From positions 4,340,001-4,404,000 of the forward strand of contig OU015569.1 of NCBI GenBank assembly GCA_907165135.1: DNA of 64,000 bases, written 5' to 3'. Position numbers and translations under genes: made by a program. The stretch is from Oikopleura dioica (taxonomy: Eukaryota > Animalia > Chordata). Under the pieces are notes generated by a model, which was not told the origin of the DNA, made no database searches, and saw only the letters and a program-made list of their open reading frames with translations. This document shows, piece after piece, positions 1-64,000 of the stretch. How positions within the stretch are numbered: the first letter of the stretch is position 1; the number at the start of each line of letters is the position of its first letter.

Positions 1-1587
1 TTTTCCAAAAGTCCACAATTTTACTTGTGAGAACAGAAAAACTCTTTCCTGAGGCTTTTGCTGATAATAGTGTTTGAAGCAAAGCGTTTATTAACGTACA
101 CGCGTTCACGCGACCTCTGCAGCCAGAGTCTCATTTTGACCGCGACGCTGATTGAAATCTGGTTCGCTGACACTCCTTTTCCATACGGGACTTTTCCAAA
201 GCATTTCGCTAGCAGATAGCGTGCACAGGGCTTCTGTTTGTATCTGAGTGCATAGTTCCATGCTTTTGCGTCGCTCCAATCGGGAGCGAACAGACAGCTG
301 ATATTGTTGGCGACGAAGATTTTTATAATGTGGAGATTTCCACGCTGCGCAGCGACATGTATCGAAGCTTTTCCACATTCGATGTGATCGCTGGGGTTCT
401 TGCACCATTCCCGTGCCGGATGGAGCCCAATACTTTCTCCTGGATTCACCGCCGTCGACGACTTTTTGGACGTCAACTGTTCGGCCATGTCGGACAGCCC
501 CAAATGTGCAGCGATATACAAGCCGACTTTTGCCTGGTACTTGGCGAGCTTTTCGATTTTGGAGAGTGAGAACAGGAACCGTTTCACTTGACCGTTCAGG
601 GCGTAGTTGAGCAAATTTTTCCACCCATCCCAAATGTCAAGTCGCAGAGTACACCCGCGTTGAAGTTCATAATAACTATAAATGTCCAGCTTGAACAGAT
701 GCTCCGGAAGCCTTACCGAGTGAACGGGAAGTTGTCAAAGAGTTCGATTCCGCTTCCAGTGACTAGCCGGAAAATAGAAACTGGGAGACCAGTTTCCCGG
801 GAAACTTGCATGTGGTTAAATCACAATTCATTCCATTTGAAATAAATAATAATATAACCCTAACTATTGACCTTAGTTCACCAACAGTTGAGACTTGAAA
901 GTCAAGCTCATCAAAAAGCTGGTAAACTTGCTCGTTGAAAGCAGAGTACACGTAAAGGACGACACGGCGTTCTTCACGATCAAATGCTCGTAGTACTAAA
1001 TAAATTGTCGAGTTGGAGTGGTGACCTTGAGTTACTCGGAATTATACGAATGCCTTCTGCTACTATGTCTGCCCGCTAGCACAGATTATGTTCAAAGCTT
1101 ACCTTCGCCAGAGCCGATTCCTAGAGAGCTCAGTGTCCATTTGTCCTTGAGATTGCAACCATCAAATAATATGTCTTGTTTAGGATGATTACTTCATTAA
1201 TTGACCCCGATAGAGCGTAACTATATTAAATATAGTATATATAATAAAGCTCATCTCTCATTTTGGAGCGATCATTGAATATACAGGCTCTACTGTGCCC
1301 TCTGTTAATTCTCTGGCCGTTTAAACTTTAAGCACCCTTTTAGAGGAATTCTTCCATCCTTATCAAGCCGAAGATCGAATTTCTCCTTGAGTATTTCCTA
1401 GAAATCGATTTAACAATTAACCTCTTCATGAGAAACCTTTATTGCCCGAATTTTGGTTCTATCCTGAATCGTTAATGTCAACTACAACGCGGTGACATGA
1501 GCTCAAATCATTATTTCCGTCCTTATCAGTTTCATAAATGTTCGGTCTCCGCTCCTTGATATCTCTGTAGTGAATGAAAATTATCAT
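1..1587 (-). CDS. ANKUB1: Ankyrin repeat and ubiquitin domain-containing protein, multi-exon, 3' end runs off the left edge
   Basis: Spliced translation MIIFIHYRDIKERRPNIYETDK|LTLTIQDRTKIRAIK|EILKEKFDLRLDKDG..DILFDGCNLKDKWTLSSLGIG (Ubl) then KYQAKVGLYIAAHLG..GESIGLHPAREWC..KASIHVAAQRGNLHIIKIFV follows the recalled ANKUB1 sequence (KYQKRVALYIAAF..VGVHPYRAWC..KCPIHAAAEAGQL). Intron 1 (1482-1521) needs a GA donor. Confidence 0.85.
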
Positions 1588-1711
1588 GATTAGGCAGATT
1601 TATTTTCTTGAGCAGCTAAACTTCCTAATAAAGCCATAAGGCGAGCGGCTTACAATAGCGCTGTGATTTTACTTTCTTAAACAAAAACCACATCGACAAT
1701 ATGAGATTCTT

Positions 1712-2229
1712 ATGTTACTACGAGGTGTATTTACTATCACATCAAGAGCGCGATTTGTTATTTTTGGGCATTGCAGCGAAAATTAAGACAAATGACCCTA
1801 CCACTCAAAGAAAATCATTAACGTACCTTTATGGCCTGAACAGTAACGCGAATCGGTACGAGCAGTTCAAGTTTGCTTTTTTGTATCGGATGAAGATCTT
1901 CGTTCTTCCGCCCATGTCTCTTTGTTACTTCTTGTAGATGAGTAGGAACATTGGCTGAACGAGCGCTCGAGGGGTGTCTGAAATGCTCCTATTCAGCTGC
2001 AGATTTCTTTCAAACGTTACAAGCTCCCCAACAATGAGAAAAGCTTAAAAAGTGCAAATACAAGATCAAACAGCGATGGAATGAAGCTGGCCCGGACAAG
2101 TACTCACGACAGCGGCTACAGGCTCTTCTTTATTATTACTGTCAACTGCACAAATATTCGCAAAATAAAAGTCAACAAGAACAACGACAGTCCACATCAT
2201 CATCGCTCACATCTGGTACCGCCCGCTAA
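1712..2229 (+). CDS. Hypothetical ~120-aa protein, 4 exons
   Basis: All-canonical GT-AG model gives MLLRAKIKTNDPTTQRKSLTYLYG..YRMKIFEHWLNERSREKLKKCKYKIKQRWNEAGPDKYSRQRLQALLYYYCQLHKYS..GTAR*. Head-to-head with ANKUB1. No recognised family. Confidence 0.5.
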
Positions 2230-2519
2230 TATTACTCCTTTTCAAAAGAATTTTGGAGAATTTAGACGACCGTCAATTTCGAAAAATTGTTTATGCGAAC
2301 TTGAATTTTCTCGGATTTATTTTAATTTATCACTTTGGAAAGCAGGTTTATTTGCTCTTTATCTTCATTTCTTTTCTATCAGGAAGATTAGGGGATTTTG
2401 CTTATTCGTTCTAATCACCAGCTGACACTTGCTTCCGGTTCTGGCGGTTAAGAATCGTCTGCAGTTAGGAATACACTTGCTTGCTCGTTTATTAGAAACG
2501 AATACAATTGGTAATACAG

Positions 2520-2993
2520 TTAGAGCTCCCCGTGGACTATGCCCTCGTTCGTATCCTCTTCATCCATTTTATCTTGCTTCTCCTTGAATCACTTTGTTTT
2601 ATAATTCTTAACAAGCTGGCAAACCTTGTCAATAACCCACTGAGGCTTCTCGACTCCTAGAAGATCGTGCGACTTCGGGAACTTAGTATCGATATTCTTC
2701 AAATCGTCAACAACCAAATGCGGTTTTCCCGTTTTTTGATCTTCAATTGTAAACTGTAGATAAATATTGTACAATCAGAACAAATTTGTTATCTTCATTG
2801 TTTTACAAAAAAATCACTTCCTTTCTCAGAAGGACACAGAACTTTGCAAAAGAAAGTTACTTTTGAAAGTTATTTTCTCAAATGAAAAACGAGTACCTAT
2901 GATTGGGTCTTCATAATCAGGATTGTAGTCATAATCGCAGTCCTCGCAGAATTCCCCAAATGTAAATGGCAATAAAAGATAAAAATATTTCAT
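2520..2993 (-). CDS. Small ER-luminal orphan protein (signal peptide, C-terminal HGEL), 4 exons
   Basis: MKYFYLLLPFTFG-EFCEDCDYDYNPDYEDPII|VTFFCKVLCPSEKGSDFF|FTIEDQKTGKPHLVVDDLKN..WVIDK|EKQDKMDEEDTNEGIVHGEL*, all GT-AG introns in matching phase. Confidence 0.7.
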
Positions 2994-3096
2994 GTTTGAA
3001 AACGCTCTTTGCAGTTGTAGTAAAACAAGAATGAAGCACCGAGATGCGCGCCGGCAATAACTCCTTTTTAAAAAATAAACTTTGACTTTTAAAAAC

Positions 3097-5084
3097 ATGA
3101 AAAATAAAAAAGCCGTTCTTTTTTTACTACATTTATCAGTCGTCCAGGCGGAGAGCAAGCACTGGAATAGAGACGGAGTAGACAAGATCACTTTTTTAGA
3201 AAGCGAGCTAGAGCTGCGCAACTTTTTGGCGAGGTCAGACAAAGCGCTCGTTTCTTTCTGCGCGCCTTGGTCAAAAATATGCAAGGAATTCTACCAGCAA
3301 ATGAAGCTGAGTGCAGAACTGGTATTTTACGACCGCCCAAGGTAAGTCTGGCGGTTGTTCATAAGTGATTCAATTTTAATCTAGAGTGAACTTAGCACTT
3401 GTAAACTGCGCCAAAGAAGAGACTGACGATTTATGCGGCAATGAAGGAGTCGAAGAGTACCCTCATCTGAAGTATTACGAAGAAAGCGAATTCAAAATAG
3501 AGCCAAAGGTTCGGACAGAAGAGCAAATCACAAAATTCGTGAGGGCAAAAAGTTTGGTCGCTTCAAAGCACATCCGGAGCAAGAGCGACTTTGATGAGCT
3601 GCTCAATCATCCACAGCCAGTTGTGGTTGGGTTCTTCGATTCTAAGCAAGGCACAGATCAATGCGGAAACGAAGAAGAAGACGATGACAATACTCACTTT
3701 ATGTACAAAGGTCAATATTTTAGGTTCTAAAAAGTATTTTGAGCTAGTAATCAGTATTCATAGTTATGGTTTAAAAAACACCTGACACATAGTTTTTGAA
3801 CCTCTTCAAGTTCAAAGTCGTCCAAGAATTGATCGAGAATTACCGATTTGCGCACATTACAGAGAGAGACGTAGCTAAAGAGCTTTTTGGCGAGAAAGTT
3901 TCCTGGGAAAGTGTGATTTTTCATCGCTCGGGTTGGGAAACAAGTCTTTTCGAAGAGCCCTTCGACATTTTCAACGAAGAATTGACTATCGGCAAGTTCC
4001 GCAAATGGCTCGAAGGAGAGCACCCGAAAAACTTATGTCCGCACGTGACGTTGAAAAATTTCAAAGACGTCGAACCAAATCGGATTTTGGTTCTACACTC
4101 GGATGATCATGATAAAAGTCCGCACAAAATAAAGGAAGAGCTCAAATTTAAATAATCCTTGCATCTTTTTGTGTCTATTTTTGAGCTCGAGCAAGTATTG
4201 GCGAAATCGCCTCGTAAAATTTGCGAAAGAAAGAACAGACACATTTATGTATAACTATAATTTTTCGATGGGTTTGCGCCGTCATTTCCAGGTAATTTTC
4301 ATCCGCAGATATAAAGATAACATCGTTTTAATCTAGTCGCTCGTATTCAATGAACTCGGTGGAAATTCGGGCTGGGGAGAAGAGGCACCAAAAGTGGTGC
4401 TCTGGGACCGAAACTGGCAATCATTCATCATGGAGCGGCCACTGGACAGTGAGCTTCTCAATTTGAAGAAATTTCTCAAAAATTTCGAAGCTGGCAATTT
4501 GCGCCCGTATATTAAATCAGAGCTACCTCCGGCAGAAGCGGGAGCCGGCGATGTGAAAGTCGCCGTAGGAACGACATTTAAAAATATTGTTTTGGACGCG
4601 GAAAAGGTAGGAGCCTCTAAACGCTGGAAATAATCGATTTGAGGATGTTCTCGTCGCAATTATTGCCCAGGATTGCCAGTATTGTCAAGCCTTGGCGCCT
4701 ACTTTGAAACGTCTGGCAGCGTCTTTTGAGAAAGAAGACTCTGTCGATGTTGTGACCATTGATGGAAAATTCAATCACCCGCCGCGTGTTTACGAGTATA
4801 ATGGATTTCCGACGATTTACTTTGCGAGAAAATTCCAAAAGAATCAACCTATCCAATACAAAGGGCAACGAACTGAGGAAGCTCTCATGCAATTCATAAA
4901 AGAACATGCGTCTAGTAAAGCTCTTACGATCGATGGTGTTGCTGAAAAAGGTAAAAAGGCCAAAATATTTTCTGTTATTAGTTTCTTCGTATAAGAGTAC
5001 GATTATGACGAGATTGTCGCTGCTTCCGAAGAAGAAATCGATGAAATCATAGAAGGCAATAGCAATCAGCACGATGAGCTTTAA
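3097..5084 (+). CDS. Protein disulfide-isomerase family member (PDIA3/PDIA4-like a-b-b'-a'), ER-retained (HDEL)
   Basis: Signal peptide; ALVSFCAPWSKIC; NLRPYIKSELPP..VKVAVGTTFKNIVLDAEK|DVLVAIIAQDCQYC..GFPTIYF..YKGQR; last exon ends NSNQHDEL* (TAA 5082-5084). Confidence 0.9.
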
Positions 5085-5104
5085 TTTTTTGTCCACAAAT
5101 ACTC

Positions 5105-5395
5105 TTAATAACTCAATAAATAAGAATATATACTTGTGCGAGGTGTCAGCATGTCCAGGATTTCTGGAACTAGAAAGTTCAAGCGGCGGACTTCCATAAA
5201 TCCAGTCAGTGCATTTAAGAAAAGAAAAACTTAACTTTTCGAGGTTTTCAAGGTACGCGTTACGAAACGAGTTTCGTGAGCGCGCGTCGTGCGTTTGAAA
5301 TGAAATGCCCGTGGGCGGAGCTGGTTTAGATTCCATGACTCCTCCACCATTGCACCAATACATAGCGCGCCCAAGATTTTCATAAAAACTAGCAT
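5105..5395 (-). CDS. Possible small secreted basic peptide, 2 exons
   Basis: MLVFMKILGALCIGAMVEESWNLNQLRPRAFHFKRTTRAHETRFVTRTLKTSK|IRRLNFLVPEILDML..* using a 45-nt GT-AG intron. No homology recognised; the region could instead be promoter (GGGCGG and CCAAT boxes present). Confidence 0.3.
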
Positions 5396-5490
5396 AACAC
5401 TCACTGTAGTTGTTCGGCTGCGTAGAGAATTGACCCACCGAAGAATCACGAAGATCCGAAATACATGGCTGGGAGGAACTTGTCGCCGGC

Positions 5491-7904
5491 ATGAGTCCAA
5501 ACTTGGGACTGGTCCCGTTCCTGCTCCTACATCACATTCAAAGGCGGGATTCAAAGCCTAATTTTATCATTTTTTATCCTTTTCGTCATCCCTCAAAAAG
5601 TTGCCAAAAGCGTGCGGCAGATGAAGACGTAGTACAACTAAAACCATCCGACTGTGTAAATAATACTGAATGGCTGGAACAAAACCGAACTTGTGGATGT
5701 CTCTGGGGCTGGACGGGCACCAAATGCGATGTTTGGGGTAAGCTGGCTTTGTGGTTTCGACTAATTATTAGCGGAGCTCGATGCGTACAAGTTTTTTTCC
5801 GTTTCAGTCGAGTTAGAGGCTGTTTTCAATTACGCCTTGAAAGAATATGTGTAAATATTCTTATCGCGAGCAGTTTATTTCCATCATCTGTCAATTAAAT
5901 TATCGGACTATTAGACAATGCCTATTTAGAGCAAGACGAGTGCTACTACGCTGAAATGGGAAATGATGTCTACGAAGGGAAACTGAGCAGAACAAGCGAT
6001 GGTTCCGAGTGCGAGGGCTGGACTGCTGATGATGTGAAGGACAGGCTTGTAAACTCGCATGATATCCCCTTCGCATCTGACAAATGGTCTAACGGCCACT
6101 TGGGCGACCACAACTACTGCAGGTGAGACTATTTCTTATTTGATATGTTGGAAAGTAAGATAAGAAGTACAGTCAATAGAATTTGTATTTTTAGAAATCC
6201 CGATAGCGATCCAGCTGGCTTTTGGTGCTACACAAGAGATAGTACAGAAGGACTCAAAGCCGAGTATTGTGCAAGTAATGCCCACATTTTTTATTGAACT
6301 AAATGTTATAAAACTGAAGCTCAAAAGAAACGAAAATAACTCTTTCTTAGTCCTCTCCTGCAAACTTGAGGGACGGAGCTTTTTCGTTATCAACTCCACG
6401 TCGAGCAGTAGAGAATCGTCTGCAGCGATTGACATTATTTTCGGCCCCGTTCTCCCAGGCGTTTGCGGAGGAGTTGTCGCACTCATGACAATCGTCGGCT
6501 TTGGCGAGTTTCTTCGAAGACGCAGAATCTTTCAAAAGCTGCGTAGACGGTAAGCTACTATTGTTATAGAAAGAGATACCAAGGCCACATGGCAGTGGCT
6601 TTCACAAGAACCTGTAGAGATTCCTGCGGTGGTGATTATGAGCCAGTTTATTTTTCTTGTGCATTTCGGGGCTTTTCTTTGTTGAATAGTTAATCACACG
6701 AATGATCGTTCCTCAGTTTTTCCTTCTTACAGAGCGAGAAGAAACTTAGAGAAATCGATAATTGGAAAAATGAAATCACTAAAAAGTGGCTTCAACAAAT
6801 TTATCAAGACATTAGGATTACGGGCACCCGATTCCGATGATAGTAAATCATCAGATGAGGAGAGTTTGTCTGATTCCTCCAGGTTAGCCTTCAGGAATGA
6901 GTTGAGAATAGTGTCGGCGAAAGGGCAATTATTCAAATTTTCAGCTTGGATCCTGAATCAGGTGCGCCAAGACGACTCGGTGGTGTTGTCACAGTAGACG
7001 TCGACACTGGTCTTCAGCCTGAAGCTGGCAACATGCAACTCGTCGATGATCCCGAGGTAAATTTTTAACAGATCGCTCTTTAGCTGTAATAACACTTTTT
7101 AGTCTAAAGACGGATCTGAAGGTCAGGATCAAGAAACTGTCAATTTTGGGAAGTCGTCTTTATCCTTGCGCCCAGATTTGGGCGTTCTTCCGGAAGAAGA
7201 AGAAGAACAAGGAATGATTTCAAAATATTCTAGTTATATTCGAGAAAATATGCGAGAATTTCAATCAAATAAAATCAATAAAGAAAACAACTCCGAAGGA
7301 AAAGACAACGAGGATTCCCGACCGGAAGCGACAGAACCTCTTAACTCATCGTCAGAAAGTGACACAGATGAAGAATTAGGAACATCAGCCTCTGTTCAAG
7401 AAGAAAACGCGAATTCGAAGCTGGGCTGTCTGATCTTCGCCACAAACTAGCGCAAGAAGTAATTATCGAAGAAGATGATGAAGGTAATAGATTCTTTCCC
7501 ATTGTCAAATATGCATGTGATGTTTTTCCTTTCCCAGCGATAAGAATAGATTGGTTGCATTTCCTTTGATTGAATTAATAACTTAGAAGCAAACGAAGAA
7601 ATCCCACATCAAGAAGACGGAGACCAGAATTTCGGAATGATGAAATTCCGACGCAGTGGAAAATCAACAGACGCGAAATTGAGCGAGCTTGGTGAGTGAG
7701 AACTGATGAATGAACTGATTGAGAGAGTATTAGTCAAGAAAATAAAATTTAATTTCAGACCAAGGAAATTCCATCATCGATGGACCACCTGAGATGTCAC
7801 AGCAGTTAGCTCGATCAGAGTCAAAGTCGAACCAAGAAAAATTCGCACCAATGAATATTGGAGGCAACCGAACCTCCAGTAGGAATTCTTTCGTTCTCAA
7901 GTAA
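5491..7904 (+). CDS. Type I membrane protein: signal peptide, EGF-like, kringle, TM helix, long acidic cytoplasmic tail
   Basis: MSPNLGLVPFLLLHHIQS (GC-AG intron 1); CVNNTEWLEQNRTCGCLWGWTGTKC (EGF); CYYAEMGNDVYEGKLSRTSDGSECEGW..HNYCR|NPDSDPAGFWCYT..AEYC (kringle); GPVLPGVCGGVVALMTIVGFGEFLRRRR (TM plus stop-transfer). Cytoplasmic exons and the stop position are approximate. Confidence 0.8.
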
Positions 7905-8269
7905 GTGACGGAAACGATATTAAAAATGGAGGAATTACAGTAAAAGAAACAATACAGTGCCACCTCTATGCAATCACTCTATACACTGGAAACATCTTAA
8001 CACTGCCGTTCATTTTGGCTCCAAAATTGCCAAGTATTAATCGGCTACTTGTCCGTTCCGTGCTCGTGTTACTTCATGTAAAATTATTTCAGTGAATAAT
8101 GGACTTGAAAGGCGTTTCAATCACCTGGAAATTCGATTTTAATTATTAAATTAATTAAAAACAAGCCAGATTCATTGTTTTATAAATTTTTAATTTTCAA
8201 CTCATATTTTTTTCAAGTACCATCTCCAGATTTGAGACTCAATCAATTGCTTCAATCAAAGGCGAGGAT

Positions 8270-9711
8270 ATGGATAGCCTTATAGACAGTTTCCATCATA
8301 CAAAGGTTAGAGAAAATTTAGAAATTGAAGCGCAAAGAATAAACAAATGTTAATCACTAATTTATTATTAGGTTTCTGATCACGAAAGTGCAGAAATGCG
8401 GGCTCGAGATCGACCTCGACGAAAAGATCGTCCTTCTGCAGATCCAACAAGGAACCAGGACATACATAACTATCATAATCAAAATCGTGGCAACCTTCAT
8501 TTTTACCCCCCTCCACCACCACAGCAGCATAATATTAATTACCACGCAAAGAATGCTGACGGCTCCCCTCTTTCATCCTCAATTGCTCAAGGAGAGAAAG
8601 AGCCGCTTATTCCAAAATCGCGAGAGTTTGAATGCTCACCCGATCGAGAGCGATTTTATGGTCGTTTTCCCCAGGAAAGTATCAAAAAAAAAAAAAAAAC
8701 GTCGAATTATAAATTTGATATCGTTTCTGAGTACCGCGATAAAATCAAGCCGAGCCAACAAAAGACAATTCAGCTTCCAAAGATAAATCCCTGTGACTCC
8801 AAATTAGATGACGACGTCTACAATCGCCGCCGTATGCCCATCATTCAGCGTCCAGCGCTGAAGCCCATTCCCAGAAGTATACTAGAAAAATATGCGAACA
8901 CGCAGCTGCCTGCAATGAGTCATCCGACATCAGAAAGGCTGTACCAAGAGAGCATTGGGAAATACCATATGTACGATGAATTTCCAGTAGAAAAAAGGAG
9001 ACCAAGGCGAAAAGTCCCATCAATCAATTTTTCCGACATCGAAGAGCAGATTCGTAGCGTTGATGTCGAAGAGTCTCCGAAACAGAAAAACCGAAAAGAC
9101 GAGGTACAGGCGTGTAAGCTTGAAAGATCAATGGAATACAACAAGTATCGGAAACCGCGCTCACATCGTGATGAGCACTACGTACATAAACATCGTAAAC
9201 ATCGTGCGCGATCAAACTCGCGAAAATCAAGGAAGAAAAAGTCAAAGAAGAAGAGTCGGTCTCCGACTAGGTATATTTCGTCGATTTCGTTGCTTGCGTG
9301 TTTTCTCGTTGATTTTTATGAAAACGCTACTTTTTGTTATGTAAAATAGTCCCGTGTGTATGTCTTAAAAGTGAACACGTTGAACAAGAAGGGGATCGTA
9401 GGGAATCGCGAAAGCGACGCGAAGATAGGGACCGTGACTCCAAAGCTGACCCTGACGAGGAGGAACGACGCCGAGAAGAACGTCGAAAACGACGTGAAAA
9501 AGAAAAACGAAGGCGCGAAAGAAGAGAAGATGAACGAGAGGTAAAAAGGGCATAAAAAGCTATAATAAAAATCACTTCTCAGGGGGAGCATCGCAGACGA
9601 GACGGCCGGCAGCCTCGCGAAAGAAGAGGGGACCGTGAAAACGGAGCCCGTACGGAGCGAACAAATGGAGGCGACAGCTCTAACAGGCGACGCCGCAAAA
9701 AGCGCGAGTGA
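8270..9711 (+). CDS. Low-complexity Arg/Glu/Lys/Ser-rich (RS/RE-like) nuclear protein
   Basis: Long exon 8396-9270 with KHRKHRARSNSRKSRKKKSKKKSRSPTR, followed by exons encoding RRESRKRREDRDRD..ERRREERRKRREKEKRRRERR and RRRRKKRE*. Confidence 0.7.
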
Positions 9712-10030
9712 TTCGTTCCGGCACATACTACCTAACCTCATAAACATTCTTTCCGTCTTGAAGATCAACTGTACTCCTCTTGACCCTACTCACCGCTATT
9801 TGCCTCATTTCTTCAATCATTGCTCTTTATACCTTTAAATATACTAAAAACCTTAACACGCAACAAATAAAAGTAGCTCGAAATTGTGGCAAGCAAATAA
9901 CGGAGCACGCAGATTACATGGAAAACGTGTATTTTATCAATCGTTACATTGAAAATGGGCAGAAACTCATCCGGATCCTAATCCATAAAGTCTACAGGTG
10001 AAAAGCTTTTGGTTGGCGCGTTGGGGATGA

Positions 10031-10429
<399 letters not shown>

Positions 10430-10441
10430 TCAATCCAGCTC

Positions 10442-11843
10442 TCAACTCTTCGCGTTGTAATAATCAGAAACAATGCCTTGTAGATCGCGCGAAGAGAGTG
10501 TGACGTTTTCCGTTTTGTCTTTGCTCTTTCCACTTAGTTTAAAGATGTTCTTGAAGCTGTTGTCGTTTCGATATGATTCTTGGCCGACTGCTTCAAATTT
10601 TTTGAAGCTTTGGACAACTGAAATTATTCATTAGGATTGGCGCGGCATGGATGAATACCGTGGTCATATTCGTCCCCTATCGCGTCCGCTTTTTCAGTCC
10701 ATATCTTTATCCATTCGTGTAAATTGTTAATTTGTCTTTTTCTAAATGCGATTTCCGCTTCTTCATTTGGCGACTAGGGTAAAGAATTAGTCTTTTTTAA
10801 CTCTCGCGGAGAATTTTTACCAGTTGATTTATAATTTTCCAATGATGCTCGATGTCTTCCTCTGCTTTTTCAATCGCTGCGCTTCTATTCTGATACTCGT
10901 CGACCATTTGGGCGTCGTGTTCAGGAGCTTCGAAACCAGACGACAAAGGCGCATCTGCAAACGCCCGGGAAAGAAGATGCTCTCCGTTTCCTTCAATAAA
11001 ATGAAAAGCGAGTCTTCATGCTTGATTTTTACCTTTTTCGTCAATTTTCATTCGCGCTCTGAATTTTTCCTGAACCTTCGTCATACTCATTAGATCATTG
11101 TAGTAATCGTAGTTTCCGCTATCAAAGAGTTCTTGAAATCAATTTGAGCAAGGCTAAATGGATTGAGTTTTACCAGGGAATTGGAACTGCTCGCCAGCAG
11201 GAAGATAGCAGTGGGCGATACAGTAGCCAGACGATTCTCGTAGAGTAGTTGGAGTAGTGTGCAGGTGATCTCTCCAGCCATACCCTTCGTTTCGCTGATT
11301 TGAGAAGTAGTTTGGCGAGTTTCCATCATGGAGGAAGAACTTGTCGCTGTAATTTTGATACTTTTCGTTTTCTGGATCATCGATGTTCATGTGTTGATAT
11401 GGCTCGGGCAGAACGGCCTCGAGCTCGATTTCAGCCATCTTGACGTCGTAGAGCTTATTCAAGTAGTCCCAAAGCTCGTACTTGGTCATTTGTCGAGGAA
11501 TGTGGAATCGCACGTAGTTGGAGGGCATAAGCTCTTCGTGTCGAACCAGACTGATGCTGAACTCGCAGAGGTCTTCGTAGCGCTGCTTTTTGTACTCGTC
11601 GTCGAAGAGATATTTTCTTCGGCGAGCGTTGCGCCAGAGCTTTGACTTGCGTCCACCGAATCGACGCCAGCTTGTTTTGTCGACAAGAGCAGCTGATGGC
11701 ACTCGGGGGTCAGGAAACATTTGGAAGTTTGGATGCCGCCCTACAGATTCATTCGTCGCCCAGCAAACGCGCGAGTGGTAGATTCCATGATACGATTTGG
11801 AACGCGTTATTTGAACGATAACACTCGTTCCCGTCCGGAGCAT
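10442..11843 (-). CDS. MRPL23: Mitochondrial ribosomal protein L23 (uL23m) with insertions and a long C-terminal extension
   Basis: NYVRFHIPRQMTKYELWDYLNKLYDVKMAEI and YCIAHCYLPAGEQFQFP|ELFD match uL23m motifs; four further in-phase GT-AG exons continue to DYYNAKS* (TGA 10442-10444). Confidence 0.8.
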
Positions 11844-11916
11844 TGTCTGAATGAATGATAATTGAGCTGGGAGCTGACTGAATGGCTAGAATGCAATTGG
11901 AACAATAAATAATAAC

Positions 11917-12202
11917 TAGGGTTTCCGGTAGAAAAAATGCAAACTTTTGATCCTCAAGGAGTTTTTGACATTTTTATGGGCTCTATGGATAGCTTAGATG
12001 ATTACAAGCAAGAATATGAAATAAAAATGTAGGTGTATAATTTCGGAAGTTGGTCAAAAATGCCAAAATGTGCAAAAGTACTAATTTTCAATCCATTTTT
12101 TGACCAACTTCCAAAATTATATCTTCTAAGCTATCGATAGAGCCCATAAAAATGCCAAAAACCCCTTGAGGATCGAAAGATAATTTTTGTCCGGAGACCC
12201 TA
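11917..12202. mobile_element. hAT-like MITE (non-autonomous foldback element), 286 bp, 8-bp TSD
   Basis: Imperfect TIRs of about 85 bp starting TAGGGT(T/C)TCCGG, an inner inverted pair TATAATTTCGGAAGTTGGTCAAAAA, and exact flanking duplication ATAATAAC (11909-11916 and 12203-12210). Confidence 0.9.
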
Positions 12203-12232
12203 ATAATAACAGAAGAAGGAAATGATTGAAAC

Positions 12233-13459
12233 TTAGCATGATTTTTGACGGCGCAAGGTTAGGTAATTAGCTAGAGAGGCGGGAAAGTCGGTGAAGATTC
12301 CGTCGACGCCGGCAGCAATCAAATCTTCGTATTCTTTGTACGGGTCGAGTCCGTATTCCCACAAGAGATACTTGCCTTCGTTTCGGCTCACCCAAGAGTG
12401 AACTTTCAGGTCCAAACTAAAAACGCTTTAAGAATTACTGTTTTACTACTCAATCCTACCTGTGTGCTTTTGAAACGATCTCACTGTAGCCCAGTCGTCG
12501 GTTGTCTTTTTGTTGAATGATGAGATCTTTGGCGAGGCCAAGGCCGTAAGCGCCCGCTTGAGCGAGCGTTTCAAGCTGCTCATCCGTAGGCATCACCTTT
12601 GCAAGCTGAATGAGACGATATTCTGGCGCGTATTCATGGAACTTCAGGAGACTAGTGGAGTCGAATGACTGAACAAGTACGCGGCGGGAATCAAATCCCT
12701 CGACCTTGCGCAGCTGAATGCTCAGATTCTGCTCGAAATCGACGTTTAGTTGTTCGTTGAAGAAAGAAGGTGTTTTCAGTTCTGGATAGATGTCGACGTT
12801 TTTCTGTTGAGCGATTTCGATGTATTCGGAAAGCAGAGGAATCGTATAATCGCCATTGAAGGACTGGTCCCGGTCGGCGAATTCTTGAATCAGACGCAGA
12901 GAGCTCAACTCGTCGAAAGTAAAGTCGTTGACCCACCAATCTTCTCGCTCTTCACCATTGTACTTCAGAGTTCGCTATAAGCAATTAATTAATCCCAAAC
13001 GGTCAGTAATCGTGTGATAGTTTTACCTTTCTGTCTTCAAACTCTGGTTTCTTTGCGACGTTCGTGACCGTAGATAAAAATGCATCGTGGAGGCAGACTA
13101 ATTTGAGATCTTTGGTAACTGCGACGTCGCACTCGATAAAGTCGGCCCCTTGGTCGGCTGCGAGCTCATAGCCAGCGAGTGAGTGAGCTGGACGCATCCC
13201 GCTGAGAGCATTTGATGGGTTTGGGAAGAATAGAATCGAATAATTACCTTGATCCTCTGTGAGCGATATTGAGTATCTTGTCGGAATCGCACACTCGCGT
13301 GTGATGCTTCCACATTTCACTGGCGGAGCTTGCCTGTCCAGTGAGCACCAGGCCTAGTTCACAAAATACCGACGATTTGATCAAACCGAGCTTACCTATC
13401 ACAACCAAGCTAATTGTTATCGCCATGACAAGAGAGAAACAGATGATTGCTCTGAACAT
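12233..13459 (-). CDS. Glycerophosphodiester phosphodiesterase (GlpQ / plant GDPD5-6 type) with N-terminal hydrophobic anchor
   Basis: ILNIAHRGS..GMRPAHSLAGYELAADQGADFIECDVAVTKD..LVCLHD; WWVNDFTFDEL..YPELKTP; VLVQSFD; VHSWVSRNE..GVDGIFTDFP. Possible extra upstream exon near 13750. Confidence 0.9.
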
Positions 13460-14290
13460 TCTTGTGAATTTCTCTTCTTTGGAAAGAAAGAAGGTGGCAA
13501 CTCGTTTTTTTGCTGATTCGAGAGAAATACACTGTACTTTACCTGCACTGTGATGCTGGCTGCGCGCGATTGAACCTTTGTGTCCAGATTGAAAATGAAA
13601 TCGAGATAAGTTAAAAACTCAAATCTGTGAGTTCTCGTAAAAGTTGGCCTTTTCTCAGTCTTCTCAAAATCAAGAAATAGATTTGAAAACGGTGATTTTC
13701 TAAAAAAACTATTCAATCTTTTCCTTGGAATAAGTCGTTCTCGCTGTTCCATGCCGAAATTCCCGTCGCTTCGAAATTACATCGTTTTTAATGTGATTTG
13801 AGAGTTCGTTTTCTTTCCTCCGACGATCAGCTTCGAAGGAGCTTTCAGTGTTCTCAGAAGCAGGTTTCTTGTCTGGCGAAAATAAGGCGCGCGCTGATTC
13901 GCCAAAAAAAGCTCCTTCGAGCGTTGCTTCTTCTTCTCCACCGCCAAGAGGAAAAAAAGCTCAATCGGGAAAAATCCGCTCAGGCTTGGTCTCAGATATT
14001 TTCCGAATTTGAGTAAATTAACTCTCGAAAAATTAAGTTGGTATATTATTAGAGAATATTATAAACATTTATCAGAATGATGTTATTTAATCGTTAGCAA
14101 TAAAGATTCTTACTGAATGATTGAACTGATGAATACGAAACATTCGAAGTAGAAGTTGATTATTACAGTCGCAGTTGGAGTCACAATTGTTATTAAGGAA
14201 TTGATAAGCGAAAAAATAAAATATTGAGCAAACCAAGAGCAAGTTATTTTTTGCGGAACTAGAAATTACTCGGATTCGTGGTAATTAATC

Positions 14291-16370
14291 ATGAGTCAAA
14301 ATCAAAATCGTTTTCCGAACTACCCAAATCAACAAGGCTATCCCCAGGGCGGTATGATGCCTAATCAAATGGGGATGAATCAGGGAATGATGAATGCGTA
14401 TGAAAAGGTTCACAACAAGCTATTTGTTATAATTACGCAAGCTTTTCGTGAATCAACCCATTTTTCCCACGGAAATCTCAAATATGTTCTAGAAAATCAA
14501 AAAGAGAAAAGGGATACAGCTCATTTGATTCACAAAGAGCGGGTAGAAGACGAATTCGCTGGGCTGCACCACGATTTTTATCAAACACGCTATTCTGAAA
14601 TAGAATTAGGGATGAAAAGCATTTTGTCGCTGTGGATGACAAGAAAATTTAAACTTAGAATTCGCGTGTCTTGTCAAAATCATGGTTGAGCCGAGTTGTG
14701 GCGAACCTTGCTAAGGAAACTCACAGATGAACCCGCAGATGAACCCAAACTTCAACCAAGGGTTCAATCACCAAATGAACCCTCAGGTCCGAGCTGCTGG
14801 GGCTAGGAATCCTCAAATGAACTTCAACCAGCGTCCAGTTCGTAATCTAGACCCTTGACTCGATGAATATTTTAGGCACATTTTCCGAACATCAGAACGG
14901 GCTTCCCCTCGACCGGTTATCCGAATACCGGTTTTCCGGCTCACAATCAGCAGGGCTTTCCTGGCCAGCCCAACAACTCGATGGGCTACAATCCGAACCA
15001 GTACCACGACCCGTCGCAAGGTATGGGCAATCCTCAGAACATGATGAACCCGGCGATGCAGAATCAAGCTAATCAGGTAACAATGAATGTCCCGTTTTCT
15101 TCCTTGCCGTTTCTTAAATGTTAAATATCTTTCTAAATTCGTAATTTTTGTATGGTAAACGTATTCTGTACTGGGCTCAGCAACCGAAGTAAAAAACCTG
15201 AGTCATGGTCTGAAAGATTTTTCAGACTCTGACTCAGGTTTTCTACACCGGTTGCCGAGTCCAGATTCTGTATGTCTATCTAATAGAAATTCATCTTACT
15301 TGGTGATTAGCATAGCTGGGTGAGTACAGCTCGATATTCGACCAATCTTCATCCCCGTTAAGAATCAACAAGCTCATATGCAAGGGCAGCAGCCTCAAAT
15401 TCAGCAAATGAATAGCAACCAGCCGCAAGTGTCGCAAGCGATGAGCCAGCCGCACAGGTATTTGCCAGTTCGTTACTTTTGCCATGTGAAATGACGATTG
15501 TAACTCAGAATGAGTGGTAACTTTGAGCAAAGTAATATGGCGGCTCAGAATCAGAACCAAATGGTGAACCAGCAGCAGGTGCCGACGAGCGTCCAAAATG
15601 TCCAAAACCAGGCGCCAATTCCACAGCCACCTCCGCAGGAGCCATCCCCGCCACCCAACCGCCCCAGGAACATTTTCGATGAGCTACTCGAGAGCTCCGA
15701 AGATATCTTCGCGCGGCTCATCGCCAAGGAAGAAATGATTGGATGCTGCGACAAAGACGAGATTCACGTGGGTGTCGAGCACTCGGTCAACAAATTCATT
15801 CAGAAAGCCCAGGTCGTCGAATTATTCTTTAATCAGAGAATTGCAAAGGTAAATATTTTTTAATAAATTTGGGAGCTGACCCGTCTTACGGTCCAGAAAA
15901 AGCTTTTATTGAAAGCCGCTTCCGAATTCAATCCCTAGAAAATGGAAACGATTGAACTTGTAATAATGGCGAGGCCACTTTGCGGCTTCGTTTTCAGAAA
16001 AGGCGAAACGCGGCTTTTGATAAAAGCTCTTTCAAGACCCCGACTCAGGTTTACAGCTTGCCCAGCCCAGTTTGGGAGCACTACAATTAACAGTTTTTCT
16101 AACCAGCAAACGCGCGTTTGCCAGCAAGATGTTTTGATGGAAGAAATAAAAGACTTGAAAGCTGAAATTCACAGAAAACAAAACTGGATAGAAGGCATTT
16201 ACGCAAAAGCGGTAAAACGCATCTTTATCTCCCTGTTGTAATCGTTTCGTTTTTAGGAGAGATGGCACGACACAACGTCTTTCGCTGACAACTCAAAGAA
16301 ACCGGATGTTGGGAAGGACGGAATACACGCACTTGAAAGCATGTCACCGGCAAGCTATCGGAAGAAATAG
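14291..16370 (+). CDS. MED28: Mediator subunit 28 with a long Q/N/P/M-rich N-terminal extension
   Basis: NIFDELLESSEDIFARLIAKE..DKDEIHVGVEHSVNKFIQKAQVVELFFNQR..QDVLMEEIKDLKAEIHRKQ matches recalled MED28; upstream exons are prion-like in composition. Confidence 0.85.
15171..15264. mobile_element. 94-bp hairpin MITE (CTGGGCTCGGCAA family) in a MED28 intron, 8-bp TSD
   Basis: CTGGGCTCAGCAACCG..AAAACCTGAGTCA / TGACTCAGGTTTT..CGGTTGCCGAGTCCAG near-perfect palindrome; flanks ATTCTGTA (15163-15170 and 15265-15272). Confidence 0.85.
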
Positions 16371-16608
16371 AAACGACGCCGAAAACGAAACTAAACGAAA
16401 ATTGCCTGCCATAAAACTGTATTCTAGAATATCTTCTTAATCTTTATTTACGGATAAACTACGAAAGAAAATTCTCATCAGTGTTTCTTTGATTCGCCTT
16501 GGTTCAGTCTTGACGGTTTTTCAGTGCGTGGGACTTTCAATCGTGCATTTTGACTGTATTTTACGAATTCCTTTATGGATAAATCTATGAGGTTGTTTTC
16601 TTAAGAAT

Positions 16609-18527
16609 ATGTCCGTCGATGCCACGAAGCGGCCTTTGAAGATGCCGATCAGGTATCAGAACTACGCGGAAGAGCACGAGATATTCGAAATGGTCGGCAA
16701 CATGATGGAATCGCTCCTTCTAAATCGACCTAAAGATCCACTGAGCTACTTGATCAGTTACTTGGAGGGCGACAATAGAAGGAAGGTCACAGTTGCCGTG
16801 TTGGGGCCGCCAGGCGCTGGTAAAACCTGCATTGCACAGCAGCTCGCCCATATCACCGGCGTCCCGATCGTCTCAAAGTTGCAGCAGCTTCAGAACAACG
16901 ATCCGCGTTATCGTTATGGATACATTTTGGACGGCGTTGCGGAATCGTCCGAGGACGTCATCGCTCTTCAAGAGGCTGGATGCATTCTCGATTACGTGAT
17001 CTATCTTCATGGGCCCGAAGACTTATTGCGCTCTCGACAAAAGGACAAGTGGACTGACCCTGTCACCGGCACAGTTTATCATCCTGTCTTCAACTGGCCG
17101 TCCGATGAAGTTATCGCCAACAAGCTCATCAAACTTCCCGAAAAGCCCTTCGCCGAAGAATATTCCTGCCACCAAGTCAAGAAAGACAGAGTTTTACAGA
17201 CCTACAATCACATTCTGGCGCGGTTAAGTAATTCGCATTAGCAGTCAAAATAGAAGAACATTTATGCACTAGAACATACAAAAAACTTCTAACCGTATCA
17301 AAAGCACAAGATCAACTGCGATCAGCCACTCACTGACGTCAAGAAAATTGCCTCAGAAATCGTCTCCCAAAGGCCAATGTCGAAGGCTCGCGTGGTTACG
17401 AAGGCACTTCTCCTTGGCCCCACTGGTTCCGGAAAGAGACTGGTTGCAGAACGCCTTCACAAGATCTGGGGCATGGTACCAATCGGTAAGGATAAAATAT
17501 TATACACCTGTTGAGAAGTCATGAATCATCAAATATTTGATGCGAACATTTAGACTTGAAACTTCTGATTGAGCAGGAAAAATTGAACAAGACCAGGATC
17601 GGCCAAGAAATATTGAGAAACGATGGTATTGTAACGAAACGAGCATTGGAGTATATTCTGAAAGAGTAGGACTTGTTTGCTTACAGCAGCGGTTTTATCA
17701 AATTCTTTAGTCGACTTGAGAGAGAGGACGCAGTGTTAAACGGATGGGTTATTTTTTCGTATCCCGTGGAGTGCATTTACGACCTTGGGGAGGCGATGGC
17801 GTCTACAAATATTCTCCCAAACAGAACTGTTGTTTTCCAAATCAGGTTAGACAATCGAATCGAGCGAGACAACAATATTGTTTCACATGCCACCGATGCT
17901 ATCCTAGAGCCTCGTCAAAATAACTTGTTTATCGGGCTTGATTTTTGATTGATTCAATAACCAATTATGAAAGTCAAAAATATTTCCCATGCAGTCTACT
18001 GCTTAGAAATTGATAGATTCTCGAGCATGCAAGAAACGATGTTGCTTACTACAAGCGTTTTATTAATAATATGATGGTCGTCGACTATTAGTCGACAAAC
18101 AAAATTTGAAGAGTGTTTTAGCGAAAACTCAATAATCGAGCGACTGGCGAACAGAATGGTCGACTCTTTGACAGGCAGAGAGTATCATGCCTTGTACAAT
18201 CCAGCAACGGCTGAGAATATTCGAAACCGACTTGTCAAGAGGTAATGCCCAAAAAAAATCCCGTCTTAAAAATGAATCAAGAGAAATGGATGACTCGGCA
18301 AGTGTCAAAAAGAGAGTAAACGACTTCAATAACCAGCTGCCCGACATCCTCGACGTACTCAACGACACCGATCCCCAAATGATCAATGCCGACCAGGTAA
18401 TTGCTCACCGCCTCTTCCCCAGCTAAAGGATTTGCTCCTTTAGGATCAGAACGTCGTGTACCAATTGGTGGAATCCAAACTTGCCAAGCCTCTACCTTCA
18501 AAAAGTTTCGACGGTTACGCCGACTGA
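16609..18527 (+). CDS. AK8: Adenylate kinase 8 (docking domain plus two AK domains)
   Basis: MSVDATKRPLKMP..NYAEEHEIFEMVGNMMESLLLNRPKDPL..VLGPPGAGKT; second P-loop LLLGPTGSGKR; ends ADQ|DQNVVYQLVESKLAKPLP..*. Confidence 0.9.
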
Positions 18528-18684
18528 CCGCGTTGAATGAGCCTCCACGAACTTTCATATTCAAAAATGCAATTTTATTTTCTTATTCAATATATTTTTA
18601 TACCTAACATAAACAAAGACATTTTGCGTCATTTTATTTTGTGATTTGCTCCAAACGTAAGAGAGGCTTTTTAGAGATTGAGAA

Positions 18685-19353
18685 ATGAGATTGATTGCAT
18701 GTTTGCTCCCATTCCTCGCGTCGGCAAATGATGTCCACGAAGAAGAGGAGTTTATTGTCTATCCAGGAGGCGAGGAGCACTCTTTTTCCAAGTCAATGGT
18801 AGAAACTCGTTCTCCTCGTAAATTTTCTGTAGCGAGTTTTTAGGGCGAGTTTAAATGTACCTACACATACATCACCCAGGGAGGTACCAACGAGGCGTGG
18901 AACATGGTTGTCGGTCGAAATGCAGATGGCACGGGCTATTCCTGCACGGTTTCCAGGGATAACCAAATGACTTATTTGTACACAGAAACGTTCACGCTCA
19001 AGATCGAAGGCGCATCCATCGAGCATTTCGGTAATTTCAAAAATACAAATTCGTCAATTTCGGAAAAACATCCACTCCCAAACAGCTTCGTGAACACGCC
19101 TCGTGCAAGAATCAATTTTTAACAATACGTGGTGGTGTTTTTGTTTTTCTGAACTTTGCCAGAGTTCCTCGGCCAACCCTAAGAACAGACAGTAAAATTG
19201 ATATTGCTAGTTGTGTACGGCAACGAAGAAAGACGTCTGCTCACGCCCGAGACTAAACAACGCGGAAAATCTATTGTAGAAAGCACTGATGATTTCGGCC
19301 ACGAGGTTGCCAAAATTTCCGTTATCGGAAGAGCCAAAAAGACTGATTTGTAA
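18685..19353 (+). CDS. MYDGF: Myeloid-derived growth factor (ER-luminal), 3 exons
   Basis: Signal peptide; FIVYPGGEEHSFS..|GEFKCTYTYITQGGTNEAWNMVVG..YSCTVSR..TYLY..KIEGASIE; ends VAKISVIGRAKKTDL*, paralleling recalled human QGGTNEQWQM and LVIVAKASRTEL. Confidence 0.9.
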
Positions 19354-19465
19354 TAAGCAAGACGCGACTTGTTTTTCTTCTTCTTATGTAGTTTAAATCT
19401 ATTTCTGACACAATTCTAAGGTGCAATAATTTCAAATTGGATTCTAACTCGACGACTCTTTCAGA

Positions 19466-20073
19466 ATGAAGTTGCTCAGTTTCGCATTGCTCGCCTCCGC
19501 CCTTGGTCTCGACAAGGTTTGCAAAATTAATATTCAACAAAGAGCTAGTTCGACTTTAAATCTAAAAAAAATCAAGTGCAATCACAGGCACTGTTGAACA
19601 TTTCATTCCTTGCGTTTCAACTTTTTTGATTGATTTAGAGAGGGTTTTTTAGTTGCAAATCGGCGTGAAAAAGCGCGTTTCCGCAGATGAGTGCACCCAA
19701 AAGTCCCGAAAGGGCGATCGATTGTCGATGCACTACACTGGAACGTTGTTGGAAACGGGCGAAAAGTTCGATTCTAGCCACGACAGAAACCAAGCATTCG
19801 AATTCACACTCGGCCAAGGAATGGTGATCAAAGGATGGGATCAGGTGCGTTTTCTTTATTAATGTCGATCTGCGCGAATTGCAAAGTGGCGACGCGTCAA
19901 TTGAATGCATTATTCAGGGTCTTGTTGGGATGTGCGTTGGGGAGCAGCGACGGCTCAAGATTCCGTCAGATCTGGCGTACGGATCCTCTGGTGCTGGCGC
20001 CAAAATCCCACCAAACGCGGCCTTGGTTTTTGAAGTGGAACTGCTTGCAATCAAAAGAGAAGGCGAACTTTAA
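19466..20073 (+). CDS. FKBP2: ER peptidyl-prolyl isomerase FKBP2 (FKBP13), 3 exons
   Basis: [17 protein letters not shown]|[48 protein letters not shown]|[45 protein letters not shown]. Confidence 0.95.
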
Positions 20074-20463
20074 GCTTATCTAAGTTCCGAACCCGATTCT
20101 GTGCAATTTTTCATTTTCTTATTCTAGTTCATTTCATGCTCATATGATTACTTTTTTCCGCTGCAATTAATTTTTATTTTAAATTAGCAATTTATGGGAT
20201 TCAATGTTTTCATTGTTTATTGGTGGCTTTCTTCCTAAGCTAGTACAGTGTTACCAAAAAACCAGAAATAAGGTAGAAAGAAAGTGAACAAAGTCTAGAA
20301 ATGGATTCCGAAGCCTTTTTTCTCTAGTCTTTCAAAGACAGCATTTCTAGACATTTCTTTTCTTTGCACTTGCCGCTTTCTCCCAAACAAGAATGAAAAC
20401 ATTGAAAACTACTTGTGTTTATCGAATATTCGTTAACCTTTTTTTATTTTTTTTAGAAAAAGT

Positions 20464-21260
20464 ATGGAAGCGAAAGGAAAGATGGCGCGAAAAAAGAGAG
20501 AGAGAGTTAAGAAGAACGATGAGCCGAAACTCGAGGTAAGATCATGATTTAGGGATTTCGAAAAGAAAATATTTTTTTAGAAGATCGACAACTCTCGCAT
20601 GCCCGAGTGGCGAAAACGAAATGACGGCTCCTGGGAAGTCAGCAACTGGAGGGTTTGGACCCTATGGTCCGATGGTTCCTGGATAGCCAAGGAGCCTTGG
20701 ACTCTTCAAGGATCAATTACCAAGGAGAAGATGGTACTCTTTGAGTTTCATTCTTGATATGAATATCATTTTAGGCCAAGGTTGAGAAGCAGCGGGCTGT
20801 CTGGCCGTGGCCTAAGAAAGGAAGCGAAGAAGGCGCGGAGGCAAAACGTCACTGGTTAACACGTTGGGCGTATTACGAACGCAGACATGGTCCAGGAGAA
20901 GAATGGACGTTGGATGAATATAGTAAATAACATGTTCTGTGTCCGATTCTACGGTCTTTTTTAGATCCCGCTGAAGAGGAGAAGCAAGCCGACGCGGGAG
21001 AGCGTGTCGAGAAGCAGGAGACAGATCGACCAGTCGATGCGGGTAATCAAGAAGAGCACGCTGTCGAAGGCCAAGATGACGAAAATAAAGCCGAAGAATT
21101 CAGCGAGGATGATGACGATGTCCCGCTAGATCAAGTGATTGAGCGCCACGAGCCGATGGCAGAAGTCGATGAGCCCGTGGCTGCCGATTTCTGGGCAGCT
21201 CTCCCCAAACGACGCCGGCCGAATCAAGAAGTCATTGTAATTTCGAGTGATGAAGAGTAG
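20464..21260 (+). CDS. Trp-rich orphan nuclear protein (chromodomain-like N-half, acidic C-half, NLS, terminal SIM), 4 exons, absent from the ORF track
   Basis: Canonical GT-AG introns 20536-20580, 20734-20774 and a third near 20922-20964 give an uninterrupted ~225-aa frame ending KRRRPNQEVIVISSDEE*. Confidence 0.8.
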
Positions 21261-21454
21261 ACAGAATACGTCCACATTAATCTGTAAATTTTTTTAATGA
21301 TAGTTCACAGCTGTGACACAGCTTTAACCCCTCACTTCACACCCTGCCACTGAAAAACTGCCACAGAAAAAAGCTCAAAATCGAGTTACGAATTCGAGTT
21401 TAATATTTGTATTTTAGACTGTATCATACGAGGATACTCAACCTAGACCCATGA

Positions 21455-23062
21455 ATGAGCCGCTCTCGCTGGTCAATCCGCGGTCGGGGGAAGCAGAGGA
21501 ACTCCAAGGGGCCACTACGTTCAATGTCTGATAACGAGATTGATACTGTAGGCCTCAAAGCGAAAGACAAACGAGGCATGTTTTCCAAAATGAGGTCATG
21601 GTTTTCGCGCAAGCCTAAGCAAAGGCGAGATTCCGGTAAAGAGTATGATTATATTTCTTGCGAATAATGAAGCTTCAGCCCCGTCGACTCCCTCGAAGCC
21701 AGACGAAGACGATCAAGGTGATTACGATGATGGAATCGATTTCGATTCCACTACGCTGACGGACATGCCTCACCAGAATCTGCCCCAGCGAGGCCCAAGC
21801 GATCAGAAACATGAAGAAAGAGTCGGATCTTTGCAAAACCCTCACCAATTAAGCCAGCATCCGCAGTCATCTGGCCTTCAAGATGAACTGGCACGAAAAT
21901 TAAAAGAGCGAAATCAAGTAGTCCCTATCCGAATTTCTTTGAATCTTTAACCTCCTTCAGTCACAAAACTGGACACCAGAAGAGAGAGGCACCCGAGAAA
22001 TCAGCAGAAAGCCGAAGAGCAAAAAGTAAGACCATCATTTCTGACTTCTTCTAGCGACATGTTCTAGCGACAGCCAAGATCAAGACTCAACGAATTCAAT
22101 GCATCGAAACCCAGTCAGTCCTCGTAGCCATGGCGGAGATCAAGCAAAAGTATCTACCTCAAAGGTAATAAGATTTAATTTACTATTGATTACCATCATC
22201 ATTCACAAGACTGCCTTCGCGAAAGGCAACGAAATCCGTGCTTTGTACAATACAAAGAAGAGTACGAGCAATCTAGGCAACAGTGGCCATTCCGGACAAC
22301 CAATTCTTTCGCCATTTGGCAATCATGGCGACAGTATGCCTGACAGATCGGTTATGGAGGCAGTCCTAAGAGTACAAGAAAAGATCAACCAAAAAGCTTG
22401 CATATCTGGTAACCACCGCAAATAGATATAAAGAGCTGAAAAATCCATTTAGATTCCGAGGACGACGAGCCGATTGATTACAAAGAGCAGAGCTCGATTC
22501 ACCAGCAACTTGCGCGCCGCGACACCATTGCTCGTCAGAAAGAAATCAAGAGTTTATTGGAAAAAGCGCAAAGCGACGATAACAAAGAACAGAAAAATAA
22601 CGTTCGTGGAATCATCCCATCGCTGAACTAACTGAACCCTCTTTAAGATTAAACTTCAACTCTCTCGACGACTGTCGCAACGACCATCAGCGAGCGAAAT
22701 CAAAGAACGCGGTATTCTCAAAGTCAAATCGAATCAAGAGCAGCGCGAAGAAAAGGAGAAAATCAAGAGGGAACTTTCGAGGCGTCTGTCTCAACGGCCA
22801 TCGGTTCAAACTCTGATGAAAAAGAATGTTATCAAATTTGAGGAATACGTTGATGTCTACGAGATTCAGTACGTTGACCGGCGCGCTGACAAGCCCTGGA
22901 CGAGACTGACTGCTGCGGAGAAAGCTTCTATTCGAAAGGAACTAAATCAATACAAGGTAACTTGCTTCAGTTCGCATTTTCGAAAACTCTAAAATTTCCC
23001 AGGCAAACGAGATGGAGGTCCACGAAGAGAGTCAATTCTACACTAGATTTCACCGGGAGTAA
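21455..23062 (+). CDS. PHACTR: Phosphatase and actin regulator (PHACTR)
   Basis: LSRRLSQRPSASEIKERGIL and LSRRLSQRPSVQTLMKKNVI (RPEL motifs); C-terminal PP1-binding VDRRADKPWTRLTAAEKASIRKELNQYK|ANEMEVHEESQFYTRFHRE*. Confidence 0.92.
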
Positions 23063-24186
23063 GGCCTCCTAAATCGCATCTGCCATCGACTAGCTGACTA
23101 CCTCTGTCTAAGAAGCATTCTCACTTTCGCACGGGACGAGCTAGGCTTCATGCTCTGAAATATCTCAGTTCTCAAGAACACTGTAGCTAACATACGTTAT
23201 AGAAAACAGTACAATGTTCTTCTCAATCTCAAATGTGCATAAGAAATTCCTTTCACATTCATCCTTATTTTCAATTTGATTCTACATGTAATGTAACTTA
23301 TGCTCAAAGCCTTTTACTCCAATTGTTTGAACTTTTCGCACAATACCTTCATTAACTTACTGACACGGAGCAACCTAACCGTCAATTCAAATTTCATAAC
23401 AGGCCAACGTGATTAGTTAATGCTTTTTCAACCAATTCGCAGCATTCCCTCATCCAACGCACCAGGCTATCCTCAAACAGAGGTACTTCTTCTATCCAAC
23501 TACTATTCAAATAAAAGTTATTCCGCCGACGAAGCTAAATTAAACTTCACGTCATCGATTTCCCTTGAAGCTAAATTGCTGCTTTCTGGGAACGATCAGT
23601 TTCTCTTTATTTTGAGTCTTATCTTTTCTCAAGCAAGAAGTCTCATTCGTTCGCCCGTTTCGTGGGCAATTTCAATTCACTTTTCTTTTGCCAAAGTTCA
23701 TGCTTAGCGTCTTTGCATGATCACCTTTTCGAGGAGTATCTCTGTTGAAGAGACGCGGTGTTCAAACAACTGTAACTACCGTCAAGTTCTGATTATCCCG
23801 AAACAATGAAAAAACATTTACTCCCCAATCATCTTTGTTTTCTTTTCTTTTATCCATTTTACTCCCTTAAGTTTTCTGATGACCTAAAATCAAACCATTG
23901 CTGAAAGTGTAAAATCTACTTTGCTCAACCACAAAGTACAAAAAATAATCTCTGCCACTGACAAGCTTTTCCAACTAACGAGTGTTTCTCAAACTAAAAA
24001 AATTAATACTATTGTACTTTCTAATTCCTTTTCTGCATGATAACTCATCATCGTCGTTCCTCTGTTCAATACATACAAAAGTAAAATAGAAAAAAATATC
24101 TTTTATTGTTCAACAAGCCAAGTTTGCAAGAATGAATAATTTTGTGCTGTCAGTGCATGGATATTTTTTCATCTGTACATTAGACC

Positions 24187-24595
24187 TTATAAAGTTTGGA
24201 CGCTGGTCCTTTGTTGATATATTGTGTGATCATCTCTTCGGCTCCAGAAATGTAGACATAGATGGCTAAAAAGGTTTTTGTTGAGGGGTTTTAGTATATC
24301 TTGCGGCAGGAGATAGTGGCCTCGAAGAAAATGTTATGCTACCTAAACAGCCCATTCCGGCTAAGATTAAAACAACCCCAGTCGTTTCATCGGTATCCTT
24401 GCACCACATATTCAAGTTTTGTCCGCGCTCGAGCTCGTCTTTTAGAGGATATCTCTCAGATCAACGCTAATACTCGCTAACTACCAGTATTTTAATTTCT
24501 ATCCCTCCTAAACACGTAAGCACCATCGCCCCAAAAACCAGAAAGCAGAAGGAAATGACAAGGTTGATCGCTGAAATAATCTCTCCAATATGCAT
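24187..24595 (-). CDS. Possible small two-TM protein (~90 aa), 3 exons
   Basis: MHIGEIISAINLVISFCFLVFGAMVLT|YPLKDELERGQNLNMWCKDTDETTGVVLILAGMGCL|AIYVYISGAEEMITQYQQRTSVQTL* with GT-AG introns; no homology recognised. Confidence 0.45.
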
Positions 24596-24952
24596 CCTTA
24601 TTGAGGTTTTTTTCTCACTTTGGTTTCGGAGGATTAGATTTGCTTATTTGTCGAAATTTGATGATTTTTATCATTTTAGTGGTTTCTGGTCGCGCGCGTC
24701 GACCGTCGTTTCTTCCCTTGGGCAGAAATGAGTACTCGCCCACGCCGCACGTTCACTCAACTTTGAAATCTCAACCCTTTTTCATTTTCCCTCGAGTTTT
24801 TCTTAGAAGATCGATTAAGTTTTGAAAATTATTTTTTTCAATTTTACTAACTTATGCCGTTGAATGAAACATATCACAGTTTCATATATCCCTTCTTTTG
24901 AGTTTATCTACTGTTATTGACTGATAGTAGTTGTTTCTTCAGAACAGGGAAA

Positions 24953-25401
24953 ATGAACTCGAAACTCGCTTCGGTAGAAAACCTCTGGCAAGTGAAAGAA
25001 CAAGTCAAAAATGTAGAAATGATCGCGGAAGAAGTTCTAAGCCTCAAAAATCAAGTGCTCGCGCTCAATAAGCAAAAAGATCAAGCTAGATTAGCTTGGC
25101 GCGCCCTGCAGAAGACCAACGATCAAACCGTCTGGCTGAACTTCGGTAAGGCGTCTTTTATAAGGACATTCAAGCTAATTCTGGCAAAGGTGCGCCATTT
25201 ATACAGTATGAGGCGGGTGACGCGGAAGATATGCTAAAGTCTGATATGAAGATCATCGAAACCAGCATAAATGAGACACGCGAGGCGCTGAAAAAAGCTG
25301 CCGATCGTCTAGAAAAGGCACAGGGATCTGACAAAGTAGCTGCATTCAGTCATCTCCAAGCAATATCAGCGTCGGATGTCCGCGATTTTCTCAAAAAGTG
25401 A
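24953..25401 (+). CDS. PDRG1: p53 and DNA damage-regulated protein 1 (prefoldin-like), 2 exons
   Basis: VKNVEMIAEEVLSLKNQVLALNKQKDQARLAWRALQK..VWLNF|GAPFIQ..AEDMLKSDMKIIETSINETREALKKAADRLEKAQG matches the recalled PDRG1 pattern. Confidence 0.85.
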
Positions 25402-25514
25402 CCGTCTTGAGAAGAAATATATTTCTAATGTACATTCTTTTGACTGCCAATTAATAACAGATGAATGAATATTTGGGCAACTCTAAGAAAGATTCTGTTT
25501 TAGTATGCTGTCGA

Positions 25515-26314
25515 ATGTCTACTATTAGTTTATTTCAATTTTCGGCCCTCGTTCTGTGGCCTCTTCTCTTTTCTGTATGCACCTTGATATGGTCGGAGAG
25601 ACAATCAAAATCGATAGAATATCTCATAAGGGTAATAAAGGCACTCTTACGAGCTTGATAAGAATACAGTATTCAGGCGAAATCTTCGCTGCGGGTTCTC
25701 GAGCGAGATCTGACCTTTGAACATGAAACGGCTCATCGCTTGCAGGATTTGAACAAGGAGCTTCGCTCCGAAGCGAGGCACCACTCGCACTCCCTCCGCC
25801 AGATCAAGCAAGGCCAGCGCGCCAAGGTAAACCGGTTCCCCTCCTTCAACTCTTTGCTTATTGGATACTCTAGTTCTTGCGTCTCAAGGGAATTCCAGAG
25901 GAAGGCCAGGGAAATGAAAATACGGCGGAAAAGGATAGTTTGGATATGTTATTAAAAATATTAAATGCTTTCAAGTGCGTTTTTTATTTGTTAAACTTTC
26001 GGCAGTCCAGGCATTTTCAAACTAAATGAAAAGGTTTCCGAGCTTCTGGAATACTTGGGCTTTGAAATCGAAGCTTCGGACATCGAGCGTGCGAACAGAG
26101 TTGGCGGGCGTGACCACGAAGGACCTCGTGCGATCGTCATGGAGCTCACTTCCGAACGACTCAAACATGCAATCTTGGGCGAAGCTGCCGTCAAGCTGCG
26201 CCACACGCCCTATTCCATTCTTGGTAAGCGTATTGAACTGGGATATTTGCGCGACCGAACTCTACGGGAGAACTTGTTTGCCCCAATCAACGACAAATAG
26301 AGCTGCTTAAATAA
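25515..26314 (+). CDS. Intron-containing gene with hydrophobic N-terminus, coiled coil and LINE-1 ORF1p-type RRM (putative domesticated retroelement ORF1)
   Basis: Exons 25515-25631, 25677-25826, 25874-25933, 26034-~26223 (stop at 26300 or 26314): ..QGQRAK|FLRLKGIPEEGQGNENTAEK|VSELLEYLGFEIEASDIERANRVGGRDHEGPRAIVMELTSERLKHAILGEAAVKLRHTPYSI. Confidence 0.75.
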
Positions 26315-26528
26315 GTTTATCAATGATAGTGTTAACGGTTGATAATATCTTTGTATAGGACTTTTATTGACCTCATTTTTTGTCAATATTTTGCATATCA
26401 CTCGCAACTCATTGATGAACTTTTCTTTGTTTACGAAATTAACGATGGTAACATCATAGCTACATAGAATAGACTATTATTAATAGTCTATTAATGATCT
26501 ATTTAGACTCTATTATGAATTTAATAAT

Positions 26529-28056
26529 GTGGTTTTAGTAAAAACCTTTAACGGTAAATATATAGACGACGAAACTTTTGTTGTGATGGAGGAAAGTCAA
26601 GCTATGTATGTTCCGGATATGGGAATCGGTTGCGGTCTTATCAGTCACGTAGAAGATCCTGAGCTTGTGAAGAAGTCAGGTAGAATGTTTGGCTTCTGGG
26701 GAACAGATTCGCAGATCAATTCAGAACGTGTTTATATCATGGAACATTTTTACAAGAACGCGAAAGGCGAGGGGCCTCTCTGTTCAAATATTGAAAGTAT
26801 ACAATCACAACGCCTAAGCATTATGCGGGTTTTTATTTAGTTACCTATAAGCTTCTATTTTTACGAAAAAAACGAGAGTTTACCCCGGCAAAAGTTATCC
26901 AGTTCGAGAATATCCACGAGTTTCGGCAGCCGACGGCAAAACCTAAAGTGTTCACAATGCCTTATAACTGGGGTGGGACGGGGCATTTGGTTATAAATGA
27001 CTGTATCTACTTCAATCGCTTCAACACGTCCAATATTGTCCAGGTAATATTTTGATATCATAGTTTAACAATAGCATCTACCATAATAATGCATGCTCAA
27101 TAGCGAGTATTATTATTTTATACTGTAGTGTCGTATCTAGTGCCCATCAATCTTATCCTGACACTACATCGCTTTGATTGCATCATGGTGCTATGCACCC
27201 CGATGCGCACCGTGAGGTAGCTAACCCATTTTAACTGCTCCCCATCTTTACACTGAAACACATTAGAACAGATTTAACTTCCATAACAACACATTCCTTC
27301 ACACAAAGACAAAGCACGACCAATAAACGAGATATGACATTTTAGTCCATTTTGGGGCCTTGTGTCCATTCATCTATTGGAGGACATTTGATGAGACCCT
27401 AACAATATAAACAATGCAAGTAAGCATACCTTCAGTACTCAACGACAGAGAAAAAGATCGTTAACGAAGTGGAAGTGCGTGACGCCGCCTTTGGAAACAT
27501 GGCGCCGTATCAGTGGGCAGGCAGCACTGATTTCGACTTGAGTTACGACGAGTGCGGCTTATGGCTTATATATGCGACGCTACAAAACTCGCTAGACATA
27601 GGTCTGTCTGATCGCGCTCTACTGTTAAGCTGTAACGCGTTTTCAGTTATTTCGAAGCTGAATATGGACACGCTCGAGATCGAGACAACGCACAGAACTA
27701 ACTGGCGTAAACAGTGGTCTGGCAATGCATTCATGGCCTGTGGCGTGCTCTATGTCTTGAAGAAATACGATGAAAAATATACCTCCCTGAATTACATCTA
27801 CAATACCCACACAGGTATGACCTCAGAAAGAGAGAGATCTACTTTTCACTTTCGCATGCCAAGTTGAAAAATAAGCTCAGAGGTATTGATTTTTTACTTT
27901 TAAGACACGTACAAATACGTTGACATTCCGTTCACGAACAAGTTTGAATGGAACACCATGGTCGATTACAACCCTCGGGACAAGCGAATTTATGCTTGGG
28001 ATAAGGGGCACCAGCTAATTTACAACTTGACCATGGAGTCATCGGACGCACTATAA
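26529..28056 (+). CDS. Olfactomedin-domain protein (noelin/myocilin-like propeller); 5' end uncertain
   Basis: CGLISHVEDPELVKKSGRMFGFW..; MPYNWGGTGHLVINDCIYFNRF; YQWAGSTDFDLSYDECGLWLIYAT; SGNAFMACGVLYV; MVDYNPRDKRIYAWDKGHQLIYNL*. Confidence 0.9.
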
Positions 28057-28873
28057 CTTTACTTCACATTTACTGCCGGTTTCTGTTTTCTGTACTTCGC
28101 ATTTCTGTTTCAAAATCCACTGTTACCTATCCATCAATACCAGCTCGCCTTATGCCAATCAGCCATTTTTTAATTGGCAGAAAAACGATTTTTATATCAC
28201 ACTATATTGTCAATAAATTGGTGATAAACAGGCTCTTGTTCGCATTGATACAGTCTCCCACGGCGTTTTCAATTTGATCGAGGCTTGGTTTCATCCGTAA
28301 TTATAAGTGTCTCTGTTTCTTCTTAAATTATGTAACTGTGATTTCTAGAATGTTATCGGGAAGATATTTATATCAATAGTAGCTATTCTGGAGGAGGGAG
28401 TCTGCAGCGGAGATAGAAATTTTGTCCTGACAGCGGGACAGGTCTCGATGCCCTCGAAGATGAAAAGCCATCGGGGCGTCAGGAGATCATCGGAACGGAT
28501 TTTGAACTAATCTCCAACTTGACCTTTGATAGTTTTAGTGTCAGATTAAAATCCCAAAAAAGCGTTTGGTTTCCAAGCATGTAAACACCCTCGGCACATC
28601 CCGAAATCGGCTCGAAGATACTACTGTACAGTCTGAAGATACTATTAGAGGTAAGTCAAGGCTCTGCCAGCTTTCTATCAACAATGGAGTTGCGCCCAGT
28701 TTGCGCTTCTCAACTATGTCTGCGAATTGTTGTGAAGGTCTAACAATAAGAACCGCGCTGGGAGCTGATAAGAATTCACTCACACGATGACATGATAAAC
28801 CCTCATTTCTAATCGCATTTTTTTTTATATCGACAGCCAAATCCTCGATTCATAAAAAAACAAGAAAAATAAA

Positions 28874-30356
28874 ATGGTGCGCTTTTGTCGAAAGCCGCCG
28901 CTTAGACACATCGACCGACAGAGCCCAGTCGGAGGTCTCGTATTTATCCCTCACTCTAAGATAACTAAAGAGATTTAAAAAATACTTTTTTAGACGTCAG
29001 TCATGGTAATCGACGTCGACGTCGCGATTGTCGCCGGATCCTCAGATGGGGAGATCAACAACAAGAACAAGAGGATAGAGCATTAATTGCAGCACAGAGT
29101 ACTGGCATGCGGTTGCGCTCAGGCCAAATCAAACCCGTATATATTGAACAAGTAAAAAGGTAAGTGCGCTAAAGTCTTCTGGTTATTAATACTGTTGGGT
29201 AGGGAAAAATCGTCACTGAAAAGGAAGATGAAATCTCATGTCACTCAGACAATCCCTTACCGAATCCAACACATACAAGACCAGCATCCTGTCAGCATCG
29301 AAGTCCAGCGTGCCAATTCCTGGAGCAAAGACGACAAATCTATAAATATTTACATAACGGTAAGTTGTTCTTTCTACAAACGATTTTTTAATGTTCGACT
29401 AGGACGACGGGCTGACCCTTCATCGCCGTCCAGTAAGTCAGTCGACAGACTCAATAAGAGGCGCAGTCGGTTATACCTGCGGCGTTCACCTCTGGGAGGT
29501 TACTTGGCTGGCAACTCAGCGAGGAACGCACGCTTGTGTTGGCGTCGCTACAAAATCTGCCCCACTCCGCGCTGCTGGTTATCAAGCCCTGGTTGGCGGA
29601 AACGACGAATCCTGGGGCTGGGATCTAGGACGGTAATATTTTTCCAACTGTTTGTTCCTTCTACAGTTTCATTCAGAAATATACTGCTGCACAATGACCA
29701 GCAGCGCACCCCCGTTGGCCTCATTTCAAGTCCCAACGTCAACAACAACTACCATTCATACCCAAAGATAGACGAATCCGTAAGTTTTTTTTTAATTAGC
29801 ATTGAGACTCAATTATTGAGTAATATATCCGTCTTCAGGAATTGACTTACACCGTACCCGATTCGTTCTACATGGCTCTGGATATGGATGCTGGTAAATT
29901 AGGATTCATTGCTGATGGTCAGTGGCTCGGCTGGGCCTTCGAAGGACTTTCCGGAAGGGAGATCTTCCCGACCGTCTCGTGCGTTTGGGGACACTGCGAA
30001 GTGACTCTCAAGTATATAAATTATTCCCGCGCTCCACTTACTCTCAAGGTAGCTTTTCCTTTCGAAACAGAAATGTTTAAACTATATTATAGGAGCTCGC
30101 TCGACGAAGTGTCCGTCTTTCACTACCATCCACTGAGAATTCAGTCGTCTCCAAACTTGTAGTTCCGCGCAGCCTCCACCGTTACCTGCAAAACGATGGC
30201 CTCAAGCAAAGTAAAAACCGCCCGCCGAAGCAGTGTGCCAAACGGCCACGGCTCGAGGAGGACGCTCCCTCCTCTCCGGTGCTTTATCGCTTGTCACCTT
30301 ACAGCGAAACGGGCTTCAGTCGAATTGACCACAATGCCGGACAGTTCAGCCAATAG
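28874..30356 (+). CDS. SPSB: SPRY domain and SOCS box protein (SPSB1/4, gustavus-like); 5' end uncertain
   Basis: [50 protein letters not shown]; [17 protein letters not shown]; SOCS box PLTLK|[16 protein letters not shown]. Confidence 0.93.
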
Positions 30357-30945
30357 CTACGTGTCAGTTCCCCTAGAAAATCATCTACCGGGTGGCATGA
30401 TTTTTACCTTGTTGAGTTCATTCCTCGCCTTCTGTACTCTATTTGTCGTCTTTATGGCAAGTATTTTGCCCATTTTCTTATTTTTCTTTTTTCTCATTAA
30501 TTTTACTTTCCCGATCTCTTCAGCTTGTGGTCATCCCTTAGAAAATTGTAACTAACTGTGTTTTACCTTCCGAAAGAATTATATTCCTACGACCTTACTA
30601 TAAACCTCCGCTCGATCAACATTCAATGACCAACTTAATTCCATAAGCTAAGATTCCTATTGTATAAATTTCTTTGTATTTGTCTTCCTCGTAGTCCCTA
30701 AATTCAATTTGGGGCGTATTTAATTCTTGGTTTAACTCTCTCGATTTTACATAACTATGAATTCGGAAAAAGAAATCAAAAAATGGGATAAACCAAGGCA
30801 TCGAAGATTTTCGAGACCCTTGGGGAAATAAACATCATCGAGAATTGTAAATTCTTGTCTTATTGGTTGCAGGAGACTCGTTACAATAGTATTTTTATAA
30901 ATAAATATTCAATCGCAGTTCTTTTTTTACGTAGGCTTCTTTAGA

Positions 30946-32554
30946 ATGAGTGACTCTGACTCTGAATACCCAGTTCCATGCAAGGATAGGATGCAAAGGA
31001 TAGGGAGTGCACTTACTTACCTAGAAAAAGCAAAGATCAGTGGGCATCCTGACGAAAGAAAGCAAAGGTTAGCTCGAGAGACGCAAGACTTGTCGAGTTC
31101 GAGAGTTGGTGTCGTGCGCGCGATATAAGCATTTCAAATAAAGTCGAGTTCTCGAGTCAGTGTATCGCAGGCCACGGCCTTTTGGCCAAAGAGGATATCG
31201 AGGATGAAGAAGAGCTTGTTAGTCGAGGTCTTTAATGAGCACGAGTGTTTAAAATCTTCAGTTAGTGTAAAATATGTTGCCGACCTCAGTTCACAGAATT
31301 GGAAAAAACTCAGTCCTATGTAAGTCGGATCTTCTTGCGGACGCGTTCAAACGCTTTCTCGACGTAGAAAAGCATAACTGGGTGTCCCTTACTCTCTCGA
31401 TTATGGCGGAACAATGCGCTGCAAACTCCGACTTCAAGGGTTATTTAAATTGGTTGCCGAAGAAGTCAGAAACTCTTCCTCATTACTGGGGCAAAAGAAA
31501 TGAGAATGCATTGGACTTGCTCGGCCTAAAGGAGCAAATTGACGATGATAACGAACGGCTTGAAAATGACTGGTTATTGGCTAAAAAAGGTTGGTTTTCG
31601 TGGAGTCGCAAAGTTCTACTCTTAGAATTTCAGTTGTGGAAAAGCTTCCAGAACGATTTGGAAACAAGAGCATTGACGTACTAAAAGAAGAATTCAAACA
31701 GTACTCTCTAGTTGTGATGAGCTATTCTTTTGAAGAAGTAAAAGAACAAGAGGAAGATTTGTTTTGCGAGAAAGAAGAGACAGAAGAACACAAATTCCGA
31801 ATGATGATGCCTGTTGGCGATCTGCTCAACCATACAGCAGATAATAATGCGAGAATCGAGATAGAGTTAGTCGAACCTTTTTCTTCAAATTCGTGAGCTT
31901 TTTAGTGACGACACTGGTGACCACACAATAAATGCAACGAAAAAAATTAAATCAGGAGAAGAGATTTTCAACACTTTTGGAAATATGTCGAACAGTAGGC
32001 TGCTTCACATGTATGGCTTTGCCGAAGAGGCAAATGACGCGGATGATGCTTACTTATCGCCAGAATCGATCGAAAGCGGCATTTACGAGTACGAATCAAA
32101 AATTCCAGCAATAAAAGCAAAGATCAAGCTATTACAGAACCACGGGTTTATGGATGAAGGTAAAAGCATGTCTTTACTCTTTCTTCATTATTTTTTATTC
32201 AGTTCGTGTATCAAAAGACGAAGAGTTGGTAGAATCATTTCGAGTGCTTTTGGCGATTATCGTTATGGAAAAGCCAGCATTCAACAAGATGGTAAAAGAG
32301 TCAAAAAGAAGGCTGTGAATGGAGAAGTTACGGAGCTTGAAATCGAGCTAGGATCCAATAAGCTAGAGGATTTGGATGACTTTGAAAAGCAGATATTCAA
32401 AACAATAAATCAGCATCAACGAACGAAGCTTCAGAACTCGGAATTAATGAAACGAGATTCGAACTCACTCTCTGATCTGGAAACATTCATTAAGATTGCG
32501 CTCAAAAGCTCCATTTCTGTACTTGATCACTTGGATAAGATTATTGAGAGTTGA
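30946..32554 (+). CDS. SETD6: N-lysine methyltransferase SETD6
   Basis: IAGHGLLAKEDIEDEEEL; WVSLTLSIMAE..SDFKGYLNWLP; MMPVGDLLNHTADNNARIE; EIFNTFGNMSNSRLLHMYGFAE. Confidence 0.85.
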
Positions 32555-32583
32555 TTCGTGCTAACGATGGGTTTCCTTTCAGA

Positions 32584-33601
32584 ATGTCATTCTTGAGAGT
32601 TGGGCGTGGGTTTCACTCGACATTGAGGCGACGAAATGATATCTTTGAGCGGTACCAAATTGCAGACGGAAGTGTGCTACTGCTGCAGGCGAATAATGAA
32701 TTAGTGAGAGAGGACTTCTATTCAAAGCTGAGACGCATCAAAGCCGTGTGTACTTTCTTGCCATTTTTTATCACATGGATGGAGCGGCCTGACTACGAGT
32801 GGAGCTCCATCTACTACGAGCTACTAGACCAGTACCTAGGACGAGGGCGATTTGTTTTTTTTTAAACCCTGGCTGAGAGGCGCCAATTTGAGATCCCTTC
32901 CAAAGAGCACTCTTACAAATCAGACAACATCGAGCAAGTATGGCAGGCGTTGGCAGACAGTGGCATAAACTTTGCAACTTACGCCGTCGTGTTTGGTATT
33001 GGCTACTCGAGTTTTAAACGAATAATAGCTGTCAATAATCGCAAATTTGTGAGCAATATTCTTTACAATAATGGACGAAAAACGCTTTTATTCCGAAGTA
33101 TCACTGTCGATGGCAAAAGAGGGGAGTGGGTCGAGCTTCCTGTTAAGAATTGCATGTTTCATTGTGGCGAGGTGAGTTGCGCACGGAAAAATAGTTTTAC
33201 CATCTGAACCAGAATAAGAATTTAAAATTACGATTGATTAGTTTAATGCGATCTCGAAAAGATTGCTGCCTCCCGAGAAAATCGCGCTATGTGAAGACAT
33301 TAACGGGACAAAACACGACTCACAGTACGGATACAGTCACGTGTCTTTCAGATCAACAGATAATGAAAGTGAAGGAAATAAATCCCCTTGGAACTCGGTA
33401 AGATTCCCAATTTGTTGCCTTTTTGGGCGAATAGTATTTTAGTTAGACCCTACGAAAAAGTATAAAGACGGTGATCTTATATATTTCGTGCGGAATGGCG
33501 CGCTCGCTAATGAAGAATTGTTTAATGAATGTTTCGCTTCTTTTGAATTTTCTGGACAGCCGAGTATTATTTGTCTGCCCGAAACACAATTCCAAGAATA
33601 G
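32584..33601 (+). CDS. TMEM223-like mitochondrial inner-membrane protein with insertions
   Basis: Arg-rich presequence MSFLRVGRGFHSTLRRR; FATYAVVFGIGYSSF..RKFVSNILYNNGRKTLLFRS..VELPVKN; YFVRNGALANEELFN resembles recalled TMEM223 (RFVRSVTL..FTVPLKQV..YFLLDKTGHFPNTKLFD). Confidence 0.65.
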
Positions 33602-33877
33602 AACATGTGACAAACAACTCTCAAGTGTACACCCTGTTGAACTCGCTCTAGAGAGAAAAAGATAAAAAGAGAGAGAAATTGAAAGAGCAGCGGCTTGACA
33701 CTCTTACCACGGTTAAATATTACTTCTTGCTAAAGATGATCTGCTCTCGATATTGACCCTGTTTATTTGCTAATTATGAAATAGGGATCTGATTTTAGAG
33801 AAAGAGAATAATTAAGCTCTATTTATTTGACGCGCCGGTAGAAGTCACACATTCCGCGTGACTTTCAAAGCGCAAAC

Positions 33878-34389
33878 CTGGGCTCGGCAACCTGAGTACA
33901 GGGTCAGGGTCAGGGTCAGGGTTAAAAATTTTTTCTTGATATTTACTCAGGAACTCAGGTCAGGGTTTCTCACTCAGTCAGGTACTCAGGGTACTCAGTC
34001 AGGCCTGCTCAGACTCAGGAACTCAGGTCAGGGTCAGGTGCCTGACTCAGGCCAAAACTCAGGGTTTTTCCACACATCAAAATTTTAACAATTTTATTTT
34101 TCGCAGATAACATATAACTTTTAATCACAAAATCGCCCATAATACGGAAAATCAAGTGACAGTTGTATTTTGACCCCCTTGACGTTGCAAATTGACCCTT
34201 TTTTGTGTTTTTTTTCGCTTACTCAGGCCCTGTGTGAGCAACTCAGGCCTGTCTTTTAACTCAGGTCAGGGTCAGGCTCAGGGTTTTTCTCGGGCCTCGA
34301 TTTTACTCAGGCACACAGGTCAGGCCCTGTGTACTCAGTACTCAGAGGCCTGACTCAGGGTTTTACTCAGGTCAGATTGCCGAGCCCAG
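33878..34389. mobile_element. 512-bp MITE (CTGGGCTCGGCAA family) with ACTCAGG/TCAGGG subterminal repeats, 8-bp TSD
   Basis: TIRs CTGGGCTCGGCAA..TTGCCGAGCCCAG; flanks GCGCAAAC (33870-33877 and 34390-34397); many (A)CTCAGG and TCAGGG motifs inside both ends. Confidence 0.92.
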
Positions 34390-35166
34390 GCGCAAACTGT
34401 TCAGAGGCCCCAGTAGAAATCTGTAGAGTGGAGATTTACTATTTTTCTTAAAAAAAACGACCTGTTCAGAGGAAAGACTTTGAGCAGCGCTGAGTAAATA
34501 ATTGGGCGAAATTTCGAGGTCATTCTGTCTCGTAGATCTCTTCTTGGACAAGTTCCAATATTGCCACACATCATAGATTTTTGTTTTTATGGGTCTTCAT
34601 AAGGCCAAGTAGAGAAGCGCGCTTATTAATCTTGGTCAACTTCTGGCGCAGATTTTACTTCTTCCTTAGGTAATTAGTTTTCATATTTTTTATAAATTAT
34701 TTCGAGAAACAAATAGCCAAAATTATATACTAATAATATATAAGAAAGTACCGTTGTTTTTATACTTCTAAAAATAATTAAAATGGGGACCGATTTGAAT
34801 TTTGAGAGAAGCTCTCTTTTTGGATAGGCGTGATTATTTTTACTAGCATTTGAATTGGAATACGCGCTGTAAGCACAAACATGAAGAGCTTAGAATGTAA
34901 TTGACGTCGATCCTGAATGCATTAATTACTAATCAATAATTAGTTTATCTTTTCTAGTTGCGTTCGTCATTTTCCCAGTGTTTATTATATATTCTCAGGA
35001 CTGCCTTATCGAATATCGCGGCTCTTTCACAGCAGCTCCTTTTCACTCACGCCCCTTGCCATTCCTTTTTCTCACAAGTCCACGTTCTCATTCTTCCGAA
35101 TCGCATAGAAAGCGCCCCTCATCCTCTTTTCTATCTAGAGATCGAAAGAACGGGAGTTCGTGTCTA

Positions 35167-38033
35167 ATGGGAGTCTTCAGTCCTCCCACTGTTGAATCGG
35201 TGCGGGCTCGTCGATGGACGGTCTTCATGAACGGTTACTAGATTCTACTAATTTAGTTAGATGAATTACCATAAGAATTTTTCGGGCAAAAAAATTTTTT
35301 TTGAGATATTGGTATATTCTGAAAGCCCGTAAAAAGTTATACAGAATCACCAAATTCTAGGGTCAGATGACGTCATTATGACGTCATCGGGCTGATTTGA
35401 AAATTTTGTCTTTGGAACGCTTTTTCGAGCCGAAAACGTTTTTTAATTTTATTTTTCTCGACGGATTCGGATTTTCCATGAAAAACTACGTAGGGACCCG
35501 GGATCAAACCATTGAATATCAACCATTACCGACCGGTTCAATTTTTGAAACCGGTCGGTTCGAAAAATAAACCTCGGGTCCCTACGTAGTTTTTGATGGC
35601 GAACAACATGCCATCAATAGAAAAATCTATTTCCAGCAAAAACAGCCTCAAAAAGCGTTCCAAAGTTTCATGAATTTGGAGCCTTTTCGGACATTTACTC
35701 ATCATAAATGACGTCATAATGACGTCATTGAGCCCTAGAAATTTGGGAATCGACTAATTTTGACTTGGACTTTCAGAATATACCAATATCTCAAAAAAAA
35801 TTTTTTTGCCCGAAAAATTCTTATGGTAATTCATCTAAATGCCGTATAGTCAAACTCAACCTAAACTCTTAAATTGTAACCGAAATAAAGCGTTTCAATT
35901 GTGGAGAATATGCTTTTTGCAGCTCCCCTGTTTGGCTGGGCGTCACTTCAAAACATGTTGCTGAGTTTCGGATGCGCCGTAAGTACGCTTTATAGTAATA
36001 TCTGTATTTTATTCCAGTTTGATTTACAAGTACTAAAAGCTTTGTCACTTACGAGTGTGGCCAGTTATTAACACCTCTTTTTCACACGTTTAAAAAACGT
36101 TCAAAGTGCCAATCAAGAAATAGCGTGACAGGCCAACTTATCATTCTTTATATTTAGTCCCAACTCTGCATCGAGGATTGTCAATACTTTGATGCAGACA
36201 AATGGAAATCCGACTACTTGGCAAAGCAAGATGATGAAGGTCTCGAATACTTTCGTTCGCTGAAGGGCAATGAACAGGACAAACTCTGGAACGAGAATTT
36301 GTGCTCTACAAAATACTTCAGCAACTATTCTGTTGATGAGTGGTCCTCGCGAGTCGAAGAAAAGGAATGGGTCATGGGCTGTGCAGCGCAGGCATCTAAC
36401 ATGAACACGTAAGTTTTGTCCTTCGAGTTTCTTTTACTTTTTGATTGAAGTTACTACACAATCGGTACTTCATTCCTTTCTGGTTCAACAATGGTTTACG
36501 GTCTCATCATGGACAAATATGGAACACGTCTTTTGCGACTGTGTGGAATGGCCGGGTTTGCCATTTCTTGCATCTTGTTCGTCCTGGTTGAAAGTGATCC
36601 TCGAGGTGAGGCGTGTCTTTTTATTTATCCCTCCAGCAATTACTCTAGCTATGGCCTGGCTTATCACTCCTGCTGTGCTTTTGAATGGCATGGGTGGTAT
36701 TTTATACATCTTCACTGGTTTCCAACTTGCCAACTTTTTCCCTAATGGAAGGTCGACCGTCTGCGCTCTTCTTATCGGATCCTATAATGCTTCAGCTATT
36801 GTTTATCCTCTTCTCTTTTTGGCATTCGACAAGGGCATTCTTTCCTTTAGCGGTTGTATGCTTATGCACTTCGCTCTTGCTCTCGCATCGTTCATTGAGG
36901 GTTGGGTTGATACCCCCGTCGAGCCTATTCCTGAGCCAGGCTCAGAGAACAAAAACGACGACGACAAAGATGAAGACAAGAAAGAAACAGCTGCTGATGG
37001 TATATAATTATTTTGATGTACCACTAATTTCCGCTTCAGACATTCCACCCTTCAAAGACGTCTTGTTTTCCATCCCATGTGCTTTGTCCCTCATTACTAT
37101 GTGCATCACCGTGTTGCGGCTCTCTGTAAGTAAATCACGGTTCTGTAATCGCGAAATTATGACCATATTTTAGTACTACATTGGTAGTATGACAATCTGG
37201 TTTGAGAACGCGGCGAAGATGTCGGACATAACAGATGAGCAAGAAATCAAAAAGATAGTTGACGACAACTCTTCGCTCTTTGGCTACCTCCAACCACTCT
37301 GTATTCTCTGGTCTATTCCAATCGGCTACGTTTTGGACCGCAAGTTCGCGCAGTCGAAAGAAAACCCAACACCTATCGCAGACTCACCCAGCAACCGTGA
37401 CGACGGCATTCCCCTTATCTCCGCGAAGAGCGACAGTGACAAAGCCACAGAATCAAATAACAGTAGCGGCGTTACCTACAAGAGAGTCCAGCAGTTGCGC
37501 AACACTCGCGATGCCTATTTTATCACTGTCGGATGCTTACTCGTTTTCGGTTACTTAATCCTTCTCCAGGATAACATTGATATCCAAGTGATTACATTTG
37601 TCCTCCACACTGTCATAAGAACACTTATTCATTCGTCAGCCGCTGGTCTCTACGTCCAGGAACAGTTCCGAATTCTTATTGTTGAATTTATGCTGATCGC
37701 AAATTTGAACGTCAGTTTATGAACTGAAAAACAGGTTTTCCACATGGCCCACATCGGGAAGTTAACTGGCCTTGGCTCCATTGCCGGAGGAACTTTCTCG
37801 TTTATCATGATTCCCTTCGAATCTCTTGTTTTCAACGTACTTAATGGAAACCCATACTATGTAAGCTGACAAACTACATTCTAACTCTATCAAATGTTTA
37901 GCTTAACTTGGCCCTGCTCCTCGCATCAATCGCTGGCGGTTTCTTGCCTATCTATCTTCATATTTTTGCCAACAAGACCGAAAGAGATCTCAAGAAAATC
38001 GAAGAAGAAAACCGAAACAATAACGAATCTTAA
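35167..38033 (+). CDS. SLC43-family MFS transporter (LAT3/LAT4-like), multi-exon
   Basis: MGVFSPPTVESVRARRWTVF|IVSIVENMLFAAPLFGWASL aligns without gaps to recalled SLC43 [81 protein letters not shown]. Intron 1 (35229-35890) is GA-AG. Confidence 0.9.
35260..35835. mobile_element. 576-bp foldback MITE with putative TA TSD, in SLC43 intron 1
   Basis: Near-perfect ~65-bp TIRs GATGAATTACCATAAGAATTTTTCGGGC.., inverted symmetry continuing to a central ACCGACCGGTT..AACCGGTCGGT; TA on both sides (35258-35259, 35836-35837). Confidence 0.88.
35368..35727. promoter_or_regulatory. Four consensus CRE/ATF sites (TGACGTCA) in two tandem pairs carried by the foldback MITE
   Basis: TGACGTCA at 35368-35375, 35379-35386, 35709-35716 and 35720-35727. 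Function not shown. Confidence 0.5.
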
Positions 38034-39593
38034 TCTTTCTTCGTAACTAGCTTCTTATCTTGCTTTTTTTTGCGGCTCGGTTTGCCACTTGGATGTTTTT
38101 CGATGATTCAACTTTTACCCGCTCATAATCATGTCTACCCAAGAGTTTGAGTTTTGTTTTCAACAGTAGACTGTTTATCTATTTAAATAGCAGCAATTCG
38201 TCTGCTGAGTTTAATGTAGGTTATGTTCGTTTAGTTGTTTTGTTTGCTTTACATATTATCTAATCATAATTCTGAAACGCCAGAACTGGCAGCTTATCTG
38301 AACAGACCTCCCCGTTTCTCTCAGCCACAAGTATTTAAACTGTACAACCCAAATCCTTCATGATCTCTTTTCAAGTTCCATGATTTTTCCAAGTTCCGGT
38401 GCGTCCTAAGTTCACTTGGTGTTTAAAGTTTCAAAGTTTTATCATCATCCGCGCTTTCTATACGACCGTTGATTATTCTCTGTAGGCTACAAGAATGAAC
38501 GAGGGAATGCTACTCTGAAGGCTACAGTCAACGCTCATAATTAATGAGTCCTAAATTTCAGATTTTAGAAACACAGAGTTGTTAGAGCCTTTTTCGTCAT
38601 ATAAAAATGTTAAATTATAACGTATAATTTACAAGAGTTCGCATAATTCGATCCCAACGGGCGTATAGAAACAAGCGGTGCATTGTTTTAGATAGTTGTA
38701 CCTGAAATAGCCTTCTATCATTAAAATGGCTGTTCAATAATTTAACACATATTTTAAAATCCCGTCTATTGCGCTTTTTATTATCTTCCCTTTTTATGAC
38801 TGCAATGGCTGATGCAAATGTAGTTCTCGGCCAGCTCTGTTTATCGCGCTGACTGCAAATACAGTTTGTACAAAAATGAACAATGTTGTCCACAGTGATA
38901 TTCGTACTCCGTCATTGGAAGTAAATTGAATGTTTGAATCTGATTTCCTGACAAAATTGCAAAGCTTAGACTCTAAGCCTTAGAGCAACATAATACCAAC
39001 AATACACACTTACAGATATAGATTTCAAAAAATGTTTTTTCACCTCACAAGAAGGCTGAAAAATCATGTCGCTCTATTCAGGCTTAGCATAAGCGAAATA
39101 AAGCAGGCTTACTTTTGAACTCTTTTCAAACATGCCAATTACCGAACGTTTAAACACTTCTTTTTTATATAATTGGGAGCTTTTAAAAGATTGCTAAAAA
39201 TGAATGAAATTCAAATATGCGACTGTAAAAATGAGTAGAAATCAGTGAAACTTGTTTTTTTTTGTTGAATTTTAGGTATTTTTTAGTTCTTTACAATTGT
39301 ATTTCATCGTGTTACTAGTGTCCGTCTCTGTACAGTTGACAAAAGACAAATAGTAAGAAAAAGGAAAGAGGAAAAAGCAGAACAAAATAGAGAGTAGAGT
39401 AGGAAGAAGAGGCGAAGGGTTTGAGGTTAGCACAAAGTCTGAAGAATGATTACTATTTAAATAAAGGCATGATACAGCTGCTCTCCAAAGAGCTGTAAAC
39501 AGTTTGAAGTCGGTTAGGGTTTTGTGTTTGTTGGGTCGAGATTGGTTTCTCATATGAGTCGTATGCTGGAACAGTTAAATACAGTCACTTGTA

Positions 39594-42500
39594 CTAACAG
39601 CACTTGCAGGTGACTATGTCGCGCTTTCGTCGTGACTTGTTTTTCTTCCTCACGTCAGAAAGCTTGTCGTCGATTAACTCTGGCGTCGGAAGTTCATCCT
39701 TGACGTCTTTATTTTTCGGGGTTTCATTCTCTGCAGCGAGCGCGCCAGGTGTTTCCTCGTTGTCTGACGATGATGGCGACTTTTTGGAGCGGAGTGGCTT
39801 CCCGGGAGCGTCTGAAAAGAGTAATTATATGCTGAATAAAAATCTTAAAACCTGGCGCAGCAGACTCGTCCACGACTACAGCGACGACCTCTTGAACGAC
39901 GGAATCTTCTTCGGGAGCGACTTCTTCTGAAACATCTTTTTGGAGCACTTCTTCAGCAACCTGAACGTCAGCCTCGGATTTCTCCTCAGCCTTAACTTCT
40001 TTGAGATTATTTGCTTCCATTTCAGATTTCGAAATTCGCTCTTCGACTTCCTTCACGATTTCACTAGCCAAGTCGGTTTCCTCCATTTCGAGCTTACTCT
40101 CGGGAAGAATGACAGTGGGTTCGGACTCAGTGTCGGAAGAAGAAGGGACGTGGGTTTCCGTTGGCACGTCGATCGATTCTTTCACCAAGGGAAGATTTTC
40201 GTCAGGTTCCTTTGAATCAGTCGCCGCTTCTGGCTTTTCCGCAGTTACTGTATTTTCGGACCCAGTGGCATCGTCTTCCACTAAATTTATACAGGAATGA
40301 GGAACATATTTTCTCGTTACTTACGATTTGGTTCCTCTGCTGGTTTCGGCACTTCTGGAAGAGTTTCTACTGATGTAACTGTTGTATCAGATTCGACAAC
40401 TAAAATATATAAATAAAGACACTGTTAGATAGTTAAATGCAACCTTTTGCGGTTGGTATTTCCTCATCTGGAACAGAGCTAGAATCTTGCTCCTTCATCG
40501 GGGGTGCTTCCGAAGAAGTGACATCAGACATATCAGGTATTTCAGCTGGCGAGTTAGGCTCGATGGGAGATGGAATATTTGCCAAGGAAGTTGAAGTGGT
40601 CTCCTGAGTATCGTCATTATCGAGAACAGAAGAGGTAGTTTCTACACTAAGCTTCGTTTCGTCAGAAACAGGGGATAGCGATGCCTCTATTTCCTCTTTT
40701 TCTGGTAGAGGCTCCTTTAGTTCTGATTCAGCATCAGATGACATCTTGGTATCTTCCTTGTCTTCAACGACCATTTTCTCCTCTTCAATAGTCTCCGTTG
40801 CCTCGACTCTCTCGACTGGTGCAATTTGGTCTGTCTTGTGCTCAGCAGACTTTTCCGGTTCAAGTGGCGCCGCTTCAGGGGAAGAACTTCTCTTTTCAGA
40901 TGTCTCAAGTGGAGATTCTTCGGGAGAGGTTGCCAAGGCTTCTCCCTCAATCTCAATACTTTCTGGCTCGGCGGGAGACTCGATTGGCGCCTCTTCTTTT
41001 GCCTCCACGATATTTGGAGTTGATTCAACAGGATTTTCGTCTTTATGCCCATTAGAAGATGAAGATGATGACCTTGATTTTCTGGTACTGATTGGCAGTA
41101 CTTCTGAAAGAATGTTAACAGACGTAAGTTTTTGCGCCAGCAGTCATTTTGTAGTTTCTATATTATAAACGGTACTGGTTAAACTGATTCTCAGAAAGTT
41201 TTTCTTAGCATTTTCGCATAAATTCAAGGTTTAGTTTTGTAATTAGTCATATCTTTTCATACATATTATTTGTAAAAGTCAAAATATCACCCTCAGTGTA
41301 TAACTAGTCTGGATTTAATCGTTCCCTAGGGAAGCAATTGAAATTGATGTTTACCTTCAACGGTGGATGAATCGGCGATGTCGGTCTGAATTGAGCTTTT
41401 ACGTGATGGAATCATTCCAGCAGTGACGAGCTGGATGGAACGTTCATGAAGCGTGACCTTGAATTAAACTTTCTACGAGTGCAACATGCAACTACTCTTC
41501 TTTTATCATGCATTACGGAGATTTGGTGGATAAGTGACACTTTAACTCTTTGATATGAGTAAATGTGAGTTGATCAATGAACCCGTATGACGATATAAGA
41601 TAGTTAGTAAATTTTCGTACGTGCATCGAATTACCTTGTCTGCCACATTGAGCATAGATGGATCGCTCTCGTTTTCATTATCGAGAGTATCATTCGGAGT
41701 AATCAAAGAAGCGGCTGTGACTTCTGTCTCCGTTGAAAAGTTTGTTGAAATCACCTCCGCTGGCACAGGTTCTACCTCAGGTACTTTTTCTTGAGATACT
41801 TCTTCTTTGGGTTCCTGTGCCTCTGCATCTGTTACGGATTCATTCACCTCGTTTAAATCTTCTTCCACGAGCATTGCTGCGTTTTCTTCAGTAGATTTTT
41901 CCTGTATCTCAGCGCTAGAAGATTCTTTTCGCTCATAATTTTCTTCCTCTTGACGATCTATCACACTTTTCTCGGGTGCACTTTCTGTCACTTCCGCGAG
42001 AACGTCCGACTCGGTTTCAGATTTCCTCTTTTCTTCACTAATATCGCTCTTCGGCTGTTCTTCTTCATTTTCCGCCGCTGCCTGACTAGCGATACGTGCC
42101 AGTTCTTGGATTTTTGTTCCGATGCTCTCCGAAGTCGTTATTTCACTGAGCTCTTCTTCATCGCTTTCACTTGTCGCACCTTCTTTTTTCTCCGGCTTTT
42201 CCAATGCAGCGACTTCTTGGACGGCCTGGGTATCTTCAAGAACCTCTACCGGCTCTTCACGATGGATAATTGTCTCTTAAAATTTGAATGAACCCTATGA
42301 TATGAGTCTGGAAACTGATGTACCTGGAGATTTATTTTCGTTCACTTTATCTTCCTTCGTATCTGAATCTTTCTTCTCCTCCTTATCAACTTTTTCCAAG
42401 TCATCTGGCTTTTCAAGTTCAGGTGTTGTTGTCATCTTCTCGGCTTCAGTATCGATGTTGTCCTCGTTGACTTCAACTGACTCTGACGCATCTTTCGTCG

Positions 42501-42827
42501 GCACTGATTGAATTGTTAATAAATAAAATCAAATTCTTGTCAATTCAAAGATATCGTTAAAAACTACAAGTAAGAAATAAAACTGATAACTTACCAGGCG
42601 AAAGTCGAGTTGGCTCTTCATCGACTGTATCCAGCACTTTTTCGCTACGAGTTTCGACAAGCACAACGGCGGCTTCCTGCTCGGTTTCATCCTCTTCATT
42701 TGCGAGGGAGAGCAGTTTTGCTAGAGTAGACATTATTTGCCGAATAAGAAATTTAATCAACAACAGAGTATAAAAATATTGGAAACTTACTTGAAGTGCG
42801 CGAGTCGTCCTGGCACTGAGCTGCCAT
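39594..42827 (-). CDS. Large Glu/Ser/Thr/Pro-rich disordered protein with a polybasic C-terminus ending CKCC
   Basis: Exon chain from MAAQCQDDSRTS (42827) through E-rich ORFs 42557-42763, 42295-42504, 41542-42204, 40433-41008 and 39724-40281 to VRKKNKSRRKRDIVTCKCC* (TAG 39594-39596). Confidence 0.75.
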
Positions 42828-43390
42828 GTCGTTCTCTGTTTCAGCGACTGAATGAAAGGAATTAAGAAAGCGAAGATGTCGATAATTTCGCACTGCTGGT
42901 GGGAGCATAGTATATCGATAACGCAACAGGCGTCACCCCAAACTGATAAATAGAAGAGGGCCGCTTTCTCACAAATATTTTAAGCAAGACAAATTTCAAA
43001 CGTGCATTCTAAGGAATTTCGAATATCCCATAATCTCAAAGAAGAAAAGCACTCATTTATCAACCTGAAAAACTAAGAATCTTTCCATTTTCTAAAAATC
43101 TCAACATTTCTCTCGTTTCTGCAAAAAGGCAGCGATTTTTCTTTACCTTCGTTTTTTTGTGACCATTTCCTACAGAAAATATTTTCTCTCGCCTTTCTCT
43201 CGATGCGTTTAAAATCGACGAAAGTCGGAAATCTGCGGGGGAGGGCTTTGAAGCCGCGATAAATCGAAAAAGAGAATGGGTTAAAATATTAGAGAATTTA
43301 AAAAATGATCGGGAGCGGGCGGCGAGTTAGTTATCGCGGCTCCCTGCTGAGAGGGGCTCGCCGGTGATCCGAGGATTTACTTTCAGATTA

Positions 43391-44505
43391 ATGACACGCC
43401 CGGGGTCGGTTACCTGTCTCGACTGGCTGAACTCGCTGGCTTGCGTTCATTTCCAAAAAATGATATTCAGGTCATGGCTTTTTTGCTTTTCCGAAAGAAA
43501 GTTTGCGCTCTCTTCCTAGGCATATTGATAATGTGCCCCTCAACCCCCGGGGGCACCGCATCGTACCATTTTGCATGTCATTACAATTTTACTCTGAGTC
43601 CTGGCCAACCTACTTCCTCCCTGGCAGGGAGTCCCTGCGCTTTTACTATCGTTACGCGCCCCTTCACAGCGTAAACTGATAGTGTCAAGATGACATTCGA
43701 AAGCGCCTTGTCATGCTCTCTTAATTTCATTTCCTTCAAATGAGATTTAGTATAACAAATTCGTTTCTTCTTGTATCCGTTTGTTATAAATTATATATCA
43801 ATTTTGAATTGAAATTAAGAGCAATTCACCTTTGAATTTGTTGTTTTTCTTTATCTCTTGAATTTGAAATATTTAGCGTTGAAATCAGAACAGGTAGATC
43901 TTCTTCCAAATCTGCCGATCGGGTCAAGTGAAATGTCCCTTTTGGTGCTTGACCAACCGTGAATTGCTTGTTCATCAAACAAAGCGATTCAGTCATTCCA
44001 AAAAGTGAATGTGAATATGAAAATTAAAGCACCAATGCCAATAAATGCATATTTATCTACAACACCACTCGTATGCATGAATCCCCTCCAGAAGCTATTG
44101 AGTAAAATAAAACAATAATCAAGGAACTCAAATGTGTGCATTTTTAAAGGTTTTAGTTCTAAACCCATTCCGGAATTTGAAATTAAGGAGAACACAACTA
44201 CCAGTAATCGGTATTTTCAGGTGAGTGACGAGTCAACGTGAAACGGAGGAGCTCAATTATGGCACGTGGTACGCTAGAGCGGTTCCGCCGGCCAAGAATC
44301 ATAAATTCAGATGTGCATACCTCGCCAATACCCCCTTTGTGATGTAATCCTGTTCTATTTTGAAAATAAATCACCGGCGCCGAGCTTTCGTAATTATCCT
44401 CTAAAGGCACCCGCACAAAGAAATATCTTATCGAATCTAAGCTCCTCTGAGATCCACGTTATGGCAGCCCTCTCCCGTTCTCAGACAAGGCACTGGTTCT
44501 CCTAA
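43391..44505 (+). CDS. Hypothetical multi-exon protein, not visible as one ORF
   Basis: TTTCAG-ATTA-ATG start, then phase-consistent exons MTRPGSVTCLDWLNSLACVHFQKMIFR|HIDNVPLNPRGHRIVPFCMSLQFYSESWPTYFLPG..|..LDQP|TNANKCIFIYN..|SKPIPEFEIKE..RYFQ|ELNYGTWYARAVPP... One junction near 43670 is uncertain. Confidence 0.45.
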
Positions 44506-44785
44506 AGTTTTACTCGCGCCAATTACTGATTCTGACCATAGTAACAAGCTCCGCCTCGAAAAAAAAATATAGACTTTGTGTTGTTCATGCGAAGAGATTT
44601 GAAAAGGGAGTCCGAGAAAAAAGTGAAATCATGGAGGAGAATCTCAGTCTTTGAAATGAAAACGAAAGTAATGCGATGAGAACTTTGGATAAATCTTAAT
44701 AAAATAAACTATTTATGGTATAAAAGCTCTTCAAAAATATAAAAACAACTATTCAAAATACACCCGTTTTGGCATCTTTTACAAA

Positions 44786-46430
44786 CCCTTGTCGTCTTGT
44801 AAGAACATCAACTCTCTCGTTATTCAAGCATCAAAAATACCTTCTACTGGGCTGGTCTCTTCTTTGAGTGTTTCTTCATTTCGAGTGGTCTCGTTCTTCA
44901 TCTGCGCTACAGCAGCGGAAATTGCATCAGCCGCTAATTTCTGCGCCAAGTCAAGTTCTAAACGAAATTTACAAAAATCAATCGAATCGATCACTCCTGT
45001 ACGCGTAAGAGATTACTTTCATTTGTATTCCGCTTGGATTAAGTCATCTAACTCACTAAACTCATTGCCCTGAACCTAATCAATACGCACTTTGAAAGCA
45101 CAGTGATGACCCGCTATCAATCGCTTTATAAAATTAAGACCCTCTCTCAGCTGGATTATTATAATCAAGCAAACAGCATTTCAATTATCAAAAAGTCTAC
45201 CTTCAATAAAAAGCTTGATCTTCTTTATTTAAATAAAAATTACATTTGATTGAACTGAATGTTCTTTCCTTACCAACATCAGTATTGTTCAGTGACTGAG
45301 TATCGGCGTGATCGCTCGCTCGTGTTTTGCCAAGTTCATCGTCGTCATCAAGAAAATGTTCCGAGCAAGTAGATGCGGATTTTTCTGTATCCCCTTCTTT
45401 CTGAGATAGTTCGCCTGCAGTTTCGGTGACTGATTCCGAAATTTCTCCAGTCTCTTAATTTTTTTTTCAAAAAAACGTTTGGGAAGAGAAATCGTACCTT
45501 TTTCTCTAGTTGCCTGTTCGGTAGTTGTATCCATTTCTTCTTCCTGAGTTTCTGTTGATTTGAGTGAGTATTCCTTCATGGGGTCTTGCATTTCCTTTGT
45601 CTCTATTCAGGGATTAAGTGCAGTTAATTGGATTGAAGAGCGGTTTCATGTCGAGCTGGGTTGTCTCTGGATTTCTAAATCGAGCTACAAACTCTTCCCA
45701 GGCCTGGTTCAAGGACAAACTCGCCCAGCTGACGGCGCCAATGGAATGTGCCGCTCAGTTTACGTGATTTCTGAGGCAAAGGGTTAACTTTTGATATACT
45801 CTTCGCCCTTTCTGAAAGGAGCCGGTCTCAATGCCGAGCATAAATCATCGAACTCTAAATCTCAGCTCGAACTCGATTCGTCAGCTTTTTTCGCTGAACG
45901 ATTTTTCCTTTCTCCAGTCTTTTTTTAACTTTATACTCATGTCTCTATTTTGCCATAAAAAAAAATTAAAAAAAAAATACATTAGAAATAACTTTATAAT
46001 TGAAAAAAGATAACCCGTCTATACACCGCGATAAACGTCCTCTGCTCATTCTCATATCTCTGATAGAAGAGAAACTGAGATTTCCCTAAATGCAATTTTT
46101 AACAACTTTTGGAAGCAATTAAAGCTGCTCACCTGGAGCTGTCGGTAGATGAGAGTGCATTTGAAAACGACCGTGTTTATCCTCCCCGTAGCCTTTTACT
46201 TTCGGCAGGAGAAGCATTTCCGCCGCGAAATCTTCGCTCTCTCCGTTGATGCAAAGCTTTCCTCGCCATTTTTGCATCTCGTGGTCCTCACTCTGATCGG
46301 AATCGGAGTTGTTCATCCTCATCGCGGCCATGCTCTCTCTAAGTGAGTTAAAACTCTTTGTGATTTCTCTGAACTGTGCTTTAATCACTTCCGCGTCCAA
46401 GTCGCTAGTTTTTCCATTTTCGAAGCTCAT
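44786..46430 (-). CDS. Hypothetical multi-exon protein (charged), internal boundaries uncertain
   Basis: MSFENGKTSDLDAEVIKAQFREI..; EFDDLCSALRPAPF..|TAHSIGAVSWASLSLNQAWEEFVARFRNP; ELDLAQKLAADAISAAVAQMK. Several GT-AG junctions are in phase, but the model is not fully resolved. Confidence 0.45.
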
Positions 46431-46640
46431 CCTTTTTTCGAGTCTATGACTGAGGAAGAAGCTCGCTGAAATCAAGGGGTTCACTTCCAAAGTAAATACC
46501 TCCCGCGCTACTGCTCAAACTTGAAGTTGCTTTGGCCAATCTATCACTCAATCATCACGCCTTGATAAATGCCAGCCGATTTATTGTACAGATATTTTTT
46601 ATATAAAATGAGTAAAGCGGAAATATTTGTATAAAAGTGT

Positions 46641-49600
46641 TCATTTTGAATTAGTCGCAAATAGCTCCAGAGCGACCACAACGGCAGGAATTCTTTCCAA
46701 CGCATTCGTTCGGCCAGTAATTACGAGTTCCATACCGATTTTCACAATAGATGAGACAAGGCCCTTGATTAATTTTTTATTGGCGGCAAATGATAATTTC
46801 AAACCTGTGCAAATCGGATTTTCGACAGTATTGCCGAGCTTGGACCTAAGATCGTTGACAATTCTCTTTGTGAACTTCTTCTGGTCAGTAATATTCTCGC
46901 AGCCGCATTTAGATGATGTTGATAGTCCTTGGCAGTTGCTAAATTGCGCATTCGTGCACTGATTTGTTCCTTTAAAGTTTGAATATGTAGAACAGTAGTT
47001 TGGATCACGGAAACGCCAGTTTTTCTTCATCGTCTTGACATGATTCCCTTGAGGCGTGTAATGACATACTGTATAAGTAGACATAAGAACAGAAGGAACT
47101 GTATTCGGAGGCTAATTTATAGTTTCGAAACTGTCTTTAATATTTCTCATAAATTTTGCTCGAAACCGTTCCTGTTTGATTGGGAGTTGAACAGTTCCAC
47201 AACCAATTTTAGTTGTATCGGGCCAGAGAAGTGCAGTCAAGTGCCCGACAGGATCTTTTCCACGTCTTCCTTTCGTTGGATTTTTTGGATTGAAGTAGAA
47301 GATCTCGGCGTACCATCGGTAAACTGATTCACTACATGGACTTCCGTTTTCTGTCAAGTCCCAAGCGATGTTTTCACCGATGTTTACACCGCGCCAGGGC
47401 GAGTTTTGCTCTGAGTGTGGCCAGTTTTTAGTCTTCTTTGCGATTTTCTTCATATTGGGACCAAGCTTTGCACGATGAACTAGCTCACCAGCCCAAGCCT
47501 GGGCACTTTTAGCTAGATCAGGGTTCCAAGTGAGCTCTGGTAAACGATGGATTGCTCTGAAGAAGTTGTGGTAGTCGAGACACTCTTGATTGAAAGGATT
47601 CAACGAATAGCCATCACCGGTCAATGGCATGCCATATTCATTGACTGGTTTGTATCGCCTCTGTTGCGGATTGCATCTCCAATTATTACATTCTTCCTCA
47701 TCGAATTGACTTCCTGGACATCCCTGAAGTCCTGGCGTTCCATTGAAACATGGTCGGCGCCGATTTCTCTTTCCGCCTCCACATTCGGCGGAGCATTCGC
47801 TCCATTCGCCCCATTCTGTCCAGAAATTACAGTACTGACGCACAACACAGGGCATTTTTTGAGTTGGATATGTTTTTGTCGATTCATTCTTGCAAGGGCC
47901 GGCCACACACGATAAATGTCTTGTCATGAAACCTTGGCCGCACTTTTTAGAGCATGAGCCCCACTCGCTCCAGTCTCCCCATCTGCTTGTCTGACCGTCT
48001 GGACAAAGGATCATTGCGCAAGACTTCGGCTCCTGATGATAGGATAAAATTTTGCCAGTTGATCGGTTATGTGGACAACCTCTTTGGCATGCACGCTCTC
48101 TCCATTGAATCCCACCGCCACAAGTGCGAGAACAAGCCGTCCAGTTAGTCCATTCCGTCCACCCAACAACCTTTTTTCTGAAATTATTATCCAGTTATTC
48201 GAAAATCACTAGTTTTTTAACCTGACGATTCGATTTGGAGGCAGTTTATTTCGATAATTATCTAAGCTTTTAGGCGCTTTTGTTACTTTTTCGACTTCCT
48301 CAAACTCTTCTTCTTCTTCTAAGAACCCTTGAAAGTCTGCTAGCATAGACCCTATGGGTTCTTCTTCTTCCTCTTCTTCTACTTCTTTTCCTCCCCACCT
48401 ATTTGCAAAATATTCCGTTGTCATTTCGAATGTCGTAGTTTCGACCTTTTCTTCTTCTTCAGTTTCTTCATCTTCCAATTCTGTTCTTGATATTTTTTCT
48501 GTCGTAGTTCTCGGAGCTTGTGTAGTACGAAGTGCTCCGGGACAATTCGGCTTACATGGAACTATTTGGACCCAAGGCGTCGGGTTTTGACCGAAATGAT
48601 CTTTTGGCGTACACGATTTAGGATCACCACTACAACTTCTTATTCGTCTTTTCATTCCCTTTTGCCCACATCTTCCAAGACAGAAGCTCCACCTTCCCCA
48701 TTCTTCCCATGAATTGAGCGCCTCCGTCATTGTAGTTGACTTAGTCGTTGTTGAAGTCGAAATGAAAGACACAGACTCCGTCGGAGAAAAAGTTTCTACG
48801 GTTGTACTCGTTTGTGTTGTTTTCGTTGTTGTTGAACATATTTTCACACAGGGAGCAATTTCCATCCAGGGTCTGTCTTTCATGTCTTGCAATGATTGTA
48901 AACAGGAACCCTGAGCCCCTTCACACTTTCTCTGTCGTCTCTTTATACCATTCTCGCCACATTTTCCCAAGCATCCAGTCCACATGCCCCATTCTCCCCA
49001 ATTTCCCTTCGTTTTTGACGCAGAAATAGTGAAAGGATTACCGATTGGCTTTGAAACTTCTCTTTTTGTAGTGGTCATTATTTTTGCTCTCGTTGTTGTC
49101 TTTATAGTTGTTGTTGTACTTTTTGTTGAAGTCGTTGTTGTAGTCGTGGCTGTAGTCGTTGTTGTAGTCGTAGTTGAAGTCGTAGTTGCTGTTGTGGTAG
49201 TTCTTTTTTCTGTCGTTGTCGATGTTTTTATTGTCAAACAACTGCACTTTCTCACATCGAGCCAGGGCTTCCTCAATTTTTTAACTGTCGTCGGCTTTAG
49301 TTTCAAACAAACCGCACCTAAAGTGCTACATTTGCGCGCTCGTTTTTGAAGGCCAGTGTTCCCATTTATGCATCCACTACAAGACGACCATTCTTGCCAG
49401 TCTAGCCAGCGAGGATTTGCATCACTGTTCGTTATTTGAGTAATAGCTTTATTGATTGTTTGTGATGTTGCTGTTGCTTTAGTGAGTGTTGTAGCTACTG
49501 TGCTAGTTGTTGTTGCCGTTGTTGTAGTTCGCAAGTGAACTATTGGTTGATCCATAAGCATAATCATGTCTGAATTTTGACACTTCCCCTGGCATCGCTG

Positions 49601-51298
49601 GATATCAAGCCAGGGTTTCTCTTCTTTTGGATTAGTTGAGTCGACTAAACAGCTACCTCGCGGACCGCTGCACCCCCTTGTTCTTCTCCGCATTCCACGC
49701 TCGGAACAACTTGCTGAGCAAGAAGACCACTGACTCCAGTCTGCCCATTTTGGCCGTAAAGAAATGTTTTCCATTCGTCTTGCTTGAATCAGTGACGCAA
49801 ATATAGGTACAGGGGTTTTAGGAAGATTAGGGGTGGAATTAATTGTTGAGATCCTAGAATTCGTTGATGCCAAAGTTATTGTTTTGGATGTCTTGGTTTC
49901 TGTTGTTGTGGTTGTTGTTGTGGGTGTTGTTGTGGTTGTTGTGGTTGTTTTTGTTGTTGTGGTTGTTGTGGTTGTGGTTGTTGTTGTTGTTGTGGATGTG
50001 GATGTTGTCGTTGTGATTTTAGTTGTCGTGGTTGTAGTTGTCTTTATCGTTGACGTGTTTACTGAACCCTCGGTTATAGTCATTGGCACTTTTGTTGTAG
50101 TTTTTCTTTTTCTGAGTACCCGTCGGAATTTGTTTGGCATGGATGAAGTTTTACTTTGTTTTGAAAGAAATGGTCTCTTTGATGATGGTTAGATAATGGG
50201 TTTTCAATTGAAAATTTCAATAATTTGTTTCTACCAAAGAAGTTTCAAAAATTTAACCAAACTTTGTTGTTGATAACGGTTTTGTTGAGAATGCCCTTTG
50301 TCCAGTCATTATGCTCATAACTGGAAAATTAATTGATCCATCATGCTTACAAGAAGGCTCGCAGCGAGTTTGTTCAACCCAGGGCGTTTTGGATTCGTTC
50401 GTAGAGAGTTTCAAACAGCTGCCTTTTGGTCCATTGCATCCTCTTGTTCGGCGTCTTATTTTTTGGCTTAGATAAATGGATGAAATAAAAAAAGCTGTCA
50501 CCTAAATCCAATTTTTCCACATTGGCCTAGACAAGTAGACCATTCTGACCAATTATCCCACGCTATAGTTTGGTCAATACTCGTAGCTCCCGTCTTTTGT
50601 TGGAAAAAGTCAGGTGGAATCGATACGGATGCGGATCTTTGAAATGGATTTATTGCTGTACTTTTCTTAGTAGTCGATAGAGTGCTCGTCATCCGTTGAG
50701 TTGTTGTAGTCGAAGTTGATGTCGTAGTTGAAGTTGTTATTTCTGCTGTGGTTGGGTTGCTCCTTTTGTCTTGAGTTTCTGTCACGCAGTCAGGAATACA
50801 CCGCGTAGACTTTGACGGTTATAGGCAATAAATTAGTGACTATTCAAGTTTCACTCAATCGTAAATACCAATTATTCGAATAATCACTTTCAATTAATAC
50901 ATATATGGGTATTATATAACCGAGACCTGGACCCACGGGGTCTTATCACGACCACTGTAAACTTGTTTGCATTGACCTTGAAGACCGTGGCATAGTCGGG
51001 TTCGTTTCGACGAGCCAACCTGCTTCCTTCCTTGATCGCAAGGACCATAGCAAGTATCCCATTCGCCCCATTCACCCCAGCCAGCAGGCATTCTCATTTG
51101 CCAGCTGTTCCACCTGTAATGACAACAAGGTTCAAATCCTTTGAATCCAGTGCCAGTGCAGCAAGTCGGAGTCAACTCTGTCGTATCGTTCTGATCAGCC
51201 ATCGACCAGAGGCGAGTAGCAAATGGCATCCCAACTGCTCGATTGCCGGCCACATTCGCCAGAACCGTTGGCTCCACACCGCTTCTTAGAGTTTTCAA
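46641..51298 (-). CDS. Very large secreted mosaic: 6 divergent TSP1 repeats separated by Thr-rich mucin tracts, acidic linker, 3 canonical TSP1 repeats, CAP/SCP domain, Cys-containing tail
   Basis: WxxWxxWxxCxxxC..RRxRxC repeats in ORFs 50912-51298, 50498-50785, 50253-50501, 48209-50140 and 47112-48014; CAP motifs CLDYHNFFRAIH..LTWNPDLAKSAQAWA..GENIAW..WYAE..GHLTALLWPDTTKIGCG|..VCHYTPQGN; exons join in phase. The 5' end may extend to 52283. Confidence 0.85.
49900..50045 (-). repeat. Thr-codon (ACN)n low-complexity tract, mucin-like
   Basis: GTT/GTG trinucleotide run on the + strand encoding poly-Thr in the TSR-CAP gene; similar tracts at about 49090-49220 and 50690-50750. Confidence 0.9.
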
Positions 51299-51371
51299 AA
51301 GTTAATTAGACGCGCTTAAAAAAACAGAGATAAGAAAGAATGGGATTAGTCGCGCATTATTTCAGTCTATT

Positions 51372-52283
51372 TTAGAGTTCGCAATCCAATTTCGGATAGC
51401 AAACTTTCAGATCAGTTTTGGAAACGGGACTGTAATCTTCCTCGGCAACGTAGCCCTTGTAGCCATAGAACTGACCATTTTTCTCATCGCATGGGGTTTT
51501 CATGATTCCCCAACGCTCAAACGTGTCGGTCAGCTTGCAAATATGAATTTCCTTTTCGAACCCGGGTTGCGGCTCGGCGAAGAATGTCACCATGTGCGAC
51601 TTAAACTCACTCGAAGGACGTGCTGAAGCTTGGTAAACCGCTCTCTTTTTTACGAGAAATTCAGTAAGATAAAGAGTCTTTCAAAGGGCTGAAAGCTGTC
51701 TCAATATTTTCATTTTTATATTGTCCGAAGCGTATTCCGCCCATTACCTTTGTGCGCGATGATCAGATGACTGTGACCGTCTAGGAATGGGACTGATTAG
51801 TCTTTATTTTTCCAGTTGAGTCAACCCTTTTTATTGATATTATTATCATTATAAATTTAGTTTTTACGGGAGTATGGTAAAATACGAATCATCAAAGTTT
51901 GATTCAAACAGCCTTTTCTTGAACACAGTTGATCCAAACGCCGAAATCTTGGGCCCGAAATGTCCACTTGGAGACTTGAGCTTCACTGGTGGCGCATTTC
52001 TAAATCCTCGAATGTTGAATTCTTCGATAAAGTCTCTCAAAGGAGCATCAGGGTTCTCTTTGAAAAAATCCATCCTCGCTTTTTCAGTGCTCTCTAAAGA
52101 ATTTCCTTTTCTTTTCAGCGATTTCTGAAACCTCGCAGCAGGAGGCGAAAAAATTTCCCTCTCTTTTTTTGCATCAGAAAAAGACTGCAACTTCAACTTT
52201 TTCAGCTTTCTCCGCTTCACACGGGCTGCTTTCTTACTGTCGCTAACGGAAAAAAGCAATAATAGTAAAACGAAAAACTTCAT
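51372..52283 (-). CDS. Secreted protein with basic pro-region and Cys-containing C-part (or the 5' exons of the TSR-CAP gene)
   Basis: MKFFVLLLLLFSVSDS signal peptide; in-phase exons to HICKLTDTFERWGIMKTPCDEK..VCYPKLDCEL*. A GA donor after KLDC could link it to the downstream gene. Confidence 0.55.
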
Positions 52284-53850
52284 TCTTCTTGCTTTGAGAT
52301 ATTTGCAACTAAACTAGCTCTAGAATAGCTAAAGCGGATTCAGGAGAGGCGAAACGAATGTGATTACGAGAGTTTCAACAAAACCGTGTCCAGCTAGCCC
52401 CAATGCACTGAATTGATTCAACCCACTAACATACTTGGTGGAGACAAACATAATTAGATCATTTTTCCAAGGCAATCTCTCTGTATTCCACAAAATTGAT
52501 TGTGTCTCGTCAAAATATGAAAATTCGAATAAAATTGTACGCTCATTTCTTAAATCAACCGATAGAAGAGAATTGTTATCGAAATAGAACTTCTTTTGAA
52601 AAAAAAAATATGAATTATTTTAGTTCGACGGAAGTGAACTGCGAATAAATTCAAAGGTAAGCGTCTGTATTATGAGTCTTATGAGTTTAATTCGAGTTAA
52701 TTACAGTATTTAATTAACTTCATGCTGATTCTAAATCATTTTTAAAAAGTCAACTATCAAGGAATACCGCCGGTGTCTGTGGGTGGTAGAGTGAGAAACT
52801 GCAGTAGTAAGTGAACGATAATAAAAACGGTGAGTTAGAATTCTCAATCCTGGTGATTGCGAAGCTAGTGAGTGGCCCTGCTCCATAAAAGGAGAAGTCC
52901 ACCGCTCGTCCCTAATTACGCGCTTACGCCCGAGATCCTATGAATACCCAAGAACAATAAGTCCCCCAAACTTTTTTTAACTTTTAACAAAGACGAATTA
53001 TTTAAAAAAGAAAGAGCAACCGTCGGAGAAAGAGCTACGCGGGAAATAGAGACAACACGGTAAAAAGTAAGAAAAATCGAGAGTCTCAAAAGAAGAACAA
53101 GTAGCAACTTCGAATTTGTCGCACGAAATCAGTACTTGGAAGGTTAGTACAGAGTGCGTGACAGACATGATGGATAGAGCACACAATTGATTTGGAAATG
53201 ATTTTTGTACACAGAGTGATATTAGAGAATATTTTGAAGACTGATGGAAGAATAAAGATTAATTTTCAAATGGGGCTTGATTGACGCGTCCTTCCATATT
53301 TTTTTCGTTAACGGTATGTTCGATAAGCATATTTTACTAATTAAACAGTTTCTATGGGTAATCCTCTTTTTCCTTAGATACTATCTAGATAGGAATAAGC
53401 ACTCAGAGAAAGTGATCTGTTTGATGATTACTTGGGCACCTTCATCCGTAAAGTATTTTATGTTGAAAGAATACTATATCCTTAGCTTGGTCATACTTGA
53501 GTGGAGCTTTTCACCCGCGCTATCGAATTTGCTCCCTGATATTCAAAAGTATCCAATCGAGAAAATATCAAGGTAAAAACTTGTACGACGCCATGAATAA
53601 ACAGGGCTGATTGATGTTTTCCTCTTCGTTACGGGGCTATTTCGTTAACTGGGTTTTGATCACGCCTGGGCGCTCTGTTACGAGAAGAAAAGATCGTAAA
53701 AAAGGCAAAAGAGAAGACTCACTCTCAGTGTTGCGCGGCGCATAATAATATTTTGCCCTTTACGCCTTTCTGCCAGTTTTTTAAACAAAGCAAGAGAGAT
53801 TTAAATAAAGAGTTTAGACTTTGACAAGGAATTGAAGCAACAGTGGAGAA

Positions 53851-56055
53851 ATGAAGTTCGCATCACTTTTGGTAGGAGCGAGCCACGCCGTGCCACTGGA
53901 AAACACTGCGAATAAGATCACAGCGGACAAACTGGACGAAGTGACTATACTGAAGAGCGGTGATGCCTTTACCGTTTCTGGTTCGTTCGAAACAAAAGGC
54001 GGAATCACCGCTGCATGCTCAGCAGAGTGGGCACTATCGTAAGTTCAACAATTTATGCAGAAAACAGAAGTTTTCCCTAAAGCGTTTTAAAAACCTTATT
54101 TTAGACTGCAGGTCGCCATTGATGGTGATCGAATCTTGGAGGCCCAGGTCGACAAGGGCAACTTCAAGTACCGACAACTCTCGTCCTTCGAAGAACTGCT
54201 CCCTTACGGCATAGCTCACATTAAAATCGATGAATGCAGCAGTTTGTTAGAAGGACCCGATGGAACAGCCCCAGCCTGTAGCATTGTAACAGACAGCACT
54301 AAAGAAGTATTCACTTATGAAGTTGGAATCGAAGGACTTACTGTGGACGATAGTGGGAAAGAAATCAGTCTCCAGTGGAACTGTGACACTGAGCTAGAAA
54401 TCCAGCCGACAATTCTTGAGGTCTGGCAAGAAGGAGAACTGACGCAGAGCATCGGCACAACTGATCTCTCTTCGGACATGAATGCCACTATCGTCGCTGC
54501 CTGTGCCATGCAGAATGAACTGCCAAAAGCAAACGACATTACGTTCTCTATCGGCGGCTTTGAACAGGTTGTCGAAGTAGATGAGAATGGAACCGCACAA
54601 CTGAATGTTACCGGATCCGACTTGCTCCAATACGGCGGAAAGAATATCCACGACCAACCTATCACGTGTAGTGCCAGTCAAATTGCGGTGAGAACTTGTT
54701 TATGATTACGCAACTCCAGTTACATAACTGCATTATTTATCTGACAGCAATAATTTAGTCTAATGGTGCTCTGCTTAAATCTTACGATATGACCTCCATT
54801 GAAAGCGTGGAATTCCGCTACCCAACAACGTACGCCAGAATTAGTGTTGATGGCGTGAAAGAATACCAATCAAAAAGGTAGAGTATTTCTAGTAACACTG
54901 GCGTGTAGCCAATGCTACAGCTTGCGAATGACGGATCATTAATTAGGAAAAAGTTTGATACGCAATAAATCATTTTTCCAGCTATCTGGCAAAGGGCTCA
55001 CAAGCAAAGGTCAGCTGCGATGCTGATGGATTCCCCAAACCTGAACTAGATCTTACTGCAAATGGCCTCGACCTCAACAATAACGTGTAAGTGAGCGAAA
55101 ATCAATAGCAACTACATCAGCGATCGTAAAATTTCCTCGCCGGCTGTTTCAGCTTCAAAGCGTCTGTTTTCCTATTTTTTCCGTAATCAAAAAGATCGCG
55201 CAAAAATTGAATGCTAGCTCATTATTCAATTATAGTCTGACTGAGAAAACCGATTTCAAATGTGTTGCCAATGGTATTGAAGATGTCCAGACTGTGGACA
55301 TTTTCTACCTCGAAGACGTCCAAGTTGCGCACGATGGAAAAACTGATGAAGAGCCACTTTATGAAGGGCGCGATGTAACGTTCAGCTGCAGTGCTAGGTC
55401 GAATCCCCCGGCGTCTTTCAGTCTTGTCAAAGGTATTCATATTTATCGGATTCTGGAATAACAAAAGAGTTAATTGATGAGCGGTTGTAAATATCTTCTC
55501 TACGTGCGTAGTGAATCACTTAGCTAGTAGCTTAATGAACCGCCTTAATCATAACGCTAGCATACTAATTAATTTTTCAAGACGGTCAAGTCTTTTCGGA
55601 CCATGGCGAGCGCGATCACACGATCGAGGCCGTGAGCGGAATCTTCACCTGTGCCGCCTCCTTGCCTCCGGTGTTCGGAATCAACAATGTAGAATCAACT
55701 GGAGCGACAATCACCGCCGAACCAGCACCCGAAGAAGGATCCGGCCGTGCAATCAGTAAGCAAGAGTTATTTTCTTAATCGTCGATTTCGCATCGTAAAT
55801 CGCCCAGCGTTGACTTTTACGGAGACTTTATTGGTGAGCTTTAGAGCTGACCAATGATGAAAAGTCAGTTCACGAAAGGTCGCGTAGAAAATGTCGTTTT
55901 TACTACGATTGATTTAAGTTATCGTCTCCATTGTCATCATCGTTGTCTGCCTGATCGGTGCTGTTGGCTTCTTTGTGTGGAAAAAGAAGCAGGCTGACAA
56001 GGGCGAGGAAGTGCCGCAAGACGAAGAAGACGCTCAGGACGATGCCGAAGAATGA
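53851..56055 (+). CDS. Immunoglobulin-superfamily type I membrane protein (ALCAM/MCAM-like adhesion receptor)
   Basis: Signal peptide MKFASLLVGASHA; several Ig-like Cys/Trp patterns (ISLQWNC, ITCSA, CDADGFPKP, EGRDVTFSCSARSNPPASF); TM IVIIVVCLIGAVGFFVW then KKKQ and a short acidic tail EEDAQDDAEE*. Confidence 0.8.
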
Positions 56056-57889
56056 GCATGATCATGTAAAAGAACCCGTTACAACTGTTAGCCACTTCTG
56101 CAATCACGGAGAACAATATTCAACATTCTAACTTAGGAAATAATCTCGCTTTTGCAAGTCACTCAAACTGTACAAATCTCCTGTTTCACCGAAATCTTCC
56201 TTCGAGTACGCACATCCACTCGTGACCCTGCTATTTTCATGGATAAAACATGAACAGAATAAAACAATAAATCGAATTGATTTTCTTTTTATAATCTTAT
56301 CATCATTCATGGCTACGAATAGGATATCTAAGCGGAGTTGCGGGCAGCCTAGGGTTCGCTGGGTAGATTGATCCGTTCGGCTACTCTAAAACGCAGATAT
56401 AAATCGGTTCAAGTTTGACAGCTCGGATCGACTAATCACTTTGGCGGAAGTTTTTTGCATTAGCCAAATTTGACAAGCTCATTTTGTTCGGAATTCGTTC
56501 AAATCTGCTGATTTGCGAGAAAAAAGTCAGTTGTTTGTATTTTGAAATCAAGGAAGATTTAGATATTTTAGAAAATGATTTTTCCACCGAAAGTTTTGGT
56601 AAACAGGCGAAAATTGGTGCACGCTGATCTTGACTGAATAAAGGTTGAAGAATATCTTAGACCGAGCATTCGCGGTAGAATAACATCACCATGCGGTCAA
56701 CAAAACAGGCGTCGTTGCCCGTAAAAATTAGCTAAAATCATCTAAGTGCTACTTTCAATTTTCTGGATGATCGTTGAAATGATGGAGAAACTTATTGATA
56801 AAGTATCAATGGTCATATATTGTTCCTTCAAAAGCACAATTTGTTCTATTCCTAAAATCGATTCTTTGCCTCCAATACTTACTAGTAGGCTGGACCACGG
56901 CAGACGTCCGGAAATGAGGCAAAAAGAAGCATCGTTCAAAAAGACGAGTGTCTCCGCAGCTGTTTATGTCGGACGGACGATAGCGTTTCTTGCTCCTTTT
57001 GACACACGTGAGGCCCTCACGGTGAGGGAAAGAGTCTCTGTGCTTATTCATCTTTCTTGACATCTGAAAAAGCTCAGAAGTGAATACCGCACACCTTCCG
57101 CTACCATGAACAGAGCAAGCTGAGTCGGACATCTACATCTTTGGGCGAGAAGACACCGGCCTTCTACGGGACGACGGCTTTGTTCAGCCGGCGTTTACTT
57201 TGCTCTCGGGATATATGCGGCACAATCCTTATATTTATTCTGATAGTGGAAACTGAAAATATAATTTTTAAGCTTCCCTATCCGGAATTGAGAACGACGT
57301 GAAGAGTCGTAGGATCCGCCTCTGAAAGCCGTCTGCTGGACGAAATATCGGAATTTATCCTGCTTCTCTCGAAGTAAGAAGCTAAGTGAATCTCTTGTCT
57401 GTGGAATTTAAGCTTCTTTAGTAGGAGCACAGTTGAGTATTGACGTGATGAACTCTCGCTGTTTCGATATTTCGATCTTGAAACTTTCTACTAAAAAGTT
57501 GAGTCTTCAAGTCAAGACGATATCGATTTTAATATCTTTTTACAAAAAAAGTCTGGGATGCCAATTTTGATCTCTAGACAATTTTAAAGATTTGGATTTG
57601 TTCAAAGTTCGAAGTGATTAGGGTTTACTCTCAAACACGAAATTGCTCAACGTCTGCAGATCTGTCCAGTTTTGGTCGGGAAAAGAATTTTGAAGCGGGC
57701 AAAATATTTAAATTTGACATTGATCATTCCCATATCACGAAAAGCGTAAAATCCGAAATCATCTCGTTTTAGAGCGGTTTATGCATAAAATCATGTCACA
57801 ATCATTGCCAGCCATTCGGTACAAGATGGCGCTGTCGCTAATATAAGTCAAAAACTATCGGAGAAAATCAGTAGCATATCAGAGGAAAA

Positions 57890-60800
57890 ATGGGACGTTT
57901 GTCAAAGATTTTCCTTTGTTTGGGCGCCACTAGCTCGGCGAATTTTTTGCTCCCAAATTATTCTTCAGAAGAGTTCCAGTCGGGATCATCGGCAAAGTGG
58001 TGGGACGATGACCACGCCGAGCGGCTCAGAAACGTTCTTTGGCAGATGTCCCCAGAAGTACTCGAGAATCACTTTTTCAATGAGCCGATCAGTCAGAAAG
58101 GAGCAGAAAAAGCCGTCGAAGGGATCATGAACACACTCGATAAGATTGCTGAAGACATGGTCACAAAGAGAGACTCTTGCTGGGAAAGCGTCAGTCCGCA
58201 GATTGGGATCTAAATTCACTTTTTCTTGAGAGAAATAATGAAAAAACAACTATTTTCTTCCAAAGATAAGGAGAAAGATCCCCTCAAAGCCTGAAGATCC
58301 ATACGATTCCATGGAATCAACAACAGAGAATCCTCCGACCTCTAGCTGGCAGCCCACAACGTCCGAAGCAATTCCACCAACCACGATGTACTATCGAAAA
58401 CGACGAGACGGATCAAATGATGGACTTGAAGTGCGTAAAATGAAAGACGGTAGTCAGACTTGGGATCCTACAGGAAAACCCGAGAAGGATATTCCTGAGA
58501 TATTCTGGCAACATGCTCGATGGATTCGTGAAGAAATCTTTATCTACTGTCCTACCATGGCTTTTAATCTGGTAAGCAGCATCACGTTTTCAGAAAAATC
58601 ATAAAAAGGGAGTGATAAAGTAATCAATTTTTTTAAGTTTGGACGATTAGACAAGCTTCAAGATAAAACTATCACTCAATACTGTAACAAAGTTGATCCC
58701 GCAGAAGTTTTCTGGTAAGTCTCTCGGTCTAACCTTTATTAACCTTCCCATAAAGCAGCCCAGACGATGATGGTGCTGGAGGATACCCGACAATGCCACC
58801 GAGTACTGAAGAACCAGCCACCGAAGAACCAACTACTACGGTCCCTGTCGAAACGACGGAGCCATACGATACTACTTCTACTAGCAACGTTTACTCCACT
58901 TACGTTGATACTACTACACCCGAAATCGTAACAGACATCTGGACTACTACCAACAATCCATACTGCGAGTCTCGAAAGGACTGTTCCGATATGTTTCCTA
59001 GCCAGTGTCCAGAAAGAAACTCGTGCGCTTGTAAAAGTGGCTCTTGCGTGAATCGAGAGACAACAACTGAAATGTATACTTCTCATGAGTATACAACACC
59101 TAAAGTGTCGACGACTTCTTCAACCACCACAAGTAAAACAACTACAACCACTACCACTACCACCACAACAACCACAACAACAACAACAACAACTACTACT
59201 TCTACTACTACAACCACTACTATGCCGGACGGTTACTGCATAAGTCACAAGGATTGCCGAGACGCCGATTCAGGTTAGAGGATTTAGATAATGGCTTGTG
59301 GCGTTCTCAAATATTAATAATCATCAATATTCATCTACGTATATCAAATTAACCGTATCTTCTTAAGATTGCACGTCTGGTTCTTTCAAATGCAGATGTA
59401 AATATTACTACTGCGTGAAAGTGCCTGTCACAACCACAACCACAACAACGACATCCACAACAACAACTTCGACTACTACCACTACCACTACAACAACAAC
59501 GACTACGACCATGCCTGATGGCTATTGTACCTCCAACGCTGAATGCCGAGAAGCAGACGAAGATTGCACTTCAGGATCATTTAAATGTCGTTGCAAAAAC
59601 TACTATTGTATTAAAATTCCTGTTACTACTACGACTACAACTACAACATCTACCACAACGACGTCAACGACGACGACAACCACTACAATGCCCCCTTCAG
59701 TATGCTACAGTGCCAAAGACTGCGTCGAGATCGCCCCAGATACTTGTCCTTCACGAAGTTCTTGCCGCTGTTCGAAAGGAGAATGTAAACCAAAACCAAC
59801 AACGACAACAACCACTTATAGCAGCACAACAACTTCAGAACCAACTACCCCAGAATACACCGTTCCTTCTGGTTGTAAAAACCGGGGCAACTGCGTGAAA
59901 CTGGAACCTGAAATGTGCCCGACAAAAACTTCCTGCACTTGTGATGATGGAACTTGCGTGCCAAAGACAACTGTTGATCCATACGTTACAGCTGGTCCAA
60001 CTGATATGTGCGAAAGCAAAAAAGATTGCATGGTTATTGATCCCAATAACTGCCCGAATAGATCATCCTGCGCTTGCAGAAAAGGCGAATGTGTGCCAGT
60101 TGAGTCTACAACTACCACCGAGGCTCCGACAGGAGGAAACGGAGGCTACGGCGACTCTTGTAAGAATAAGGGAGACTGCGTAAAGATGTTCCCAGACATG
60201 TGCCCAAAGAAGAGCGCGTGTAAGTGTGAGTCTGGCGAGTGCGTTCAAGTTGAGACTACTACCACCACTGGCTACATGACTACTACAGCCCCATCTAACA
60301 CATGCTCGAACCGAGGCGATTGCGTCAAAATGGATCCGGACATGTGCCCAGAGCGAACTAGCTGCTCTTGCACCGATGGAGAGTGTGTTCCCAAGGAAGT
60401 CGTTAACGAATGCTCCAATAAGGGCGATTGCGTCACTAATAATCCATCAATGTGCCCAACTAAAGCTGATTGTCTCTGTAAATCTGGCACATGTGTAGCA
60501 GTTGAAGGAGGTGATGGAGATAGTGGATACGGCGGAGAGACCCCAGTTGATTCGGAGTACTGCACTTCCAGAAAATCATGCACAGAGGTGAGGCTCAATA
60601 CCTTTTAAAGAGTTATTTCAAAACTTGTCATAAATATTTTTTAGCTTTACCCAGATATGTGCCCAGTAAACAGCTGCAACTGCAAAGCAGGAATTTGCGA
60701 GCCACAAGAGCTCTGCACATCGAGAAAACACTGCGAAGAAATGTTTCCTTCGAAATGCGCGGTAATATTGTTCACACTACCGATCAGAAACTAAACATAA

Positions 60801-60959
60801 CTTCAGGAACGAGGTTGTCGATGCGTACGATCAACTGGCGAGTGCGAAAAACTCGATGGCGAGGGAGGCGGTGAAGGTGGCGGCGAAGAGGGAGGCTCTG
60901 GTGATGGCGGCGACGGCGAAAACGGTGGAGCAACTACAATGAGTCCATACTCGTCCTAG
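57890..60959 (+). CDS. Secreted mucin-like protein with 11 six-Cys modules separated by Thr-rich or Gly-rich linkers (oikosin-like)
   Basis: Signal peptide MGRLSKIFLCLGATSSA; helical N-domain; repeats such as CESRKDCSDMFPSQCPERNSCACKSGSCV and CSNRGDCVKMDPDMCPERTSCSCTDGECV; ends GGATTMSPYSS*. Confidence 0.85.
59130..59690 (+). repeat. Poly-Thr (ACN)n tracts alternating with duplicated Cys modules
   Basis: ACA/ACC/ACT runs at about 59130-59220, 59425-59510 and 59620-59690 flanking two near-identical MPDGYC..DCTSGSFKCRCK modules. Confidence 0.85.
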
Positions 60960-61632
60960 AAATATGGCTAATCATTTTTCCTGTTCAAAAAAAGTTCTTT
61001 TCACTCTAACTTCATGGCTCCCCGGCCCTTTTTAGTTCCGATCCCTTTGGCCAAGGCGTGATCCAAAAAGCCGGCAGCGCCTCATACTGTATTAACTCAT
61101 CAACAGAGCTTGAATACAATATTTTTATAATAAGAAAACGTGTGGATAATTTTTAATGAATTTATTTGCAGTTTTATGGATTAGATATCCTGCGAGTCGT
61201 TTCTCGCGGGAAGAAATCGTCATATAATCGTAGATTATGCGTAACCGAAAAAATAATTCGGGACTTGTCTCAAAGCTAAGTACAGTAATATATATAAAAG
61301 AAGTTTTGATGAAGAAGAGCGCAAGGAAAAGAGACTTTTGTTCCATTGAAAATTGATTTGAGATGCAGACCTAACCGCTGTCGAATCTTCTATTGGCCAA
61401 AAGTGTGACGAAATGATCCTACGATCTTGATTTGCACTCCCTCGTGATGATCAAGTCGTACTCTTAAAAGAGAACGTAACGATCGATTATATCGCCCATA
61501 TATTATCCGAGATTGAAATCTTCGGAGGTGCTTGAAGCGTAAGGAAAGATCTTTGATTGTATGTACTCAATGAGAAGCTACCTTCAAGAATATTGTACGA
61601 TATTTACCATTTCGACGTTTTCTTTTGGCAAA

Positions 61633-62848
61633 CTAGAAGACAGTGACAATTGTCTTGCTTGCATCAAACCAGTTTCCAGATGGGTCTTTGGACTCACTGT
61701 CCCGCAAGGCATCTAAATATTCGAAGTCGAACCAGATTTTGTCTGTGCCGGGAGTTATGTTGGAAATCATCACGGAACTGACAAAATTTTGGAAGTAACT
61801 TATTTCTTGAACGTCGAGTCCATCGAGCTCGTCAAAGTGAAGATCTTTGACCGGAGCGGGGAATTGAATCAGAATCACATTTCCTTAATCGTAGCTTTGA
61901 GTAGATCGAGAAAGAATTTGACTTACCGGAGTGAAACGCACCACCCTGAGCCTGGATGTAGCTTCGAGCTCGGTTTCCATCATAGTTTGATGGAAAAGAA
62001 AAGAGGGCAGCGTCCCAGAACTCCTCGGCATCGGAATAGACGATCCAGTCACTATCCGACGGAATCGATGGTGCCATCTGGTCGACTCGCTCGAACATAA
62101 CGATGAAATTGACGAAATCAATGCCCTAGAACCAGATAAATGTTATCCTGTTTTGAAACTATTTCTGATTACCTCGAAGTCTGTATTCGTATGAGTGATT
62201 GCATAATCATCCTGGAAGGACTTTGAATTGCTCGGAATCACGTTGGCATCATAGAAGTGAATCCAACGCACTCGATGGGAGGTCGAAGCCAGCCAGAAAT
62301 GAGTAACTGATGCTTTCTTAAACTCGTTCGGCGCTAAAAGATTAAGTAGATCAAAATACACTTGAGGATTGTTGATTCTACCTTGGTAAATGCAACCCGC
62401 TCGACTGGTGCTCGTTTGTTCCCAACACGTGATTCTTATTTGAGTTTTTCACGGTGAATTCGGTCCGATAATATCAAGATCTACCAATCAACATTTTATG
62501 GTAAAAAATTTTTACTAAAAATACAAAACTAATCAACCAAATTTCGATTTGGCCATGAGCAACTCCAGTCCTGTAGACTTGTCCTTGCTCAGAATTAGTC
62601 TGAGCGTTTTGCTTGCCGAATAGATCGACGACCTTGTCATTTTCGATCTTTCCATTGGGCCGCGCGCCGTGGACGGGTTTGAATCGTGAATCGCCATTAA
62701 AAAAGCTGTTCTCGTCGGTCTTCTTACTTTTGCCTTCCACTTGGGCTAATGCTGGATCAACGCTTTTCTCGTCGTTTTCCTCAATTTTAAATCCTGTCAG
62801 CCGGCATTCGGCGACAACGAGGAACGAAAAGAAACTACTCCACAGCAT
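61633..62848 (-). CDS. Secreted orphan protein, multi-exon
   Basis: Signal peptide MLWSSFFSFLVVAEC; exons ITCWEQTSTSRAGCIYQ|APNEFKKASVTHFWLAS..FE|GIDFVNFIVMFER..FHS|GNVILIQFPAP..TIVTVF* join in phase; one junction likely GA-AG. Confidence 0.6.
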
Positions 62849-62863
62849 TAAACGATAACTTTT

Positions 62864-63746
62864 TCAAGAGTTCAATAAGAGGCTTAATAAACTACTGGGA
62901 ATAATTGATGTGCTTTTCGACAGCTTGCGAACTGATCGGAAATATTCTCTTTGAAAGATTAATTGAATTACAGAAGATTTCTGAGAAACAGTAAATCGCT
63001 TCTTCTGATGATCTATTCTCTTCGTTATTAAAACTCTTGCCTTTATGAAAACCACGAAAGCAATGAGCCCAAGGTTTGTCTTATAAGGGAAATAGCGCGA
63101 ATAAGCCCAGCGCTCTAAAAAAGCTAAAAAGCAAGGAGTAAACACTACGTCGGAATGTTTATCCTCATTCAACCACCTTCATATAAATGAAGAGAACAGT
63201 TTGTGGTGCTTCTTAACGTGAAGACGCTATCCGCTAAGTTGAATTCTACTCGGTATTTGTGTTCGATTATTTATTTATTTTTACATTTATTTTCAGAAAG
63301 AAGGAGAAGTTAGAAAAGTCAACTCTTGCTCAAATGACATGATTAAATTATTAGGGTCTCAAAGTAAGACAAAAATGAGCAACGTTGCAAAATATGCACA
63401 GATCAACATAAGCAGCGATCAACAGGAGCGGTCTTTTTTCATCGGAAGAATTTGCTGAAGGAGTTCTCGAGCTTCGAATGAGGGATCGGAACGCGCCGCG
63501 TTTGCATCGAAAATCGAGGTCGTATTTGCTCTTGATTAACAGTTAGTTTTTATTGTAACGGATTGAGTGAAACTTACGGAAAGGGCGGGCGCCGTAGGAA
63601 ACCCGGAAATGTTCTTGATTTCTTTCATCGAAGTCGCGAATGTCTACGCCGCGTTTTGAACTTTTGTGTCCATAGAACTCATCTCCAAATTTTAAAAAGG
63701 CCTCGACGGACAGAAATAAATTGCAAAGCAAAATGACGACTCTCAT
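62864..63746 (-). CDS. Hypothetical secreted or membrane protein; internal exons unresolved
   Basis: Signal peptide MRVVILLCNLFLSVEA at 63746; 3' ORF 62864-63172 contains a hydrophobic stretch NLGLIAFVVFIKA. Confidence 0.35.
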
Positions 63747-64000
63747 GGCGAGTTTTTAAAAAATTATGAATTTTCTTTCGAAATGAAAGTAGCAAAGTGA
63801 GGCTGAATTGATACTCGCCGTACGCTTTTAAATGGGCCAGATGTCGCTCAAGTTATCTCGGGCACTGGCTTCGGGGCACTATTTTTACTTTGCATCGAGC
63901 ATGACTATTTTTCTACGGGAGGTAGGGCCTTTAGTATATAGAATATGAATGCCTTTTAGATCAATTCTTGATAAAGACTACTTGTAAAGAGAGTAAAGAG

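What the first reader, a model, noticed from the sequence alone, without database searches (positions are those of the whole stretch)
25515..26314. Intron-bearing host gene built from a LINE-1 ORF1p-like coiled-coil + RRM, with an N-terminal membrane/signal segment
Seen in sequence: splicing four exons gives a hydrophobic N-terminus (LFQFSALVLWPLLFSVCTLIW), a 50-aa coiled coil, then QRAKFLRLKGIPEEGQGNENTAEKVSELLEYLGFEIEASDIERANRVGGRDHEGPRAIVMELTSERLKHAILGEAAVKLRHTPYSI. Established: this follows the L1/Tx1-type ORF1p RRM signature (RRNNLRIxGIPE..ENTEEKV..DIERAHRxG..PRxIIVKF..KxxIL..A.KL..ISI). There is no ORF2, reverse transcriptase, poly(A) tail or TSD nearby. The gene has three introns and sits 113 nt behind PDRG1 with an AG acceptor, like an operon member. 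Inference: a domesticated retrotransposon ORF1 independent of mammalian L1TD1. A membrane-anchored or secreted RNA-chaperone-type fold would be an unusual architecture and could serve in RNA localisation or anti-retroelement defence.
Basis: partly seen in the sequence, partly recalled or inferred. Interest (0 to 1): 0.78.

Follow-up and report, generated by a model that had tools for sequence, protein, structure and literature searches.

The report
Retrotransposon ORF1p domain inside tunicate olfactomedin
The four exons are real, but they are only the front end of a nine-exon Oikopleura gene for a cell-surface olfactomedin protein whose stalk (coiled coil plus RRM domain) descends from the ORF1 protein of a LINE retrotransposon, a build shared with sea squirts.

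Summary
The resemblance to the LINE ORF1p RRM is true homology: a profile of six paralogous domains hits solved L1 ORF1p chains first (E 4e-6). An AlphaFold model (pLDDT 87) has L1 ORF1p as its top matches with two independent aligners.

The gene does not end at 26301. That stop lies in intron 4. Exon 4 splices at 26223 to 26566, and five more exons encode an olfactomedin (OLF) domain. The product has 450 aa, ends at 28056, and is identical exon by exon to the annotated O. dioica protein OKI2018_I69 g14507. A fully spliced, spliced-leader-capped environmental mRNA of the orthologue shows every junction.

The build is hydrophobic anchor, coiled coil, ORF1p-type RRM, then OLF. It recurs at five loci in this genome; a sixth lacks OLF. 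It also occurs in Ciona, Styela and Clavelina "noelin-like" proteins, but in none of about 100 vertebrate olfactomedins tested.

This is an old host gene under strong purifying selection (pN about 0.05, pS saturated), not an active element. Its RRM is acidic, so RNA binding is doubtful. I infer an oligomerising extracellular stalk.

I found no paper describing it. This scan had already noted the same build at three paralogous loci of this genome.

The parts
25502..25503 (+). Predicted spliced-leader trans-splice acceptor (ttttAG)
   Evidence: The sequence is. The orthologous mRNA L015 starts with the 23-nt 3' end of the spliced leader, joined 5 nt upstream of the homologous position. That leader has 53 exact genomic copies and 0 for the control pattern, and in its own gene it is followed by a GTGAGA donor. 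The acceptor in this lineage is predicted, not observed.
25505..25528 (+). Seven-codon upstream ORF overlapping the start codon (MLSNVYY*)
   Evidence: Read. The orthologue L015 has the same layout (MKSNVNN*). Function was not tested.
25515..25631 (+). Coding exon 1: start codon and hydrophobic anchor or signal segment (aa 1-39)
   Evidence: 39 of 39 residues identical to P0162. There is an uncharged run of 27 aa, and the best 19-aa Kyte-Doolittle window scores 1.91. AF2 predicts a helix from residue 4.
25677..25826 (+). Coding exon 2: coiled-coil stalk (aa 40-89)
   Evidence: AF2 predicts one continuous helix over residues 4-86 with pLDDT above 88.
25874..25933 (+). Coding exon 3: first strand and loop of the ORF1p-type RRM (aa 90-109). 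It is followed by a 100-nt GA-AG intron.
   Evidence: The intron is absent from the sister-lineage genomic contig L014, and the junction is spliced in L015.
26034..26223 (+). Coding exon 4: remainder of the ORF1p-type RRM (aa 110-172 plus the first base of codon 173)
   Evidence: Profile A1 against the PDB puts L1 ORF1p first. AF2 gives a b-a-b-b-a-b fold. Foldseek and VIA-align both rank L1 ORF1p first.
26224..26565 (+). Intron 4 (GT-AG, 342 nt).
   Evidence: The donor is G|GTAAGC. L015 and P0162 read PYSIL|DDETF across this junction.
26566..26766 (+). Coding exon 5: linker and start of the OLF domain. It is followed by a GC-AG intron.
   Evidence: 66 of 66 whole codons identical to P0162. 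Pfam OLF covers positions 198-444 of P0162.
26895..27043 (+). Coding exon 6: OLF domain
27436..27601 (+). Coding exon 7: OLF domain
   Evidence: Pfam OLF scores E 1.9e-27 on window:27469-27864.
27647..27814 (+). Coding exon 8: OLF domain
27905..28056 (+). Coding exon 9: end of the OLF domain and the TAA stop at 28054-28056

Best explanation
Window 25515-28056 (+) is one nine-exon Oikopleura dioica gene, and the orthologue's mRNA is SL-trans-spliced. It encodes a 450-aa olfactomedin-family protein with four parts. Residues about 4-26 form an N-terminal hydrophobic segment, most likely a type II signal anchor or possibly an uncleaved or cleaved signal peptide. A long coiled-coil helix runs to residue 86. 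Residues 89-172 form a b-a-b-b-a-b RRM homologous to the RRM of LINE (non-LTR retrotransposon) ORF1p. After a short linker, residues 198-444 form a C-terminal OLF beta-propeller.

The RRM, and probably the whole coiled coil plus RRM module, was captured from a retrotransposon ORF1. The capture took place in or before the common ancestor of appendicularians and ascidians. The module has been kept under purifying selection as part of a host extracellular protein and was multiplied to six loci in this genome.

Inferred mechanism: the ORF1p-derived coiled coil oligomerises the protein, as it trimerises ORF1p. The RRM forms a rigid base or spacer that presents several OLF propellers at the cell surface or in the matrix, much as the collagen stalk does in gliomedin. 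Nucleic-acid binding has probably been lost, because the domain has become neutral to acidic.

Shown: gene structure, domain composition, homology, fold, paralogue and ascidian distribution, and selection. Inferred: topology, oligomeric state, loss of RNA binding, and direction and date of capture.
For: Gene structure:
- Each of the nine exon translations is 100% identical to consecutive stretches of P0162 (NCBI O. dioica OKI2018_I69 XSR g14507, 450 aa).
- L015 is an intron-less, spliced-leader-capped orthologous mRNA with one 450-aa ORF.
- The OLF domain scores 5.2e-73 in Pfam.

Homology of the RRM:
- Profile A1, built from six paralogous domains, hits human L1 ORF1p chains first in the PDB: 2w7a at E 4.1e-6 over profile positions 5-81, 2ykp/2yko at 7-8e-6, and 2ldy (listed as 'ORF1 codes for a 40 kDa product') at 2.2e-5.
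- The same profile finds 5601 proteins at E<=1e-3 among 1.84 billion representatives. Most are 200-300-aa coiled coil plus RRM proteins at E about 1e-15.
- Some of those carry Transposase_22, Baculo_FP_2nd or an APE endonuclease fragment.

Fold:
- The AF2 domain model has pLDDT 87.
- The Foldseek top 11 are all L1 ORF1p (best E 6.3e-5, TM 0.70, 23% identity), and generic RRMs appear only from E 3e-3.
- In VIA-align against 48,161 chains, the only three with Z>=8 are L1 ORF1p (Z 9.7, 9.0, 8.9).
- The full-length AF2 model has pLDDT 93, with a helix at 4-86, the RRM at 90-173 and the propeller at 197-445.

Distribution:
- The genome has six loci, and no free ORF1-like copy was found.
- Five loci have OLF exons downstream on the same strand.
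- The RRM is found in 17 of 122 OLF proteins. All 17 are tunicate (Oikopleura, Ciona x2, Styela, Clavelina) or unnamed environmental sequences. None of about 100 vertebrate noelin, myocilin or OLFML2 proteins has it.
- 21 OLF-linked RRMs form one clade with SH-aLRT 99, and monophyly of all 24 is not rejected (AU p 0.22).

Selection: against L015, pN is 0.048 in the RRM with pS about 0.69, which is saturated.

Topology:
- Every member has an uncharged run of 19-27 aa.
- In P0166 and P0174 that run is internal, after 39 and 147 charged residues, so it cannot be a cleaved N-terminal signal there.

Charge: the median net charge of the RRM is +1 in OLF-linked proteins (-5 in the window gene) against +8 in ORF1-like proteins.
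Against: - Pfam's own Transposase_22 model does not reach its cut-off on any of these proteins. The best score is 14.4 bits against a cut-off of 22.4 on a paralogue, and the window exons score nothing.
- No transcript from this exact lineage was available. The spliced mRNA evidence comes from about 80%-identical (nucleotide) sister lineages.
- Homology of the coiled coil itself cannot be tested.
- Three divergent Oikopleura paralogue rows fall outside the supported clade.
- Absence outside tunicates rests only on the best 120 OLF hits and the best 150 RRM hits.
- Topology, oligomeric state and loss of RNA binding are inferred, not measured.
Confidence: 0.8

Rival explanations
1. One reading: a small stand-alone gene (25515-26303) encoding only a membrane anchor, a coiled coil and an ORF1p-like RRM, acting on RNA in localisation or anti-retroelement defence.
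For: The frame stays open from 26034 to a stop at 26301, so retention of intron 4 would give such a product. One paralogue (C2:1.166 Mb) and its environmental orthologues P0017 and P0154 really do end just after the RRM, and no OLF lies within 7.6 kb.
Against: The donor G|GTAAGC sits at 26223/26224. The orthologous mRNAs L015 and L016 and the public protein P0162 all splice PYSIL|DDETF into the OLF exons. Conservation between paralogues stops at that donor. The RRM of this gene is acidic, with net charge -5. OLF proteins are extracellular.
Confidence: 0.07
2. The domain is an ordinary RRM or ferredoxin-like fold that resembles ORF1p only by convergence, so no retrotransposon was involved.
For: Pfam Transposase_22 stays below its cut-off. 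Generic RRMs also match the model at Z 6.5-8. The same profile gives a chance-like hit to an SNF2/ISWI helicase motif at E 3.7e-5.
Against: In sequence searches the only full-length PDB matches are ORF1p. Hundreds of coiled coil plus RRM proteins match at E 1e-11 to 1e-15 across the whole domain, sharing the RRNxxRxxGxPE, DIxRxHRxG and PRxIIVKF motifs. Both structural aligners put ORF1p first, at 19-24% identity against 4-19% for other RRMs. The coiled coil abuts the RRM exactly as it does in ORF1p.
Confidence: 0.05
3. Same gene and same origin, but the captured module still binds nucleic acid or another polyanion outside the cell, so the protein would be an extracellular RNA- or glycan-binding olfactomedin rather than a passive stalk.
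For: The RRM is under purifying selection as strong as that on the OLF domain. Several residues are invariant across tunicates: R92, G95, E98, R141 and K153. Ascidian and some Oikopleura members remain basic, at net +2 to +6.
Against: The window gene and its closest relatives are acidic, at -5 to -2. The C-terminal domain that carries key RNA-binding residues in L1 ORF1p (established knowledge from Khazina et al. 2011; not tested here) is absent.
Confidence: 0.15

Closest known systems
LINE-1 ORF1p (type II ORF1p: coiled coil, RRM, C-terminal domain; PDB 2w7a, 2ykp, 2ldy; Pfam PF02994 Transposase_22)
   Same: The RRM is homologous in sequence profile and is the best structural match. The RRM follows directly on a long coiled coil. 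The conserved motifs GxPE, DIxRAxRxG and PRxIV are shared.
   Different: There is no C-terminal dsRBD-like domain and no ORF2. The sequence is not multicopy, carries introns, is not basic, is preceded by a membrane or signal segment, and is fused to an OLF propeller. It falls below Pfam's cut-off for PF02994.
Domesticated or fused L1 ORF1p genes of vertebrates: L1TD1 (PMC4161310) and Lyosin (ORF1p-MYL4), L1-RFX5, NUP42-L1, USP4-L1 (Kitao et al. 2025, PMC12129022)
   Same: A LINE ORF1p coiled coil plus RRM is kept as part of a host protein under purifying selection. As in the 2025 cases, the ORF1p part is joined to an unrelated host domain.
   Different: Those cases are all vertebrate and intracellular, and the fusions are alternative first or last exons. 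Here the module is constitutive and split by introns. It is shared by appendicularians and ascidians, lies in the extracellular part of a membrane or secreted protein, and has expanded into a gene family.
Olfactomedin family: noelins (OLFM1-3), myocilin, and gliomedin (type II membrane protein with a collagen stalk and OLF)
   Same: There is a C-terminal OLF propeller (PF02191, 246 bits). The N-terminal signal or anchor plus an oligomerising stalk follows the general family plan, and the type II anchor plus stalk plus OLF layout parallels gliomedin. Ascidian orthologues are auto-named noelin-2-like or noelin-3-like.
   Different: The Noelin-1 domain (PF12308) is absent and there is no collagen. 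The stalk contains an RRM that none of about 100 vertebrate olfactomedins tested possess.

Membership tests
LINE ORF1p (Pfam PF02994 Transposase_22) | Match to the family HMM above its gathering score (22.4 bits) | tested here: not met
   The window exons, L015, P0162 and the ascidian proteins give no hit. Paralogue L002 scores 14.4 bits at E 0.048. A whole-genome scan finds nothing significant.
LINE ORF1p (Pfam PF02994 Transposase_22) | Sequence homology of the RRM to solved ORF1p | tested here: met
   Profile A1 hits 2w7a at E 4.1e-6 across profile positions 5-81, followed by 2ykp, 2yko and 2ldy. Hundreds of ORF1-like proteins match at E down to 1e-15.
LINE ORF1p (Pfam PF02994 Transposase_22) | b-a-b-b-a-b RRM fold closest to the ORF1p RRM, preceded by a coiled coil | tested here: met
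   AF2 models have pLDDT 87 and 93. The Foldseek top 11 are all L1 ORF1p. The VIA-align top 3 are L1 ORF1p at Z 8.9-9.7. A helix spans residues 4-86 before the RRM.
LINE ORF1p (Pfam PF02994 Transposase_22) | C-terminal dsRBD-like domain after the RRM | tested here: not met
   The RRM ends at residue 173, a linker of about 25 aa follows, and OLF begins at 198. There was no Tnp_22_dsRBD hit.
LINE ORF1p (Pfam PF02994 Transposase_22) | Part of a retrotransposon: adjacent ORF2 (endonuclease or RT), many copies, no introns | tested here: not met
   The genome has six loci, all intron-bearing and five of them OLF-linked. ORFs of at least 110 aa between window positions 17000 and 37000 (about 8.5 kb upstream and 9 kb downstream of the gene) show no RT or endonuclease. 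The gene is spliced and SL-capped.
LINE ORF1p (Pfam PF02994 Transposase_22) | Basic, nucleic-acid-binding RRM | tested here: not met
   Net charge is -5 and pI 5.2 in the window gene. ORF1-like relatives have a median of +8. Binding itself cannot be tested with these tools.
Olfactomedin (OLF) domain proteins | PF02191 above its gathering score (23.9 bits) | tested here: met
   P0162 scores 246 bits at E 5.2e-73 over residues 198-444. Window exon 27469-27864 scores E 1.9e-27.
Olfactomedin (OLF) domain proteins | Secretory-pathway entry (signal or anchor) and an N-terminal coiled coil | tested here: inconclusive
   A hydrophobic run of 19-27 aa is present in all members, and it is internal in two of them. 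A long helix is predicted. No signal-peptide or topology predictor was available.
Noelin subfamily (the name given to the ascidian orthologues) | Noelin-1 N-terminal domain (PF12308) | tested here: not met
   PF12308 is absent from P0162, P0175, P0167, P0168 and P0013, but it is present in the vertebrate noelins listed.

The most novel reading that the evidence does not exclude
Tunicates carry the first known non-vertebrate and first extracellular exaptation of a LINE ORF1p. An ORF1 coiled coil plus RRM module was captured before appendicularians and ascidians split. It now serves as the oligomerising stalk of a cell-surface olfactomedin family, with one Oikopleura member reduced to the anchored ORF1p-like module alone. 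The capture may still bind a polyanionic ligand outside the cell.
Probability: 0.5. Interest if true: 0.72.

Novelty: new variant of a known kind. Interest (0 to 1): 0.6.

Why it matters
Host genes built from LINE ORF1p are very rare. The literature I could search names L1TD1 and, since 2025, four vertebrate fusion isoforms, all of them intracellular.

A tunicate-wide olfactomedin family whose stalk is an ORF1p coiled coil plus RRM would extend this kind of domestication in three ways. It would reach invertebrate chordates. It would be much older. It would also place the module in an extracellular protein, where RNA chaperoning cannot be the selected function. That points to the oligomerising scaffold of ORF1p as the reusable part.

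The finding also corrects database names: the ascidian proteins are labelled noelin-like although they lack the noelin N-terminal domain. It supplies a testable case for how retrotransposon proteins are rebuilt into matrix or cell-surface proteins.

For this particular window the result is also a correction.

Tried and rejected
Searches that found nothing:
- Pfam and PDB sequence searches of the single window exons.
- PF02994 against the whole genome.
- A word-based search with the Clavelina stalk region, which found only the query itself.

I therefore could not check the genomic context of the ORF1-like relatives or the origin of P0002.

Tree test redone: the first AU test rejected a single clade of OLF-linked RRMs (p 0.0005). 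It was invalid, because two truncated proteins that do contain OLF starts (P0117 and P0062) had been labelled non-OLF. With the labels corrected, p is 0.22.

Chance hit set aside: the profile's hit to ISWI/SNF2 chains is a short DxxRAHRxGQ-like motif. I rejected it because the predicted fold is an RRM.

Upstream gene: Pfam and PDB searches did not identify it as PDRG1.

Upstream ATG: the in-frame ATG at 25461 is rejected as the start. It is not conserved, the orthologue has a stop there, and it lies upstream of the predicted SL acceptor at 25502-25503.

Joined step left out: I did not concatenate the window's exons into a spliced protein for any search. The exons were used one by one by reference. 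Whole-protein work used natural uninterrupted references, namely the mRNA ORF L015:40-1389 and the database protein P0162.

Full report
**Observation.**
- Exons 25515-25631, 25677-25826, 25874-25933 and 26034 onwards are all in phase 0 and give exactly the peptides quoted.
- The donors are GT, GT and a non-canonical GA. All acceptors are AG.
- The upstream gene's stop (25399-25401) is 113 nt before the ATG, and a ttttAG acceptor lies at 25502-25503.
- Taken exon by exon, Pfam and PDB sequence searches found nothing, and the Pfam L1 ORF1p model finds nothing significant anywhere in the 64-Mb genome.

**The gene is longer than reported.**
- Searching the genome with exon 4 found paralogues.
- Reading them showed that an olfactomedin (OLF) domain follows on the same strand in most of them. 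In two loci (L004, L013) it lies in the same open frame as the RRM-like segment.
- In the window the same holds: window:27469-27864 matches Pfam OLF at E 1.9e-27.
- Exon 4 carries a perfect donor, G|GTAAGC, at 26223/26224. Paralogues L002 and L003 have 40-47-nt introns at the same place.

**Transcript evidence.**
- A scan of JGI metagenome contigs with the fragment P0002 returned L015, a 1758-nt contig with a single uninterrupted 450-aa ORF.
- L015's first 23 nt are the 3' end of the Oikopleura spliced leader. That 23-mer occurs 53 times in this genome (0 for the control pattern) and is followed in its gene by a GTGAGA donor.
- L015 is therefore a mature, trans-spliced mRNA of the orthologue in a sister lineage, with about 95% amino-acid and about 80% nucleotide identity.
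This means 26223 is joined to 26566, so the stop at 26301 is intronic.
- L016 is a second spliced mRNA of a 74%-identical relative.
- L014 is a genomic contig that lacks intron 3 precisely.

**Final exon table.**

| Exon | Coordinates | Note |
|---|---|---|
| 1 | 25515-25631 | start codon |
| 2 | 25677-25826 | |
| 3 | 25874-25933 | followed by GA-AG intron |
| 4 | 26034-26223 | |
| 5 | 26566-26766 | followed by GC-AG intron |
| 6 | 26895-27043 | |
| 7 | 27436-27601 | |
| 8 | 27647-27814 | |
| 9 | 27905-28056 | TAA stop |

Each exon translation is 100% identical to consecutive parts of P0162, the annotated O. dioica protein OKI2018_I69 XSR g14507 (450 aa). Whole-protein work used L015's natural ORF and P0162.

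**What the middle domain is.**
- Sequence profile against solved structures:
  - An alignment of the six paralogous domains (A1) was searched as a profile against PDB sequences.
  - It hits human LINE-1 ORF1p first: 2w7a at E 4.1e-6 over almost the whole domain, then 2ykp and 2yko, and then 2ldy.
- Profile against protein representatives:
  - Against 1.84 billion representatives the same profile finds 5601 proteins at E<=1e-3.
  - After Oikopleura fragments and tunicate OLF proteins, the list is filled by 200-300-aa proteins with an N-terminal coiled coil and this domain (E about 1e-15).
  - Their consensus motifs are RRNxxRxxGIPE, DIxRxHRVG, PRxIIVKF and IxEDLT.
  - Pfam marks some of them as Transposase_22, Baculo_FP_2nd or as holding an APE endonuclease piece.
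- Structure:
  - An AlphaFold2 model of the domain (pLDDT 87) has b-a-b-b-a-b topology.
  - The Foldseek top 11 PDB chains are all L1 ORF1p (best E 6.3e-5, TM 0.70, 22-24% identity), and generic RRMs start at E 3e-3.
  - VIA-align against 48,161 representative chains, which is independent of Foldseek, gives only three chains with Z>=8. All three are L1 ORF1p, at Z 9.7, 9.0 and 8.9.
- Pfam's PF02994 stays below its cut-off (best 14.4 bits). The domain is thus a distant relative of the mammalian L1 model, not a formal member of it.

**Whole protein.**
- The full-length model of P0162 has pLDDT 93 and pTM 0.81. It shows one helix over residues 4-86, the RRM at 90-173 and the OLF propeller at 197-445.
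- Every family member has an uncharged run of 19-27 aa.
- In P0166 and P0174 that run follows 39 and 147 charged residues, so there it must be a signal anchor with the N-terminus inside. In the window gene only three residues precede it.
- No topology predictor was available, so anchor versus cleaved signal remains open.

**Distribution and history.**
- The genome holds exactly six significant loci with this RRM and no free ORF1-like copy. Five have OLF exons downstream.
- The sixth (C2:1.166 Mb) stops right after the RRM and has no OLF within 7.6 kb. Its environmental orthologues P0017 and P0154 end at the same place.
- Among the best 120 relatives of the Clavelina protein, a local hmmsearch finds the RRM in 17 of 122 proteins.
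  - The named ones are O. dioica (2), Ciona intestinalis, C. savignyi, Styela clava and Clavelina lepadiformis.
  - The others are unnamed environmental sequences, one of which carries a translated Oikopleura leader.
  - None of about 100 vertebrate noelin, myocilin or OLFML2 proteins has it.
- In a tree of 117 RRM domains, 21 OLF-linked ones form a clade with SH-aLRT 99. The three rows from the L004 and L008 loci are unresolved. A single clade of all 24 is not rejected (AU p 0.22). A first test with two mislabelled rows was discarded.
- Against L015, pN is 0.048 in the RRM, 0.066 in the anchor plus coil and 0.071 in OLF. pS is about 0.7 and saturated, so dN/dS is below about 0.04.
- Intron positions differ between paralogues, so they are old duplicates and not retrocopies.

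**Function.**
- OLF proteins act outside the cell (established knowledge), so an RNA-chaperone role is unlikely.
- The RRM has lost the basic character of ORF1p. The median net charge is +1 in OLF-linked domains, -5 (pI 5.2) in the window gene, and +8 in 125 ORF1-like relatives. These sequences are related to one another, so the Mann-Whitney p value overstates independence.
- The C-terminal domain of ORF1p is absent.
- I infer that what was kept is the scaffold: a coiled coil that oligomerises, and an RRM that caps it and spaces the OLF heads. This is comparable to the collagen stalk of gliomedin. None of this was measured.

**Literature.** Full-text searches found no paper linking olfactomedin with ORF1p, and none on this domain in tunicates. 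The known ORF1p-derived host proteins are:
- L1TD1 (PMC4161310);
- Lyosin, L1-RFX5, NUP42-L1 and USP4-L1 (PMC12129022).

All of these are vertebrate and intracellular.

**Earlier notes of this scan.** After reaching the reading above, I found three notes on other pieces of the same genome that describe the same build at paralogous loci. They agree with this report.

Noticed in passing
L008:1303-2013 (-) / L021 (G000:C2:1158000-1167600): One paralogue encodes only the anchor, the coiled coil and the ORF1p-type RRM. It stops just after the last RRM strand (..SPYMVKDAL*), and no OLF exon lies within 7.6 kb downstream. Environmental orthologues (P0017; P0154, 199 aa) end at the same point.
   Followed up: partly
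window 25505-25528: A seven-codon upstream ORF (MLSNVYY*) overlaps the main start codon. The orthologous mRNA L015 has the same arrangement (MKSNVNN*), which suggests a conserved translational control element.
   Followed up: no
window 26468-26515 (inside intron 4): There is a perfect palindrome with 12-nt arms (AATAGACTATTA / TAATAGTCTATT), followed by three 16-nt repeats spaced 11 nt apart. Its meaning is unknown.
   Followed up: no
L018:1485-1530 and 53 genomic sites: Spliced-leader RNA genes: the full 40-nt leader is followed by a GTGAGA donor. Copies often lie in inverted pairs 0.4-2 kb apart on contigs C1, C2, C4 and C5.
   Followed up: partly
Pfam and PDB sequence searches gave no support for or against that name.
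   Followed up: partly
P0174 (environmental, 668 aa): This family member has a 147-residue Arg/Ser/Lys-rich N-terminal tail before the hydrophobic segment, which argues for a type II membrane topology with a sizeable cytoplasmic domain.
   Followed up: no
Profile A1 positions 40-85 versus PDB 5jxt_B, 5jxr_A, 6pwf_K: The RRM motif DIERANRVG...PRAIVVEL...K..L..A..KL mimics the SNF2/ISWI helicase motif (DxxRAHRIGQ..V.V.R), giving E 3.7e-5. The fold shows this is a chance look-alike.
   Followed up: yes
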